DNA from: an uncultured Acidobacteriaceae bacterium
GTDB taxonomy: Bacteria > Acidobacteriota > Terriglobia > Terriglobales > Acidobacteriaceae
DNA length: 64,000 nucleotides
NCBI GenBank assembly: GCA_963804075.1
Contig: CAWDPB010000095.1
Span: forward strand, 17,379-81,378
Direction of reading: 5' to 3'
Each line of letters opens with the position of its first letter. The first letter of the stretch is position 1. Below are positions 1 through 64,000 of this stretch, piece by piece. Below the pieces are notes generated by a model, which saw only the letters and a list, made by a program, of their open reading frames with translations, was not told the origin of the DNA and ran no database searches. Made by a program: the position numbers and the translations under genes.

Positions 1-216
1 GCTGGCGGCTCAACGCGGTGGATTTGCGGCGGTCCAACCGCTAGCTGTTCGAGGCTCTGCGCTCCTAAAGAAGGTGCGCCTAAGGTCGGGAACAGCAGTG
101 TGAAGAGCAGAATAGGCAACGGCAGAGTGAATGGCCGAATTGCTGTGACGCCCCACAGCGTCATCGAGTGCGAGGACCGCATAGCGACCTCCCGAATTAT
201 GCTTCATGCCCGCCGT

Positions 217-2866
217 TCAGGGCGGCGGGGGACTGCTATTTGCAGGCTTCGATGGCGCAGGCGTGATCTTGTCACTCTTGTCCCCACCCTTGAACACGTC
301 GGCGATCTTACCGAAGAAACTTTTCTTCTTTTTCGTCTCTTCATCGGGTTGGACACCGCTTCCGGTCTGGGAGTTCCCGCTTCCCGGTGGCAGCACCGTT
401 TCCGACTTGCCACCAAATATACGCGAGAAAATACCTCGAGCGCCGGCCGTCTGGTCGCAGGTATCGTGCGGTTCGGTGCCAGCCACGAATGCAATCGTGT
501 AAGTCTCAGGGCAGGAAGGTGTTGCCAGCCGGTTGGTGACCTTATCCAGTTCCACGTCCACCACACCATCCGGTTGGGTGAACGGCCTTACGTTCTCATA
601 CTGGGGCAGGGTCACTGCCTTTTTCATGAACTCCGCCCAGATGGGGGCGGCTGTTTGCGCGCCGCTTAGACGGATGTCGCTGTAGTCGTCGTAGCCCACC
701 CACACAATACAAAGCAGGTTGCTGGTATATCCGGCAAACCAGCCGTCGTGCGAGGTCCCCGTCTTGCCGGCTGCGGGAGCGGTGAACCCGCGCTGCCGAA
801 CGCCGTACGCAGTTCCAAAATTCACTACGCCTTCCAGCATGTTGGTCATTACGAAGGCGATTCGCGGGTCCAGCACTTCTTTTCGCTCTGATCCAAAATT
901 GACGATTACGTCACCCTGCGCATTGCGGACCGAATTTACAAGCAGGGGGGACAGCCGAACTCCGCCGTTGGCAAACGTCGTATAGGCTGCAGTCATGTCG
1001 ACGGGAGTGGCGTCGTAGGCGCCCAGCGCCATGGCCGGAGTCGCCTTCACGGAGGAAATGCCGGCCGATTTCGCCAGATCGGCTACTTTGTCGTAGCCCA
1101 CTTCCTCAGCGACTTTTACAGTCGCATTGTTGAGCGACATCGCCAGGGCATACCGCAACGTCACATCGCCGTGATATTCCTCTTTGTAGTTACGCGGCTC
1201 GTAGATCTGATCGCCGTAGGCGAAGGTTGAAGCCTGATCGCTCACGATCGATGCCGGTGTGATCAAAGTTGCCGACCCATCGATGGCAGTATTCATGGCG
1301 GCCGCATAAACGAAGGGCTTGAAGATCGACCCGGTCGGACGTTTGGCGAGCGCGTGATTCAGTTGGCTGGTGGCGTAATTTCGACCACCGACCAGGGCCT
1401 TGATCTCTCCCGTATGTGGATCCATTGCGACCAGCGCCACCTGCGCCTGCGGGCCGGGTGCGACCGTTGTTTCCACTTTGCCGTTGACCTTGGTCTTCCT
1501 GGTCCGCATTTTGGTGACTTGATCGTCGACTAGTTTGATGCCTGTCTCAACCGCTGCCGCCGCAGCCCGCTGTAGCTCGGGATCGAGTGTCGTATAAATG
1601 CGGAACTGCTGGTCGTTGACCTCATGCTCGTTGAGCTTGCTGAGGACGGTATCGCGGACCATGTCGACAAAGTAAGGTGCGTCGCTCGCTTCCACGTTGG
1701 GGGGGGCGAGCTTGGGAGGCGTTGCCTTGGCCTTGTCGGCTTGCGCGCGCGTGATTGCGCCCGTGTCTGACCATTGCCTCCAGCACAGTGTTGCGGCGCT
1801 CCTGCGCTCGCTCGGGATGCCGATAGGGAGAAAGATAGCTTGGTGCCTGGATCAGGCCCGCCAGCAGCGCGGCCTCGGGTAGCGTGATGTCCTTTAGGTC
1901 TTTATTGAAATAGGAGTGCGCGCCTTCGGCTAGACCTGAAATGGTGAACGATCCGCGCTGCCCCAGATCCACGCGGTTGGCATAGAACTCGAAGATCTGC
2001 TGTTTGGAGAATTTCTGCTCCAGCTCAAGCGCAATCAGCATTTCGATCATCTTGCGCTTGAATGTTTTCTCCGGGCTCAAGAAAAACGCGCGCGAAAGCT
2101 GCATGGTGATGGTCGACCCGCCCTGCTGATGGCGCTGATGCGTGAAGTCGATCCATGCCGCCTCCGCCAAGCGGAGAAAGTTCACGCCGCTGTGCTGAAA
2201 GAAACGGCGATCCTCGATGGAGGTCACGGCTTCCACCATCACTTTGGGGATGTCGTCATACTTGACCAGTTCGCGCTTGGAGCGCTGCTCCGCATCGAAC
2301 AGGGAAGCCAGCGGCTGGGGTTCGAGTTCGTAGGCCTCAAGTTCTCCCGCCGAGCGGCTTATGATGTCGCTGACGGCTCCATCTGCCACCGTAATCGATG
2401 CTGGCTCGGGAGAGTGGTAGGACTCCGGGCCGGGCATGATGTCGATGGTCCCGCCGTGCACGCGGTAGGTTCCGAGGGTAGATTCCCCTTTTTCGGCATA
2501 GCCGGCGCGGCGCAGGTCCGCTGCAATGTCGCTGATCGTATCCTTCGAACCGATCCGCACGGTCTTTGCGCTCGCATAGATCTTCGCCGAAGTCGCAAAC
2601 ACAGGCCCGCGGAATCGCTGCTCGATGATGCGGTCGTACTTTACGTATTCATAGGTAAAAAAGCCGATCAGGACAAGCGACAATGCCAGGAAGCCGGCGA
2701 GGGCAACGCGCACCACGGGATCCTTGCTTCGCGAGCGGCTCTTGCCGCTCCCGCCGCTTTTTCGAGCGCCCGGAATTTTCAGTCGGATTGCCAAGAATAA
2801 AGACTCTTCCGCGTCCAGCGCAGCACTTTCGATTCCGAAATCCTCGAACCGAACAGATGCCTGCAA
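217..2866 (-). CDS. Class A penicillin-binding protein (PBP1A-type transglycosylase/transpeptidase), one frame disruption
   Basis: ORF 1622..2866 has an N-terminal TM helix and GT51 motifs (EDRRFFQHSGVN, GGSTITMQL). ORF 217..1695 has transpeptidase motifs SIFK (SxxK), SLN (SxN) and KTGTS. The reverse complement of ~1700-1770 reads SDTGAITRAQADKAKATPPKLAPPNVEASDAPYFVDMV in the downstream frame, so there is a single indel near 1755-1765. Confidence 0.85.
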
Positions 2867-3075
2867 CCGATAGGAATCGCTGCTTGATTCTAAATCACAA
2901 GCCGGGTCCGTAAGGTTAGATGCGTGTCAATGGAGATACATGCTGTGTTGGAACGGGGTGTGGAAGCAGGAACGACATCGGTCACTCATGGGCCATGCCG
3001 GAGGCAAAACAAAGGACTGAGAGCTATGAAGAGGGGCTGGGGATAGGAGACAAGATTAGAGGCTAAGAGCTGTTT

Positions 3076-3432
3076 CTAGAACACTCCCTTATTGATACTG
3101 GACGGATGGAAATCCAGAGTGGTCGAATATCCGGGCAGTTCGAGAGGCACGCTGTAGTCGGCTTCGATGGCCAATGCGCCGGTGCCGAATCCTCCGGTCC
3201 GCGTTATGTGGACCTGCTTGGATGTCAATACGATGTCATACTCGCGCGCGTGCTTGATGACGGCATCGCGGATGTCGTCCTCGGTACGTGCGCTGTAGGT
3301 GGAGCGCAACGCTTCGTTCTTAATGGCGTCTTCCAATTCGTAATTGGAGAAGTAGGGCGGGATCAGCCTGAGGCACACCATCACCACCAACGCCATTACG
3401 CCAAATCCTAAAACCAGCCTGAGTGTCGCCAT
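3076..3432 (-). CDS. Small membrane-anchored protein, DUF4845-like
   Basis: ORF 3076..3489 taken from ATG 3432. MATLRLVLGFGVMALVVMVCL is a single TM helix, followed by a soluble domain. It lies directly downstream of proS on the same strand. The family call is from memory only. Confidence 0.5.
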   Translation of the reverse strand: MATLRLVLGFGVMALVVMVCLRLIPPYFSNYELEDAIKNEALRSTYSARTEDDIRDAVIKHAREYDIVLTSKQVHITRTGGFGTGALAIEADYSVPLELPGYSTTLDFHPSSINKGVF

Positions 3433-3489
3433 AGCATTTGCCCGCCGACCATTCTCGGCAGGTGCCGGACACTCCTTTTCCGGCTCCAA

Positions 3490-5296
3490 CTAGCTCGCAT
3501 TCAGCCCGCGAACCAGCCCACAGAGATGATCGGTTATGGCTGAAATCTTAACGTCCACCCTCTCCAGAGTCGAGCGTCGAACCACTTCGACCATGCCTTC
3601 AGTAACCTTTTTGCCCACATTGACACGAAAGGGGATGCCCACCAGATCAGCATCCTTGAACTTGACCCCGGGTCGTTCGTCCCTGTCGTCCAGTAACACG
3701 TCCAGGCCAGCCGTTTCCAGGCCTCGCGCAACGACCTCCGCCGCCGTGCGGATCTTGTCATCTCCTGCGTTGGTTGCTACGACCACCACGTCAAACGGGG
3801 CGATCGAACGGCGCCAGCCAGAACCCGTTTTCGTCGTTCGACTGCTCGACTGCGGCAGTCAAAATACGCTCAATGCCGATCCCATAGCTGCCCATGATCG
3901 GCGCGACTTCCTTGCCGTTGTGGTCAAGGACCGTAGCACCCATGGATTTTGAATACTTGTAGCCCAGCTTGAAGATGTGACCGATCTCGACTGCAGTATC
4001 GATCCTCAACGCGGCCCCGCACTTTGGGCAACCCTCTCCAGCGTTAACGCTGCGCACGTCGGCGGCAATTGTCCATTGAAAATCTTTGCCGGGCGTTACA
4101 TTCTTTAAGTGATAGTCGAGCTTGTTTGCGCCGCAGATCATGTTTGAGCGTCCGACCAGCCCTTCATCGAGCACAACGGTCGCCGAGCGTGGATCGGCTG
4201 GCCACTTCTTCGTATCCCACTCGCCCAGAAACTCCTTTGGCCGCACGACCAGGCCAATCGGTCCAATGAATCCCGCCGGTCCCTGAAAATACTTCTCAAT
4301 TTCCTCGGCCTGCATGGGGCGGACGTTCGCCGCTTTCACCAGAGTGAGGAGCTTGGTTTCATTTACGCTGTGGTCGCCGCGCAGGAAGACGATCACCGGT
4401 TGCTCGAGTGTCTTTCCGCCATTGCCCGCATTCTGAGCCATATAGGCTACGGTCTTGATATCTTGCAACGCCGAGATCCCCAGGAACTCCGCTACATCGG
4501 CGATCGCTCCTTTCCCCGGTGTATGGATAGGAAGTGGCTTGCCGTCGCCCTCGCCCGGCAGGTCCTGGACGGGAGCGATTTTCGAAGTCGCTTTTTCCAG
4601 GTTCGCCGCATAGCCGCAAGTCTCGCAGCTAACAACCTGGTCTTCTCCCGCCGGCGTGCGCACCATGAACTCCTGCGACTGCGATCCACCCATCGCGCCC
4701 GAGTGCGCGTTGATCACCACGTACTTCAGACCGCAGCGATCAAAAATCCGGCAGTAGGTGTCGTAGTGCTTCTGGTAGCTTGTATCGAGTCCGGCCGCAT
4801 TCAGATCAAACGAATACGCGTCCTTCATCATGAACTGGCGCACCCGCAGCAGGCCCGACTTCGGGCGAGGCTCGTCGCGAAACTTGGTCTGAATCTGATA
4901 CCAGATTTGTGGGAGTTGCTTATAGCTGCGCAGCTCCTTGCGCGCGATATCGGTCATGATTTCCTCGTGCGTCATGCCTAGGCACAAATCCGCGCCCTTG
5001 CGATCCTTTAGGCGGAACATGTTCTCGCCCATCACCGTCCATCGGCCGCTCTCTTCCCAAATGTCTCTTGGATTGAGCGCGGGCAGGTAGAACTCCTGCC
5101 CGATCTTGTTCATCTCTTCGCGGACAATGCCCATGATCTTCTGCGTTGTGCGGTTTCCCAGGAACAGGAAAGAGTAGATGCCCGCGCCCAGTTGCCGTAT
5201 GTATCCAGCCCGGACGAGCAGTTTGTGGCTAGCGACCTCGGCATCCGCCGGAGCCTCGCGCAAAGTAGGAATAAAAAGTTCAGACCACCGGTGCAT
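3490..5296 (-). CDS. proS: Proline--tRNA ligase, one frame disruption near the 3' end
   Basis: ORF 3791..5437 from internal ATG 5296 ([43 protein letters not shown]) carries the class II catalytic and editing domains. ORF 3490..3789 is the anticodon-binding C-terminus ([11 protein letters not shown]...[12 protein letters not shown]). The reverse complement of 3790-3835 reads [16 protein letters not shown] in the downstream frame. Confidence 0.9.
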
Positions 5297-5488
5297 AGTT
5301 GGTTTTTCCCTATGAATTTTCCTGAAGTTGAAGGAATGTTCGATTGTAAATGATGACTCGCGTGGCGCGGGCAGCCCATTGACGGCTGGGGAGATCCGGC
5401 CCGGCGCAGGAATGCTGCTCGCGCGGATGCAGTTCATTCCCGTGCTGCCGTCAAATGCCGGTACCTTTTGTGATCGGCATCTTCCGGC

Positions 5489-5517
5489 TTGACATCTTCG
5501 TGGAAGGGGCTCATATT
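5489..5517 (+). promoter_or_regulatory. Candidate sigma70-type promoter (TTGACA-N17-CATATT)
   Basis: TTGACA at 5489-5494, a 17-nt spacer, and CATATT at 5512-5517. It sits about 95 nt upstream of the phosphoesterase ATG. Confidence 0.3.
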
Positions 5518-5612
5518 CTGACCAACTACCCTCGCTAGGAGGTAAACTCCGCGCGTAGCCATTCTCTTAACCAACCTGGTTCAACATGATCGCTTGCCCT
5601 TGGGGAGAACCG

Positions 5613-7149
5613 ATGAAATTAGCCATTCGCTTTTCGATGCTCCTAGCTTTTGCCTCCACCGCCGCCTTGGGCCAAATCCCGTATCCCAACCCGTTTACTC
5701 ACGTGATTATTGTTGATCAGGAAAATCGAACTGTCGACAACCTCCTCGGCAGCAACTCTCCCAGCAACCAGTTTTATCTGCCAGGTTTGAACTTTGCCAC
5801 TTCGGGACGGGCTTGGACCAAAGTCAAAGGGAAGAAGAACGTATTCACTGTGCAATCCGTTGCCATCCCGCTGGCTTCCAAGCTTGGATCCGGAGATAGC
5901 GTGGAAGCCGATGACTACGATCCCGGCCACGGCCATAAAGTATGGGTGTCTGCCTGCGATTCGCCGGTGAAGACCGATCCGAGCACGGATTGCACGATGG
6001 ATGGGTTTAATCACGTAGGGGTTGCTTGCGACGCTGGAGCTACCGGCTGCCCGGGGCCGGCTTATCCTACGTATGCTTACGTGCAGTACAAGGACGTAGC
6101 TCCTTACTTTCAGATCGCGGCGCAATACAGCTATGCGAACTACATGTTTCAGACCAACCAGGGACCGCTTTCCTCTCACCAGTTCACTTTCGGCGGGACA
6201 TCGCAACCGGGAGTGGGTACCGAGCCGACGTGGTTTGTCGCCGAAAATATGGTAGGCGGCGCCAACAACGGCTGTATTGCATCTTCCGGCGGGACCGTAG
6301 CGCTCGTTGATCCGGCGAATCAGACGGAAACCACCAAGATCTATCCATGCTTTACGCACCGCACCATGGCCGACCTGTTCGCAGCTCCGCCGGTTCCGCT
6401 GAGCCCGGTCACATGGACTTACTACACGCCGGGCCAAGGCTCTCTTTGGTCGGCTCCCGACGCCATCTCCACAATCTGTACCGACGTCAAAGGAAAGTGC
6501 ACCGGCCCCTATTGGACCAAGGGTAAAACCAACGGATATATCGACGTCAATCCTGCCGATGCGATTACCGATATCAACAACTGCAATCTGAAACAAATGA
6601 GCTGGATCATTCCGACCGGCGTCGAGTCCGACCATGCAGGATCGAACGGACGGTTCCGGACCCTCATGGGTCTCTTCCATTGTCAACGCAGTCGGCGGCT
6701 ACAATAACAACGGCACCGTGGCTAACACATGTGGCTACTGGAACGACACCGTCATCCTTATTACCTGGGATGACTGGGGTGGCTGGTACGACCACGTGGT
6801 GCCGCCGCCCCTTTCGAGCCTCGCGCCTGCAGTCGCTTCTTCGTATGTCTATGGCTTCCGCGTGCCGTTGTTTGTTGTTTCCGCTTATACTCCACCGGGG
6901 ACTGTCGGCAATGTTATGGGCCTCGACTACGGAGCCATGTTGAAGTTCGTGGAGGAGACATTCGGGGGGTTGGGCACGATCTCGGAGGACCCTTCTAACC
7001 CGTATGCGGATTACTACGCCAACGACGACCTCAGCGAATTTTTCCAATTTGGGCACACACCCTATCCGTTCCAGCTTATTAACGCTCCGCTGAACTCTGA
7101 TGTCTTCCTTAACCCCGCGCGCCCGATTGACCCGCCGGACAACGACTAA
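5613..7149 (+). CDS. Secreted phosphoesterase-family protein (phospholipase C / AcpA acid phosphatase family), one frame disruption
   Basis: ATG 5613 is preceded by GGGGAGA, and the signal peptide is MKLAIRFSMLLAFASTAALGQ. Hallmark blocks are HVIIVDQENRTVDNLLG and WDDWGGWYDHVVPP. ORFs 5586..6707 and 6634..7149 join at ...ESDHAGSN|DGSGPSWVSSIVN (near 6650). Confidence 0.75.
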
Positions 7150-7168
7150 CCTGCCTACGACATACAGG

Positions 7169-7202
7169 GGGCGGACATTCTTGTCCGCCCGACAGGGTTT
7201 TT
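7169..7202 (+). terminator. Hairpin plus T-run after the phosphoesterase gene
   Basis: GGGCGGACA (7169-7177), loop TTCT, TGTCCGCCC (7182-7190), then GACAGGGTTTTT. It lies between convergent genes. Confidence 0.45.
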
Positions 7203-7395
7203 CTGATACAGCGCTGACGTTCGGTACACGCGCATGGATCCCCACGTATCCCTGGAACAGTTTCGAGTGCTGCATGTGTGTCGATATCCTTGGATCATGC
7301 CCCTGACATGGACGGGACCGGGAAGTGCGGGCGAGGCATTGTAGTTATAGATGCAGCTAATTTGAACGCGTTGGCCACGTCAGAGTGCCGCTCAA

Positions 7396-7791
7396 TCAGC
7401 GGGTGACTTCGCGAAGCACGCCTTGCACCGCGGACACCAGGCGGCTGGAGTGGTGATCGAGGTCTAACTGGCCCTTCTCGAAGTACGCTGCGGCGCCTTC
7501 CTTTAATAGCTTCTCTTCATTGCGCTGTGACAGTGCACTCACGACGATGACCGGGATATGCACAGTCGCCGGATCATCCTTCAGCGCTTTTAGCACCTCA
7601 GGCCCGCTGATCTTTGGAATCAGCATATCCAAGAGGATGACGTCGGGCAGTTTTTCCCTTGCGGCGCGTAATGCCTCTTCGCCGTCGCTGGCCGTGGAGA
7701 CATCGAACCCCGCCCTCGCGAGCACACGCTCGTTCGCAATCCTCAGAAACTTGCTGTCTTCCACAAGCAGGACTTTGGTTGGCGCGCTCAT
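7396..7791 (-). CDS. Stand-alone CheY-like response regulator receiver
   Basis: Runs from ATG 7791: KVLLVEDSKFLR, phospho-acceptor context VILLDMLIP, VVSAL, and K in AAYFEKG. There is no output domain. Confidence 0.85.
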   Translation of the reverse strand: MSAPTKVLLVEDSKFLRIANERVLARAGFDVSTASDGEEALRAAREKLPDVILLDMLIPKISGPEVLKALKDDPATVHIPVIVVSALSQRNEEKLLKEGAAAYFEKGQLDLDHHSSRLVSAVQGVLREVTR

Positions 7792-8081
7792 ATGAAATCC
7801 TTGCACTCTCATTATCGGGTATTTGGACGCGAAGCTTTCAAATCGGGGAATCGAACGTAACAGGGACTCGGTTAGTGAACGGCCAAGAGATCGCCGCCAG
7901 GTCCTTTGCAACTGGCTGATTTCACGCGGGATGGCTGAAATTAACCACCCCGCCTCGCGAAACTTTTCCTGCCCATCCGCGTTCAAATGAGTAGGCGCTT
8001 CAGAGATGGAAAGCTGAAGGACCTCGGAATCCGGCGAACTCGCTTTAGCGAACCACCGGAAAGGAACGAAGGAGGTTCACC

Positions 8082-8573
8082 ATGAAATACCTGAGATATG
8101 CAACGATGTTCGCAGTATTGATGCTTCTGCCGCTGGCATGCGCGCAGGCGCAGGTCAGAATTGGCGTAGGCATTGGCCCCGTGGGCGTGGCTGTCGGCCC
8201 GGGCTACGTTGACGCGCCGCCCGTTTGCGCCTACGGCTACTACCCCGATTATCCATACGGCTGTGCGCCTTACGGCTACTACGGACCAGAGTGGTTCTCT
8301 GGGGGGATCTTTATCGGGGCGGGCCCCTGGTACCACGGTTGGGGACGCCCTTACTGGGACCATGGCGTCTATCGCCCCGGCTTTTACGGACGCGGCGGAC
8401 CGGTTGGCCGTGGCTTCGGTCGCGGATATGAAGGGCGCGGGCGCGGTCCTGCAATCGCCCGCGGCGGAGCAGCGCGTGGTCCTGCGATCGCCCATAACGG
8501 AGGCGGACTTCACGGCGGAGGGGGATCCCGAAGTGGTGGCGGCTTCCACGGCGGAGGTGGTCACGGTCGTTAA
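8082..8573 (+). CDS. Secreted Gly/Tyr/Pro/Arg-rich low-complexity protein
   Basis: GGAGG at 8071-8075, ATG at 8082, signal peptide MKYLRYATMFAVLMLLPLACAQA. The mature part is G/Y/P-rich with a GGGxHGGGG tail. Confidence 0.6.
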   Translation: MKYLRYATMFAVLMLLPLACAQAQVRIGVGIGPVGVAVGPGYVDAPPVCAYGYYPDYPYGCAPYGYYGPEWFSGGIFIGAGPWYHGWGRPYWDHGVYRPGFYGRGGPVGRGFGRGYEGRGRGPAIARGGAARGPAIAHNGGGLHGGGGSRSGGGFHGGGGHGR

Positions 8574-8596
8574 GTGAGTTGTGGCAAGAGAGCAAA

Positions 8597-8631
8597 GGGC
8601 TGGCAGCCAAGGCTGCCAGCCCTCTTGTTTT
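8597..8631. terminator. Bidirectional rho-independent terminator
   Basis: GGGCTGGCAGCC (8597-8608), loop AA, GGCTGCCAGCCC (8611-8622), then TCTTGTTTT. The other strand has an A/T-rich flank. It lies between the convergent genes 8082..8573 and 8669..8905. Confidence 0.7.
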
Positions 8632-8668
8632 GAGGCATTGACGGAATGATCCGCTTCATCGAGACTCG

Positions 8669-8905
8669 CTATGCACTCTTGCGGGTCTTCTCGCTATCTT
8701 GCGTGTCATCTTCCGTTTCAGTTCCAGGCCGGCGTTGCGGCACCGACTGGGTTCCCCCGCCGCGCTGCTGCTGATCGGTTTGCGGCTTCTGGTGCTGTCC
8801 CTGTTCACCGTGCTTTTCCTGCTCGCTGAACTGATTGTTTTCCTTTTTGCCTGTCTGGTTTTTCTGCTCATCCGTTGTGGAAACCGTATTCTTCATGTCT
8901 GTCAT
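8669..8905 (-). CDS. Small highly hydrophilic (Q/E/K/T-rich) protein, hydrophilin-like
   Basis: 78 aa. AAGGAG lies 9 nt upstream of ATG 8905. There is no hydrophobic segment. Function is unknown. Confidence 0.55.
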   Translation of the reverse strand: MTDMKNTVSTTDEQKNQTGKKENNQFSEQEKHGEQGQHQKPQTDQQQRGGGTQSVPQRRPGTETEDDTQDSEKTRKSA

Positions 8906-9161
8906 AATCCAAGACTCCTTTGATTAATGTTGAGCATGCGACCGAAGTGCGCATGCTCGCCTTTCATCAGGCCCGCTTGAGATGGCCATTGGCCTCGCCG
9001 GGATGCCCCTCTACCAGAAACAGGGGAGAGATAGGTTGGAGCTCAGTGTATTCCCGAGGATTCATTACCCGAGTCTTGTGGGGGAGTTCGAGCAGACAGG
9101 CATGTTTGCCTTTGACGGCCGCGATGCAGAAATGCAAATGTTCTGGCTTCAACGCGGCTGA

Positions 9162-9512
9162 TTGGAATGTACGGACCCGTCTCGTCCGGATCGTGGTATC
9201 ATCCCTCGCGTGCTAGGCGGACGCAGCAGCGACGAGTGGATCGCGCAATATAGCTCCAGTCATCAGCATCCGATGAACCGGCTGTGTCATACGCTGGGCA
9301 TTCCGACCATTCTGTTGTCGTTTGCGGTTCTTGTGGCTGGCATCTTCTTCCATCACTTGCTGCTCTATGCGCTTGCGTTGTTTCTCATCGGCTGGCTCTT
9401 CCAGTTCATCGGCCACGCCTTCGAGGGCAAGCCTCCCGAGTTCTTCCACGACTGGCGTTTCCTTTTTGTGGGTGTGCGCTGGTGGTGGGCGAAGATCCAC
9501 GGCCGTGCGTGA
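9162..9512 (+). CDS. DUF962 (Mpo1-like) membrane protein
   Basis: SSDEWIAQYSSSHQHPMNRLCHTLGIPTILLSF...IGHAFEGKPPEFFHDWRFLFVG matches the DUF962 pattern. The start is uncertain (TTG 9162 or GTG 9210). Confidence 0.75.
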   Translation: MECTDPSRPDRGIIPRVLGGRSSDEWIAQYSSSHQHPMNRLCHTLGIPTILLSFAVLVAGIFFHHLLLYALALFLIGWLFQFIGHAFEGKPPEFFHDWRFLFVGVRWWWAKIHGRA

Positions 9513-9546
9513 CGATTTCCGATATCCATCTTTCCGAGATTAAACC

Positions 9547-11229
9547 ATGACCATAACCCGTTATCTCTTTGTCGTCCTGTTCCTGATTGTTTCCATACTC
9601 GGCCATGCGGCCGACGCCGCGTTTGATATCGTCATCACGAACGGGCATATTGTGGATGGCACCGGGTCTCCCTGGTATTCGGGCGACGTCGGTATCCGCG
9701 ACGGCCGAATTGCGGCCATCGGCAATCTTTCCGCCGCTGCGCGCAAGCGCATGATCGACGCGGGGGGCAAGGTGGTAGCTCCCGGCTTCATCGACATGCT
9801 GGGGCAGTCGGAAGTGACCATCCTCGTCGATCCGCGGCTGCCCTCGAAGATCTATCAGGGCATCACGACCGAGATCACCGGCGAAGGCGGATCGGCGGCT
9901 CCATTGACGAAAGTGATTGTGGAGGCCGATCGCCCTGTTTACGCACACTACAAGATTGACGCCGACTGGCAGACTTTTCGCCAGTATTTTGCGCGGCTGG
10001 AAAAGCAGGGCATGGGAATCAATCTTGCGAGCTATGTGGGAGCTACGCAGGTAAGACGTGTTGTGCTGGGCGACGCCGATGTTCAGCCCACGCCCGAGCA
10101 ACTCGAGAAGATGAAAGCGCTGGTGCGGGAAGCCATGCACGACGGAGCCGTTGGTCTTTCGACGTCGCTTGAATATGCGCCCGCGCCCTACGCCAAGACG
10201 GAAGAGATCATCGCGCTCGCTGCCGAAGCGTCAAAGTTCGGTGGAATTTACGCAACCCATATGCGCAATGAGAGCGATACCGTGCTCGAAGCCATTGATG
10301 AAGCCTTGCGCATCGGCCGGGAGGCGCACATTCCGGTCGAGATCTGGCATATCAAAGTTGCCGGGAAGAACAACTGGGGACACATGCCCGAAGTAGTCGC
10401 GAAGATCAATCAGGCGCGCGCGCAGGGAAGCGACGTTTCAGCCAACACCTATGCCTATACCGCATGGTTCAACAGCATGTCGGCCTTCGTTCCGCCGTGG
10501 GCACACGACGGCGGCGACGCAAAGCTGGTCGAGCGGTTGAAAGATCCGGCGATCCGCGCTCGCATTCGCAAGGAAATGGGAGCTCCCTCCGGAAGCTGGG
10601 ACAACGAATGGCAGGAGATTCCGGGACCGGAAGCGGTGATGATTAGCGTGGTACAGAATCCGGAGTTAAGGAAATTTCAGGGCAAGCGTCTTTCGGAAGT
10701 TGCGCAGACGATGCACGAAGATGCGATGGACGCGCTTTTCGACTTGCTGATCGAAGACAAAGGTTTCACGGAGTGCGCTGTCTTCGGCATGTCGGAACCC
10801 GATGTTGCCCTAGCCCTGGAGCAGCCGTGGGTCTCAATTGACAACGATTCTTCCGGCACTTCTCCTGAAGGCATTCTCGGCGAGGAGCATCCACATCCTC
10901 GGGCGTATGGAACGTTTCCGCGAATTCTGCGGAAGTATGTTCGGGAAGAGAAGAAGCTGACGCTGGAGGAAGCGATCCGCAAGTTTTCGGCGCTGCCGGC
11001 GCAGCGCATGCGGCTCACGGATCGTGGCGTGCTGAAGCAGGGCATGTGGGCGGATGTGGTGGTGTTTGATCCGGAGAAGGTGCGGGACCTGGCGACCTTC
11101 GACGATCCCAACCGGCTGTCGGAAGGGATGGAGATTGTGCTGGTGAATGGAACTCCGGTGATTGAGAGTGGCAAGATGACCGGGGCGTTGCCCGGGAAAG
11201 TGCTGCGGGGCGCGGGGTATGAGCGGTAG
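9547..11229 (+). CDS. N-acyl-D-amino-acid deacylase (D-aminoacylase, amidohydrolase superfamily), secreted
   Basis: Signal or anchor peptide MTITRYLFVVLFLIVSILGHAADA. Motifs DIVITNGHIVDGTGSPWYSGDVGIRDGRIAAIG, VVAPGFIDMLGQSE and GGIYATHMRNESD. Confidence 0.85.
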   Translation: MTITRYLFVVLFLIVSILGHAADAAFDIVITNGHIVDGTGSPWYSGDVGIRDGRIAAIGNLSAAARKRMIDAGGKVVAPGFIDMLGQSEVTILVDPRLPSKIYQGITTEITGEGGSAAPLTKVIVEADRPVYAHYKIDADWQTFRQYFARLEKQGMGINLASYVGATQVRRVVLGDADVQPTPEQLEKMKALVREAMHDGAVGLSTSLEYAPAPYAKTEEIIALAAEASKFGGIYATHMRNESDTVLEAIDEALRIGREAHIPVEIWHIKVAGKNNWGHMPEVVAKINQARAQGSDVSANTYAYTAWFNSMSAFVPPWAHDGGDAKLVERLKDPAIRARIRKEMGAPSGSWDNEWQEIPGPEAVMISVVQNPELRKFQGKRLSEVAQTMHEDAMDALFDLLIEDKGFTECAVFGMSEPDVALALEQPWVSIDNDSSGTSPEGILGEEHPHPRAYGTFPRILRKYVREEKKLTLEEAIRKFSALPAQRMRLTDRGVLKQGMWADVVVFDPEKVRDLATFDDPNRLSEGMEIVLVNGTPVIESGKMTGALPGKVLRGAGYER

Positions 11230-11301
11230 AAGGCGAGAAGGCCCGCGCTCGCCCCTACACGAGCAGCCTGTCCACACTCCAAATGAATCCCAAAGTCAAA
11301 G

Positions 11302-11339
11302 GCCCCACCCTGTCGCAAAAAACGCGACAAGGATGGGGC
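11302..11339. terminator. REP-like hairpin between convergent genes (A-rich-loop family)
   Basis: GCCCCACCCTGTCGC AAAAAA CGCGACAAGGATGGGGC is an imperfect stem. It sits between the D-aminoacylase stop and the ahcY stop. Its core GTCGCAAAAAACGCGAC recurs at 17297-17313. Confidence 0.5.
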
Positions 11340-11378
11340 ACCCGATTTCAACTGGCCACTGACAACTGGGAACTGTTT

Positions 11379-12650
11379 CTATGTTCCTTCGTTCCAGCTC
11401 GCCAGATACTCTTCCTGCTCGGGAGTAAGTCTGTTGATCTTGATGCCCATCGATTCCAGCTTCAGCTTGGCGACTCGCTTGTCTAAGTCGACTGGAACTG
11501 TGTAGACCTTCTTCTCGAGTGAGGCGTGGTTCTTCACCATGTATTCGCAGCAAAGAGCCTGGTCGGCGAAGCTCATATCCATGACCGACGCGGGGTGGCC
11601 TTCGGCCGCGGCCAGATTGATGAGGCGGCCTTCGCCCAGCAGGTTGATGCGGCGTCCGTCTTTCATCGTGTACTCCTCGACGAAAGTGCGCGTGGTGCGC
11701 TTCGAGCTCGACATCTTTTCGAGCGAGGGGATGTTGATCTCCACGTTGAAGTGGCCCGAATTCGAGATGATCGCGCCGTCTTTCATCGCTTCGAAGTGCT
11801 GCTTGGCGAGGACGTTCTTGTTGCCGGTGACAGTGCAGAAGACGTCGCCGAGCTTGGCGGCTTCATCCATCGACATGACGCGGAAGCCATCCATCACGGC
11901 TTCGAGCGCTTTTGTTGGATCGACTTCGGTGACGATGATTTCGGCTCCTGCGCCGCGCGCGCGTGAGGCGAGTCCTCGTCCGCACCAGCCGTAGCCGGCA
12001 ACTACGAACTTCGATCCGGCGAGCAGAAAATTGGTCGCGCGGATGATGCCGTCAATCGTCGATTGTCCTGTGCCGTAGCGGTTGTCGAACAGGTGCTTGG
12101 TGTCGGCGTCATTCACGGCAACGATGGGATATTGCAGCACGCCTTCCTTGGCCATGGCGCGCAGGCGGATGACGCCGGTAGTGGTTTCCTCGGTGCCGCC
12201 AATCACGCCTGCGAGTTCGGTCTTGCGCTTGGTGTGCAATACGCCCACTAAGTCGGCGCCGTCGTCCATGGTGATCTGCGGCTTATGGTCAAGCGCGGCC
12301 ATGATGTGCGAGTAATAGGAATCGTTGTCCTCGCCTTTAATCGCGAAGGTGGGAATGTTGTAGTCGCGCACCAGGCTGGCGGCGACGTCGTCCTGCGTGG
12401 AAAGCGGGTTCGAGGCGCAGAGCGCCACGTCGGCGCCGCCGTCGCGCAGGCAGATCATAAGATTCGCGGTCTCAGCCGTGACGTGCAGGCAGGCGGAAAT
12501 GCGGACGCCTTTGAGAGGCTGGTTCTTGATGAATTCCTTGCGGATGATCTGCAATACCTTCATCGACTGGTTGGCCCACTCGATGCGCTTTTTGCCAAGA
12601 TCGGCAAGTTCAAAATTCTTAACGTCGCTGGTAATCGATGTCGTAGCCAT
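11379..12650 (-). CDS. ahcY: Adenosylhomocysteinase
   Basis: 423 aa, intact. It has the typical SAH hydrolase N-terminus ([22 protein letters not shown]), the NAD site GYGWCGRG, and the C-terminal LTPEQEEYL. Confidence 0.97.
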
Positions 12651-12673
12651 TTTTCTCCCTATCCCCGGATGAG

Positions 12674-12808
12674 CAAGAGGTCAGAGGTTAGAGTCAGATT
12701 GCAGAAGTTACATCCGACCTCAATCCCGTTCCTTGCCTGCTCTTGATTTTCTCGATTTCGCACGGTTGCGGTTCGGGTCCTTAAACCTCCGACCTCGAAC
12801 CTCTGACC

Positions 12809-12809
<1 letters not shown>
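12674..12809. repeat. Inverted pair of heptanucleotide-periodic arrays (AGGTNNN type) filling the metK-ahcY spacer
   Basis: Right arm: TAAACCT CCGACCT CGAACCT CTGACCT (12782-12809), abutting the metK stop. Left arm: AGGTCAG AGGTTAG AGTCAGA... (12678 onward). A perfect 12-bp inverted repeat joins 12678-12689 and 12798-12809. Confidence 0.6.
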
Positions 12810-14017
<1,208 letters not shown>

Positions 14018-14233
14018 CGAACGGTCGTGAGCACTAAGGTGGGCCTATAACGCCGCAGGCTCTTAACCGGGATCAGGCTTTTATATCCTTAAAACGGTAC
14101 CAGAGAGCGTGGCAGGAGTGCAACGAAATTGGGCGGCCCGGATGGACATGCTCAGCGAGCGGAAGTACAGCGCATTGAATGGGTTCTAGACAGCAGTAAA
14201 TGAAAGAAAATAAAGGCTAGCAATGCCGATCGT

Positions 14234-15247
14234 TTAATGGGCCGTGGGCGACGAAACGTTGGGCAGCAGGCCCGCCGAACCGATTGTGACCGTCTTCACC
14301 TCGCCGAGATCGCCTCCGACGGGAAGCTCTCTTCCGTTGAGGTGGAAGTCGAGAGCGCCAACATTGCCCGCCTTGACGACAATGCGCTGGTGGCCGCGGA
14401 AGGTGCGTTCATCGCCGGACGGAATGGTCTGTGAGCCGAATGGATTGTCGTCAACCGCGACTGACAGCCAGCTCTCGTCCCGGGCTCGAATGGTGAGCAC
14501 GAATTCCCCGGGTCCAGGGGATGCTGGCGGGGAACTCGCCTCGGACTGAAGTGAGGAGGTGCCTGCGGGTTTATCGGCTGGCGTGGGTGCAACCGGAGCG
14601 GCACCTGAACTTGCGGTGGGCACGCCGACCGGCGACGATTGAGCAGAAGACGATTGACCAGAATTAGAAGCGTCCGGCGCGGATGTGCTTTGACCCGAGG
14701 CTTGCTCCGAACGCTGCGCCACCTGTGGCTGCCGGGCGAGCCGCTCCTGCTCGCGGCGCCGATGGGTCCAAAGCGAGAGGCCGAGCGCGATCAGCAACAG
14801 AACGACCGCGAAGACGCCCCAAGGCAGCTGGTGGGAAGCGAGTTCGGCGCGTATCTCGAGCCGACCGTTTTCCGGTTCATGAGCGCCGCGTTGGGCAACA
14901 TTGTCGCGAGTTTCGCGGCTCGGAGACTCGGTGCGGGGAGGCGGCGCCTCACCGGAGGCCTCCAGGTAGTCGGCGATCGTCTGATCTTCGTCGACCCCAA
15001 GCGCGCGGGCGTAAGCGCGGACGAATCCTTTGTTGAAAATGCCCCCCGGCAACTGGTTGAATTTTTCATCCTCCAGAGCCTGGAGCATGCGCGTGCCGAT
15101 CTTAGTAGTGGAAGAAATTTGTTCGAGCGTGATCTTGCGCTTTTCGCGTTCGAGCTTGAGTTTTTCGCCAAAGGAAGGCAAGCCGGTCTCCCGCCGATCG
15201 GACGACGATAAAGATTTTACTCTTTGAAGTGCACCATCATAACGCAT
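14234..15247 (-). CDS. rodZ: RodZ-like cytoskeleton protein (HTH, TM helix, DUF4115)
   Basis: XRE-type HTH (FGEKLKLEREKRKITLEQISSTTKIGTRMLQALE, FNKGFVRAYARALG), a TM helix (WGVFAVVLLLIALGLSLW), an S/A/P-rich linker, and a C-terminal DUF4115-like block. Confidence 0.75.
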   Translation of the reverse strand: MRYDGALQRVKSLSSSDRRETGLPSFGEKLKLEREKRKITLEQISSTTKIGTRMLQALEDEKFNQLPGGIFNKGFVRAYARALGVDEDQTIADYLEASGEAPPPRTESPSRETRDNVAQRGAHEPENGRLEIRAELASHQLPWGVFAVVLLLIALGLSLWTHRRREQERLARQPQVAQRSEQASGQSTSAPDASNSGQSSSAQSSPVGVPTASSGAAPVAPTPADKPAGTSSLQSEASSPPASPGPGEFVLTIRARDESWLSVAVDDNPFGSQTIPSGDERTFRGHQRIVVKAGNVGALDFHLNGRELPVGGDLGEVKTVTIGSAGLLPNVSSPTAH

Positions 15248-15421
15248 TTAGGGATGTGTGCCACGAACAGTCAACTCAACGTGGTGTCCTGGTTTGCGTT
15301 CTTCAACACGGAGTCACCGAGTCACGGAGAAACCCTGAACCGCATGAACCAATTACTCCGTGGCGGGAGTTGAATTAGGGACACTACCAAGGCAAGCGTC
15401 GGCTGCGAAGGTGGAAGCCGC

Positions 15422-16387
15422 CTAGTTGTCTTCGGACGTTTGTGCGATGGCGTTTGCGCGCGGAAATTGCAGAGAAACAGCGTCGGCTCCGACAAAGCTG
15501 ACGGTCACGCTGGTCTGGCGTTCCTTAAAAGGACTGGTCGCACTGAGCGAAGCATAATGCCACATGCGCACCGCTTGTGCGGCGGCTTCGGCAAGTTGCT
15601 GTTTGCCGCTGAGAACGTGAATCTGCTTCACCAGTCCATTGGCTGCGACGACAATCTGCAGGCGAACCTTGCCGGGGCCGGAGTTCTCCGGCGCCGTTGG
15701 ATAGACCACATGTCCGGTAGGCGCTTCGGCCACCTCAACCCGCGTCGGAGACGGATCCAGAGGCCGGGAAACCAGCACGCGCAGATGAGGCTTCGGTCCG
15801 AGCCTCGCGAGATCCTCGGCTGTCGGTAGACCAGGGACAGGCGGCTGGATGGCTGCTTGAGTTGATCCCGAAAAAACATGGGAATAAAGATAAAGCCCAA
15901 TCGAGAGGCTGAATATCGCGAGGGCCGCAGCGGCTCCCCAATATAAGAGATCGCCAGAGGCGTGTGCTGTTCGTTGTCGCGGCCCGGGTTGGGGTTTGTT
16001 GAGCGCGGGCACTGCCGGCGAAACAGCCTCGGATCCAACAGGCAGTTTCGCTACCGGTTTTGCTGGCTCGGGCGCGGCAGAACTTGCCAGCCAGATTGGA
16101 ATGCTGTTGTCCAGGGCTTCAACGCCCGCCTGGTTTTCATGCGGTGCGAGTTGCTTGCTCCAGATGACCCGGAACGCTGCTTTGTACTTGCCTCGTTGCA
16201 GGGTAATGATCTGGCCGGGCGAGAGTTCGGTACGCAGTCCACCGAGGCGGCACCCGCTCTCCGATGTATCAACGGTGTGCGCCAACAGCGAGGGAGAAGC
16301 TTCTACTTGACGATCGTCCAGCCACACGCGCAGCGGCAGAACCATCTTGGTGCGAGCGTAGCGTTGGACGTCCTGGTACATCGACAA
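15422..16387 (-). CDS. PilZ domain, TM helix and TonB C-terminal domain fusion protein
   Basis: N-terminal PilZ-like fold with DTSESG (DxSxxG) and RYAR upstream. TM helix LLYWGAAAALAIFSLSIGLYLYS. C-terminal TonB_C (VVYPTAPE...VRLQIVVAANGLVKQIHVLSG...AVRMWHY). Confidence 0.75.
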   Translation of the reverse strand: MSMYQDVQRYARTKMVLPLRVWLDDRQVEASPSLLAHTVDTSESGCRLGGLRTELSPGQIITLQRGKYKAAFRVIWSKQLAPHENQAGVEALDNSIPIWLASSAAPEPAKPVAKLPVGSEAVSPAVPALNKPQPGPRQRTAHASGDLLYWGAAAALAIFSLSIGLYLYSHVFSGSTQAAIQPPVPGLPTAEDLARLGPKPHLRVLVSRPLDPSPTRVEVAEAPTGHVVYPTAPENSGPGKVRLQIVVAANGLVKQIHVLSGKQQLAEAAAQAVRMWHYASLSATSPFKERQTSVTVSFVGADAVSLQFPRANAIAQTSEDN

Positions 16388-16519
16388 TATTTTACGAATA
16401 ACTCGTAACCGGCGGCCAGTTACCGAAGATAGTGAACGGGTGAGTTGAGTTGCTTGCCGGAAGACAAACGGAGGCTCGCGTGCGTGGAACGCTGGCCCCG
16501 TTCATGGCGCGGTTGCCTA

Positions 16520-17198
16520 TCACGACGGGAAATGGAAATGAACGTCGTGGTGCGAGGCGACGGGCGTGCCGTCCAGCGTGGCTGGTTGGTAATGCCAGCG
16601 GCGCAGCGTGGCTTCGATTTTTTCGTCAATGCCGTGGCCAATGGCCTGGACGATCTTCGTCTCGACTACGCTACCTTGTGAGTCGATGGTGACCTCGATG
16701 ACAACGTCGCCAACCAAGCCCAGTGGTAGTTCGGCACGATTGACGGGTGGATCGGGGTACACGACCGGATAAGCAACGTGGACTTCATGGCCGGAAACCG
16801 GTCCGTCCACCACAGTGCCGAGGGGAGAACCGGCCTTGGAGTTAAGGCTGCCTTCCTCCGCCAGCGGTTCGGGCTGGCGATGTTCGTCGGCGGGTTCCGG
16901 TTTTTGCTTTTGGGGATGCGGGCGCGGCTGAGCCTTGTGCTTCTCAGCCGGCAGTACTAGCTTCGCTTCGTCGCGTGGCTTTGTCTTCGTCTCCCGGTGG
17001 AAGGTAAGTGATGTGATACGTGTGTGACGAGTCTCCAAAGGCGAGCCAGGTTGGACCTAATTCAATGACCGTCGGATTGTGGAACACGATCCAGGCCAGA
17101 GCCACCAAATGAGCGGCGACGGACACCGCGACGGTTCCGTGGTGGCGGAGCCAAAAATGGCGGCTCGTGGAACCCCGAGGCTGTAATCCGGCAAACAC
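16520..17198 (-). CDS. Energy transducer TonB-family protein, one frame disruption
   Basis: ORF 16944..17198 gives a short cytoplasmic N-terminus and a TM helix (GTVAVSVAAHLVALAWIVF). ORF 16520..17038 gives a K/P/E-rich linker and TonB_C (VAYPVVYPDPP...GDVVIEVTIDSQGSVVETKIVQ...LRRWHYQPA). The overlap at 16944-17038 marks the frame change. Confidence 0.75.
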
Positions 17199-17370
17199 AA
17201 TTCTAGGTTACTACCGATGATAGACGCGGAAACAGCGAAAAGGTCGCGTTGAAGTGACTGCCTGCAATCTGATTATCATCCCGAGCAGCGCGACGTGTCG
17301 CGTTTTCTGCGACGCAATAATCGCGCGTTTGGCTCGCTTCCTTTTCAAATTGAGCCACGAGCACCGTTTC

Positions 17371-17812
17371 CTACGCGCCTGCCTGCTTTTCCGCCATATC
17401 GCCAATTATGGGGAGCTTGAACATCTGGCCCTGGTAGGCCTTGAGAACCAAAACCAGCCAGAGGATGAAATCCGGCGAGGCTGACGAGCGGCCACAATAA
17501 CAAGGTCGCCCACCCGAGGAGGGGAATGTGGCCGATGATGGACAGGATGATCCACAGGGCGGTCCAGGCTACTGCGAAGAAGATGCACTGGAAGCAATGA
17601 AAGCGGATGAAGCGCTTCCGGTTGTATGGTTCGAGGACCAGAAACGCGATCGCCGGGATGATAGTCACATAGGCGAGGGCTCCGGCAACGTTGTCGGTTA
17701 GTCCGGTACCGGTGGTGGTTGCGGTGGAAGCTGGTGCGGCAGGGGCGCCCGCACATTTCAGACAGGTTGCTCCTTCTGCGATCTGGGCGCCACAGGTTGG
17801 ACAGAAAGGCAT
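17371..17812 (-). CDS. Zinc-ribbon plus DUF4870-like membrane protein, one frame disruption
   Basis: MPFCPTCGAQIAEGATCLKCAG followed by ALAYVTIIPAIAFLVLEPYNRKRFIRFHCFQ. After ~17470 the alternate frame reads ILWLVLVLKAYQGQMFKLPIIGDMAEKQAGA and stops at 17371-17373. Confidence 0.6.
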
Positions 17813-17944
17813 GGAGTCTCCTTTGGATCGCGGAGAAAAATATCAGAAGGACGGATGGGACGCAACGGCTAAGTGGCGCAGATGGCGTTGATTGCTGGTA
17901 TTCTCGTCCGTCCACTTTCAGTTTGGTTTCGTGGTGGAAAACAT

Positions 17945-17966
17945 GAGACGCGGCAAGCCGCGTCTC
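17945..17966. repeat. REP-like hairpin GAGACGCGG-CAAG-CCGCGTCTC
   Basis: Perfect 9-bp stem with a CAAG loop. A second copy with one mismatch lies at 25775-25796. Both are followed by TAC. Confidence 0.6.
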
Positions 17967-17978
17967 TACGGGAGGCTG

Positions 17979-18542
17979 ATGATCACGATTGTTTCGGGGC
18001 TGCCGCGGTCGGGCACGTCGCTGATGATGCAAATGCTGGCGGCGGGAGGCATGATGGCGCTTTCCGATGGGGAGCGGAAGCCTGATACCGACAATCCCAA
18101 GGGGTATCTCGAATGGGAGCGGATCAAGCTGCTTCCCAAGGAACCGGGGCTGATTGCGGAGGCCGAAGGCAAAGTGGTGAAGGTGATTTCGCAGCTGATC
18201 CTGTCGCTGCCCGACGGTCACGAATACAGGATTGTGTTCATGCAGCGGCCTTTGCCGGAGGTGCTGAAGTCGCAGGAAGAAATGCTGAAGCGGCGTGGGA
18301 CTCATGAGCCGGGCGGGAATACAGCGGCCATTGAGCACGCATTCCAACGGCACTTGATTGAGGTCAACAAGTGGCTGGCAGGAAAAGCGGGTACGTCGGT
18401 TTTGCGCGTGCATTATCATCGCGTGTTGCGCGAGCCACAGGCTATGGCGGAAGGAGTGGCGGCGTTCCTGGGTGTGCCGCTGGATATTCAGGCAATGGTT
18501 GGACAGGTGGATGGCAGCTTGTATCGGAATCGTGTGAAGTAG
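17979..18542 (+). CDS. Sulfotransferase-family protein
   Basis: MITIVSGLPRSGTSLMMQML is a PAPS 5'-phosphosulfate-binding loop. The start is set at ATG 17979 because the upstream part of ORF 17892.. is the REP hairpin. Confidence 0.7.
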   Translation: MITIVSGLPRSGTSLMMQMLAAGGMMALSDGERKPDTDNPKGYLEWERIKLLPKEPGLIAEAEGKVVKVISQLILSLPDGHEYRIVFMQRPLPEVLKSQEEMLKRRGTHEPGGNTAAIEHAFQRHLIEVNKWLAGKAGTSVLRVHYHRVLREPQAMAEGVAAFLGVPLDIQAMVGQVDGSLYRNRVK

Positions 18543-18661
18543 GCGCGGCTTGGCAGGGAGTGTATCGCGTGTGTGTATTGGGCGGCAACGATTTTCACAT
18601 CGTCCTTTTCTTGCTAATTCCCGATTAGCGGAGCTGGATGGCGCTGCACCACGGTTAAGTA

Positions 18662-19204
18662 GTGTATTTTCACTACGCTATATTCTATTCTTGTATCCTC
18701 GGTTTCACTTTTTCGTCCACTCGAGCCGGGCCTGCCGCGGTAATCAAATTGCACGGATCGTTTTGGACGCATCCGCGCGGAGACGGCAACAGCTTGGCTT
18801 ACAAAGATATTTTCTGGATGGCCTGCGACTCCACCGAATCATTACGCGCCGAGTACGGCCCTTTTCATACACGAGAAGAAGCGGAGGCGGAAGCCCACAA
18901 GCTGGGGTTCGGGTACCTGCTGCGATACGAGCACATGGTTGGCCCCAACGAGCAGATTGAAGAGGTTCGTTGCGTGTTTATCGAATTACAGCAGGCGCCC
19001 CCGCCCCAACAGCGTCCGGGCGTCACCTTCCACACGCGCTGCGCGACTTGCGGGGAATCGGCCGCGCACGAGTTGAAATGGCAAGCCGAAGTCTGGGCAG
19101 ACATTCATGAATTCGAACATCTGCGCCATCGCGTAAGACTGTTCGAACATGCGCTCGGCGAAGGCCTGCGCGAAATCAGCGACACCAGAGGCTTTGCGGC
19201 GTAG
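18662..19204 (+). CDS. Hypothetical protein (CxxC-containing); start uncertain
   Basis: 180-aa ORF in which I recognised no family. ATG 18818 (MACDSTESL...) is an alternative start. The upstream region is AT-rich. Confidence 0.3.
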   Translation: MYFHYAIFYSCILGFTFSSTRAGPAAVIKLHGSFWTHPRGDGNSLAYKDIFWMACDSTESLRAEYGPFHTREEAEAEAHKLGFGYLLRYEHMVGPNEQIEEVRCVFIELQQAPPPQQRPGVTFHTRCATCGESAAHELKWQAEVWADIHEFEHLRHRVRLFEHALGEGLREISDTRGFAA

Positions 19205-19236
19205 GGTCCGGTCTGCCTTGATCAATCACTTCTTTG

Positions 19237-19992
19237 TTAATCACGCGCAGTTGTTTTGGATAATTCCTTGGCTGCGGCTTCATCCAACATCCACAAGAGC
19301 GCCCCGTTGGTGGGTTGTACCTGCTGCGACGGATACGGCGGGTCGCTTTTTCCTTCCAGAACCTGATGCACCATTTCGGCTTTGTCGGGCCCGCTGACCA
19401 GGAACATCACTTCTGCGGCGTTGTTCAGCACGGGGAAGGTGAAGCTGATGCGGTGAGTTTTGAATTTATCCACCCAGTTGGCGATCACAAGTTTATTGCG
19501 TTCCTTCAATCCTTCGGAATCGGGGAACAGCGATGCGGTATGGCCGTCGGGGCCCATGCCAAGCAGGATGAGATCGAAGCGGGGAAATTCGTTAGTCCTG
19601 AGTTCGAAGAATTTCTTCAGCTGGATTTCATATTCGGCGGCGGCCGAAGCGGCATCGGGATTCTCGGCTTTGACCCGGAAGACATTCTGCGCAGGGATCG
19701 CGATCTTCGAGAGCAGGGATTCATTCACCATGCGGAAATTGCTGTCTGCGTCGGTGGGCGGCACGTGGCGCTCGTCGCCGAAGAAGAAATAGGTGCGCGC
19801 CCATGGGAAATCGGCGTAGCTTGCGGCGAGCAGGGAATAGAGACTTCTGGGAGTCGAGCCTCCCGAGAGCGCGACCGTAAACCGGCCCTGGGCTCCGATA
19901 GCTTGCCGCCCGATGCGCGTGAACTCCTCGGCAGCGGCGTGGAAAAGGTCAGCGGCTGTCGGCAGAACTTCGATCTTGCGGGTTGAGGGCAT
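19237..19992 (-). CDS. pgl: 6-phosphogluconolactonase
   Basis: FTVALSGGSTPRSLY, FFGDERHVPPTDADSNF and LLGMGPDGHTASLFP. Intact. Confidence 0.92.
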   Translation of the reverse strand: MPSTRKIEVLPTAADLFHAAAEEFTRIGRQAIGAQGRFTVALSGGSTPRSLYSLLAASYADFPWARTYFFFGDERHVPPTDADSNFRMVNESLLSKIAIPAQNVFRVKAENPDAASAAAEYEIQLKKFFELRTNEFPRFDLILLGMGPDGHTASLFPDSEGLKERNKLVIANWVDKFKTHRISFTFPVLNNAAEVMFLVSGPDKAEMVHQVLEGKSDPPYPSQQVQPTNGALLWMLDEAAAKELSKTTARD

Positions 19993-20036
19993 TTGATAAT
20001 TTGCGTTTGTGCAACCTAGGCAAGTTCTGTTCCGAA

Positions 20037-20079
20037 CGAGATTCCTCGCCCACTCGCTTCGCTCGGGCTCGGAATGACA
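20037..20079. repeat. REP-like element (GAGATYCCTCG...GCTCRGRATGACA family) in the zwf-pgl spacer
   Basis: CGAGATTCCTCGCCCACTCGCTTCGCTCGGGCTCGGAATGACA. It is related to the copy at 52078-52135 through shared termini. Confidence 0.5.
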
Positions 20080-20090
20080 AGCTCAATAGA

Positions 20091-21632
20091 TTATTTTTCG
20101 AAGTTCCTCCAGCGCCGCCCGTCGCGCTCCATTAACTCTTCGGACTCCTTCGGTCCCCATGTCCCCGACGGGTAGTTGGGGAAATTGCGCGGGGGCAATG
20201 CCTTCCACACATCGAGCACCGGGTTCACGATGCTCCAGCCGGCTTCGACCATGTCGGCGCGCTGGAAGAGTGTAGCGTCGCCAATCATGCAATCGTGCAG
20301 GAGGCGCTCATAGCCGGTCGAGGGAGTCACTCCGAAATAATCGGCGTAGGCGAAATCCATGTTGACCTCGCCGAGCTGCATGGCGGGGCCGGGGGTTTTG
20401 GCGGCGAAGCGCAGCGATATGCCTTCTTCCGGCTGAATGTGCAGCACGAGCTGGTTGGGCATCAAGTTTTCGACGGGCGTGTCGCGGAAGAGCATAAACG
20501 GAGCGCGCCGGAATTGGATGACCACGTGTGTGTTACGTCCCGGCAACCGCTTGCCGGTGCGCAGATAGAAGGGAACTCCCGCCCAGCGCCAGTTGTCGAT
20601 GAGCAGGCGCATGGCGACAAAAGTCTCTGTGCGCGAGTCGCGCGGCACGCCTTCTTCTTCGCGGTAAGCCGGGACGCGCTCGCCATCGACAATGCCCTCG
20701 CCATATTGTCCGCGCACGGTTTTGCTGAGCACATCCTCCGAGCTGAAGGGCTGAATGGCGTGCAGAATCTTGGCCTGCTCGTCGCGCACAGCGTTGGCCT
20801 CGAACGAAATCGGCGGCTCCATCGCGGTCAGCGTGATGAGCTGCATGATGTGATTGGGAACCATGTCGCGGAGCGCGCCCGCGCCGTCGTAGTAGCCGCC
20901 GCGTTTTTCCACACCCACGGTTTCGACAACCGAGATCTGCACGTGGTCGATGTAGCGGCGGTTCCAGATCGGCTCGAAAATTCCGTTGGCGAAACGGAGC
21001 GCCAAAATGTTCTGAACGGTTTCCTTGCCCAGATAGTGGTCGATGCGGTAAATCTGGCACTCGTTGACCACTTTCAGCAGTTGCTGGTTGAGCGCTTTGG
21101 CGGAATCGAGATCGTGACCGAACGGCTTTTCAATAATGACGCGGCGCCAGTAGCCGTTTTCCTGGTGCATCAGGCCAACCTTCGAGAGCCGCTCGACGAT
21201 GTCCCCGAAGAAATTTGGCGCAGTGGCGAGATAGAAAAAGTAGTTGCCCTTGGCCCCATGTTCCTGGTCGGCTTTAGCGACGGTATCTTTCAATTGTGCG
21301 TAGGTGTCCGGATTATCGAAATCGCCGCTGATGTAGTAGATGCGGCGGACGAACCAATCCCAGAGATCGCTGTCGATGGGGCCGCTGGCAAACTGCTTGA
21401 AGTCCTCGGTCATTTTTTTGCGCGCGTCGTCGGTCGACATGGCACTGCGACCCAAGCCGACGATGGCGAACTCACGCGAGAGCAGACCCTGGCTGGCCAG
21501 GTTGTAAAGGGCGGGAATCAGCTTGCGGCGGGTGAGGTCTCCGGAGAAGCCGAAGATGACCATGACGCAGGGATCGGCGACGCGGCCGATGCGGGGTTTG
21601 GACGGAGTGGGCAGCACTTCGGTTTGGGCCAT
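20091..21632 (-). CDS. zwf: Glucose-6-phosphate 1-dehydrogenase
   Basis: 513 aa, intact. Motifs [21 protein letters not shown] and RIDHYLGKE. Confidence 0.97.
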
Positions 21633-21643
21633 GGGTTCCTCTT

Positions 21644-21725
21644 AAGCTGCGAGCTATGAGCCACGAGCTTCGAGCAAAATCAAAACCAAGATCCTGGCCG
21701 CTCGCGGCTCGAAGCTCGCGGTGGC
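21644..21725. repeat. Inverted pair of heptanucleotide arrays (GAGCNNN type) in the gnd-zwf spacer
   Basis: Left: AAGCTGC GAGCTAT GAGCCAC GAGCTTC GAGCAAA (21644-21678). Right: CCGCTCG CGGCTCG AAGCTCG CGGTGGC (21698-21725). A perfect 12-bp stem joins 21664-21675 and 21707-21718. Confidence 0.65.
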
Positions 21726-21749
21726 CATTGCTATGTCGCGGCGGACTTT

Positions 21750-22743
21750 TTAGGTCTTCGCCGCTGCGCCTTTTGGTTCCACGTGCCCGCCGAATTTCTG
21801 GCGCATGGCGGAGAGCATCTTATCCGCGAAAGTGTGCTCCTGGCGCGAACGGAAGCGCGCAAAGAGCGCCGCGGTCAGCACTTCCGCCGGCACCGCTTCT
21901 TCGATCGCGGCCTGGATGGTCCAGCGGCCTTCGCCCGAATCCTGCACGAAGCCGCTGTACTCGGCGAGCGTGGGATTCTCCGCCAGCGCCATCGCGGTCA
22001 GGTCGAGCAGCCACGAACTGATCACGCTGCCGCGCCGCCACACTTCGGCGATCTCCGGCAGGTTGAGGTCGTAGCGAATGTCGGCCGGCAGATCCTTGCT
22101 GGTGGCGTTCTTGAAAATGTCGAAACCCTCAGCGTAAGCCTGCATGATGCCGTACTCGATGCCGTTGTGCACCATCTTGACGAAATGGCCGGAGCCGCTC
22201 GGGCCGCAGTGGATGTAGCCGTTTTCGGCGGTAGCCGCCGAGTTTGTCGAAGCCGGGAGTGCGCGGGATGTCGCCGCGTCCGGGCGCGAGCGTTTTGAAA
22301 ATCGGATCGAGCCGCTGGACGGCTTCTTTCGGGCCGCCAATCATCATGCAGTATCCGCGCTCCAGTCCCCACACGCCGCCGCTGGTGCCGACGTCAACAT
22401 AATGGACGCCTTTGGCTGCGCAGATTTGCGAGCGGCGCACGTCATCTTTGAAATAGGAGTTGCCGCCGTCGATGATGGTGTCGCCAGCTTGCATGCGCGA
22501 AAGCAGGCTCTGGACAGTCTTTTCCGTGGCATCGCCGGAGGGAACCATGACCCAGGCGGCGCGCGGCGGCGTCAGCTTCGCGACCAGATCATCGAGAGAC
22601 GATGAGCCGGTCGCGCCTTCGCCGGCGATTTGCTTGACGGCGTCGGGACTCAGATCGGAGACGACAAGTTGATGGCCGCCGCGCATCAGTCGCCGCGTCA
22701 TGTTGGCGCCCATGCGCCCCAGGCCTACCATTCCAAGTTGCAT
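21750..22743 (-). CDS. gnd: 6-phosphogluconate dehydrogenase (decarboxylating, short form), one frame disruption
   Basis: ORF 22129..22743 ([19 protein letters not shown]...[19 protein letters not shown]) joins ORF 21750..22340 at ...[34 protein letters not shown], near 22232. Confidence 0.9.
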
Positions 22744-22838
22744 TTTTGCTCCTTGACGTCAGGGGCTATAACCCCATCTTTTTATAGATCCGCACGGCGT
22801 GGCAAAAGGCCGCGCCTTTCAACCATCTTGTGCGAAGG

Positions 22839-25724
22839 CTATAAAGCTTGTTGCACGAATTCCGCCAGTTTCTTGAGTCCCGCTTTCACATCGCTGCCGA
22901 TGTGTACACGCAAGGCGCGGCGGTTGCGTTCGGCTAGAACCGCGAAATCTCCGCGTGCCTGCGCGGCTTTTACGACGCCGAAAGTATATTTCTGCTGCGG
23001 AACGGGGAAATCGGCTGCGTCATCGCAGGTGATCTGAAGAAACACTCCGCTGTTAGGGCCGCCTTTGTAGGCTTGTCCGGTCGAATGCAGAAAGCGCGGG
23101 CCAAAGCCCAGGCAAGTGGCTACGTGCTTCTTGTCGCGTACGCTCATGCGCAGCGATTGCAGCAGCGATTCATGCGCCGGGTTCATCTCGATATAGCCGA
23201 GCACCGCGAAATAATCCCCAGCTTTTATCCGCGCAAGATGCGCGCGCAGGTAGCCTGCCAGCGATGCGATCATTGCCTACGGCCTTTGCAAGGTCGGCGG
23301 CATTCTTGTCGTCGGTGAAGAGTTTGAAGCCCGCTTCTTCAAGGATTGGCTTCTCGGCGGGCAGGGAACCTTTGGCTTCGTATTCGGACGTCAGTTTCTT
23401 GGTCTCGATCTTGCTGGCTTCCACATCGGGCTGATTGAAGGCGTTGATGCCGATGATGGAGCCGGCGACGGCGGTGGCGATCTCCCAGCGGAAGAATTCC
23501 TGGCCCAGGTTATAAACGTCGGCAACGGCGATGCGCACGACCGGCTGGCCGGCTTTTTCCAGAGCGGCGACTTTGGCGTCTTGCGCGGCATCCGGCGATC
23601 CTTCCAGGCGGAGGTAGGCGAAGATGCGGTCGTTTCCATAGACCTCGGGCGCGCCGAGCGCTTCGCGATCCACCGGAATAATGCCCTTGCCGATCTTTGC
23701 CGGTGGATTCGGCGATCAGCTGCTCCAGCCACGCGCCCAGATCGGCGATGCCGGGCGAAGTGATGAGCGTGATTTTGTCGCGGCCCAGTTTCGCGGCAGA
23801 GCCGAGGATGAGGCCGAGCATCACGCCGGGATTCTGTTCCACGGGAGCCGACGGCGGCGCAGGCATCCGCCATTTCGTTTGGCGCGCTCCAGAAATTTAT
23901 CGGTGTCCATGCCCATGGCGGCGGCCGGAATCATGCCGAAGTTGGAGAGCGCGGAATAGCGGCCGCCGATCGAGGGCACGCCGTAGAAGATGTGGCGGAA
24001 GCGGTCGCGCTCGGCGACCTGCTGCATCTTGGAGCCCGGATCGGTGATGGCGATGAAGTGGCTGCCCGCCTTGTCGGCGCCCACGGTCTGCTGCACGCGC
24101 TCGAAGAAATACTGTTTGTAAGATATTCGGTTCGAGCGTGCTGCCGGATTTGCTGGAAACGATGAAGAGCGTTTTCGCGAGATCGACTTCTTCTCGATGC
24201 TCTTGATCTGCGCGGGGTCGGTGGAGTCGAGAATGTGCAGTCGCGGAAAGCCCGGTGCTTGCGGATAGGTCAGCGAGAGCACTTCGGGGCACAGGCTCGA
24301 TCCGCCCATGCCGAGCAGAGAATGTCGGAGAACCCGCCGCTTTGACTTCGGCCGCGAAATCTCTCAGCTTTGCGGCGACCTTAGTTGCTCGTCGACAATC
24401 GTTAGCCAGCCCAGCCATTTGGCTTCGTCGTCGTTGGTCCAGAGAGAGGCGTCTTTCTGCCAGAGCAGTCTTACTTTTCCAAGCGCGCGCCAGTCGTTAA
24501 CGTTTTTTTTTACGGCGGCGTCAAGATCGGCCGGCAGAGTTGCGAGTTTGCGCGTTAACTGTAGCGACGCGGGCCGCGGCGAACTCTTCTCGACGGCCGC
24601 GAGCAGCTTGTCGAAGGCGTCGGCGAACAGTTTCACGCCATCGGCGGTGAGCTTGTCGGTCACTTCTTTCATGGAGATGCCGGCCGCCGCAAGATCGGAC
24701 ATGGTTGTGCGCGCGCCGTCCAGATCTTCATTCAAGCTTTGGCGCGGCTTGCCATGATCGCGGAATGCGTCGAGCGTTGCTGGCGGGATGGTGTTAACCG
24801 TGTCGGGGCCGATCAGTTCTTCAACGTAAATGACGTCGCGGTAGTTGGGATTCTTGGTGCTTGTGCTGGCCCACAGAACGCGCTGCGTCTGCGCGCCTTT
24901 GGCGGCGAGCGCCTTCCAGCGCGGCGAAGAAAAAATCCGCTCGTAGGCTTCATAGGTCAGCTTGCCGTTGGCGATGGCGACTTTACCCTGGATGCTTTGC
25001 AGTTTCGCTTTGCGCCCGCATCGTTCCGTTTTGATTTTCTCCGCTGTCATCGAATCGATCAGGGAATCGATGCGGCTGATGAAGAAGCTGGCGACACTGG
25101 CGATCTTGCTCAGGTCTCCGCCGGTCGCGGCAAATTTCCGACGTCCATCGATATAGGCCGCCGCCACTTCCTCATACACAGGCTGCGCGAACAGCAGCGT
25201 GACATTCACATTGATGCCTTCGCTGATGAGCTGGCGAAACGCCGGGAATGCCCGCGGCGTGCCAGGAACTTTGATCATGACATTTTCGCGGCCGACGGAT
25301 TTCCAAAGGCGGCGCGCTTCGTCGAGGTGCCGTTGGTGTCGTTGGCCAGATAGGGAGAAACTTCGAGACTCACATAGCCATCGCGCTTCTTCGTGCTTTG
25401 GTAGACGGGCAGCAGTAGGTCGGCGGCATCCTGAATGTCGCGGATGGCGAGCAATTCGTAACGGCCCTTGGCATCGAGATCGGCACGCTTGGCCAGCGAG
25501 TCGAGAAAGTCCTGGTATTGCGACGAAGCTTCGATAGCTTTTTCAAAAATGGCGGGATTCGAGGTCATGCCGCGAAGGCCGTCTTCGTCGATCAGGCGCT
25601 GCAGACCGCCGCCTTTGAGCAAGTCGCGGCGGATGTAGTCGAGCCAGATGGACTGACCGAAAGTTGCAAGCTGTTTCAAAGGATTCGCGGCCTTGGGTGT
25701 TTCGAGAGTGCTTACGGGGTTCAT
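22839..25724 (-). CDS. Bifunctional transaldolase / glucose-6-phosphate isomerase, heavily frame-disrupted (about 8-9 changes)
   Basis: AGGAG plus ATG 25724. The transaldolase part is QSIWLDYIRRDLL, RGMTSNPAIFEKAI and MIKVPGTPRAFPAF. The PGI part is GMGGSSLCPEVL, LFIVSSKSGSTLEPNI, GGRYSALSNFGMIPAA and the C-terminal ...GFGPRFLHSTGQAYKGG. The pieces lie in ORFs 25275..25730, 24364..25278, 23897..24418, 23821..24309, 23510..23866, 23170..23673 and 22839..23273. Confidence 0.9.
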
Positions 25725-25774
25725 TGCCAACTCCTGAAGTTCTGGTAATACGTTCTAGCCAGTGGTGGTGCCAG

Positions 25775-25796
25775 GAGACGAGGCAAGCCCCGTCTC
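25775..25796. repeat. REP-like hairpin GAGACGAGG-CAAG-CCCCGTCTC in the tkt/tal-pgi spacer
   Basis: Second copy of the 17945-17966 element, with one A/C mismatch in the stem. Confidence 0.55.
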
Positions 25797-25804
25797 TACC
25801 TAAC

Positions 25805-27893
25805 CTATTTGCCGATTAACTCGCGAGCCGCCTGCGCGACGGCATCGACCGTGAAGCCAAACTTCTTTTGCAGATCTTTCAGCGGTGCCGAGGCTCCAAA
25901 GCTACGCATGCCAATGACGCGGCCACTCGATCCCGTGTATCGCTCCCAGCCAAGAACTGACGCCTGTTCCACGGCCACACGAGCGGTGACGCTGGGCGAG
26001 GACATGGTCGCGATAACTCTGGTCCTGATGGTCGAATAGATCCCAACAAGGGATGCTGACAACTCGCGCGCGGATGCCTTCAGTTTTCAGTTTCTCGTAG
26101 GCATCAATGCAGAGATAAATCTCGCTGCCGGTGGTGATCAGAATCACCTGCGGCGGACCGCCTTCAGAATCGGCCAGAATGTAGCCGCCGCGCGCCAGCC
26201 CTGCTGCCGAAGCATATTTCGTGCGGTCGAGAGTTGGGAGCGCCTGCCGCGTTAGGATCAGCGCGACTGGTTCCTTCTTCAGCTTCATAATCACTTTCCA
26301 CGCCTCAAGAACTTCGTTCGCGTCGGCAGGGCGGATTGTCATCAGACCGGGAACCGCGCGCAATGTTGGCAGTTGCTCGATCGGTTGGTGCGTGGGACCG
26401 TCTTCACCTACGCCGATGGAGTCGTGCGTGTAAATCCAGATCGACGGAATTTCCATGATCGCCGAGAGACGAATCGCGGGCTTCATGTAGTCGGAGAAGA
26501 TCAGGAACGTCGAGCCGTAGGAGCGGAGATACGACAATGCCATTCCATTGACGATAGCTCCCATGGCGTGTTCGCGAATTCCGAAGTGGAAGTTGCGCGC
26601 GTTATGCTGTGAGGCTTCGAAATCGTTCGCGCCTTCGAAGGTGAGCCGCGTTTTAGTCGAGGGATACAAATCGGCAGAGCCACCCATCAGCCACGGATCG
26701 TTCTTGGCGATGGCGTTCAGAACCTTCGAAGACGAATCGCGAGTTGCGAGCCCCTTAGCGTCGGCGGCGAAGGTGGGAAGTTCCTTGTCCCATCCATTGG
26801 GGAGTTCGCGCTTCCCCATGCATGTAAACTGGTCTGCCAGATCGGAGAATTGAGTGGCGTATTTCTGAAACAGCGCCCGCCAACCCGAACTGAGCTGATG
26901 TCCCCGCTTGCCCATGACTGCACTGAAGTTCTCGCGCACGCCTTCCGGCACAAGAAACTTGGCGTCTTCAGGCCAGCCATAAAAGCGCTTGGTCAGCTTG
27001 ACTTCGTCTTCACCGAGCGGTTCGCCATGTGCCTCTTTTGTGTCCTGGCGGTGCGGTGCGCCGTAGCCAATGTGGCTATCGACGATGATCAGCTTCGGGT
27101 GGTCGGTGACGCTAAGTGCATGGCGATATGCGTTCGCAAGCGCGTCGAGATCGTTGGCATCGTGAACATGCGCCACGTCCCAGCCATAGGCCTTGAAGCG
27201 CGCGTCCGACATCTTCATCGAACGCGAGGTCGGTGTTACCCTCGATGGTGATTTTATTGTTGTCGTAGATCCAGCAGAGGTTTCCGAGCTTAAGATGTCC
27301 GGCAACGGACGCGGCTTCCGAGGAGATTCCTTCCATCATGTCGCCGTCGCCGCAGGAGAACCCAAGTGTTGTAAGTGAAGAGATCGAATCCCGGGCGATT
27401 GAAATGTGCGGCAAGCCAACGCTGAGCGATGGCCATGCCCACACTGGTCGCGACCCCCTGGCCGAGCGGGCCCGGTCGTTGTTTCGACGCCTGTGGTCAG
27501 ACCATATTCAGGGTGGCCGGGAGTTTTGCTGCCCAGTTGGCGGAAATTCTTAATTTCGTCGAGGGAGACAGCGGGCGAGGAGAGAACTTTTCCGTCCGCG
27601 CTGACCTCGCGAACGCCGGTCAGATAAAGCAGGGAATAGAGCAACATGGAGGCGTGGCCGTTGGAGAGCACGAAGCGGTCACGGTTCGGCCAGTGCGGAT
27701 CTTGAGGATCATAGCGGAGAAATTCCTGCCAAAGGCTGTATGCGACCGGGGCCAGTCCCATGGGCGCGCCAGGATGGCCGGAATTCGCCTTTTGCACGGC
27801 ATCAATGGACAGCGTGCGAATCGTATTGATACAAAGCTGGTCGAGCTGTTTGCCGGTTGTTTTCCCGGCGATAGCCTGGTCGCTGACTGCCAT
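25805..27893 (-). CDS. tkt: Transketolase, about four frame disruptions
   Basis: Runs from ATG 27893 ([11 protein letters not shown]...). Motifs [32 protein letters not shown] and [25 protein letters not shown], with C-terminal [16 protein letters not shown]. The path crosses ORFs 27336..27929, 27112..27444, 25902..27305 and 25805..26062, plus a short stretch in the third frame ([36 protein letters not shown]). Confidence 0.92.
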
Positions 27894-28077
27894 CTGTTTT
27901 CCTCCCCACGCAGACCGACTGCCTTCCACTTAGATGAAGATGGACCCGATTCGATACGGCTTGAGACGAAATAATCGGATTGATCCGATGCGCCAATATC
28001 ACGACTAAGAGATTACAAAATCAAGTCCGATTCTACACCGTTGAGGAATGCGGAAGCCGATGGGAGTGCTCTAAAGT

Positions 28078-29350
28078 TTACGTCAGATAGATCTTGCCTT
28101 GCGTAATGCGGTGTTGGAGCGTGGCTGCAAGCTGATCGACGTCGGTCGCCGACAAATTCAGCGTGCCCGTTTCGAGGAGAGGAAGGCGGTTGTTTCCGAC
28201 CGCATCGCGGCGCACTTGAATCAGCAAAGCCTGCAGTGCTTGGGGATCGTATTTTTGGGGTGTCATGCGGATCAGTTCCTGAATCGCGGACCCGACCGAG
28301 AGGCGCTCGCGGTAGGGCCGTTCCGTGGTCATGGCATCGAAGGAGTCGGCGAGCGCGATAATGCGCACCGGCATCGCCATTTCGTCCCCGTGCAGCCCGT
28401 CCGGGTAGCCGGAGCCATCTCCTCGTTCGTGATGCCACCGCACGATCTCCGGAATTTGCGGCCACGGGAACTGAACGTGGCTGACGATCTGATGGCCCAC
28501 GACAGTATGGTCGCGCATGGCGCGCGATTCCTCGGCGTCGAGCGATGAGGTTTTGGCGAAAAGGCGGGTATCGACCGCGACCTTTCCGATATCGTGCAGG
28601 TACCCCGCCGAGCGCAACGCGGCGACAGCGTTGGGATCGAGGCCGAGAGCTTCTCCGATGGCCTGCGCATAGCGGCCGACGCGCAGCGAGTGGCCATGAA
28701 TGTTGACGTGCTTGACGTCGATGGCTGTGGCGAAGGCTTCGAGTGCGTTGTCGTAAAAGCCGTGCAGCGAAGCCAGGAGCCGCAGGTTTTCGGAAACTCG
28801 CTGCGCCAGCGTCTGGCTCAGACTGTAATTCTGGATGGCGAGCGCAACGTAATTACCGATCATCTGGAAGGCTTCGAGCGCGTCCTCCTCGTAAACCGCA
28901 TCGCCGGGACGACGTCCAAGAGCGATTGCTCCCACCAGCTTGCCCCGGACCTTTAAGCGGGCCCACGCATCGGAAAAGCTCGGGCGCCACATTGCCATTG
29001 GAACTGAGGAAAGAGTCGATATTGGAACCATCGAGCAGGACCGGACCGGCGGATGACGTGAGGCCATGAATGTGCCGGGGCAGAAGCGGAATGATCGCCG
29101 GGTCGGGCAGCAGCGCGAAGCCCTGCCCATCGAGCGAGGTGAGCAGAGAAGGCCGCTCGGCGAAGCTGAAAAGCACCGCTTCGCGGGCACCCGCTGCTTC
29201 CATGACCGCGCTCAGCATAGCCCGCGCGGTTTGACGGAAGTCGCGGTCCGCGGTTAGCACTGTACCGAGATCGGTCAGCGCTTCAACCGCTCTTAAAAGT
29301 TTCTTGAGATTGGTGGGCTGCACTCCCGCGTGCGGAGATACCTGCGACAC
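28078..29350 (-). CDS. GAF-domain HD-GYP phosphohydrolase (putative c-di-GMP phosphodiesterase), one frame disruption
   Basis: HGHSLRVGRYA, YLHDIGK and HHERGDGSGYPDGL (HD-GYP signature) in ORF 28078..29190. The GAF-like N-terminus is in ORF 28853..29350. The start codon is GTG. Confidence 0.85.
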
Positions 29351-29535
29351 CAGAGCTTCACCAGCGTAGCATGCAGCGTGGGCGCCCGATTGTTGGTTAG
29401 TTTGGTGCTGGAATCGAGGGCGATACTATGAATGACGCCTCCGTGTTCTATAGTTCGCCTCTTGTTTGGCCGTTGCCTGTTCGAAAGGTTTTTCTCGCGA
29501 TGCACACTCATAGCGAGTCCATGCTGAGGCTTACC

Positions 29536-29564
29536 TTGACACTCGCCGTCACTTGCCTCATACT
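29536..29564 (+). promoter_or_regulatory. Candidate sigma70-type promoter (TTGACA-N17-CATACT)
   Basis: TTGACA at 29536-29541, a 17-nt spacer, and CATACT at 29559-29564, upstream of the GAF-TonB_C gene. The architecture matches the one at 5489-5517. Confidence 0.3.
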
Positions 29565-29626
29565 TCGGCCAAACCACGCGTCACAAAGAATCTTTCCAGC
29601 CCCGCCGGGTTTTCCCGGCGCGTGAC

Positions 29627-31162
29627 GTGTATTTTATCGACGGAGAGCAGCCCGTGGCTGGACCCCAATCCGACCCGCTTCCGTTCCGGAACGTTCCGGG
29701 CTCTTCCGGGCCCGATTCCGAGAAGTCTTCTGCGGTTTTTCAGCCCGTCAGCCGCGAAGAAATCCTGGCCCTTGGCTCTCTCAAGCAGCTTATTTCTCGA
29801 GGAGAGCACGGACTCGACTGGATGCTGTTTTCGATTGCAGACGCCGCACGGCGCTTGACGGGAGCGTCCGGCGCCGCCATCGCGATGTGGAAAGACGGCA
29901 ACATGGTGTGCCGCGCGCGCAGCGGCGACACCGCGCCCGAACTTGGCGCGCAATTGAGCGTAAATGAGGGGATTTCAGGTGAGTGCCTGCGTACGGGCGA
30001 AGTCCAGCATTGTGCCGATGTGGAGCATAGTCCGCTGGTGAATGTGGATGTGTGCCGCAAACTGGGGCTCCGGTCGATTGCGGTGTTGCCCGTTCGTGGC
30101 TGGCGCGGTGTCAACGGGATTCTAGAGGTGTTTTCGACATTGCCGGGTGCTTTCAGCCAGCATGAACTTGCGCTTCTCGGGGAGATGACGAGCCTTGCCG
30201 AAATGGCGCGAGCTTCACAGCCTCACGGTGCTTCGCAGTGGGCAGCCAAGGGAGAAGTCGAGCCCCCCAGGCCCTCTGGCTTGCTTCCAGCCTCCGATCC
30301 AGTAGGCGACGTTGCCCTCGCTGTGGTGGGCGGCCGATCCCGCCGGCTGGTTTTGGGCGCGATTGGTGTGGCGGCAATCGGGTTGATAGTGCTGGTCATC
30401 TGGCTGGGATGGAAAGGTGCGGATTGGAAAGGCAGCGATGCTCACGCCGCTCCGCAGCCTTTTGTCGCAGCGACGGTGGCCGCGCCCGCCGCGCAGCCTC
30501 ATCTTCCGGATAACGATCCGGTATGGCAGCCGAATCCCGGAGGCGAGGTGCTAATCGCATCCGGCGGCAAGGAGACGAGCAAGGCGAGCGCCAAACCTTC
30601 CGCTGGATTCCCGGTGAAACTGGCGTCGAAGACAGAAGTGCTTGAGGGTAAGAAAACGCAAGCTGGCCGGTCGCTGTTAAGCGCCGACGCGGCCAATGTT
30701 GCTTTGCCGCGCCGAGCGGCGGGTTCCGACGAGGGCGCAGATGTCAATGTGCTGCCCGCTCCGCCCGCAGCTCTGCCTGCGGAACAGACAATCTCAATTG
30801 AAGCGCCCTCGCTTGCCTCTCGCTCTGCCGATGCCTCGAGACTCGCGGCGCTTTCCGCTGCTGCTCCGCATGCGATTACTCCTCCGATGTCGCAAGGAGT
30901 GTCGGGCGGTCAGCTGCTGCACCGCGTTCCGCCGGTTTACCCAGCGCAAGCCAGAAGTATGCGTGTGGAAGGCCGAGTGGTTTTGAGCGCGATGGTGAGT
31001 GAGGATGGGCGCGTCGGCGACGTAAAGGTAGTCGACGGACCGTCCGCTCTCGCGCCTGCCGCTGTAAACGCGGTGAAGTCCTGGGTGTATAAACCCTTCT
31101 TGCTCGACGGCAAGCCGATCAAGAGAGAAACGAAAATCACAATCGACTTCAAGCTCCCTTAG
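29627..31162 (+). CDS. GAF domain, TM helix and TonB C-terminal domain protein
   Basis: GAF-like block (AAIAMWKDGNMVCRARSGDTAPELGAQL...GISGECLRTGEV...IAVLPV...GILEVFS), a TM helix (LVLGAIGVAAIGLIVLVIWLGW), a long A/P/S linker, and TonB_C (VPPVYPAQARSMRVEGRVVLSAMVSEDGRVGDVKVV...VKSWVYKPF). The GTG start is uncertain. Confidence 0.7.
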   Translation: MYFIDGEQPVAGPQSDPLPFRNVPGSSGPDSEKSSAVFQPVSREEILALGSLKQLISRGEHGLDWMLFSIADAARRLTGASGAAIAMWKDGNMVCRARSGDTAPELGAQLSVNEGISGECLRTGEVQHCADVEHSPLVNVDVCRKLGLRSIAVLPVRGWRGVNGILEVFSTLPGAFSQHELALLGEMTSLAEMARASQPHGASQWAAKGEVEPPRPSGLLPASDPVGDVALAVVGGRSRRLVLGAIGVAAIGLIVLVIWLGWKGADWKGSDAHAAPQPFVAATVAAPAAQPHLPDNDPVWQPNPGGEVLIASGGKETSKASAKPSAGFPVKLASKTEVLEGKKTQAGRSLLSADAANVALPRRAAGSDEGADVNVLPAPPAALPAEQTISIEAPSLASRSADASRLAALSAAAPHAITPPMSQGVSGGQLLHRVPPVYPAQARSMRVEGRVVLSAMVSEDGRVGDVKVVDGPSALAPAAVNAVKSWVYKPFLLDGKPIKRETKITIDFKLP

Positions 31163-31166
31163 GCGA

Positions 31167-32798
31167 TTACACTCCCACCGGGAACGGCTTAGTATGTGTT
31201 TCCGAACCCACCGACAGCCCTGCGAACCGGCCTTGCAGCAGCGACATCAGCCCCGTGCACCAGTATCCGATCACAAACAGAAGCAGAAACGGGACCGTGA
31301 AGTAATTTTCATTGTCAATAGCGTAGTAGACGGTTAGCGCGAAATAGCATCCGATCGCCAGTTCAACCCAGGGAACCCATTTCAAGCGCTTGCGGTATTT
31401 GGTGGCGCGGATTTTATCTTTCTTCGTTTCGACTCGATATTTTGGAGTGCGGACAAACGAAGTCTCCCGGCCGACCAGAGCCTCGAGCACCGCGCGAGTA
31501 TTCGTGATGGTTAAACCAATTCCCAGCGCCATCAGCAGTGGTAAATAAAGCAGCGACCGCATCCACGTTTTAGGAAAAAGCTCCTTCTGCGAAACCAGGT
31601 AGAAGCTGGAAATCGAAAATGTCGAAGCCATGAATAGGGGCAGGTCGATATACAGCATCTGGAACCATCCCTGGTAAAAGCGAATGATCATCGCTGGCAG
31701 CAACAACACCGAAAGCACGATCATCAGCGGATAACTCAGGTTTGCCGTGAGGTGATACCAGGCTTCAATTTTCTGGTGGCGCGAAACATCGCTCGAAAGA
31801 ATTTTCGGCAGGATCTTCTTCGAGACCTGGATCAATCCTTTAGCCCACCGCGCCTGCTGCGTTTTGAACGCGGTCATTTCCACCGGCAACTCGGCCGGGC
31901 ACTCCACGTCCTGGAGATAGATGAACCTCCATCCTTTTAGTTGCGCGCGATAGGAGAGATCGGTGTCTTCGGTGAGCGTGTCGTGCTCCCAGCCGCCAGC
32001 TTCGTCAATCGCCTTGCGGCGCCACATGCCGGCCGTGCCGTTGAAATTAAAGAAGACTCCGCTGCGCGCGCGCCCGGAGTGTTCGAGCACAAAATGGCCG
32101 TCAAGCAGGATGGCTTCGACCTGAGTGAGCAGCGAATAGTTGCGATTGATGTGCGTCCAGCGCGTTTGCACCATACCGGTTTTCGGGTCGGTGAAATGGT
32201 GGATGCACTTGAGAATGAAGTCGGGCGGCGGAACGAAGTCGGCATCGAAAATCGCGACAAACTCGCCCTTGGCCGTTTTGAGGCCTGCCTCGAGTGCTCC
32301 TGCCTTGAAGCCTTCGCGGTTTTCGCGGTGAATGTAGCTGACGGGATGGCCAAGCGCGACGTAGCGATCCACGAGCAGGCGCGCGACTTCGACGGTTTCG
32401 TCGGTCGAGTCGTCGAGCAGTTGAATGTCAAGCTTCTCGCGAGGATAGTCGAGACGGCAAACGGCATCGAGCAGGCGGTCGACAACATACTGCTCGTTAA
32501 AGATCGGCAGCTGGACCGTGACGCGAGGCAACTCCTCGAAATGGCCAGGCGGGTCGGTGGTCTTGTTCTTTCGCTTCTTGTAATAAAGGTAGACCAGCCA
32601 ATAACGATGGCCGCCATAACCCGCCAGAATAATCAGCACGATGAAGTAGGGAATCAGCAGCGCCAGGTCGAACGCGTTGACCTGATAGAGGCCCTGAAAA
32701 GTCTTATCCAGAAAATGCTGGCGAATGTACGGCCCCAAGCCTTTGGAGGCAAAGAATACCGCCAGCGCGGAAGGTTCGGGAAGCGGAGACATTAACAT
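31167..32798 (-). CDS. Processive family-2 glycosyltransferase (cellulose-synthase-like / CslA-like)
   Basis: Runs from ATG 32798. N-terminal TM helices, LPIFNEQYV, LLDDSTDET, FDADF (DxD), TEDTDLS and QQARW (QxxRW), then C-terminal TM helices. No PilZ domain was seen. Confidence 0.85.
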   Translation of the reverse strand: MLMSPLPEPSALAVFFASKGLGPYIRQHFLDKTFQGLYQVNAFDLALLIPYFIVLIILAGYGGHRYWLVYLYYKKRKNKTTDPPGHFEELPRVTVQLPIFNEQYVVDRLLDAVCRLDYPREKLDIQLLDDSTDETVEVARLLVDRYVALGHPVSYIHRENREGFKAGALEAGLKTAKGEFVAIFDADFVPPPDFILKCIHHFTDPKTGMVQTRWTHINRNYSLLTQVEAILLDGHFVLEHSGRARSGVFFNFNGTAGMWRRKAIDEAGGWEHDTLTEDTDLSYRAQLKGWRFIYLQDVECPAELPVEMTAFKTQQARWAKGLIQVSKKILPKILSSDVSRHQKIEAWYHLTANLSYPLMIVLSVLLLPAMIIRFYQGWFQMLYIDLPLFMASTFSISSFYLVSQKELFPKTWMRSLLYLPLLMALGIGLTITNTRAVLEALVGRETSFVRTPKYRVETKKDKIRATKYRKRLKWVPWVELAIGCYFALTVYYAIDNENYFTVPFLLLFVIGYWCTGLMSLLQGRFAGLSVGSETHTKPFPVGV

Positions 32799-32887
32799 CC
32801 GGGACAAGACTCTTAAGACAGAGCATTGTAAATGATTCGCGGCGAATGCCCTGAAGATCAGCCCATAGCCTAAAGCCGGGAGCCTTA

Positions 32888-33943
32888 TTAATTCAGGAAA
32901 TACTGCCGGTAGAGCGTATCGCGCTGTGCCGGCCGGAAGCCTGCATCGCGAATAATGCGCCGCAGCTCTTCTTCCGTCGTGCAGTTGGTCACGCCCGCCG
33001 CGCGCACCACATTTTCTTCGAGCATGACCGATCCCACGTCGTTGCCGCCGAAGCGCAGGCCCATCTGGCAGACTTTCAATCCCTGAGTCACCCAACTCGA
33101 TTGCACGTTGAGAATATTGGAAAGATAAAGCCTCGAGATCGCCAGCACTTTCAGATATTCGACTGCGGTCGCTTCATCCCATTTGCGCCCGCCGAGTGCG
33201 GTGTTCGCGGGCTGAAAGCTCCACGGAATGAACGCGGTGAAGCCGCCCGTCTCCTCCTGCAAACGGTAGACGGCGTCGAAGTGATTGATGCGATGCTCGT
33301 AGCTTTCTCCCACGCCGAACATCATAGTCGCGGTCGTTCGCATTCCCAGTTGGTGCGCGGTGCGATGCACGAGCAGCCAGTCCTCGGTGAGGCACTTCAG
33401 CCGCGCAACTCTGTGGCGCACTTCGTCGTCAAGAATTTCAGCTCCGCCGCCCGGTATGGAATCGAGGCCCGCATCGCGCAGGCGCGCGATCGTATCGTAG
33501 ACGCTCAGGCCGCTGTATTCGGCGATGGCCAAAATCTCGGATGCCGAATAACAATGGAGATGGATTTTCGGGAAGCGCTCCTTGATGCCGCTCAGCATCC
33601 TTTCGTGCCAGTCGATCTTCAGATCGGGATGCAGGCCGCCCTGCATGAGCACGCCTGTTCCGCCGAGTTCAACCGTCTCGCGAATCTTCTCGTAGATTGT
33701 GTCGAAATCGAGGATGTAGCCTTCTTGGGATGACGGTCCCTTGAGCGGCCGGTAGAACGCGCAGAAGGTGCAATATTCCGTGCAGAAATTCGTGTAGTTG
33801 ATATTGCGGTCGATGATGTATGTCACGGTGCCTTCGGGATGCAGGCGGCGGCGAACCGCGTCGGCCTCCATCCCGATGCCGATCAGGTCGTCGGACTGAA
33901 ACATTTCCAGCGCTTGTTGCTTGGTCAGGGCCATCCTCGTCAC
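32888..33943 (-). CDS. mqnC: Radical-SAM futalosine-pathway enzyme, most like cyclic dehypoxanthinyl futalosine synthase MqnC (MqnE not excluded)
   Basis: IIDRNINYTNFCTEYCTFCAFYRP is a CxxxCxxC radical-SAM cluster in the CofH/MqnC/MqnE context. 351 aa, intact. Confidence 0.75.
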   Translation of the reverse strand: MTRMALTKQQALEMFQSDDLIGIGMEADAVRRRLHPEGTVTYIIDRNINYTNFCTEYCTFCAFYRPLKGPSSQEGYILDFDTIYEKIRETVELGGTGVLMQGGLHPDLKIDWHERMLSGIKERFPKIHLHCYSASEILAIAEYSGLSVYDTIARLRDAGLDSIPGGGAEILDDEVRHRVARLKCLTEDWLLVHRTAHQLGMRTTATMMFGVGESYEHRINHFDAVYRLQEETGGFTAFIPWSFQPANTALGGRKWDEATAVEYLKVLAISRLYLSNILNVQSSWVTQGLKVCQMGLRFGGNDVGSVMLEENVVRAAGVTNCTTEEELRRIIRDAGFRPAQRDTLYRQYFLN

Positions 33944-33978
33944 TCCAGAGTAATGTGCATTTTAACGGAAAATTGACG

Positions 33979-34006
33979 CTGCCAGCTTTCAGCCGTCAGC
34001 TGTCAG
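33979..34006. repeat. Solo heptanucleotide array (CNNNCAG x4)
   Basis: CTGCCAG CTTTCAG CCGTCAG CTGTCAG. Its variable triplets (TTT, CGT, TGT) are also used by the array at 37213-37240. Confidence 0.55.
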
Positions 34007-34041
34007 CCAAAAACTGGCGCACTCGCCTTCACGGAAAATCT

Positions 34042-34066
34042 CAGGTCTCGAAAATCGCGAGACTGG
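34042..34066. repeat. REP-like hairpin (A-rich-loop family), copy A of an inverted pair
   Basis: CAGGTCTCGAAAATCGCGAGACTGG. Its near-identical reverse complement lies at 34177-34201. Confidence 0.55.
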
Positions 34067-34176
34067 GTCCCGGCCATCCCTTTCCCTGTCAAACCTCTCG
34101 TCCAATGGGCGGTAGATATTAGCTATGTATATGAATACGCGATAATTATTAACACTTTAGTCCCTCCTTTGTGCCT

Positions 34177-34201
34177 CAAGTCTCGCGGCTTTCGAGACCT
34201 G
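34177..34201. repeat. REP-like hairpin (A-rich-loop family), copy B (inverted)
   Basis: CAAGTCTCGCGGCTTTCGAGACCTG is the reverse complement of CAGGTCTCGAAAGCCGCGAGACTTG. It overlaps the 5' end of ORF 34171.., which argues for a later start for that gene. Confidence 0.55.
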
Positions 34202-34269
34202 CCGCAACCTGCGGCCATTCCCTAGACTACGGGGACACGAAACTACAACTCGTTTCAACGGAGCCAGCG

Positions 34270-35094
34270 TTGTCCCAGCAAACAATCCTGATGTGCGCGC
34301 CCGACCATTTTGGCATTGATTACGTCATCAATCCCTGGATGGACGGCAACCTCGGTAAGTCCGACCACGGGTTGGCATTGGAGCAGTGGTCCGGCCTTAA
34401 ACGCGCGATCGAGGAGCACGCCGATGTAGTTCTCATTCCACCGCAGCCCGGTCTTCCCGACCAGGTGTTTACCGCCAATGCCGGAATGGTCCTAAAGGAA
34501 AAAGTAGTGGTCAGCCGCTTCAGATCGCCCGAGCGTCAGGGCGAAGAGCCTTTCTTCCGCGAATGGTTCGCGAAGCAAAATTTCGACATCGCCGCGTGGC
34601 CGCCGGATATACCGTTCGAGGGCGCAGGCGACGCGCTGCTTGATCGCGGCCAGCCGATCCTTTGGGCTGGCCACGGTTTCCGTTCCGGCCAAACTACGCC
34701 AAGACTGCTGGAAAGAACCTTCCACCGGCGGGCGATTGGACTCCAATTGGTTAACCCGCGCTTCTATCATCTCGATACTTGCTTCTGTCCGTTGGAAGAG
34801 GGATATCTAATGTACTTCCCGGCGGCATTCGACAACGACGGACAAAAGGCGATCGCCGAAATTGTGCCCGCCGAAAAACGAATTGAGGTGGATACATTGG
34901 ACGCGGAGCAATTTTGCTGTAATGCGGTCGATCTTAACCGCCAGGTGTTTATGAATGGCGCTTCCGAATCGCTGAAGGCGCGGCTACGGCAGGCGGGGTT
35001 TACCCCGGTTATCACACCACTGTCGGAGTTCATGAAAGCCGGGGGCGCGGCCAAGTGTTTGACACTGAAGTTGAGGGAAGAGCAGGATTGCTAG
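34270..35094 (+). CDS. Amidinotransferase / dimethylarginine dimethylaminohydrolase-like (guanidino-group modifying fold) protein
   Basis: ILMCAPDHFGIDYVINPWM, VFTANAG, FEGAGDAL, FYHLDTCFCPL and C-terminal GGAAKCLTLKL (catalytic Cys context). The start is TTG 34270 (GGAG 7 nt upstream) or ATG 34291. Confidence 0.7.
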   Translation: MSQQTILMCAPDHFGIDYVINPWMDGNLGKSDHGLALEQWSGLKRAIEEHADVVLIPPQPGLPDQVFTANAGMVLKEKVVVSRFRSPERQGEEPFFREWFAKQNFDIAAWPPDIPFEGAGDALLDRGQPILWAGHGFRSGQTTPRLLERTFHRRAIGLQLVNPRFYHLDTCFCPLEEGYLMYFPAAFDNDGQKAIAEIVPAEKRIEVDTLDAEQFCCNAVDLNRQVFMNGASESLKARLRQAGFTPVITPLSEFMKAGGAAKCLTLKLREEQDC

Positions 35095-35102
35095 ACGCTA
35101 TC

Positions 35103-35971
35103 TCACAACCTGCTTTGGCGTAGGCGCGGCTCATGTTCTGTCGAATCGAGGTCCTTTTCCAGGAAGTGCAGTGTCGGCGCTGGCGGAAGCGCACCCACTT
35201 CCTCTCCGTAGCGATAAAACAGAGCCAGCCCTTCCAGGCATGGCGGATCGAGATAGTAGTGGATATGGCGCACCAGATAGGTGCGAATCAGTTCAACCGA
35301 TAGATTCAGCCGTTGCGACCAATCTTGCGCGAGTGGTTTCGAGATTCTCGGGCCGAATGCCATGGTCCCGCGAGTTTCTGAAGACATCGGCGATTCGCTG
35401 CAAATCATGCCCAGCCAGTGAGTCCCGCCGCGCTGCCCAGAACGCGAATACAAAAGATTTTCCCGTCCGCGCAATCCACTCTTCAGCCAGATCGAGTGCC
35501 TGGTACTTTGTGCGATCAACCTGGAGCGCGCGATCTCCGATCAGCAGCGCCGCGTCGCAACTGGCGAGCATTTCGTCAAGGTTCGGCGTCATCGGTGAAT
35601 AGGTGCGCGCTCCGCCTAGCCATTTGGCAAAAACAATCTTGGTCAGCGCCACGGAGGTCATCGAAGAAGTATCGAGGGCAACACTGCGCGCCCCGTTCGA
35701 TCGGCGATTTACTGACCAGCAAAATCGACCGCACGGGCCGCCGCGCCGCGATGGCAACATCGGGAATGATGGCTAGATTTGGGATTGTTGTGTAAGCGGC
35801 AGCGGGAATAATCCCGATATCGGCCGTGCCATCGCTCAGCGCGCGCGCGCAGGCCGAAGGAAATGTGTACGAAATATCGAAGTCTCCGCCGGCCTTCCCA
35901 TGCTCGAAATCCCACATCAAAGGAGCGGTGTTGAGATACGAGATGGCCGAAATCCTTAGCCTGCTCATCAC
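35103..35971 (-). CDS. mqnA: Chorismate dehydratase (futalosine pathway MqnA), two frame disruptions
   Basis: MSRLRISAISYLNTAPLMWDFEHG is the MqnA N-terminal signature. It continues through ORFs 35576..35971, 35293..35760 and 35103..35519. Confidence 0.8.
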
Positions 35972-36045
35972 TTTGCGAATTCTACCAAATATGGTGTGCG
36001 CTCCATCATTGACGCGCGGCTGGGGGACGGCTAGCGTCGTCGATT

Positions 36046-37212
36046 ATGTCAACCACCGCCGCAGCCGAGGCGAACACTGCCTCTCGCGATTCTAGATTAT
36101 GGCTTGCGCTCGCGCTCACCGAAGGATTGGGAGCGTCGCGAATACGAAAACTGGTCGAGCACTTCGGCGCGGTCGCGCGCATCTTCCAGGCCAGCCTCAC
36201 CGAGTTGGAAGCGAGCGGGATGAGGGCCGTCTCCGCGCAGGCGATTGCCAGCGGAAAATCGCAAGAGCTTGCCGAGGATGAACTGACCAAAGCGATTCAA
36301 GCAAAGGCCCGTATCATTTCACTGAGCGATCCCGAATATCCGCCGCGTTTAAAAGAAATTTACGATCCGCCAGTCATTCTATTTGTGAAGGGAAGCGTTG
36401 AATTGCTGTCGCAGCCTGGAATTGCGGTGGTGGGCACTCGCCATCCGACTCCGTACGGTACCGGCATGGCTGAAAGGCTAGCCACCGACCTCGCGGCGCG
36501 TGGGTTGGCGATCATTAGCGGCCTGGCACGCGGTGTCGATACGGCATCGCATCGAGGCGCCGTCGCTGCAAAGAAAAAAACCATCGCTGTCTTGGGGACT
36601 GGCATCGACGTCGTGTATCCCAAGGAGAACACGCGCTTGGCCGAACAGATTCTCGCGCTCGGCGGCACGTTGATCTCGGAATTTCCCACGGGAACGCCTC
36701 CGACGCCGCAAAACTTTCCCATCCGCAACCGGATTATCAGCGGCATGTCAGTCGGTGTGCTCGTTGTAGAGGCGGCCGAATACAGCGGAACGCGCATCAC
36801 CTCACGCTGCGCGCTGGAACAGAACCGCGACGTTTTTGCAGTGCCCGGAAACGTCACAAATAAAAATTCTTGGGGACCAAACACGCTGATCAAGCAGGGC
36901 GCCAAGCTTGTAGCCACATGGGAGGACGTTTGGGAAGACCTGCCGGCCGAGGTTCAAATGGCGCTCAACGCGGGGCGAGATGAATCTGCCGAGCCGGCAA
37001 ACGCATCTCTATTCCCGGATGAAGTTCGGTCGCCTCACGAAAAAAAGATCCTGAAGCTGCTGAAGCCCGACCAGTCGACGCAGATCGACGAACTCATGGA
37101 AATGCTGGAAAACGAAATGTCCTCCTCCGAAATCTTCGCCGCCCTGTTCGAGCTGGAGCTGAATGGCAAGATACGCCAGCTGCCGGGGAAGAATTTTGTG
37201 AAGGCATTCTAG
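36046..37212 (+). CDS. dprA: DNA-processing protein DprA
   Basis: GIAVVGTRHPTPYGTGMAERLATDLAARGLAIISGLARGVDTASHRGAV, plus a C-terminal winged-helix-like tail. Intact. Confidence 0.92.
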   Translation: MSTTAAAEANTASRDSRLWLALALTEGLGASRIRKLVEHFGAVARIFQASLTELEASGMRAVSAQAIASGKSQELAEDELTKAIQAKARIISLSDPEYPPRLKEIYDPPVILFVKGSVELLSQPGIAVVGTRHPTPYGTGMAERLATDLAARGLAIISGLARGVDTASHRGAVAAKKKTIAVLGTGIDVVYPKENTRLAEQILALGGTLISEFPTGTPPTPQNFPIRNRIISGMSVGVLVVEAAEYSGTRITSRCALEQNRDVFAVPGNVTNKNSWGPNTLIKQGAKLVATWEDVWEDLPAEVQMALNAGRDESAEPANASLFPDEVRSPHEKKILKLLKPDQSTQIDELMEMLENEMSSSEIFAALFELELNGKIRQLPGKNFVKAF

Positions 37213-37240
37213 TTTTCAGTTGTCAGTCGTCAGTTTTCAG
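37213..37240. repeat. Upstream heptanucleotide array of the four-helix-bundle cassette
   Basis: TTTTCAG TTGTCAG TCGTCAG TTTTCAG starts right after the dprA stop codon TAG (37210-37212). A degenerate tail, TAACCG CTTTCAG TAACCC, follows. Confidence 0.75.
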
Positions 37241-37272
37241 TAACCGCTTTCAGTAACCCTGGGAGGTGAACC

Positions 37273-37632
37273 ATGCAGGATTTCCGCAGCCTTCGGGTTT
37301 GGGAGAAATCCACCATCTCACTTTGGAGATTTACTCGTGCAGCAAAGCGTTTCATCGAGAGGAAGTCTACGGCTTGACGAGCCAGATGCGCCGCCCTTCA
37401 GCATCAATCGGAATGAATATCGCTGAAGGATGCGGCAGAAAAGCCAGTGCAGAGATGGGGCGGTTTCTGCAAGGTCGCGATGGGGTCGGCCGGCAAGCTT
37501 GAATATCAGCTTCTGCTCACTCGCGACCTCAACTACATGGAGGAAGCTAAGTATGAAAGGCTTAAAACGCCAGCTATTGAGGTAAAGCGTATGCTTTCGT
37601 CCCTGATGCAGAAAGTGAGGGCGGTTAACTGA
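37273..37632 (+). CDS. Four-helix-bundle protein (23S rRNA intervening-sequence protein / Avd-like family), two frame disruptions
   Basis: GGGAGG plus ATG 37273 gives MQDFRSLRVWEKS. It continues as HHLTLEIYSCSKAFHREEVYGLTSQMRRPSASIGMNIAEGCGRK (ORF 37266..37502), then AMGSAGKLEYQLLLTRDLNYMEEAKYERLKTPAIEVKRMLSSLMQK (ORF 37447..37632). Confidence 0.8.
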
Positions 37633-37657
37633 AAACTGACAACTGACGACTGAGAAC
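37630..37657. repeat. Downstream heptanucleotide array of the cassette (inverted partner)
   Basis: TGAAAAC TGACAAC TGACGAC TGAGAAC. The first TGA is the ORF stop codon. The reverse complement matches 37212-37239 at 25 of 28 positions. Confidence 0.75.
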
Positions 37658-37719
37658 GGTTGTTGCATCGCCTGCATTCGTGCTAGCTTCAAATCCAATA
37701 CCGCCAAACTGAGGAACCA

Positions 37720-40248
37720 TTGTCCAAAGGTCTAGTCATCGTCGAATCGCCCGCTAAGGCGAAAACAATCCAGAAATATCTGGGCAAGGACTTCACGGTC
37801 GATGCCTCGTTCGGACACGTGAAAGACCTGCCCAAGAGCAGTCTCGGTGTCGATGTCGAGGACGACTTCAGCACCGAGTACGTTGTCATTCCCGGCAAGG
37901 AAAAGGTCCTCGCCAAGCTGAAGAAGCTCGCGCTCGCGGCCGACACCATCTATCTCGCGCCCGATCCGGATCGCGAAGGCGAAGCCATCGCTGCCCATCT
38001 TGCCGATGAGCTCGGGGACGAAGGCAAGAAGAAGAAAGGCTCGAAAAAGACCAAGAAGGATGATGGCGATGGCGATCGCATCCGCCGCGTCACCTTCAAC
38101 GAAATTACACAGCGCGCGGTTAAGGCGGCCTTCGAGCATCCACGCGACATCGACCGTAACCTCGTCGATGCGCAGCAGGCTCGGCGTGTGCTCGATCGGC
38201 TGGTCGGATACCAGGTGTCTCCGCTTCTGTGGGACAAAGTGCGCCGCGGTCTTTCTGCCGGACGTGTGCAAACTGTCGCCTTGCGCTTGATCGTCGACCG
38301 CGAACGTGAAATTAAGGCGTTCGAGAAGAAAGAATATTGGACGATTGACGCCAATCTCACTGGCAGCAAGCCGCCTGCATTCGATGCCCGCTTCGTCGGT
38401 CGAGGCGATGAGAGGGTCGAAGTCACGAACGGTGAGGACGCCGAGAAAATCCGCCTGGCGCTCGAAAATGCCGACTGGCAGGTTCGTTCGGTTGAAAAGA
38501 AAGAGCGTCGCCGCAACGCGACTCCTCCATTTACCACCAGCAAGCTCCAGCAGGATTCCTCGCGCAAGCTGCGTTTCAGCGTGAAGCGCACTATGATGAT
38601 CGCGCAGCGCCTGTATGAAGGCGTCGAGCTCGGCGAAGAAGGCCTGGTCGGCCTGATCACGTACATGCGTACCGATTCCACCCGCGTGGCGCCCGAGGCC
38701 ATCGCCGAGGTGCGCGAATACATCACCAGCGAATATGGCGCCCAGTACCTGCCGCAGTCTCCCAACACATATAAGGAGAAGAAGGAAGCGCAGGCCGCGC
38801 ACGAGGCCATCCGTCCGACCTCCGCGATGCGTCATCCCGATCAGGTCAAACAGTATCTGCAGGAAGACGAATTCAAGGTCTACAAGCTTATCTGGCAGCG
38901 CTTCATCGCCTCGCAGATGAATCCTGCGGTCTTCGATCAGACGACGGTGGATATCGACGCGAAGTCGGCCAACGAGACTTTCTGGTTCCGCGTGACCGGT
39001 TCGGTCATGAAGTTCGACGGCTTCCTTAAAGTCTATGAGGAGTCGAAAGACGCAAAGGACGACGAAGACGAGGAGCTGAAACATAAACTCCCCGCTCTCG
39101 AAGCGGGACAGAAACTCACGCTGAAGTCGCTGAATCCCGAGCAGCATTTCACCGAGCCACCTCCCCGCTACAACGAAGCTTCGCTGGTGAAAGAGCTGGA
39201 AGAGCGCGGCATTGGCCGCCCGTCCACCTATGCGACGATTCTAAGCACAATTCAGGAGCGCCAGTACGCCCAGAAAATCGGTGGCAAATTTACTCCGACC
39301 GAAATTGGTCTGGTTGTTACCGACTTGCTGGTCGAAAACTTCAAGGACATTTTCGACTTCCAGTACACGGCGAAGTTGGAAGAAGAACTCGACGAGATCG
39401 AAGAAGGCAAAGAAAAATGGACCGACGCGCTCGCCGAGTTCTATAAGAAGTTCGCCAAGGATCTCAAATACGCTGAGAAGCACATGGAAAACATCAAGCG
39501 TATGGAGAAGCCCACGGACGAGAAGTGCGAGCGCTGCGGCGCACCCCTCGTCATCAAATGGGGCAAGCACGGCTCGTTTTACGCTTGCAGTACCTACGAC
39601 AAAGAGAATCCTGAGAGTTGCACCTTCACCAAGGAAAACCCGATCAATCTGCCGGATCTCGATTCGGCGGACATGCAGGAGACCGCGCAGGAAGAATATT
39701 GCGAAAACTGCGGCCGGGTCATGGTCCTCAAGCGCGGACGCTTCGGGCAGTTTATGGCCTGCACCGGCTATCCCGATTGCAAGACCACGCGTCGGCTCGA
39801 TCAGGGCAAGAAGGTTCCAGATATTCCGCTCGACGAAACCTGCCCGTTGTGCAAGCGCAATCTGATTCTGCGCCATGGCCGTTACGGGGAATTCACTTCG
39901 TGCAGCGGCTATCCCGATTGCAAATACGTGAAACAGAATTTCATCGGCGTAAAGTGCCCCTCTGCAAAGACGGCGAACTGGTCGAAAAGCGCGCACGCAA
40001 GGGCAACACGTTCTAGGATGCTCAAATTATCCCAAGTGCAAGTTCACGTCCGCCACGAAGCCGCTCGCGGAGAAGTGTCCGTCTGCGGACATGAGTACCT
40101 TGTCGAGCGCATGCGCAAGGAAGGAACTGTCATCGCATGCCCTGAGAAGGTATGCGACGCACGAGCGCGCGGTGGAAGGCTCGGCGGAAGTAGCCGGAAA
40201 ATCCGTCTGAGATGGGCGCAAGGTCTGCACGAGTTCCAAGCGTACTGA
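37720..40248 (+). CDS. topA: DNA topoisomerase I, at least three clustered frame disruptions in the zinc-finger tail
   Basis: TTG start followed by LVIVESPAKAKTIQKYLGKDFTVDASFGHVKDLP (Toprim). The catalytic core is intact. C-terminal CxxC zinc ribbons follow. Between ~39955 and 40090 the sequence KCPLCKDGELVEKRARKGNTF / GCSNYPKCKFTSATKPLAEKCPS / CGHEYLVERM is spread over three frames. The true stop is uncertain (40210 or 40248). Confidence 0.93.
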   Translation: MSKGLVIVESPAKAKTIQKYLGKDFTVDASFGHVKDLPKSSLGVDVEDDFSTEYVVIPGKEKVLAKLKKLALAADTIYLAPDPDREGEAIAAHLADELGDEGKKKKGSKKTKKDDGDGDRIRRVTFNEITQRAVKAAFEHPRDIDRNLVDAQQARRVLDRLVGYQVSPLLWDKVRRGLSAGRVQTVALRLIVDREREIKAFEKKEYWTIDANLTGSKPPAFDARFVGRGDERVEVTNGEDAEKIRLALENADWQVRSVEKKERRRNATPPFTTSKLQQDSSRKLRFSVKRTMMIAQRLYEGVELGEEGLVGLITYMRTDSTRVAPEAIAEVREYITSEYGAQYLPQSPNTYKEKKEAQAAHEAIRPTSAMRHPDQVKQYLQEDEFKVYKLIWQRFIASQMNPAVFDQTTVDIDAKSANETFWFRVTGSVMKFDGFLKVYEESKDAKDDEDEELKHKLPALEAGQKLTLKSLNPEQHFTEPPPRYNEASLVKELEERGIGRPSTYATILSTIQERQYAQKIGGKFTPTEIGLVVTDLLVENFKDIFDFQYTAKLEEELDEIEEGKEKWTDALAEFYKKFAKDLKYAEKHMENIKRMEKPTDEKCERCGAPLVIKWGKHGSFYACSTYDKENPESCTFTKENPINLPDLDSADMQETAQEEYCENCGRVMVLKRGRFGQFMACTGYPDCKTTRRLDQGKKVPDIPLDETCPLCKRNLILRHGRYGEFTSCSGYPDCKYVKQNFIGVKCPSAKTANWSKSAHARATRSRMLKLSQVQVHVRHEAARGEVSVCGHEYLVERMRKEGTVIACPEKVCDARARGGRLGGSSRKIRLRWAQGLHEFQAY

Positions 40249-40306
40249 CCGGGGAAACTCAACCGTTGAACAAGAAATTCAATTTAAGAAGTCAGTGAGG
40301 AAAACT

Positions 40307-40769
40307 ATGGCAAAAAAGGCAACGGCACACGATGCTGGTGTGATTCTGCAACTCTACGATCTTCGCCGCGAAGCGGAAATGCGCAAAGCCAGACATTGGT
40401 TCGTAGTGGACTTCTGGCCGCAGAGCGCCGACGAAATTTTGAAAATTGCCAGCGCGCTTGGCACTCAGGAGAACAACTGGCTGCGCCAGGTGGGCAGCTA
40501 CTGGGATATGGCGGCTGCCTTGGTATTGCAGGGCGCCGTGCACGAAGAACTTTTTTTGCAGCCCGGCTGCAGCGGGGGAAATGTTCTTCATCTTCGCCAA
40601 GGTTCAGCCCTTCCTGAAGGAAATGCGCCTGAAGATGAATAATCCCGATGCCTGGATGAACATCGAGAAGGTTGCCACCGGATCGAAGCTGGCGCGCAAA
40701 CGTTTTGAGCGCACGTCCGCGACGGTAGCAACGCGGCGCAAACAATTCGTAAAAGGAGCGGGGCGATAA
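40307..40769 (+). CDS. Hypothetical protein, one frame disruption
   Basis: GAGG plus ATG 40307 gives MAKKATAHDAGVILQLYDLRREAEMRKARHWFVVDFWPQSADEILK... It continues near 40570 in ORF 40446..40769 (EMFFIFAKVQPFLKEMRLKMNNPDAWMNIEKVATGSKLARKRF). I recognised no family. Confidence 0.5.
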
Positions 40770-40973
40770 CTGGTAACGATGTGTCGAGACGCGTCTCGGG
40801 TATCCCGTGACCGCAAGAAGTCAGCAACCTGCACCACGGGCGCGCTCGGCCCCGCCGCTAGGCCCGCTGCGGTTCGTCGGCGCGCGCATCCGATTTCGCG
40901 GCCTCGATTTCCTTATTTCCACAACTCCTCACTGCGCTCGCGCTCCCTTCTGCTATCCTAACCGGTAGTGCGG

Positions 40974-41132
40974 ATGCTCTGGTGGTTTCTGATTCTTGGA
41001 GTGAGTGCTTCGGTGGTCGCGTCGGTTTCAGTCTTTCTGTACATGATGGTCCGGCGCCAGATGCAGCGGGCAACGGGCCACTCGCCGGAATCGGATTCGC
41101 GGGAGGAACGCTCTTCTCCGCCGGAAGCCTGA
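40974..41132 (+). CDS. Possible 52-aa single-pass membrane protein (below the ORF-track cutoff)
   Basis: ATG 40974 gives MLWWFLILGVSASVVASVSVFLYMMVRRQMQRATGHSPESDSREERSSPPEA, with the stop at 41130-41132. It has a hydrophobic helix followed by a basic then acidic tail. The SD is weak. Confidence 0.3.
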   Translation: MLWWFLILGVSASVVASVSVFLYMMVRRQMQRATGHSPESDSREERSSPPEA

Positions 41133-41154
41133 TGTACCTCAGGAAAGGAAAGCT

Positions 41155-41733
41155 ATGTCGAAAGCAGCGACTCAGTTTGTAACCCAGCAGCCGCACTCCC
41201 TGGAGTGGGCAAGGCAGGCGGCCATTGTCGTCGGAGCGAGCTTGGTTGTCGCGCTGTGCGCCCGCGTAACGGTGCCGCTCCCGTTCACGCCGGTGCCGCT
41301 CACATTGCAGAATTTTGGCGTGCTCGCCGTGGCTCTGATGTTGGGATCGCGCCGCGGATTCGCCGCGCTCGCGCTCTATCTCGCAGAAGGAGCTGCGGGC
41401 CTGCCAGTTTTCAATCCCGCCGGTCCCGGCGGAGTGGCGCAACTTCTCGGCGTGACCGGTGGATTCCTCCTGGCGTATCCGTTCGTGGCCTTTGTTGCCG
41501 GGTGGCTCTACGAGCGCACTTCGCGCCGTTTCGCTTTCGCGGCGCTGGCCGCATTCGCCGGTGAACTCGTTCTTTTTGCCGGAGGCTTAGGGTGGCTTTT
41601 CATGCTCACGCATTCGCTGGCGCAAACGGCGAAGTGGGGCCTCTACTGGTTCGTTTTCGCCGAGGTGATCAAAATTATGATGGCCGCCGCCGTTGCCAGC
41701 CAGTGGAATCGGCGACATGCTCGGCAGCCCTAA
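41155..41733 (+). CDS. bioY: Biotin transporter BioY
   Basis: VPLPFTPVPLTLQNFGVLAVALMLGSRRGFAALALYLAEGAAGLPVF and GGFLLAYPFVAFVAGW match the BioY family pattern. Confidence 0.88.
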   Translation: MSKAATQFVTQQPHSLEWARQAAIVVGASLVVALCARVTVPLPFTPVPLTLQNFGVLAVALMLGSRRGFAALALYLAEGAAGLPVFNPAGPGGVAQLLGVTGGFLLAYPFVAFVAGWLYERTSRRFAFAALAAFAGELVLFAGGLGWLFMLTHSLAQTAKWGLYWFVFAEVIKIMMAAAVASQWNRRHARQP

Positions 41734-41805
41734 ACGCAAAACATTGAGGCAGGCTTAATCAAGCCCGACCCGGAAAAATTGAAATTTTCATACCGAAAGA
41801 AAACC

Positions 41806-41847
41806 CAAAGGCGAGAGGCGAGAGGCGAAAGCCCAGAGCCGAAATTC
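41806..41847. repeat. Solo heptanucleotide array (GARAGNC type) abutting the mqnD-like start codon
   Basis: CAAAGGC GAGAGGC GAGAGGC GAAAGCC CAGAGCC GAAATTC, then AAATT and ATG 41853. Confidence 0.6.
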
Positions 41848-41852
41848 AAATT

Positions 41853-42847
41853 ATGACTACTGTTTCTTCTCCCGTTCGTGAAATTACCGTGGCCCACAGC
41901 CCGGATTCCGATGACGCCTTCATGTTTTACGGCCTGGCTACAAATAAGGTGCGCGTGCCCGGTCTTCGTTTCACGCACAAACTGTGCGAGATCGAAACCT
42001 TCAACCGGGATGCGCAGCGCGGCGTTTACGACGTGACGGCGATTTCGTTTCACGCCTATCCCTACATTCAGGAGAACTACGCGCTGATGTCGTGCGGCGG
42101 CAGCGTGGGCGAGGGCTACGGCCCCATGCTGGTTTCCGCTCGCCCTTTCACGCAGGAGAAATCAAGCAAAAGAGGATCGCGGTGCCGGGCAAGCTGACCA
42201 CGGCCTATCTGGCGCTCGAGTTGTTTGCGCCGGGCATCGAAGTCGAAGTCGTGCCCTTCGATCAGATCATTCCCCAGATTCTCGAGGGGAAATATGAAGC
42301 GGGCCTCATCATCCATGAAAGCCAGCTCACGTATGACAAGTCGGGCTTGCATCGCGTTGTCGACCTCGGAAAGTGGTGGCAGAAAATCACCGGCTTGCCT
42401 TTGCCGCTCGGGGGCAATGCAATCCGCCGCTCGCTTGGACCCGAAACCATGGCGAGCGTTACCCAGGCTCTGCATGACAGCATTCAGTACGCCATCGATC
42501 ATCGGGATGAGGCCCTCGCTTACGCCATGCAGTTCGCCCGCGATCTCGATACGCAACTCGCCGATAAATTTGTCGGCATGTACGTCAACGAGCGCACACT
42601 CGACTACGGCGAGGACGGCAGAGAAGCCGTCCGGCGTTTGCTCGATATGGGGCACAAGGCCGGTATCATTCCCCAGGAACGCAGGTTGAATCGATATCGT
42701 CGCCTGCTGCAAAACTCGAGGGATATTCGTGCCAAATGGACAACTATCTCAGCCGCCAACGTGGAGAAATCTCTTAATGTTCGCGCCACCGTGAAAGAGC
42801 GGCCCTTTAAGGGCCGCGCAGGTCGAGTGGAACGAGTCGAGCTTTAG
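41853..42847 (+). CDS. mqnD: MqnD-like futalosine-pathway protein (1,4-dihydroxy-6-naphthoate synthase family), at least one frame disruption; 3' end uncertain
   Basis: [16 protein letters not shown] matches the MqnD SPxxxDxFxFYxL signature. ORFs 41853..42197 and 41984..42847 join near 42150. The last ~150 nt run into REP-like hairpins (GCGGCCC TTTAA GGGCCGC at 42799-42817), so the real stop may be earlier. Confidence 0.7.
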
Positions 42848-42931
42848 CCCCGGTGCTCACTCGCCAGGTCGCCTTGCTCGGGCGAGACCATTTACTCCAG
42901 GGCATTCCCATAAGTCGGCACCCCTGCTGCA

Positions 42932-43870
42932 CTAAGTAGAGAAGCATCTGCCCCCGGGATGACCACTCACTCTGCGGATACTGTGCGAATTAACTGCTGA
43001 GTCCGATGCGATGGCCTCGTCTTTGGACTTCTCGGATTTCTTCGACTGGTCCTCTGTCTTGTAAATTTCGATCAGTGCGGCCCGGCGAAATGCCGCGTCG
43101 TACAAGGCTTCCGGCGCGGATGGCGATTGCGGGTGATCTTTGGCATATTTCTCATATAAGTCGGCTTCTTTGTCCGGGCACTTCGACGATCCCTGCCACT
43201 CTCCGCATAGCTTGTTGTCGATGAGATGAAAGGCAGCTAAGTCGGCCCATTTCGTTCCCCCAAACTTCTTCATGACTAACTTCATCTGATCTTCATTGAT
43301 GCCCTGGCGATAATAGCATTCCTTTTCATGAGCTGATGGGCGGGATTGCATATCGGCCTTGTCGACTTGCCATTTGATGTCGGCGGCGCGGTAAAGAGCC
43401 TCCCGGCCAGCGGAGACGCAGGGAAGATGTCGTAAACCCTGTAGTAGAGGCGAAGTGCATCCTGGGCCGCGCCACGGCGTCCATGACCGGCGGCTGGCTT
43501 CATCTTCGGAGTCGGCCGCGGCGCCAAATAGAATGCGGTCGCCATTGGGTGTTGAGGGCCAAACGGCGCCGGCATCGAGAATCCAGCCTGTCACGGTCTT
43601 GCGTTCGGCGTCCTCGTCTTCCGCGAACTCGGCATCCGGCAAATGAACGAAGCCCAGAATGGCTTCCACGTGAACCCAGTTGCGGCTCCTGTCGAGAAGA
43701 ACCATTTCGCGGCCGCGCTCCGCTTGCGCAAGCTTGGCGGAAGACGAGTCGGGCGAGAGATAGACGATAGCTTCGCGGATGATCGTGCCATGGTCGGCAG
43801 CCACTGCCGGCGCGCCGCCAGCGAACGATAGAAATGCTCCGAGAAGAAGCGCAGGAAAAAAGGTCTTCAC
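42932..43870 (-). CDS. Secreted hypothetical protein with SH3b-like N-terminal domain, about two frame disruptions
   Basis: GGAGA plus GTG 43870 gives the signal peptide KTFFPALLLGAFLSFAGGAPAVAA. The middle part is readable only by switching to ORF 43282..43575 (RRGAAQDALRLYYRVYDIFPASPLAG). Confidence 0.5.
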   Translation of the reverse strand: MKTFFPALLLGAFLSFAGGAPAVAADHGTIIREAIVYLSPDSSSAKLAQAERGREMVLLDRSRNWVHVEAILGFVHLPDAEFAEDEDAERKTVTGWILDAGAVWPSTPNGDRILFGAAADSEDEASRRSWTPWRGPGCTSPLLQGLRHLPCVSAGREALYRAADIKWQVDKADMQSRPSAHEKECYYRQGINEDQMKLVMKKFGGTKWADLAAFHLIDNKLCGEWQGSSKCPDKEADLYEKYAKDHPQSPSAPEALYDAAFRRAALIEIYKTEDQSKKSEKSKDEAIASDSAVNSHSIRRVSGHPGGRCFST

Positions 43871-44114
43871 AATTACAATCTCCGGTGTCGAGAGTAGCAT
43901 GTGCGATTGGATGCGGGAAACGGGCTGCTGTAGTTGTATGCGGCAACGGTGTTTGTGGCGTACGCTTTAGTTGACTGCGGGGAACGGTCAGAAAGAGAAA
44001 TAAAGAGGGAAGGGTGCGAGGTACCACGAAGTCGCTAAAAACAGATCCGCGCTTTTAGCGCCTGCGGGCCGATTTGCGAGGGTGTAGTAAAAATCGAATC
44101 GCGCGAGGACCGAC

Positions 44115-44535
44115 TCAAAGTTCGCACTCAATGCGGGATGATTTGCGGGGCTTGGCCCGTGGCGTGCGCCTTGGAAAGGCCGACGGTGCCGCACTTTTGG
44201 TGCTCTTCGGCTGCCCTTTCAAATTCTTCTCGATTCGCAATTTCCACGCCGCGCGCAGCGCCCCGGTCAGCACGTCTTGGCTCGCTTCGGAAAGCCGTAT
44301 ATGTCATGCCCATCCGGCCCCATCCTCCGTGTACGGGAAGAAAAACCTCCGGCAGCTCTTCGACGAATGCGGTCTGCTGCTCGATCGTGAGCTGTGGATT
44401 CCCGTAACCCTGCCCTGCTGAGGCGAGTGTGGCGAAAATTCTCCCGCCGACGCGGAAGTCTGGGTTGCCCATGTGAGAGCTTTCTTCGGCGCCCTCGAAG
44501 CTCAATGCGATGCGCCGGAAATCGTCAACAGTCAT
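44115..44535 (-). CDS. MmcQ/YjbR-family protein, one frame disruption
   Basis: ATG 44535 gives MTVDDFRRIALSFEGAEESSHMGNPDFRVGGRIFATL...GGWGRMGMTY. The alternate frame then reads IRLSEASQDVLTGALRAAWKLRIEK... and stops at 44115-44117. Confidence 0.7.
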
Positions 44536-44746
44536 CGAACGTTTCTTCACCGACGTGCCCCACGATTTGCACACGATATCACACACCGTGAATCCCCCAA
44601 CTTTATTCGAGCGGGGACAGCACTTTGCCTGTCCAGGAATGCGAAACCGCCGTTGCGCGATGACCAAAGTCAGGGGGAGATCACTGAGCGCAGCCGCAAG
44701 GCTCTGGTATGGTCAACAGACGGCCACCGGATTCGGGGCCGAGACA

Positions 44747-47089
44747 ATGCTTCGCATTCGATCTTTAATCGCGCACGTCGTGGTTGTCGTTTTGGCGGCC
44801 ACACATCTGCCTGCCCAGGCAGGTCCTGTTTTGTACATGAATGTGGAAGGCGTAGTGCGGGATTCGTCCGGTGCGGTGATTGGCGGAGCGGCGGTTCACC
44901 TTGAAAGCGGTGCGTTTCGCGCCAGCGCGCAGACGGACACGCAGGGACAATTTGCCTTGGCAGACGTTCCGCGCAGGTCGGGAACGCTCAGCGTTACCGC
45001 GGAGGGATTCGTCGAGGTACTCCAGTCGTTTAGTGCAGACGAAAGTGGGAAGGCCGGTCTCACACGCAACGGCGTGGTTTCGATCCACGTAGAGATAACG
45101 CTGAAGGCTTCTGCGGCGAACGAGCAAGTGATGGTCTCCGCGGCGCGCATGGAGGTGCGGCTCTCCGACACGCCGGGCAGTAATGTTCTGCTTTCGACCA
45201 CAGATGTTGCGGCGTCTCCAGCCGTCCGTCTTGACGATGTGCTGCGCGAGGTGCCTGGATTCTCCCTCTTTCGCCGCTCCGATAGCCGCTCGGCAAATCC
45301 TGGTTCGCAAGGAGTCTCGCTGCGCGGACTCGGCGGAAGCGCGGCCAGCCGTGCGTTGGGCTTAGCCGATGGCATTTCTCTCGTCGATCCTTTCGGTGGC
45401 TGGGTCTACTGGGATCGTGTTCCGCGAACCGCGGTTTCAACCGTGGAGGTTGTACGCGGCGGCGCTTCGAACCTCTATGGCAGCGACGCCATGGCCGGAG
45501 TCGTGCAGCTCTTGATGCGCCAGCCGGAAGCGCCTGCTTTCTCGCTCGAAACTTCCTATGGCAACGAGCGCACGCCCGACCTTTCTTTGTGGACAGGCAA
45601 CCGCGTCGGCAAGTGGGACTACTCGACGACGTCGGAGATGTTCCGCACCGATGGATTCTTCCTCGTGCCGTTCGCTCTGCGCGGTCTCGTCGATAAACCC
45701 GCGAACGTTGAGAACGCGACGCTCTATGCGACGGTGGGACACGAACTCGGCGCGAACGGAAGAATCTTCGTACGCGGGAACTACTTCACGGAATTTCGCA
45801 ACAACGGAACGCTGATTCAGACCAACGACACGCAGATCGGCGAAGGCGCGGGCGGGATCAACAAACAGTTCGGCAATGATTCACTCTCGGTGCGCATCTA
45901 CGGAGACGCGGAAAGTTACGATCAGAAATATTCCTCCGTAACAAGCGTCGTCACCAATCGGGATACAGAGAGTCTGACCGACATTCAGCACGTTCCGGAG
46001 CAGGTAGTCGGCGGAGGAGCGCAGTGGACGCATCCTCTCGGCAAGAGTCAGACTCTGATCGGCGGCATGGATCTGAACGAGGTTATCGGAGCGAGCGAGG
46101 ACAATTTCTTCACCGGCAAGAACAAAGCTCAAGTCGGCGCGGGACGCCAGCGCGCGCTGGGATGGTTTGGCGAAGATATTTTTCATCACGCGAAATGGAC
46201 GGTCATTTTCGCGGCTCGCGTCGACGACTGGAGCAACTTCGCCGGCCAAACCTTCGTGACGCCGCTTTCCGGAACGCCCACGCTGACGCAGTATCCCAAT
46301 CGCAGCAGTCTCGCTTTTAATCCGCGGCTTTCGGTCCTGCGTTCGCTGAATGAACACGTATCGGTGACGGGATCGATCTACCGTGCGTTTCGCGCGCCCA
46401 CGCTGAACGAGTTGTATCGTCCATTTCGCGTGGGAGCGATCCTGACGCTCAACAATCCGCTGCTGACGGCGGAACGCCTGACTGGCGCCGAAGCCGGCGT
46501 CAACGTTACTGGATGGAACAAACGGCTCGATGTGCGCGGAACATTTTTCTGGAGCGACATTGTCGATCCGATTGAGAATGTCACTATTCAAACTTCGCCT
46601 TCCATCCTCGAACAAAAAGAAAATCTGGGCCGCACTCGCTCGCGGGGCGTCGAAATTGACGGGGAATTTCGTGTGTCCAACGATGTGCGGATCACTGCCG
46701 GCTACGCGTACACGGCGGCTACTGTGTTGAGTTATCCGGGAAATCCGGGAGGGGAAAATTTGGTGGGGCTTGATGTGCCGCAGGTGCCGCGCAATGTGTT
46801 CACGTGGGAAGCGCGCTACTGGCATCCGTCGCGTTTGTTCGCCAGCGTGCAGGGACGGTTCGTGGGACGCCAGTTCGATGATGACCTGAACACCTTGCCC
46901 CTGGCGGCTTTCTACACCATGAATCTGGAAGTGGGACGCGAGTTGAGGCGTCATTTCCAGATATTTGCCGCGACAGAAAATCTTACCGGCCAGCGCTACC
47001 AGGTGGCGCGCACTCCGATTGTGAACCTCGGTCCGCCCTTTCTTTTTCGCGCAGGGCTGCGAATAAACTTCCCAGCGGGGAGGCAATAG
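44747..47089 (+). CDS. TonB-dependent receptor with N-terminal carboxypeptidase-regulatory-like domain
   Basis: ATG 44747 and a signal peptide. CarbopepD_reg-like block (VEGVVRDSSGAVIGGAAVHLESG...TDTQGQFAL), plug (VLREVPGFSLFRR...GVSLRGLGGSAASR) and a long beta-barrel. Intact. Confidence 0.9.
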   Translation: MLRIRSLIAHVVVVVLAATHLPAQAGPVLYMNVEGVVRDSSGAVIGGAAVHLESGAFRASAQTDTQGQFALADVPRRSGTLSVTAEGFVEVLQSFSADESGKAGLTRNGVVSIHVEITLKASAANEQVMVSAARMEVRLSDTPGSNVLLSTTDVAASPAVRLDDVLREVPGFSLFRRSDSRSANPGSQGVSLRGLGGSAASRALGLADGISLVDPFGGWVYWDRVPRTAVSTVEVVRGGASNLYGSDAMAGVVQLLMRQPEAPAFSLETSYGNERTPDLSLWTGNRVGKWDYSTTSEMFRTDGFFLVPFALRGLVDKPANVENATLYATVGHELGANGRIFVRGNYFTEFRNNGTLIQTNDTQIGEGAGGINKQFGNDSLSVRIYGDAESYDQKYSSVTSVVTNRDTESLTDIQHVPEQVVGGGAQWTHPLGKSQTLIGGMDLNEVIGASEDNFFTGKNKAQVGAGRQRALGWFGEDIFHHAKWTVIFAARVDDWSNFAGQTFVTPLSGTPTLTQYPNRSSLAFNPRLSVLRSLNEHVSVTGSIYRAFRAPTLNELYRPFRVGAILTLNNPLLTAERLTGAEAGVNVTGWNKRLDVRGTFFWSDIVDPIENVTIQTSPSILEQKENLGRTRSRGVEIDGEFRVSNDVRITAGYAYTAATVLSYPGNPGGENLVGLDVPQVPRNVFTWEARYWHPSRLFASVQGRFVGRQFDDDLNTLPLAAFYTMNLEVGRELRRHFQIFAATENLTGQRYQVARTPIVNLGPPFLFRAGLRINFPAGRQ

Positions 47090-47542
47090 TTGTCCAAGGG
47101 ATGTGCCGGCACGGGGTAATTCGAGGGCAGTCTTTAGTGGCCAATGGGTAGTTCATATGTCGCCACAATGTCTACTTTAGTGGAGGGTACTAAGGTGGAC
47201 TTTTGAGGGGCTTTTCTGGGGTACGAAAGTAGACAAAGAGGCCCTAGATTTCTCTAGGTCTTGGAGAGCTTTCATGACATTCTATTCTATGGCAGATGGG
47301 AAGTAGGTCGTTTCCCAGGAATCCTTCCGAATTCTCCCACTTAGGCCAAAAGCGGGCTTGAATAGTCCACCCTTCCGCTGACCTTCGTTTTCTTCACCAG
47401 CTTTTTCCCCGACTTTTGGTTCCCCAACTTTTCCCGGTGTTCACCTTTGATTTTGACGTTCGTATCTTTCCCCTCGACATATATAGTGATATCACCATAG
47501 AACGACTGCGCGAAGCCGAACAGATGCCAGGGGGAGAAAGCC

Positions 47543-47866
47543 ATGAGTGACAAGAAACGAAACGGAAGCCGCAATTCCAACGTGTTCAAGGACATTGGCG
47601 TGCCGAACGCGGAAGAGCATTTCGTCAAGGCGCAGCTGGTATTCAAGATTGACGCCATCCTGAAAGCTCGCGGTCTGAAACAGGTGGAGGCCGCGGAGCT
47701 GCTTGGAATGCGCCAGCCCGATGTTTCCAAGATGCTGCGCGGCGAGTTCCGCCAGTTTTCTGTGGAACGCCTGCTCCGATTCCTCGTGGCGCTCGATCAG
47801 GATGTGGGGATCGTGGTAAAGCCGCACCGTAACAGAGATAACGCTCCGGCGTTGCAAGTTTTCTGA
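47543..47866 (+). CDS. XRE-family HTH protein (antitoxin-like)
   Basis: NVFKDIGVPNAEEHFVKAQLVFKIDAILKARGLKQVEAAELLGMRQPDVSKMLRGEFRQFSVERLLRFLVALDQDVGIVVKP is the typical antitoxin partner of RelE/ParE (Gp49-like) toxins. No intact toxin lies upstream. Confidence 0.8.
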   Translation: MSDKKRNGSRNSNVFKDIGVPNAEEHFVKAQLVFKIDAILKARGLKQVEAAELLGMRQPDVSKMLRGEFRQFSVERLLRFLVALDQDVGIVVKPHRNRDNAPALQVF

Positions 47867-47902
47867 GGATGGTTGCGCGACGATCTCCTGAGGTCTGCAG
47901 TT

Positions 47903-47943
47903 GGGAGGCCCACTTCTCGAAAAGCGCGAGAAGTGGGCCTCCC
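47903..47943. terminator. Perfect 17-bp REP-like hairpin (A-rich-loop family) between convergent genes
   Basis: GGGAGGCCCACTTCTCG (47903-47919), loop AAAAGCG, CGAGAAGTGGGCCTCCC (47927-47943). Confidence 0.6.
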
Positions 47944-48102
47944 CCAGTAGTTTCTCCCCGGCGATTCACAGCCTGATGGGGATACCCGGCGCAGATGTGG
48001 GCCACCCGCCCGACGCCATAGCAGGATTTCAGCTTCAGTTTACCCGAGCGAACTCAGGAAAACCAACCCGGGCGAAGGAAGTGTTGGGGAACATCCCGTC
48101 TG

Positions 48103-48924
48103 TCACGGAATTTTCGAATTCATAAATCCGCGCTTTTTCACATGTTCCTGTCCCCGAATTTCTCCGGACGATGCTCTTCGGGCCGCGTCTTCGGCGAGAG
48201 CATCGCAACGCTCGTTCTCGATTGTGCCCGCGTGACCCTTAACCCAAATCCATTCGACATCATGACGTGCGCTGGCCGCGTCGGGGCGCTGCCAGAGGTC
48301 CGCGTTGATGACCAAGCAAGCCTTATTCTCCCCTTTGGCCTTCCAGCCATTGCGCGTCCAATTGCGCCGCTTCCATTTATGGATCCATTTGGTGATTCCG
48401 TCTATGACATATCTACTGTCTGAGTGCAGCCTTACGTTGCACGGTTCCTTTAGGCTTTCCAATGCGGAGATCGCGGCCATGATCTCCATCCGGTTGTTGG
48501 TCGTGGCGGCGTCAGCGCCGACGATCTCGCAACGATGCTCACCATAGATCAGCACTGCCGCCCAGCCGCCTGGACCAGGATTGCCAACGCAGGCTCCGTC
48601 CGTATAGATAGATACGGTCTTGGCGTCGACCAATTTCTTGGGAACAGCAGGAATTTCCTCAGCCTTATTGGGAAGAGCAGTAACCTCAGCAGCGGTATCC
48701 AGGGGACAAAACAAAGGCGCTTGGGCGTTAGGGAAAGGATCGGTATCGAAGTAACGCTTTGCCGACTCAACCATAAAGAAAGCCTTGCACTTCGGACAAC
48801 GGAACCAATACAGAAAGTAGTACCCGCCAGGTTGGTGCTTCGGTGGAGACTTATGAGTCTCCTTCACAACGGGAGCCTCACAGTGCCTGCAAGGCTGGCC
48901 CTCTTGTAAAATCTTGGTCTTCAT
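48103..48924 (-). CDS. rnhA: Ribonuclease HI with N-terminal four-cysteine zinc-ribbon extension
   Basis: ATG 48924. The N-terminus is CRHCEAPV...RCPKCKAFF. The RNase H domain is [51 protein letters not shown] and [17 protein letters not shown]. Confidence 0.85.
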
Positions 48925-49001
48925 GAGGTGTGTCAATTCTTCGGCGAACGGCCCGGTGCCCCAGGTTCGCGCCCCGGGTTTGGGCGCTAACCTGGGTATC
49001 A

Positions 49002-49286
49002 CTATTCGCCATACCGTTTAATCGAGATGCCCCGCGCGTGCTCGCGTGTTTTTGCCACATCGTAGGCGAGCTGCATTCGGAGAAGGTGATCCATCTCCGG
49101 GCCGAACGCCTTTTCGATGCGCAGGGCCATCTCCGGAGTCAGTGCGGCCTTGCCGTGCAGAAGATCGGAGAACGTGGCGCGGCGCACTTGCAAAATCTCC
49201 GCCGCCTTCGAGACGGTCAGGCCGAGGGCTTCGATCACTTCGGTTCTTATCAAATCGCCCGGATGCGGCGGCTTCTTCATTGGCAT
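49002..49286 (-). CDS. higA: HigA-family antitoxin (XRE HTH)
   Basis: [55 protein letters not shown]. Confidence 0.88.
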
Positions 49287-49310
49287 TTCGGTCTCCTGGT
49301 GGTAATCGAT

Positions 49311-49596
49311 CTAGTGGTAATCGACCAGGTCGATATCGCTGGCAGCGTTCGTGTGCTCGTCGTACCGGAAAATCAACCGCCAGTTTCCCTGACGGTCAAG
49401 CTCCACCATCCTGTAAGGTCGCCTTTGAGAGCGTGCAGCCTCCAGCCGGGAAACGGCCGAGTTGCTCTAGCGTCTCGGCGGTTTCGAGCGCGAACAGAAG
49501 CTTGCGCAGCTTGTCGGCCATTGCCGACGGCACCCCTTTGGCATTTCCCTCCTCATAGAGATGCCTTAGCCCTTTGTGACGAAAATGGGCGATCAT
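49311..49596 (-). CDS. higB: HigB-family (RelE-like) toxin, two frame disruptions
   Basis: MIAHFRHKGLRHLYEEGNAKGVPSAMADKLRKLLFALETAETLEQL. Other frames then give WRLHALKGDLTGWWSLTV and NWRLIFRYDEHTNAASDIDLVDYH, with the stop at 49311-49313. Confidence 0.8.
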
Positions 49597-49853
49597 AAGT
49601 GTTCCTCCAGATCATCCTACCGCGGCGAGCATTCAGCCCAAAGCTGGGTGGGTTCACTCAAGCCAAAAGACGGCTTGAATGGGGCACCGTCACATTCCCC
49701 GACGCGGCTGAAGTGCGATCCGTGCGGTCCGGATACAGCCACCATGGGCGCTGCCTGCGGTTGCGCACCACGCGCGTGATGCGGCTGAGAGAAACACTCA
49801 CTCTATTATGTACGGTCATACAGTACATGTCAAGTGGGGACAAGAAAGCTCTG

Positions 49854-50255
49854 TTACTTCAGCCAGTGAATTTTGATTTCCCTTTCGAGCGGCTTGAACT
49901 CCGGGTCGCCTGTGACGAGTTCAGCCCTCCTTTCCTTTGCCAGTGCGGCGGCGAAGGCGTCCGCCAAACTGAGTTTGAAACGCGCCTTGAAATCGGCGGC
50001 GAAGTTGGCCAGTGCGCGGGTCGTGGGGTGGAAATCGATGGGCAGGCCCGAAAGAACCTTCGCGGCCTCTGCCCACGCCTCAGCGCCGTCTTTCTTCACG
50101 ATGGAATACTTCACCTCGGCATAGTTCACATCGGACATGAGGAGCGGATTATCCTTCTTGCCAGCAGAGACGAGCAGATCTTCCATCATCTCCGCGCCCG
50201 GCTCGTCGCGGAAGTAGGCGATCAGCGCGAAGCTGTCGAGCACCTTAGCCGGCAT
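49854..50255 (-). CDS. vapC: PIN-domain toxin VapC
   Basis: ATG 50255 gives MPAKVLDSFALIAYFRDEPGAE...LSLADAFAAALAKERRAELVTGDPEF. It overlaps the upstream antitoxin gene by 11 nt. Confidence 0.85.
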   Translation of the reverse strand: MPAKVLDSFALIAYFRDEPGAEMMEDLLVSAGKKDNPLLMSDVNYAEVKYSIVKKDGAEAWAEAAKVLSGLPIDFHPTTRALANFAADFKARFKLSLADAFAAALAKERRAELVTGDPEFKPLEREIKIHWLK

Positions 50256-50520
50256 GGCGGTCCTCAAGTGCCCGTTCCTGCTTCTTGTGTTCGGCCCAGT
50301 CGTCCCTCAGCGGTTTGCCTCCCGGCGCGCGCTTGAGGATGCCGCGCCCGCGCTTGATAAGCGCCGCTGTCATCGGTTTAAGAAGGATTCCGTCCGGTGT
50401 GGCTTGGACCACGGCCTTTGTCCCGTTCTCGATGTCGAATTGCTTGCGCAAGCGAAGTGGGATGACGACCTGCCCCTTCGTCGTGAACCATACGGTTTCT
50501 GGCTTCTCAGTCATACTCAT
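50245..50520 (-). CDS. vapB: AbrB/SpoVT-type antitoxin VapB
   Basis: ATG 50520 gives MSMTEKPETVWFTTKGQVVIPLRLRKQFDIENGTKAVVQATPDGILLKP. Confidence 0.8.
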   Translation of the reverse strand: MSMTEKPETVWFTTKGQVVIPLRLRKQFDIENGTKAVVQATPDGILLKPMTAALIKRGRGILKRAPGGKPLRDDWAEHKKQERALEDRHAG

Positions 50521-50746
50521 ATGAATGAGTATGACATGGTTTATAAAGTCCGTCCATGTATTAGAAGTAGGATCGTTGCCTAGTAAGAGGAGTCTCGGCT
50601 GGCTGGCCAACGTTTGTGCTCGACGCCCCACCTGTTGGTCTTCAAACGATGGGATTCCACGTCACATTCCGCAGAGACAGTGGCTCGAATTGCCGCAAAG
50701 CACTAGGTCTTTGATTCTAGAAGACCGCACCAAGGGGGGCGACAAA

Positions 50747-50983
50747 GGAGTCTGTTACGAAAACAGGGTCGTCCCTACGGGACTTGGATCATTTTTCCCA
50801 CTTTACCCAGCGCCAAGGCGCTGGGCTAAGATGGCTCGCCCCTGCCGGGGCTGGGATTTGAAGATACTCTGCCACCGGCCTGACCGAAGAATACGTTTCG
50901 TAACGGAAGCCATCGCAGCCGGAGCCGTCGAGGAAATCTGCTGCCACCTGCCTGACCGAAGAATGAGTTTCGTAACAGACTCC
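50747..50983. repeat. Composite REP/MITE-like element bounded by a 16-nt terminal inverted repeat
   Basis: GGAGTCTGTTACGAAA (50747-50762) pairs with TTTCGTAACAGACTCC (50968-50983). Inside are the hairpin CCCAGCGCC AA GGCGCTGGG (50806-50825) and two 39-nt direct repeats (50869-50907 and 50941-50979, 35 of 39 identical). Confidence 0.6.
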
Positions 50984-51044
50984 AAAGCACGCGTTTTCGT
51001 CCGTCATTGACAAGGGCGTAATCCATGCTGTAAGAAGGGCCGCA

Positions 51045-51995
51045 ATGACTGCTCCGCAGATTGCCATTCGCGACCTTCGCTTGATCAACGAACTCATCCA
51101 GCTCAAAGCGGTGGAGAAAGCTGTTTGGGCGATGGACGAGGAAGACGCCATCCCGCTGACTCTGGCGATTGCGTTGAAGACCGCGGGGAATATTTTTGTC
51201 GGCGCCTTTGACCAAGCGAAGGCTGCGAATCAGAAGCCTGGGGATCAGAAGGCCGGGTCAGGAGCTGCCGAGAAGGACAAGCAGGAAAAAGACAAGCAGG
51301 AAAAGGAAAAGCTGGTGGGCTTCGCCTTTGGATTCCTGGGACGCGAGCACGGGCAGACGACGATCCATTCGCACATGCTGGCGGTGCTCGATGGATACAG
51401 GCATCTGGACCTGGGCGCGCTGCTGAAGCAGGCGCAGCGCGAGCGAGCGCTGGCGATGGGAATCCACGAGATGACGTGGACGTTCGATCCTCTGCAGAGC
51501 CGCAACGCGCACTTTAATTTTGCGAAGCTGGGCGTGGTGGCGGAGACGTATAAGGTGGATTTCTACGGGCCGGAGACTTCGAGTGTGCTGCATCGCAACG
51601 GGACGGACAGGCTCTGGGTGCGGTGGATGCTCGACTCGCGGCGTGTGCGCGACCGCATCGCGGGGAAAAGCGGGCGGACGGAAACCATGGACGGGCTCCG
51701 GCTGCTGGCGCCGCTAGTGCGGTTCGATGGAAAAGGCAAGCCGGTTAGGGCGGAGCTAGGGGAAGCGCTGGGACGCGAACGCGTGGGCATTGAAATCCCG
51801 GGAGACATAATGGCGGTGGAGCAGGCCGACATGGGACTGGCCCGCGAGTGGCGCGAGGCGACGCGATGGGCGTTCCGGGAAAGCCTGAAGGCGGGATTCG
51901 TTGTGTCCGAGTACTGCCGCTCGGTGCGGGGCCAGCAGGGGCCGGGGGCGTATCTGCTGCAACGCGGGACGGCGGCTGAACTGATCGGAACGTGA
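51045..51995 (+). CDS. GNAT-fold protein of the COG3375-like family
   Basis: HSHMLAVLDGYRHLDLGALLKQAQRERALAMGIHEMTWTFDPLQSRNAHFNFAKLG. It contains a low-complexity insert, QKPGDQKAGSGAAEKDKQEKDKQEKEK. Confidence 0.6.
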   Translation: MTAPQIAIRDLRLINELIQLKAVEKAVWAMDEEDAIPLTLAIALKTAGNIFVGAFDQAKAANQKPGDQKAGSGAAEKDKQEKDKQEKEKLVGFAFGFLGREHGQTTIHSHMLAVLDGYRHLDLGALLKQAQRERALAMGIHEMTWTFDPLQSRNAHFNFAKLGVVAETYKVDFYGPETSSVLHRNGTDRLWVRWMLDSRRVRDRIAGKSGRTETMDGLRLLAPLVRFDGKGKPVRAELGEALGRERVGIEIPGDIMAVEQADMGLAREWREATRWAFRESLKAGFVVSEYCRSVRGQQGPGAYLLQRGTAAELIGT

Positions 51996-52077
51996 GAAAT
52001 CGAGAAGTGTCCCACATGGCGCAATGTGTGTATATGGATGTACATACACAGCAGATCGGCGCACATTGGTGGCGATA

Positions 52078-52135
52078 GAGATCCCTCGACTTGTCCTTGC
52101 CGCTTGGGGCGGCTCGGGCGGCGCTCAGGATGACA
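52078..52135. repeat. REP-like element (GAGATYCCTCG...GCTCRGRATGACA family), long copy
   Basis: GAGATCCCTCGACTTGTCCTTGCCGCTTGGGGCGGCTCGGGCGGCGCTCAGGATGACA. Confidence 0.5.
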
Positions 52136-52221
52136 GACTGGATACAAATTGTACTAAGTTGCGGATGTTGGTCTACAGACTTGTCGTTCGTACCGCCCGC
52201 GATCTCACTTACCTCATATCT

Positions 52222-53235
52222 CTAACGCGGGGTTAGGGCGATGTGCTGGGCGCCTTTTACGGCGCGCATGTATTGGGCGCGCTCGAAGGCGGAGGGATCG
52301 GCGCTGCGCATCTGGCACATGCTGCCTTTCATCTGCTCGACGGATTCGTACTCGTGCGCGTCCATCCACTGGCGGACGCCTTGCTCGATGGCGCGAAGGT
52401 GATCGATGCCGTTGCGAAGCAGCGTGGAGCAGAGCATGGTGACATCGGCTCCAACCATGAGCAGCTTGATAACATCCTGGGCGCCGTGAATGCCGCTGGT
52501 GGCGGCGAGGCTGGCCTTGACGCGTCCGCGGAGAATGCCGACCCATGTAAGTGGGAGGCGCATGGCTTGCGGCGTGCTCAAGAGCACGTGCGGAGCCATC
52601 TCCAGCGTTTCGAGATCGATATCGGGCTGATAGAAGCGGTTGAAGAGAACCAGTCCGTCAGCGCCGGCGGCGCCGATGCGTTGCGCCATGTTGACAAAGT
52701 TAGTGAAGAAGGGACTCAGCTTGATGGCGACGGGGATATGGACGGCGGCTTTGACGGCTTGCACGATATCGAGATAGTGCTGCTCGACCTCGGCGGAGGA
52801 CATCTTGGGATCGGTGACGATCCAGTAGATGTTGCATTCGAGGGCGTCGGCTCCGGCGTCTTCGATTTGTGTGGCGAATTGAATCCATCCGCCGACGGAG
52901 GTGCCGTTGAGGCTGGCAATCACGGGCATGTTGACGGCGTCTTTCGCCTTGCGGATGTGGTCGAGATAGTCGTCGGGGCCCAGGTGGAATTCGGAGGGCT
53001 GAGGAAAGTAAGTCAGGCTCTCGGGGAAACTTTCGGTGCCTTCGCTGAGATAGTAATCGAGTTCGAGGCTCTCCCGGCGAAGTTGCTCTTCAAAGAGGGA
53101 ATAGAGAACAACGGCGGATGCGCCGGCGTCCTCGAGCTGGCGGATGCTGGAGATCTCCTGGGAAAGAGGCGAGGCGGAGGCGACGAGTGGAGTGCGAAGG
53201 TTGAGGCCGAGATAACGGGTCGAGAGGTCGAGCAT
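52222..53235 (-). CDS. Dihydroorotate dehydrogenase-like protein (PFOR-associated)
   Basis: GGAGA plus ATG 53235 gives MLDLSTRYLGLNLRTPLVASASPLSQ, a class-1 DHOD-like TIM barrel. It lies immediately downstream of nifJ. Confidence 0.85.
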   Translation of the reverse strand: MLDLSTRYLGLNLRTPLVASASPLSQEISSIRQLEDAGASAVVLYSLFEEQLRRESLELDYYLSEGTESFPESLTYFPQPSEFHLGPDDYLDHIRKAKDAVNMPVIASLNGTSVGGWIQFATQIEDAGADALECNIYWIVTDPKMSSAEVEQHYLDIVQAVKAAVHIPVAIKLSPFFTNFVNMAQRIGAAGADGLVLFNRFYQPDIDLETLEMAPHVLLSTPQAMRLPLTWVGILRGRVKASLAATSGIHGAQDVIKLLMVGADVTMLCSTLLRNGIDHLRAIEQGVRQWMDAHEYESVEQMKGSMCQMRSADPSAFERAQYMRAVKGAQHIALTPR

Positions 53236-53249
53236 GTCTTTCTCCAAGA

Positions 53250-53431
53250 AAGCTATGAGCTATGAGCCTTGAGCTATGAGCAAGCAAAAGCAACGGTAAC
53301 AACAGCAACAACAGCAACAACAACAACAGCAACAACAACAGCAGCAACAACAGCAATGGCTAAACGGCCTTGCGCGGTGCGACTTTCATTCGCATCGGCT
53401 GAACTTGTTTCTCGTGGCTCATAGCTCGTAG
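53250..53431. repeat. Inverted heptanucleotide arrays (GAGCNNN type) enclosing a 57-nt (AAC/AGC) trinucleotide tract
   Basis: Left: AAGCTAT GAGCTAT GAGCCTT GAGCTAT GAGCAAG (53250-53284). Right: CTCGTGG CTCATAG CTCGTAG (53411-53431), abutting the nifJ stop codon. The core is 19 triplets at 53298-53354. Confidence 0.7.
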
Positions 53432-57005
<3,574 letters not shown>

Positions 57006-57236
57006 CGAAAATCTCCTCTTTCGTCCGGCGGTGGCAGGCGAGCGGGCAGGAAGAAATCTTAAGAACGCGATCCCACCCCAGGACAGCCAAACGACCGCCG
57101 TCATGACCACTATGCCGGATCAAGCGAAGCAAAGTGGCGACTTGGGTCACGGGGGGGTGTGATGGCGATCACACCGGGCAAAAGTAAGGGCGAAAACGGC
57201 GGTTTCGACTCGCCGGTTTGAGATGGTATGTCAGGT

Positions 57237-57256
57237 AATCACTGTAGATAGTGATT
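57237..57256. promoter_or_regulatory. Candidate operator palindrome in the nifJ/porin divergent region
   Basis: AATCACT GTAGAT AGTGATT has 7-bp arms and a 6-nt spacer, in an AT-rich stretch. Confidence 0.3.
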
Positions 57257-57389
57257 TGCGTCACTTTCTGGGGTAATAACCGTAGTACAATTCGCCCCCG
57301 ACTCCCGGTTGCAATTTTGGCGAACGAGTTAGGGGACCGGGAAGATGCGGTCCAAAGCAGCTTAGCGTTGCTCAAATGAGGAGGAAGGG

Positions 57390-59420
57390 ATGCGATTTCG
57401 GAGCAAGATTTTCGGCAGCATAGTTGTGTTAAGTCTTGCGTTGTTTACGGCAGCGGCATTCTGCGAAGACATGCCAGCGTCCGCGACGGCGCAGACAAAC
57501 ACGGTGGCGGCGGGCGATCCGCTGTTGCAATTGCTGGTAGCCAAGGGAGTGATCAATGCCAGAGAGGCAAAGTCACTTGTTGGAACCCCGGCGGAACAAA
57601 GAGCGAAGTTAGTAGAGCTTCTGCGGCAGAAGGGAATCCTGAGCGCGACGGATTATGAAGATCTGACGCTGCCATCGGCTTCGGCACAAGTGGCTCCGAA
57701 CCTGGTGGCATCGACCACGCCGATTCTACCGGCGGCGGTAACGCAAACGTCCTCGTCGAAGGTGGCGGAACCACCGAAGCCAACACCGCCGGCCGTGATT
57801 CCGGCGGTTGCTCCGATTCGGGTGTTCCCAGTCGATCCCCCGAAGACGGGTGGACTCAAGGGCTTAAACGTGGGCCCAATCACACTTGCGCCCTACGGCT
57901 TCATTAAGGCGACGGTGGTGCATGACAGCAGCGATCCCGATGGCGATGACTTTCCCTTTCCGGGTATATGGCTGAATTCGGCATCGACCTTTAACACGGG
58001 CTCAACGAAGGACCCCGAATTCCATGTCAAGGCGCGGTCGACGCGCTTTGGGCTCAACATGGAATGGCCGGATATTTCGAAGAACCTGACCCTGACTGGC
58101 AAGATCGAAGGCGACTTCGAAGGCAACTTCAGCGAAGTCGACAATCGCGACGTTTCGTCGATTCGGAGCAATCAGCCGCAACTGCGTTTGGCCTACGTTC
58201 GCATGGATTACCATGCCAGCGAGAAGACCGACATCTTCTTCAAAGGCGGGCAGGATTGGACGCTGTTCGGATCGGGCGCCATGATGAACATCGTGGAAAC
58301 CACTTTCAACGGCGCATTTTGGGGCAACATCTACACCCGGTCGCCACAACTGGTGGGCGGCTTTGTGCAAACGCTGAGCGAAGAGAACAAAGTCAAACTC
58401 GAAGGTGACTTTGGGATCATGATGCCGAGCACCGGCCAAATTCTGAAGCTCGGAACGCTCGGTCTCTCCGGGCAGCTTGGACAAGGCGAGCGCGAGGGCG
58501 CCGACTCCGACCGTCCCGAGTGGGAAGGCCGAGCGGCGGTGAGTTTCCAACTCGACAAGGCCAAGGGCGTGGCCCCGGCACAAATCGCTTTCGCAGGATT
58601 CCGTGCCCGGCGGACCTCGATTGCTCCCAACAGCGACTACGCCAGCGCCACTCAGTGTGCGTCCGGCGAGTACAACCTGGAGTGCTCTTTGGAAGCGGCT
58701 TTTCCGAACGGCTTTCAAGCTTCCAGCAAGATGTGGGGCGGCCAGATCGTGGCGCAATTGCCCACGCGCTGGTTCACGCTGGTGGCGAGCGCGTATAAGG
58801 GCGGCGACCTGCGCTTCTACTTCGGCGGCCAAATCAACTCCTATTTCACCGACGCAGCGGGGTTGACCGCCATAGTGGGACCTTACGGCACGTCGGATGG
58901 CGGTCCACTGGCTGCCGCCGGTGGCGCTGCCCTCGGCTGCACCGCGACACTTAATTCAGACGGTTCCTGCCCAAGCGGGAGCGCCGTGATTGCTCCGCAG
59001 AAGCCCATCCGGTCGTTTGGCGGATTCCTCCAACTTGGCTTACCGCTTTCCCGGTGGTTCAATGCCGATCCGCATGGCCACAACGCGGGCTGGCAGCTGC
59101 AATTCACCGTCGGCAAGGACCAGGTGGTGGATCGTGACCTGAATAACCCCAGCAGCAGTTTTTGCGGCTTGGGCGCTGGCAACGTTTGCAACCCCCTTGG
59201 GGCTGCCGTCAACAGCCTGGCACCATTGCCCCTGCTGATGGGTAAGTCGTTCATTGCGACCCTGAACTACAAATTCAACAACTGGTGCGCGTTCAGCCTG
59301 GAGCAGTCGATCTACGCCACCCGCGCGATGGACCACGTCAATCTCTATGAGATTGCCGGAACTGCATCGAACGAATGGCAAGATCACCGGACGGAGTTCG
59401 GGCCGATCTTTACGTTCTAG
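57390..59420 (+). CDS. Outer-membrane beta-barrel porin-like protein
   Basis: GAGGAGG, then ATG, then the signal peptide MRFRSKIFGSIVVLSLALFTAAAFC. A helical N-terminal segment and P/A/T linker are followed by alternating amphipathic strands and a C-terminal FGPIFTF (terminal Phe). Confidence 0.7.
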   Translation: MRFRSKIFGSIVVLSLALFTAAAFCEDMPASATAQTNTVAAGDPLLQLLVAKGVINAREAKSLVGTPAEQRAKLVELLRQKGILSATDYEDLTLPSASAQVAPNLVASTTPILPAAVTQTSSSKVAEPPKPTPPAVIPAVAPIRVFPVDPPKTGGLKGLNVGPITLAPYGFIKATVVHDSSDPDGDDFPFPGIWLNSASTFNTGSTKDPEFHVKARSTRFGLNMEWPDISKNLTLTGKIEGDFEGNFSEVDNRDVSSIRSNQPQLRLAYVRMDYHASEKTDIFFKGGQDWTLFGSGAMMNIVETTFNGAFWGNIYTRSPQLVGGFVQTLSEENKVKLEGDFGIMMPSTGQILKLGTLGLSGQLGQGEREGADSDRPEWEGRAAVSFQLDKAKGVAPAQIAFAGFRARRTSIAPNSDYASATQCASGEYNLECSLEAAFPNGFQASSKMWGGQIVAQLPTRWFTLVASAYKGGDLRFYFGGQINSYFTDAAGLTAIVGPYGTSDGGPLAAAGGAALGCTATLNSDGSCPSGSAVIAPQKPIRSFGGFLQLGLPLSRWFNADPHGHNAGWQLQFTVGKDQVVDRDLNNPSSSFCGLGAGNVCNPLGAAVNSLAPLPLLMGKSFIATLNYKFNNWCAFSLEQSIYATRAMDHVNLYEIAGTASNEWQDHRTEFGPIFTF

Positions 59421-59709
59421 ACCCGACCTACGCTGCAAGCGGGCTACTCATGGCCCGCTTGTGGCACCGGCCGGGTGATCGAAAGTGTCGTGCGGGTTGA
59501 TGGCACGGCTAGGGAAAAAGGGACGGGCTAGATTCGGGCGATAGCCCAGAGCTGAGTCTGTCACCCCAACCTCCTCCAACAGGAAAGCTGTTGTGCGGGG
59601 AACACCGAAAGAGCACAATGTACCGCATCTGCGGGCGCCGGCTTCCAGAATCGTTAGGGAACGCCGGTATTGTCGGATGCGTCCCATGGCGCTTTGGAGG
59701 AGTTGTTCG

Positions 59710-60474
59710 ATGAGTATGAGCAGAGTCGCGGCCGTGCTGGCAGGTCTTTCGTTGTTAACAATGTTTGCCAATGCGGCGCGGAACAACACGATACGGATCA
59801 AGGTTCTTGATTCCGAAACTCGATCCCTGGGCACTGACGATAACAACGGCGTTCCTATGAACTGCGATCAGCTTACTTTCGACGCGTATTGCCGTTCGAG
59901 CAGGACCGCACCGCTAGTGAATACTCTGCTGGTGCAGGAAGGCGAAAACCCGCCGTTTCGTATCAGTTGCACGGCGGAGTCGAAATTTTCGAAATGTACT
60001 CCTTTGCCTAGGGGCGAGACCTTTGACGCCAGAAAAGAGAAGAAGGGTGTCACTGTGTACTACCTGGATGACAAGGGCAAGGTGCGAAGCCAGCTGTACA
60101 CGCTGGCAGCGGGGGAAACAAAGGGCAAGCCTGCCGCGGCTGCGGCTCCGGCAAGCCCGATGCCGGTAACCGTGGCTCCGTCGCAGAATACGGTGCCGGC
60201 GTCCACTCAAAGAACAGCGCAGGAGCCAACGGTGACGGCAGCGGCAAGCGCCCAGCGGGAAACCGTGAAGTGCAGTTTCAGTTCGACTCCCGCGGGAGCC
60301 GAGGTCACGGTGGATGGCCGGTACGTGGGAAGCACGCCTTCGGTTCTGGGGCTGACGACGGGCACGCATGTCGTGGCCGTCTCGATGACGGGCTTTGCGC
60401 AGTGGAAACGGGAACTGACGGTGACGGCGGGATCGGAATTGACAGTGAACGCGGTTTTGGAGAAAGCGCAGTAG
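59710..60474 (+). CDS. Secreted PEGA-domain protein
   Basis: GGAGGAG plus ATG 59710 gives the signal peptide MSMSRVAAVLAGLSLLTMFANA. The C-terminal PEGA domain is FSSTPAGAEVTVDGRYVGSTPSVLGLTTGTHVVAVSMTGF. Confidence 0.75.
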   Translation: MSMSRVAAVLAGLSLLTMFANAARNNTIRIKVLDSETRSLGTDDNNGVPMNCDQLTFDAYCRSSRTAPLVNTLLVQEGENPPFRISCTAESKFSKCTPLPRGETFDARKEKKGVTVYYLDDKGKVRSQLYTLAAGETKGKPAAAAAPASPMPVTVAPSQNTVPASTQRTAQEPTVTAAASAQRETVKCSFSSTPAGAEVTVDGRYVGSTPSVLGLTTGTHVVAVSMTGFAQWKRELTVTAGSELTVNAVLEKAQ

Positions 60475-60505
60475 GGCAAGGATCCTCCCGCGAAAGGGTG
60501 GGTAG

Positions 60506-61870
60506 ATGGCAGACGCAGCGAAACTGTCGAGAGATACAAAGCAGGCGATGATCTCTCAGTTCCTGGGGTTTGGGCTCGACGCCTACGACATGGCGATGGT
60601 GGTCGTGATGGCGCCGATACTGGGCAAGCTGTTTGTTTCGCCCGGTGGCACTGCGGCCTGGCAGTACACGAAGGTCCTGCTGTTTTACTCGATCACAATG
60701 GCGGCAAGGCCAGTGGGTTCGGCGTTCTTCGGCCACTATGCGGACAAGATTGGACGGAAGAACTTACTAATTTTTACGATCGCTGGCGTGGGAGTGATGT
60801 CGGTGATTGCCGGTTTCATGCCAACCTACGCGCAAGCGGGAGCGTGGGCTTACCTGCTGTTCAGCGTGCTGCGGTTCATGATGGGATGTTTTTTCGGCGG
60901 CGAATATGCGGTCGGACATACCTTTGCGATCGAATTTGCTCCGCAACGGAAGCGCGGCCAGATTGCGGGATTCGTGCAGTCGGGATTTCCATTGGGATAC
61001 GTGTTCGCGTCGCTGGTGGTGGCGGCGATCTCGGCCATTGTCGGGGACGCCAACATGTTGAAGTACGGATGGCGGATCGCATTTGTTACGGGTGCGGTGC
61101 CGGTGCTGCTGGCGCTTTGGATCCGATCGTCGTTACACGAGTCTCCTGAATTTGAAAAAGCCAAGGCTAAAGGGCAAGTGGAAAAGGCGCCCTTCCTGAG
61201 CCTGTTTGTGCCACCGCAGCTATGGGCGTTCCTGCAAGTCTTTGTTTTTATGACGGGACTGTTCCTGACCGACTACTCGGTGTATGGCTATCTGCCAAGC
61301 ATTCTGACACTCAATGGCCGCGGATTCAGCACGACGTCGTACAGCCTGATTTATGGCTTCGCGCTGTTCATGTCGTTTCTGGGCTACAACTTTTATGGAT
61401 GGCTGTCGGACCGGACTGGCCGAAAGATCCTTACGCAATGGTATTGCGTGTTTCTGGTGCTGTTCGCCACGCCGGTGTACTACGTTCTCTACCATGCGGC
61501 GGTAGCCAAGAACATAGGCATGGCCGTTGCGGGTTGTGTGATGGCGGCCATGTTGAAGCTGGCTTGGGGCATGCTTCCCGCGTATTTGTGCGAGCGCTTT
61601 CCTACCAAGACGCGGGCGACGGGAGTGGGCTTTGGATATTCCTCGGGCGCGCTGATTGGGGCCTGGTTCAGTATCTACGTTTTGTGGGCGCACAAGATTC
61701 CGTTTGTGGCAGCCATCGAAAAGCAGGATTTGTGGTTGTCGCCAGCGGTGATTTTGACGATTGGATCGATCATGACGTTTGTAAGTCTTTTATTTTCCCC
61801 GGAAACAAAGGATGTGCATTTAGACGATGTCGGAATGCAGGAAGGCATTATAGAAAGAGCGGTTGCTTGA
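60506..61870 (+). CDS. MFS transporter (metabolite:H+ symporter-like)
   Basis: 12-TM pattern, with FGHYADKIGRKN and LSDRTGRK loop motifs. Intact. Confidence 0.9.
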   Translation: MADAAKLSRDTKQAMISQFLGFGLDAYDMAMVVVMAPILGKLFVSPGGTAAWQYTKVLLFYSITMAARPVGSAFFGHYADKIGRKNLLIFTIAGVGVMSVIAGFMPTYAQAGAWAYLLFSVLRFMMGCFFGGEYAVGHTFAIEFAPQRKRGQIAGFVQSGFPLGYVFASLVVAAISAIVGDANMLKYGWRIAFVTGAVPVLLALWIRSSLHESPEFEKAKAKGQVEKAPFLSLFVPPQLWAFLQVFVFMTGLFLTDYSVYGYLPSILTLNGRGFSTTSYSLIYGFALFMSFLGYNFYGWLSDRTGRKILTQWYCVFLVLFATPVYYVLYHAAVAKNIGMAVAGCVMAAMLKLAWGMLPAYLCERFPTKTRATGVGFGYSSGALIGAWFSIYVLWAHKIPFVAAIEKQDLWLSPAVILTIGSIMTFVSLLFSPETKDVHLDDVGMQEGIIERAVA

Positions 61871-61967
61871 TGAAAGAAGAATAAGACGGGAGCTTCATCG
61901 TTGAGGGAACGAGAGGGCGCTTCCGTTGCAGTCACCGTTCTGAAAAGGAGAAAAACTGTGGCTACTC

Positions 61968-63236
61968 ATGATGCATCTGGATCTGATCTGCAAGCTGGCC
62001 CATCTGAATCGGTGGTGGCACGTGGTGGGCGGAGTCTCCATGAACCTGGCGCTCGGCTCGTTGTACGGGTGGAGCGTGTTTGTGGCGCCGCTGGAAAAAG
62101 AGTTTCACTGGAAGCGGCTGGACACGTCGAATGTGTTCATTATTGCCGTGGTGGTATTCGCGCTGACGTTTATTGTGGCTGGCCGGTTGCAAGATAAGCT
62201 CGGGCCTTTCAAGATTTCTATCATTGGTGCGATCCTGGTGAGCCTAGGATTTTTCCTTTGCTCGTATGCCGATAGCCTGACTAAATTTTTCGTCTTTTTC
62301 GGCGTACTTGGAGGACTGGGGAACGGATTCGGGTACGCGACGCCGATTCCGGTCATGTCGAAGTGGTTTCCGGACAAGCGCGGGTTGGCGGTGGGACTGG
62401 CGGTGGGCGGAGACGGCGCCGGGTCGGCAATCTTTGGCCCGCTGGCCAATAACTACCTGATCCCGACCTATGGCTGGCGCACAACCTTTCAGATTCTGGG
62501 CGGGATCTTTTTTGTGATGACGGTATTTGGCGCATTCCTGCTGCGGAATCCACCGGCGGGATACAAGCCTGCAGGCTGGGTGCCTGCGCCGGCATCGAAA
62601 TCGGCGGCGACGACGTATGACTTCACGCCCGGTGAGGTGCTGCGCACCCCAACGTTCTATTTTATGTGGGTGGCGTATGCGCTGGGCTGCGCGGCCGGTC
62701 TGATGGTAATCAGCCAATTGGTGCCGTTCGCGAAGAGCGTGGGCATCCCGGGCACGACCTTGGCGGCGTATGGCTTGGTGGTGGGAGCGGTGGGCAATGC
62801 ATCTGGGCGCATTCTATCCGCCTGGATGTCGGACCACTTAGGGCGAATCAACGTGTTGCGGCTGATGATTGCTATCTCCATGGTGGCAATGCCGATTCTC
62901 TATTTTGTGGGCGGCAACGTAGTGGGCCTATTCGTGATGCTGTTCATAGTTTACTGGTGCTATGGCACCCAGCTTTCGGTGAACGGAGCAACGGCAGCCG
63001 ACTTCTGGGGCACCAAGAACCTGGGCATCAACTACGGAATGCTATTCACAGCCTGGGGTGTGGCTGGCCTGCTCGGTGGCCGCATCGGCGGCCTACTCTA
63101 TGACAAGTATCACAATTACCAAATGGCGTTCTACACAGCGGCTGGTCTGGCGGCGGTGGCGCTGGTGTGCGAGTTCTTAGCCAAGCGTCCGGCGATACCG
63201 CAGGCTGCGCTGGCAGGAAGAAAGTCGGCGGCATAG
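61968..63236 (+). CDS. MFS transporter, oxalate/formate antiporter (OFA)-like, possibly a monocarboxylate transporter
   Basis: NRWWHVVGGVSMNLALGSLYGWSVFVAPLEKEFHW and WFPDKRGLAVGLAVGG match the OFA family pattern. Confidence 0.9.
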   Translation: MMHLDLICKLAHLNRWWHVVGGVSMNLALGSLYGWSVFVAPLEKEFHWKRLDTSNVFIIAVVVFALTFIVAGRLQDKLGPFKISIIGAILVSLGFFLCSYADSLTKFFVFFGVLGGLGNGFGYATPIPVMSKWFPDKRGLAVGLAVGGDGAGSAIFGPLANNYLIPTYGWRTTFQILGGIFFVMTVFGAFLLRNPPAGYKPAGWVPAPASKSAATTYDFTPGEVLRTPTFYFMWVAYALGCAAGLMVISQLVPFAKSVGIPGTTLAAYGLVVGAVGNASGRILSAWMSDHLGRINVLRLMIAISMVAMPILYFVGGNVVGLFVMLFIVYWCYGTQLSVNGATAADFWGTKNLGINYGMLFTAWGVAGLLGGRIGGLLYDKYHNYQMAFYTAAGLAAVALVCEFLAKRPAIPQAALAGRKSAA

Positions 63237-63546
63237 TGGGATGGCGTAGCGGTACCGCGCGGATCTCATCCTGAGGGACCGGAAAGATTGTGGGCGCTCG
63301 CCACGCGAGCGTCCACTTTCCCAAGTCCAGCGGGACGCCGAAGCGGCTTCTGAAAACCGGGTTCACGAGGGTCGGGCAGTATTTCGCGCGAAGCCGCGCG
63401 GGGATGCAGGTCGCGAGTTAGGCGCGGCAGGGATAAGTTTATGCAGGGAGTACAGGTCTCCGGCTGATTCCTTTCTCGGATGATCCGGCGGCAGGAAACT
63501 GACTGCAAGGTAGCGCAAAAAATTCAAGAGATAAGGGGTAAGCGAT

Positions 63547-64000
63547 ATGGCTGATATTCGTCCGAAACCGCAGGTAATTGAGACCACCGAGGCTCAAATC
63601 GCAGTTCACTGGAGGGAAGAAGAGTACTACTATCCTTCTTCGAAATTCATCGGTCAGGCAAACCTGACCGATCCGGCAGTACTCGACCGGTTCAGCGAGG
63701 ATAAATTCCCGGAGTGCTTCCGGGAATACGCCGACATGCTGAGCTGGGACCAGTACTGGCACACTACGCTCGACACTAACGATCCGCCGTTTTGGAAGTG
63801 GTTCGTGGGCGGCAAGCTCAACGCTTCGTACAACTGCGTGGATCGCCATCTCGCCAAGTACAAGAACAAGGCGGCGCTGATCTTCGTGCCGGAGCCGGAA
63901 GGCGACCAAATCATCTCGGTGACATACCGCGAACTTTATGTGCGGGTGAATGAATTTGCCGCGCTGCTGCGCGATTTCTGCGGGTTGAAGGCTGGCGATC
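63547..64000 (+). CDS. acs: Acetate--CoA ligase (AMP-forming), 5' partial (runs off the window)
   Basis: ATG 63547 gives MADIRPKPQVIETTEAQIAVHWREEEYYYPSSKFIGQANL...WFVGGKLNASYNCVDRHLAKYKNKAALIFVPEPEG...VTYRELY. It is absent from the ORF track because there is no stop codon inside the window. Confidence 0.9.
   Translation, partial: MADIRPKPQVIETTEAQIAVHWREEEYYYPSSKFIGQANLTDPAVLDRFSEDKFPECFREYADMLSWDQYWHTTLDTNDPPFWKWFVGGKLNASYNCVDRHLAKYKNKAALIFVPEPEGDQIISVTYRELYVRVNEFAALLRDFCGLKAGD

Follow-up and report, generated by a model that had tools for sequence, protein, structure and literature searches.

Inverted heptamer arrays around a decayed PF05635 gene between dprA and topA: a probable IVS-type cassette in an operon spacer of Acidobacteria

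Introduction

Intervening sequences (IVS) of rRNA genes have been known since about 1990. REP/BIME elements and REPtrons, in which a RAYT gene is flanked by inverted REPs, are likewise familiar, and their ORF-less repeat hairpins are scattered in intergenic spacers. Avd, a pentameric protein of the four-helix-bundle (4HB) superfamily, binds nucleic acid.

The 23S rRNA IVS of Coxiella burnetii has a 28-bp terminal stem and a loop of ~400 nt with one PF05635 ORF, 'S23p' (PMC4990558). Three to four tandem GACAGAT heptamers, varying in copy number between strains, lie in its 5' arm, and RNase III cuts were mapped within the stem (PMC4990558). The S23p ORF decays in some lineages; its Shine-Dalgarno sequence (SD) is cut off and the protein was undetected (PMC4990558). 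Orthologues of S23p have been reported in IVS ORFs of Leptospira, Brucella, and Haemophilus (PMC4990558).

Enigmatic heptamer repeats form a second body of literature, comprising the cyanobacterial STRR (Calothrix) and the TAACTGA repeats of Beggiatoaceae, Cyanobacteria, and Bacteroidetes (PMC4679880) as well as the GGGAATC repeats of Xanthomonas, where 70–75 arrays occur in convergent inverted pairs (PMC4692102). Heptamer repeats are over-represented in bacteria, which was put down to slippage (PMC4692102). In the case of XCC0516, a crystallised 4HB protein next to bccP, a four-unit GGGAATC array lies at the start (PMC4692102, supplement).

Here, we describe a 4HB gene remnant bracketed by inverted heptamer arrays between dprA and topA of an uncultured Acidobacteriaceae bacterium. 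The stretch of DNA analysed, referred to as the window, comprises 64,000 nt. A first-pass annotation of the window, made from its letters, had proposed an IVS-like cassette at this site; its claims are taken up below where the results bear on them.

Results

The features of the dprA-topA region, all on the plus strand, are as follows.

36046–37212, plus strand: dprA, with PF02481/PF17782 homologues (best match 90%); its stop codon is the left limit of the swappable segment
37212–37241, plus strand: 5' arm of about four type-A heptamers, TTTTCAG TTGTCAG TCGTCAG TTTTCAG (unit AGYTNTC)
37235–37258, plus strand: leader with an 11-nt duplication, TTTCAGTAACC occurring twice (repeat search)
37261–37266, plus strand: Shine-Dalgarno-like GGGAGG, 6 nt 5' of ATG 37273, at the inner foot of the stem
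37273–37632, plus strand: 4HB gene (PF05635/TIGR02436), here a pseudogene; its original stop TGA 37630–37632 lies within the 3' arm
37628–37657, plus strand: 3' arm, mirror array ACTGAAA ACTGACA ACTGACG ACTGAGA AC
37676–37692, plus strand: ATTCGTGCTAGCTTCAA box, ~30 nt 5' of the topA start; right limit of most cassette swaps
37720–40248, plus strand: topA, the downstream neighbour, with Toprim, Topoisom_bac, and Zn ribbons (Pfam calls on orthologous loci)

The layout drawn by the first-pass annotation was largely borne out. According to the ORF calls, the dprA stop codon (TAG 37210–37212) overlaps and abuts the first heptamer, and TRF detected period 7 with 4.4 copies at both 37211–37241 and 37627–37657, so that phased heptamers do follow directly on dprA. 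The proposed SD and ATG 37273 are present, and TGA 37630–37632 is indeed the first triplet of the 3' array. The arms are 30 nt long and 90% complementary, with 27 Watson-Crick pairs, two G-T, and one A-C, and are separated by 386 nt. Thus, the claimed reverse-complement match of the arrays was recovered at 27 of 30 positions, two of the three mismatches being G-T, and the predicted stem of ~28 bp around a loop of ~390 nt was right in its dimensions; the one ORF said to occupy the loop is broken. TGA-containing heptamers place stops in all three frames in type A, as had been stated, but this does not extend to the family as a whole. The motif TCAGN3TCAGN3TCAG occurs five times in the window against an expectation of 0.01.

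Folding of 37205–37665 as RNA gave −184.9 kcal/mol, compared with −145.6 ± 6.9 kcal/mol for shuffled sequences (z = −5.7; none of 100 shuffles reached the value), so that the stem greatly exceeds the controls in stability. In the MFE structure, the 5' arm is paired and the two arms constitute a closing stem of ~45 bp, which continues inwards as TAACCGC of the leader pairs with GCGGTTA at 37620–37626. A stem of this length would be typical of an RNase III substrate. Orthologues lack the TTTCAGTAACC duplication of the leader, and the alignment shows a 16-nt insertion here relative to them; a GGAGG stands at the position equivalent to the GGGAGG of the window. The ATTCGTGCTAGCTTCAA box is kept in nearly all spacers, empty ones included. 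Its likeness to an extended −10 element (TGcTAGCTT) suggests a promoter; a consensus scan did not call it as one. No intrinsic terminator was called on the plus strand between 36900 and 37900, and an Rfam search of the whole window returned no family match, rRNA included.

The repaired 4HB sequence matched PF05635 with E = 7.9e-34 and 116.5 bits (cut-off 33.8), and the gene matched TIGR02436 with 111 bits (cut-off 24), in agreement with the earlier assignment to the 23S rRNA intervening-sequence protein family. The ORF from 37273 to 37630, which had been taken as intact, is not: the frame opened by ATG 37273 ends after 34 codons at a premature TGA (37375–37377), and the PF05635 match attains full length only via two frame changes. 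Relative to orthologues, the gene has lost one nucleotide between 37310 and 37311 and gained a G at 37473/37474. Both indels are also present in two other assemblies with identical DprA, and a third assembly has the first indel only. Because the indels recur in independent assemblies, the gene is regarded as a real pseudogene.

Intact orthologues of 119 amino acids are 70–82% identical to the window sequence. For the intact type-A ORFs, a dN/dS of 0.06 was obtained, which indicates that the intact protein is under strong purifying selection. Such selection, together with retention in most relatives, would also be expected of a useful host gene. The 4HB protein had no match in PADLOC (anti-phage defence) or PHROGs (phage families). 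Two other identities were rejected. An assignment as the DGR accessory protein Avd was dismissed, as the bAvd model (PF22296) scored 16.9 bits where 40 is the cut-off and no genes other than dprA and topA adjoin the cassette. The cassette is not a REPtron either, since the enclosed gene belongs to PF05635 and has no Y1 (IS200/IS605-like) transposase domain.

A cassette was found at dprA-topA in 54 species genomes, all of them with stems, of 17–47 nt (median 29.5 nt). In a DprA-anchored metagenome sample, arms were present in 65 of 72 complete spacers. Specifically, 45 spacers contained arms with a full-length 4HB gene, 17 arms with a broken one, three arms only, and one a remnant; six had neither. 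By type, A accounted for 26 cassettes among these spacers, B for 11, C for 15, and D for 13. About one quarter of the cassette copies are broken. The arms at this site have a median of 3.9 heptads, and at least four cassette lineages, differing in their heptamer units, share it.

Since there is no column-wise homology between the arms of different types, each arm was compared with its own partner and with the partners of other types. The mean score was 19.6 for the own partner, 8.4 for partners of another type, and 6.9 for shuffled sequence (p = 1.6e-33). The nearest 4HB neighbour carried the same heptamer type in 42 of 43 cases. For the nearest dprA flank, the count was 16 of 48 against 24% by chance; it is based on the initial typing, in which many type-A loci are unassigned, and the pairwise flank test is independent of typing. 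Hence, the heptamer unit tracks the 4HB clade and does not track the dprA flank.

In that pairwise test, loci with 600-nt flanks 96–98% identical had spacers merely 58–62% identical, and the 4HB lineages alternating between such backgrounds differ at 46% of amino acids whereas the flanks differ by 2–4%. The exchanged segment runs from the dprA stop codon to the topA leader, and no target-site duplication was visible at these swap boundaries. The cassette, arms and gene together, is therefore a discrete replaceable unit, and at least four lineages alternate at dprA-topA in near-identical backgrounds. Relatives show presence/absence as well as replacement polymorphism. Beside intact copies, the site holds internally deleted cassettes, ORF-less solo hairpins, one-arm remnants (loci L140, L141, and L150), and an empty spacer (L109) with a simple GC hairpin and a run of T after it. 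Decay by frameshift and internal deletion thus leads from the cassettes to hairpins without an ORF, to stubs of arms, and to empty spacers. Pfam calls around the cassettes revealed no transposase, recombinase, or reverse transcriptase inside or adjoining them.

The mismatches within the stems were counted by kind. G-U exceeded A-C by 51 to 38 at the genome loci and by 106 to 86 at all loci (p = 0.17), with an arm scoring that treats all mismatches alike, and the variable heptad position is paired in just 43% of cases. Since G-U is not enriched over A-C, the sequences cannot tell an RNA-level from a DNA-level stem. Complementarity of the arms could be maintained in the DNA itself, for instance by templated correction between arms, instead of by selection on RNA.

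Beyond the 54 orthologous loci and the 65 of 72 spacers, flanking arrays were present at ~30 4HB loci outside dprA-topA, each with a unit of its own. Close family members on viral contigs were bracketed in 12 of 12 cases and then in 18 of 21 further ones, and loci from Nitrospira, Thermoanaerobaculia, and 'archaeon UBA543' were bracketed as well. Eight distant 4HB matches (≤36% identity), those on viral contigs included, had no bracket. Among 486 control ORFs, the bracket test was passed solely by those of the 4HB cassettes themselves; 470 control ORFs had no bracket. The neighbours outside the dprA site were co-directional at 13 of 23 classifiable loci, nine of these 13 being antisense to the 4HB gene; as orientation came from a longest-ORF heuristic that is noisy in GC-rich DNA, these counts are used solely to state that both orientations occur. 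Copies with type-A-like arms, from Nitrospira and elsewhere, were marginally closer to type-A proteins, in a sample biased by the route of discovery.

Heptamer arrays without an ORF had been noted at 12.7, 21.7, 34.0, 41.8, and 53.3 kb of the window. All are real, and those at 12.7, 21.7, and 53.3 kb are inverted pairs; the array at 41.8 kb is single. They were taken from TRF, as a stricter period-7 detector missed most of them. The others are located as follows.

12676–12809, minus strand: ORF-less hairpin, unit AGAGGTC, in the metK-ahcY spacer; arms 12676–12698 and 12786–12809; z = −2.9
21645–21721, minus strand: ORF-less hairpin, type B (AGCTNCG), in the gnd-zwf spacer; arms 21645–21675 and 21700–21721; loop ~24 nt; z = −3.2
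33989–34008, no strand assigned: single type-A-like array, TCAGCCG TCAGCTG TCAGCC, ~55 nt 5' of a minus-strand start codon; no inverted partner
53251–53433, minus strand: ORF-less hairpin, AGCTATG/AGCTACG, in the spacer that separates a TPP-enzyme gene from a DHODH-like gene; arms 53251–53281 and 53411–53433

The array at 34.0 kb may be a one-arm remnant. At 53.3 kb, the arms are paired in the MFE structure, the z of the whole region is just −0.8, and the loop contains an (AAC)n microsatellite. No remains of a 4HB gene were detected in the loops of the ORF-less hairpins of the window, even at E ≤ 10. In relatives, the gnd-zwf spacer is either empty or occupied by another heptamer hairpin, and none of 19 gnd-zwf places found via Zwf contains a full cassette. 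At both gnd-zwf and zwf-pgl of close relatives, hairpins differ or are absent.

Discussion

The window copy is probably a decayed IVS-type selfish cassette in the operon spacer between dprA and topA. The refuting conditions named in the first-pass annotation on stem stability, on arrays at other 4HB loci, and on presence/absence polymorphism all turned out in favour of that idea. Its arms would pair into a duplex of 30–45 bp in any transcript that crosses the spacer, with the insert looped out and the dprA stop codon placed beside the topA leader, and such a duplex could serve as an RNase III-type substrate. Presumably, an insert is tolerated between cistrons because cutting without re-ligation would be harmless there, as in an rRNA helix. 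With an SD and an ORF inside the loop, the released loop RNA would stay translatable, its ends being paired. Taking the swap boundaries alone, the simplest reading of the spread would be homologous recombination in the conserved genes on either side; a dedicated mechanism of mobility may also be at work. The period of 7 is not accounted for by this model.

A different view would place the element at the DNA level. An enzyme whose gene lies elsewhere would use the arrays as terminal inverted repeats or recombination sites of the foldback, MITE-like, or REP-like kind, with the 4HB gene as cargo or accessory factor and the ORF-less hairpins as non-autonomous derivatives. The swapping of cassettes as units between near-identical backgrounds agrees with this view, and individual unit types do recur at different sites: type B at dprA-topA (L073 and L079) and, in the window, in the gnd-zwf spacer and at 53.3 kb, type C as a solo array in L157, and type A as the solo array at 34.0 kb. 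The variability of the hairpins at gnd-zwf and zwf-pgl and the equal weight of G-U and A-C, which is consistent with symmetry at the DNA level, point the same way. However, neither a transposase nor a recombinase lies in or beside any cassette, the boundaries are free of visible target-site duplications, and the whole spacer is replaced up to conserved coding or leader sequence, like plain homologous recombination. Since, moreover, units so diverse would be awkward for one enzyme to recognise, we hold both the DNA-level element and the corresponding roles of gene and hairpins to be unlikely. A host feature, with the hairpin as terminator, insulator, or stabiliser, the 4HB gene as a normal small gene, and the heptamers produced by slippage and templated correction, is the least credible of the alternatives. 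It would fit the GC hairpin and T run of the empty spacer L109, the ORF-less hairpins in several operon spacers that directly adjoin the stop codon before them and the SD after them, the low dN/dS of 0.06, and the slippage to which heptamer over-representation in bacteria has been attributed (PMC4692102). But evolution in place by vertical descent would not be expected to decouple cassette type from flanks, nor to leave a 46% amino-acid difference between 4HB lineages in flanks that differ by 2–4%. No terminator-like site was called at the arms, roughly one copy in four is broken, and the identical type of bracket occurs in unrelated contexts and phyla and in both orientations.

Compatible with the IVS-type cassette, and improbable to a slightly lesser degree than the host feature, is the idea that the arrays bind a homopentameric 4HB protein at about one heptad per subunit, for autoregulation or for packaging of RNA or DNA. 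Crystals of 4HB proteins contain five chains (2GSC and 2RLD), a homopentameric toroid has been described (cited in PMC4990558), and the arms, with a median of 3.9 heptads here, measure 28 nt in Coxiella and Xanthomonas. The relative Avd is an accessory protein of DGR reverse transcription. The coupling of unit type and protein clade (42 of 43) would follow from binding, but is equally explained by co-inheritance; the type-A-like-arm copies elsewhere, which are marginally closer to type-A proteins, come from a biased test. Furthermore, several types of ORF-less hairpin persist in a window whose sole 4HB gene is broken. Binding of the arrays by the protein is putative.

Taken further, PF05635 4HB genes and mirrored heptamer arrays may together represent one widespread, hitherto unrecognised class of selfish hairpin elements, of which the rRNA IVS is the first-noticed special case; this generalisation is tentative, and we think it somewhat doubtful. 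If it were true, such elements would colonise sites at which cut RNA need not be re-ligated: rRNA helices, spacers of operons, and phage gene clusters. Their spread would proceed via conserved flanks or by a mechanism in which the pentameric 4HB protein reads the heptads, and their ORF-less remains would explain much of the STRR, TAACTGA, and GGGAATC heptamer repeats. The present data connect three puzzles that have been studied apart: the origin and role of rRNA IVS, the function of the very common PF05635/TIGR02436 family, and the meaning of the intergenic heptamers of cyanobacteria, Xanthomonas, and Beggiatoa. For annotation, copies of the element or what remains of them probably account for many short 'hypothetical' genes and operon-spacer hairpins in soil Acidobacteria. 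The dprA-topA site offers a natural series of four intact types and broken, ORF-less, and empty states in near-identical backgrounds, which makes RNase III cutting, heptad binding, and cassette movement testable.

The rRNA IVS is among the closest known systems, and the rRNA-IVS architecture proposed in the first-pass annotation is apt, the Coxiella 23S IVS being built alike (PMC4990558). Both have a PF05635 gene, a stem of the ~28-bp class, a loop of ~400 nt, tandem heptamers, a decaying ORF, and the ORF on the sense strand within the host transcript. While the PF05635 gene and the long terminal stem of an IVS are present, the location in an rRNA gene is not: the cassette occupies the mRNA intercistronic spacer of dprA-topA instead of helix 45 or 25 of the 23S rRNA. 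It also differs in having a good SD inside the loop, in the strong purifying selection on the protein in most relatives, and in that several lineages alternate at one site, which is unreported for rRNA IVS. The supposition that such cassettes had not been described before holds for the general link, as no literature that connects PF05635 genes generally to flanking inverted heptamers was found within an incomplete coverage; it does not hold for the heptamers of the Coxiella IVS or for heptamer repeats as such, both of which had already been described, although within that coverage nothing was found that links the two.

With REPtrons, the locus shares a gene bracketed by inverted short repeats and the scattered ORF-less hairpins. 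In contrast, the cassette has no Y1 transposase, the 4HB protein has no known catalytic activity, and its tandem heptamer arrays are of free sequence, whereas REPs follow one conserved palindrome per genome. The likeness to Avd lies in the four-helix-bundle fold, but Pfam calls placed no reverse transcriptase beside any cassette. With regard to transposons and MITEs, the swap limits carry no target-site duplication, and unit types do recur at other sites.

The arms qualify as tandem heptamer repeats, with at least two to three head-to-tail units in an intergenic spacer. Like the published repeats, they comprise 2–6 tandem units in intergenic spacers, often adjoin start codons, and vary in length and sequence between close relatives; TAACTGA itself is the first unit of the 3' arm in the window. 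The heptamer-repeat papers, however, regard the repeats as elements in their own right, either G-quadruplexes or sites of translational regulators, and draw no link to 4HB genes, whereas the arrays of the window are complementary pairs around a gene or the remains of one.

Results

The cassette between dprA and topA

The elements on which the analysis was based are as follows:
36046-37212, plus strand: dprA, ending in a TAG stop codon after which the heptamers start immediately
37211-37241 and 37627-37657: period-7 arrays of 4.4 copies each (Tandem Repeats Finder)

The 5' array consists of four phased heptamers (TTTTCAG TTGTCAG TCGTCAG TTTTCAG) directly 3' of the dprA stop codon and is followed by a short leader, the sequence GGGAGG, and an ATG at 37273. 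The first-pass annotation had described these heptamers and a mirror array that could pair with them; a repeat finder recovered the two arrays as an inverted pair of 30 nt with 90% complementarity and 386 nt between them. The spaced motif TCAGN3TCAGN3TCAG was found five times in the window (0.01 expected). Folding of 37205-37665 as RNA gave -184.9 kcal/mol compared to -145.6 ± 6.9 kcal/mol for dinucleotide shuffles (z = -5.7), with both arms forming a closing stem of about 45 bp, in agreement with the stem proposed earlier. The enclosed coding region belongs to PF05635/TIGR02436 (“four helix bundle” or “23S rRNA intervening sequence” proteins; 4HB); no second gene of this kind occurs in the window.

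The earlier reading of the loop as holding one 4HB ORF was correct for the family and incorrect for the ORF, which is broken. The ATG frame stops at TGA 37375-37377 and the family match spans three frame segments. Relative to orthologues, one base is absent between 37310 and 37311, one additional G is present at 37473/37474, and the leader is longer by a 16-nt insertion that arose from an 11-nt duplication. Exactly the same DprA is encoded in three other public assemblies, two of which contain the identical cassette with both indels; the third differs solely in lacking the extra G. Therefore, the frameshifts are real mutations and not errors of a single assembly.

A sigma-70-like promoter match (CTGACG-16-TAGAAT; 37233-37206, minus strand) lies within the 5' arm and is oriented towards dprA. 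Because CTGACA-like heptamers look like -35 boxes, the arrays may create promoters, spurious or real.

Conservation and decay at the dprA-topA site

A genome scan with the frame-repaired window protein returned 58 loci, 53 of which (54 with the window) were orthologous dprA-4HB-topA loci from other Terriglobales/Acidobacteriaceae species. As expected by the first-pass annotation for other 4HB loci, complementary heptamer arms were present in all 54, with stems of 17-47 nt (median 29.5 nt). The ORF was intact with 119 codons in about 42 loci and carried stops or frameshifts in about 12; the median dN/dS of the intact ORFs (0.064 at dS 1.4) indicates strong purifying selection.

Because the repaired-protein sample was biased towards window-like cassettes, a metagenome scan anchored on the DprA C-terminus was performed, which yielded 72 complete spacers.

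State of the 72 complete dprA-topA spacers
Arms and full-length 4HB gene: 45
Arms and broken or internally deleted 4HB gene: 17
Arms, no detectable gene: 3 (e.g., L077)
One arm and the final third of the 4HB gene: 1
Neither arms nor 4HB gene: 6 (including L109 and L140/L141)

Every stage of decay is present in nature, down to the empty site that had been anticipated among relatives. The L077 spacer is a clean hairpin with a 74-nt loop (fold z = -7.1), a two-unit stub is left in L140/L141, and the L109 spacer (109 nt) consists of a plain hairpin and a T run. At the same site, the relative L101 (spacer of 1072 nt) carries an unrelated 1-kb insert with its own ORFs, free of heptamer arms and 4HB gene, and L156 (11293-11722) has a further arm type with CGAGACT units.

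Heptamer types and replacement of cassettes

The dprA-topA cassettes fall into a minimum of four types.

Heptamer types of the dprA-topA cassettes
Type A: AGYTNTC, 26 cassettes (the type of the window cassette)
Type B: AGCTNCG, 11 cassettes
Type C: RGCTNTT, 15 cassettes
Type D: RGCTNCT, 13 cassettes

Arms matched their own partner (mean score 19.6) and same-type partners (17.5) far better than other-type partners (8.4), for which the score was near that of shuffled sequence (6.9; p = 1.6e-33). In the type-A set from the genome scan, the two arms covary at the first variable position of the heptad (115 C:G and 54 T:A units, 7 mismatches); a second position (N) is paired in 43% only. The type tracks the clade of the 4HB protein: in 42 of 43 cases it was shared by the nearest neighbour in protein sequence, with 73% protein identity within and 54% between types. 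It does not track the flanks: the nearest dprA neighbour shared the type in 16 of 48 cases versus 24% by chance. The relative nearest to the window in DprA (90%) harbours a type-B cassette in place of type A, and spacers were only 58-62% identical in pairs whose 600-nt flanks were 96-98% identical on both sides. In pairs with differing cassettes, identity is lost at the dprA stop codon. The sequences converge again at a conserved box, ATTCGTGCTAGC; where type B is involved, they do so no earlier than the topA ribosome-binding site. Given this decoupling from the flanks and the swaps within near-identical surroundings, the arms and gene behave as one replaceable unit at a fixed site.

The box ATTCGTGCTAGCTTCAA (37676-37692), which precedes the topA start by approximately 30 nt, is kept in nearly all spacers, including empty ones, and resembles an extended -10 element (TGcTAGCTT). 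In AGCT-form type-A spacers, it is preceded at a distance of 18 nt by the last heptamer (CTGACA), where a -35 box would lie; type-B spacers have the variant CATGTTAGTTTCGAG instead.

Hairpins without an ORF

Related ORF-less arrays had been noticed elsewhere in the window, and three inverted heptamer pairs were located:
12.7 kb: metK-ahcY spacer
21.7 kb: gnd-zwf spacer (type-B unit)
53.3 kb: TPP-enzyme/DHODH-like spacer (type-B unit)

All have co-directional neighbours, and their arms adjoin the upstream stop codon and the downstream ribosome-binding site. Two of the three fold significantly better than shuffles (z = -3.2 and -2.9); in the third, the arms pair and the overall fold is not significant. 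None of the 19 gnd-zwf sites examined contained a full cassette; the spacer is short and empty in two relatives, and in the closest relative it has a hairpin of another heptamer, TCAATGA. The zwf-pgl spacer carries AT-rich heptamer hairpins in two relatives and none in the window. Thus, solo hairpins are as polymorphic as full cassettes, and at the dprA site they were seen to arise from full cassettes through deletion.

Several other repeats were noted. An (AAC/AGC)n microsatellite (53279-53356, TRF score 105) occupies the loop of the 53.3-kb hairpin. A direct array at 41799-41844 (AGGCGAG three times, then AGCCCAG AGCCGA) precedes ATG 41855 by about 10 nt. It lacks an inverted partner and is similar to the Beggiatoa heptamer repeats “upstream of start codon”. 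In the zwf-pgl spacer (~20000-20060, minus strand), the window has a palindromic REP-like element, GTCATTCCGAGCCCGAGCGAAGCGAGTGGGCGAGGAATC, where L161 and L177 have the AT-rich hairpins; a related element, GTCATCCTGAGCGGAGCAAG..., occurs in L171 (3050-3110). In L157 (18366-18393), a solitary type-C array (TTAGCTC TTAGCTT TTGGCTT TTGGCTT) occupies a different spacer, located 7 kb downstream from topA.

Bracketed 4HB genes in other contexts

The five non-orthologous loci of the genome scan also showed inverted heptamers around the gene, in other gene contexts. They stem from two Nitrospira bins, a “Proteobacteria” bin (near-identical to one Nitrospira locus), a Thermoanaerobaculia bin (contig with the 3' side only), and “archaeon UBA543”. 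Close family members were also found on viral contigs, at 12 further loci in one scan and at 21 in the next. Of the 12, 10 passed the stem threshold and all had mirrored arrays visible by eye; of the 21, complementary arrays bracketed 18, with period 7 in nearly all. The units are unrelated to one another (GGCNNTC, GTAGTCT, GGAGTCT, TAGGCTG, AGGCTTC, GGCTTTA, CGTTACA, GGAAGAA, and others). What is conserved is the period of 7, about four units, and the inverted symmetry, and not the sequence. Among 486 control ORFs (≥90 codons) from the same DNA, the bracket test was passed only by the 4HB cassettes' own ORFs, and eight examined distant 4HB matches (≤36% identity) had no stem above background. 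The heptamer bracket is a general property of the core PF05635 family.

The phage-like contig L067, with tail- and head-type ORFs, has heptamer arrays at 857-887, 1402-1437, and 1893-1923: GGCNNTC arrays surround its 4HB gene, which is antisense to the structural genes, and one further single array lies between two structural genes.

Discussion

By architecture, the window element is the same kind of cassette as ORF-bearing rRNA intervening sequences (IVS), and it sits in an mRNA spacer as a discrete unit that is replaced, decays, and is lost. The earlier finding is real and, apart from the broken ORF, its interpretation was largely right. By analogy to Coxiella, in whose IVS the stem is cleaved by RNase III at mapped sites (PMC4990558), and given a stem of ~28-45 bp, the arms would pair in the transcript and RNase III would then cut. 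The element would be tolerated at places where cleavage without re-ligation does no harm, and the swap boundaries suggest that it may spread by homologous recombination via conserved flanks.

Three other explanations have to be weighed against an IVS-type cassette. An ordinary host hairpin with a host gene fits the decoupling of cassette and flanks least. The others are a DNA-level foldback or MITE-like element and heptamers that serve as protein-binding arrays. Complementarity of the arms may be kept by RNA-level selection or by DNA-level correction; G-U and A-C stem pairs numbered 106 and 86 (p = 0.17), which favours neither. We consider the window cassette best filed as an IVS-type cassette outside rRNA.

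Parts of this pattern have been reported separately. TAACTGA, the first unit of the window cassette's 3' arm, recurs in direct repeats that precede start codons in Beggiatoaceae, Cyanobacteria, and Bacteroidetes and were described as unexplained (PMC4679880). Xanthomonas GGGAATC repeats include 70-75 convergent pairs, with a function described as unknown (PMC4692102). A four-unit array of them lies between bccP (XCC0517) and XCC0516 and overlaps the start of the latter (supplementary table, PMC4692102), which encodes a crystallised 4HB protein. Of the 24 genes unique to the strain Arthrospira sp. O9.13F, two encode a “four helix bundle protein” (PMC8700078), which fits the family as variable, accessory DNA. 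The full-text literature searched contained no statement of inverted heptamer arrays bracketing PF05635 genes in general, or of PF05635 swappable cassettes in operon spacers. The broader pattern appears undescribed, and there is a reasonable chance that a larger class of elements has gone unrecognised and that the cassette is its visible part.

The likeness to IVS, already suggested by the first-pass annotation, is borne out by the 23S rRNA IVS of Coxiella burnetii (428 nt), which has a 28-bp terminal stem and three or four tandem GACAGAT heptamers ahead of the start of an S23p (PF05635) ORF; the copy number differs between strains and the ORF is decaying (PMC4990558). The Xanthomonas homologue is a homopentameric ring (PMC4990558), and PDB entries 2GSC (XCC0516) and 2RLD contain five chains each.

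Follow-up and report, generated by a model that had tools for sequence, protein, structure and literature searches.

A heptad-array hairpin in the nifJ/DHOD-like spacer of an uncultured Acidobacteriaceae bacterium, a probable ORF-less remnant of an IVS-type four helix bundle cassette

The intervening sequences (IVSs) of 23S rRNA are located in helix 25 or 45, and IVSs that encode S23p/four helix bundle (4HB) proteins occur in Leptospira, Coxiella, Brucella and Alphaproteobacteria. The STRRs are tandem heptanucleotides of defined units in the intergenic DNA of heterocystous cyanobacteria. REPtrons with REP-BIME, and the RNase III-processed MITEs (Neisseria Correia elements), have gene-less derivatives that are scattered in operon spacers and whose hairpins are transcribed within mRNAs. 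We know of no function or origin for the rRNA IVSs with their S23p/4HB proteins, a puzzle since about 1990, nor for the cyanobacterial STRRs and other 7-mer arrays.

The IVS of Coxiella has a 28-bp terminal stem that is cut by RNase III, and contains tandem GACAGAT heptads in strain-variable number, with the 5' cut at the first repeat; the S23p homologue of Xanthomonas is a homopentamer of four-helix bundles (PMC4990558). Five chains each are present in the PDB relatives 2GSC and 2RLD. Heptamer arrays are described as stand-alone repeats in Xanthomonas and Nostoc, and TAACTGA arrays in Beggiatoaceae, Cyanobacteria and Bacteroidetes (PMC4692102, PMC4679880), with 70-75 inverted pairs of GGGAATC arrays per Xanthomonas genome (PMC4692102). 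Term searches of these papers revealed no link of the arrays to 4HB genes, and the literature searched ties such genes to heptad arrays only through the GACAGAT repeats of the Coxiella IVS. A further case was found in Azospirillum lipoferum AZO_p2, where a 4HB gene (3501-3830 on L199) lies inside the 23S rRNA (LSU model 1-2925 on L199 2283-5481). Inverted heptad arms of 36 nt, TCAGAGG ACGGATG ACAGAGG ACGGAGG ACAGAAAG and the complement, enclose this gene, and the insertion is a classical IVS.

The heptad-array element between nifJ and the DHOD-like gene

The window analyzed here is the whole 64,000-nucleotide stretch of DNA from an uncultured Acidobacteriaceae bacterium. Two co-oriented genes on its minus strand are separated by an inverted pair of heptad arrays. 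The features of the locus, in operon order, are as follows.

53432-57110, minus strand: nifJ, pyruvate:ferredoxin oxidoreductase, upstream cistron, with Pfam domains on two overlapping ORFs
53411-53434, minus strand: 5' arm (operon sense), TAGCTAC GAGCTAT GAGCCAC GAG, the first triplet being the nifJ stop
53357-53410, minus strand: loop interior, a unique segment without ORF or significant 4HB remnant
53285-53356, minus strand: T/G-rich (TTG/CTG)n tract, adjoining the 3' arm on its upstream side (TRF 53279-53356)
53250-53284, minus strand: 3' arm (operon sense), five GCTCNNN heptads, GCTCATA GCTCAAG GCTCATA GCTCATA GCTT
53241-53245 and 53233-53235, minus strand: SD (GGAGA) and ATG of the DHOD-like gene
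52222-53235, minus strand: DHOD-like gene (PRK07565), downstream cistron, NCBIfam E=1.4e-147

On the plus strand, 53250-53284 reads as five phased heptads, AAGCTAT GAGCTAT GAGCCTT GAGCTAT GAGCAAG, which face the inverted array CTCGTGG CTCATAG CTCGTAG CT(A) at 53411-53434. The original prediction of phased period-7 heptads in inverted orientation agrees with the inverted-repeat finder, which places 23-nt arms at 53251-53273 and 53411-53433 (87% complementary, 137 nt apart). The arms form 20 Watson-Crick pairs with three mismatches, 2 G.U and 1 U.U on the plus strand and 2 A.C and 1 A.A on the operon-sense minus strand. The 5' arm lies on the stop codon of the co-oriented upstream gene, the TAG of nifJ (53432-53434) doubling as its first triplet, and the 3' arm just before the next start, with 4 nt between the array and the SD. 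As the stop is followed by the DHOD-like start at 53235 with only the SD between element and start, the element occupies the whole 196-nt spacer, as had been claimed.

The element is probably the ORF-less remnant of an IVS-type cassette, which consists of a heptad array, a PF05635/TIGR02436 Avd-like 4HB gene and an inverted array; its identity as a cassette relic is well supported. The hairpin first noted in the sequence stands as observed; rather than a free-standing regulatory hairpin, it is most probably the shell of a 4HB/23S-IVS protein cassette, which had gone unnoticed. Neither ORF calls nor alignment nor HMM searches revealed a PF05635 ORF or a significant remnant of one in 53285-53410, and the element is accordingly classed as a relic or derivative rather than an intact cassette. 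The loop interior is similar to that of the ORF-less L002 spacer. A 4HB coding scar in the loop was considered and rejected: local alignment to the L004 gene gave a score of 20, which was matched by 30 of 500 shuffles, and the HMM gave E=9.4 only, so that a scar is not claimable.

Chance is excluded as the origin of the heptad inverted repeat. The pattern GAGCN3GAGCN3GAGC with at most one mismatch matches 11 times in the window, as compared to 0.95 expected and at most 4 in 100 shuffles. Four period-7 arrays were found in the window and 0-1 for each of the periods 5, 6 and 8-11; only period 7 is enriched. The best inverted-repeat score was 15.5, against 7.9 +/- 0.95 (maximum 11) in 300 dinucleotide shuffles. 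The 17-mer GAGCTATGAGCCACGAG occurs exactly at 21651-21667 (plus strand) and 53411-53427 (minus strand), with 0 occurrences expected, which unites the 53.3-kb and 21.6-kb loci in one dispersed GAGCNNN family, as predicted. This family extends beyond the one pair, since the arm barcode AGCTGC-GAGCTAY-GAGCCRC-GAGCTTC-GAGC recurs in other genomes. The presence of the 17-mer on both strands is a necessary consequence of arms that are inverted copies from a single heptad family. An asymmetric T/G-rich tract (cttggttttgatttt or (TTG/CTG)n) precedes the minus-strand GCTC arm in both GAGC elements of the window and in the ORF-bearing orthologues; both window elements are therefore co-oriented with their operons, contrary to the opposite orientation relative to transcription that had been assigned to them.

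The 225-nt element region is 100% identical in four other independent metagenome assemblies, which encode an identical DHOD-like protein, and the element is thus no assembly artefact. The window nifJ is frameshifted by a private extra T at 54149 into ORFs of 1124 and 234 aa; the gene is intact, with 1190 aa, in L161-L163. Single-base insertions private to the window as compared to all other same-species assemblies are located at 54149, 50760, 35331 and 35696, and the window gnd is broken into two overlapping ORFs (21750-22340 and 22129-22743). The private insertions and the split gnd and nifJ probably reflect errors in the source, of assembly or indel type, rather than biology.

In the MFE structure of the whole spacer RNA the arms are paired in the window (22 pairs), L004 (27), L176 (29), L185 (18) and L002 (14 + 11); in the window, the two arms are joined to each other on either strand, in the centroid as well as the MFE structure. 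Folding of the minus-strand spacer, which had been proposed as a check, thus confirmed the pairing but gave an energy no better than that of shuffles (z=-0.3, as compared to z=-4.5 for the antisense strand), because the U/G-rich loop folds well even when shuffled. Among 73 cassettes no wobble excess was detected on the sense strand (G.U 90, A.C 84), i.e. no signal of RNA-specific selection. The unit types of the lineages (CGAGC/GCTCG vs TGAGC/GCTCA) are only partly concerted between the arms, and heptad gain and loss makes column homology in aligned arms unreliable. The near-equal numbers of G.U and A.C across the family, the A.C mismatches on the window sense strand and the z value of that strand suggest that the arms may stay complementary through processes acting on the DNA, such as the turnover of units or copying from arm to arm, and that the relic may be functionally neutral.

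The (TTG/CTG)n tract reads as (CAA/CAG)n on the plus strand and yields a 51-codon T/A-rich antisense ORF, 53269-53424 (plus strand), which was annotated by the gene caller in L162; the ORF is probably spurious and is not present in relatives. A product of the plus strand, either an antisense RNA or this ORF, would be in keeping with the better folding and the G.U mismatches of that strand and with the 51-aa gene called in one assembly. No promoter-like site was found for it, the ORF is a low-complexity read-through of the repeat tract, and the family is without G.U strand bias, all of which makes such a product hardly credible.

Rfam searches returned no family, rRNA included, in the window or in 20 cassette loci, the defence-system models of PADLOC gave no match, and a promoter or terminator scan at the nifJ/DHOD-like element found nothing. 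An intrinsic terminator or attenuator between the two genes would explain an inverted repeat right after a stop codon, with a short UUUCUU past the 3' arm. However, the loop measures 137 nt, a proper U-run is lacking, the scan detected no terminator at the element, and the arms of relatives enclose a translated gene of ~390 nt; this interpretation is very unlikely.

Orthologous spacers and sister cassettes

Relatives were collected by a scan with the DHOD-like protein, which gave 80 Terriglobales/Acidobacteriaceae genomes, all with the synteny nifJ to DHOD-like. Most of their spacers are 0-125 nt long and lack the element, and GAGC-type arms were found in none of the 71 other related genomes listed. 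The L004 spacer encloses an intact 129-aa 4HB gene (PF05635 E=3.3e-41), co-oriented with the operon, between GAGCNNN and GCTCNNN arrays, and both ends of the window element align to the L004 arms. Homologues of the 4HB protein with 92%, 76%, 76% and 74% identity were all found in the context nifJ-4HB-DHOD-like, an order present in L004, L176/177, L179-184, L185-187 and L188-190.

The ORF-bearing lineages share one plan: the nifJ stop (TAG/TAA) is fused to the first GAGC heptad and followed by the 4HB ORF (~390 nt), a T/G-rich tract, the GCTC array, ~8 nt, GGAGA and ATG. The 5' arms of L004, L176, L179, L185 and L189 are homologous to that of the window and all begin at the nifJ stop, and GGAGAAAGA-ATG follows the 3' arm in L004 and L176 as in the window. 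In L179, L185, L004 and L176 the 4HB stop is separated from the GCTC arm by a T/G-rich tract, the positional homologue of the (TTG/CTG)n tract of the window. The tract is length-polymorphic, L181 having 12 extra nt as compared to L179, and the number of heptads differs between near-identical strains, L178 lacking one GAGCTTC unit of L176. Comparison of the orthologous spacers, suggested earlier as a check, showed that the pairing potential is kept. In some of the nifJ-site cassettes of L179-L187 the ORF is preceded by an additional GAGC/GCTC hairpin, short but complete, so that the 5' arm can pair with the proximal or the distal GCTC array in alternative structures.

The 4HB genes at the nifJ site differ by up to 27% of amino acids, with dN/dS of 0.08-0.13 and dS reaching above 1.3, which indicates purifying selection and a long vertical residence of the cassette at this site. 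Judged from these values, the nifJ-site cassette is an old, vertically inherited and functional resident of the sister lineages. In a neighbor-joining tree of a single protein, the DHOD-like one, the ORF-less window and L001 are nested among the ORF-bearing lineages. The window retains every part of the plan of these lineages except the ORF, and its (TTG/CTG)n tract matches the post-ORF tract of L179. By sequence comparison, the cassette is placed in the nifJ/DHOD-like spacer of an ancestor of this Terriglobales clade, with a later loss of the 4HB ORF in the window lineage, which both arms and the T/G-rich tract have outlasted. The loss is deduced from phylogenetic position and from arm and tract homology, not from a visible scar. 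For such cassettes in general, a reverse history, in which 4HB genes settled in pre-existing hairpins, is conceivable.

The insertion took the nifJ stop codon as its docking site, and its other end lies right ahead of the DHOD-like SD. The spacer would be transcribed within the nifJ-DHOD-like mRNA, where the arms are predicted to pair in an imperfect stem of ~22 bp that closes the 137-nt loop and would place the nifJ stop beside the ribosome-binding site of the following gene. As in 23S rRNA IVSs of like architecture, the stem is a plausible substrate of RNase III; if it were cut, the insertion could be tolerated or excised without disruption of the host transcript. For the operon, the relic may be a tolerated fossil.

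The window contains further heptad elements, three of them solo arrays for which a search over 800 nt detected no inverted partner.

21644-21721, minus strand: second GAGCNNN element, located between gnd and zwf, a hairpin with a short loop and no ORF, in the orientation of the operon
37207-37661, plus strand: sister cassette in dprA-topA, with TCAGTNN arms (37212-37241 and 37628-37657) around a 4HB pseudogene (37273-37630)
11348-11376: solo CAGTNNN array, 2 nt past the stop of a minus-strand gene that ends at 11379
33977-34010: solo TCAGCNN array in a divergent intergenic region
41798-41844: solo AGGCGAG array, ending 8 nt ahead of the ATG at 41853

The arms of the dprA-topA cassette are 30 nt long with 27 Watson-Crick pairs, and the dprA stop TAG adjoins its first heptad. 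Its 4HB gene is twice frameshifted, with 4HB HMM matches in three frames, and the reconstructed ORF is a TIGR02436 'four helix bundle protein' (E=2.9e-32). As identical frameshifts are present in L173 and L174, this copy is a true pseudogene. The hairpin at 21644-21721 folds at -51.3 kcal/mol (z=-3.5). The window thus shows a decay series of a pseudogene cassette (37.2 kb), an ORF-less long-loop element (53.3 kb) and a short hairpin (21.6 kb). One 393-kb contig contains both cassettes in intact form, nifJ-4HB-DHOD (L189) and dprA-4HB-topA (L191), separated by 18 kb as they are in the window. At the dprA site of L191, GAGC arms surround an intact 4HB gene whose product shares 68-74% identity with the nifJ-site proteins; the window pseudogene at this site is flanked by TCAGT arms, and its identity is only about 52%. 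It follows that arms and gene travel together and that cassettes of two types have occupied a single site.

An exact look-up of the window zwf protein gave no match, and the gnd-zwf spacers of relatives were reached through zwf homologues. A relative with 97% zwf identity (L193) has a CATTGAG/TCAATGA heptad hairpin in this spacer, the gnd stop lying inside the first heptad; other relatives have either GCTC remnants or repeats of an unrelated kind there. ORF-less heptad hairpins are common in the related genomes. In the pentose-phosphate operon of close relatives, hairpins of other unit types are located at L193 1381-1501 and 3042-3175 and at L195 3042-3130, among them a GTAATTN/NAATTAC hairpin in the zwf-pgl spacer (L193/L195). 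These two spacers point to a rapid turnover of the unit type at fixed intercistronic sites. The zwf-pgl spacer of the window itself carries, at about 20030-20085, the inverted motif GTCATTCCGAGC...GCGAGGAATCTC of another repeat family, and a GGCGCAGCGCTTCAGCGCTGCG / GCGGCTTTAGCCGC hairpin element is found in the operon spacers of several relatives (L001, L003, L005 and L195 spacers).

The spacers of the relatives bear on a different explanation, in which the hairpin is a host-selected 'punctuation' of the operon that serves mRNA processing or stability, or translational coupling, and the 4HB genes are secondary lodgers. The persistence of the arms in ORF-less lineages (window, L002) across saturated dS, their exact placement between stop codon and SD, the ORF-less heptad hairpins of other units in other operon spacers of relatives, and the invariance of the element in 5 assemblies would all fit such a role. 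However, GAGC-type arms are missing from this spacer in the 71 other genomes listed, where it mostly measures 0-125 nt; the turnover of unit types at one site (L193 gnd-zwf) resembles element replacement rather than a conserved regulator; the sense strand has no G.U excess; and the arm type tracks the 4HB subfamily. Operon punctuation therefore seems unlikely.

4HB cassettes with heptad arms in other genomes

The cassette organization is not confined to the Terriglobales. A metagenome scan with the 4HB alignment gave 80 loci of 45-70% identity, and ORFs from the same loci served as controls. Inverted flanks were found at 62 of 71 metagenomic 4HB genes and at 2 of 216 control ORFs, and period-7 arrays on both flanks at 47 of the 71 and at none of the 216. 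Arrays were detected by TRF in 147 of 160 4HB flanks, with a period of 7 or 14 in 138 of the 147 and a median of 4.3 units. The units are diverse and include GAGCNNN, TAGCNNN, TCAGCNN, TCAGTNN, TTAGGTA and GGGGACT.

The position of the cassettes relative to genes is likewise non-random. For 52 of 62 cassettes, the stop codon of a long co-oriented upstream ORF lies in or at the 5' arm (random positions 10.5%), and for 60% the start of a co-oriented ORF is found no more than 30 nt from the 3' arm (controls 21%). In L081-L160, sense-strand stops in all three frames are present in the 3' arms of 41 of 72 cassettes and in the 5' arms of 20 of 72. Because 7 is not divisible by 3, a single stop in each unit is enough for an array to close all frames. 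In the same set of loci the 4HB stop codon often falls within the first 3' heptad (e.g. TAACTGA, CTCCTGA).

Among finished genomes, inverted arrays accompany a 4HB gene in Nostoc punctiforme, Trichormus variabilis, Riemerella and Azospirillum, and direct, not inverted, arrays in Pseudanabaena and Gemmatirosa. The 4HB gene of the Pseudanabaena galeata plasmid pPg_01 (L168, 46268-46627) lies between cas6 and cas4, with about 16 direct AGCTAAA units upstream and AGCCAAA units downstream.

These data also bear on the view that the element is a MITE-like non-autonomous DNA transposon, the arrays acting as terminal inverted repeats for a transposase encoded elsewhere and RNA structure being irrelevant. 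TIR-like arms are present in the window, with two GAGC copies in 64 kb that share an arm segment identical at 17/17 positions; the mismatch spectrum is strand-symmetric (G.U ~ A.C), one site has been occupied by different cassette types, and 4HB homologues are often found on ~1 kb contigs, as repeats would be. Inspection by eye of the outer ends in the window and relatives showed no target-site duplication or direct repeat, however, and no transposase is associated. Long vertical inheritance of the nifJ-site copy is not in keeping with such a transposon, and the strong co-orientation with the upstream gene, docking on stop codons and the strand-specific excess of stops in the 3' arms point to constraints at the level of transcript or translation. 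We regard a transposon of this kind as quite improbable.

It is possible, though rather doubtful at present, that the heptad-armed 4HB/S23p cassettes form one phylum-spanning class of transcript hitch-hikers that are excised from the host RNA by RNase III at their arm stem. If so, they would dock on stop codons in operons or, as the classical IVSs, in helices of 23S rRNA; their gene-less shells would explain a substantial part of the heptanucleotide arrays of bacteria that lack an explanation (STRRs, the inverted GGGAATC pairs of Xanthomonas and TAACTGA); and the ~4-5 heptads usual for an array may match the pentameric 4HB ring, which would in that case bind its own arms. The observations suggest that a single type of element, mostly located between ordinary operon cistrons, underlies rRNA IVSs, S23p/4HB proteins, STRRs and other 7-mer arrays. 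For annotation, inverted heptad arrays at a stop codon would be recorded as a cassette or its relic, and the cassette view accounts for 4HB genes and heptad spacers that break metagenome assemblies. The class-level pattern looks more interesting than the single nifJ/DHOD-like locus.

Comparison with known systems

Like Avd of the diversity-generating retroelements, the cassette protein has a homologous pentameric four-helix-bundle fold (PHROG Avd E=6e-11, PF22296 below threshold); unlike there, the cassette gene stands alone, with no reverse transcriptase and no TR/VR repeats nearby. The arrangement of a small gene between inverted repeat copies, with gene-less derivatives in operon spacers, is shared with REPtrons and REP-BIME. 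The cassettes differ from REPtrons and Correia elements in their gene, which is 4HB/Avd-like and not a RAYT transposase, in arms of tandem heptads instead of a single palindrome or TIR, and in the lack of a visible target duplication at the window element.

With the STRR, Xanthomonas and TAACTGA arrays the element has in common that tandem 7-mers are intergenic, often in convergent pairs and often abutting start or stop codons. The tandem heptad structure is that of the cyanobacterial STRRs, although unit (GAGCNNN) and host (Acidobacteriota/Terriglobales) are different. The 4HB genes of Nostoc and Trichormus are flanked by heptanucleotide arrays of this sort, and the cassette arm GGGGACT of L151 is the reverse complement of a rotation of CCCCAGT, the STRR1 unit.

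The window element differs from the IVSs of 23S rRNA in its location between two protein-coding cistrons, docked on a stop codon and ending at an SD, and in the loss of its ORF. It resembles the S23p-encoding IVSs in several respects: terminal inverted repeats surround a PF05635 ORF in its ORF-bearing relatives, the stem consists of tandem heptads as in Azospirillum and Coxiella, the heptad copy number is strain-variable (here L178 vs L176) as in Coxiella, and the ORF tends to decay while the RNA shell stays. The arms of 23 nt with 20 Watson-Crick pairs are comparable to an IVS stem of about 20-36 bp (Azospirillum 36 nt, Coxiella 28 bp). Through this cassette relic, the scattered 7-base repeat arrays of bacteria are suggested to be tied to the puzzle of the rRNA intervening sequences.
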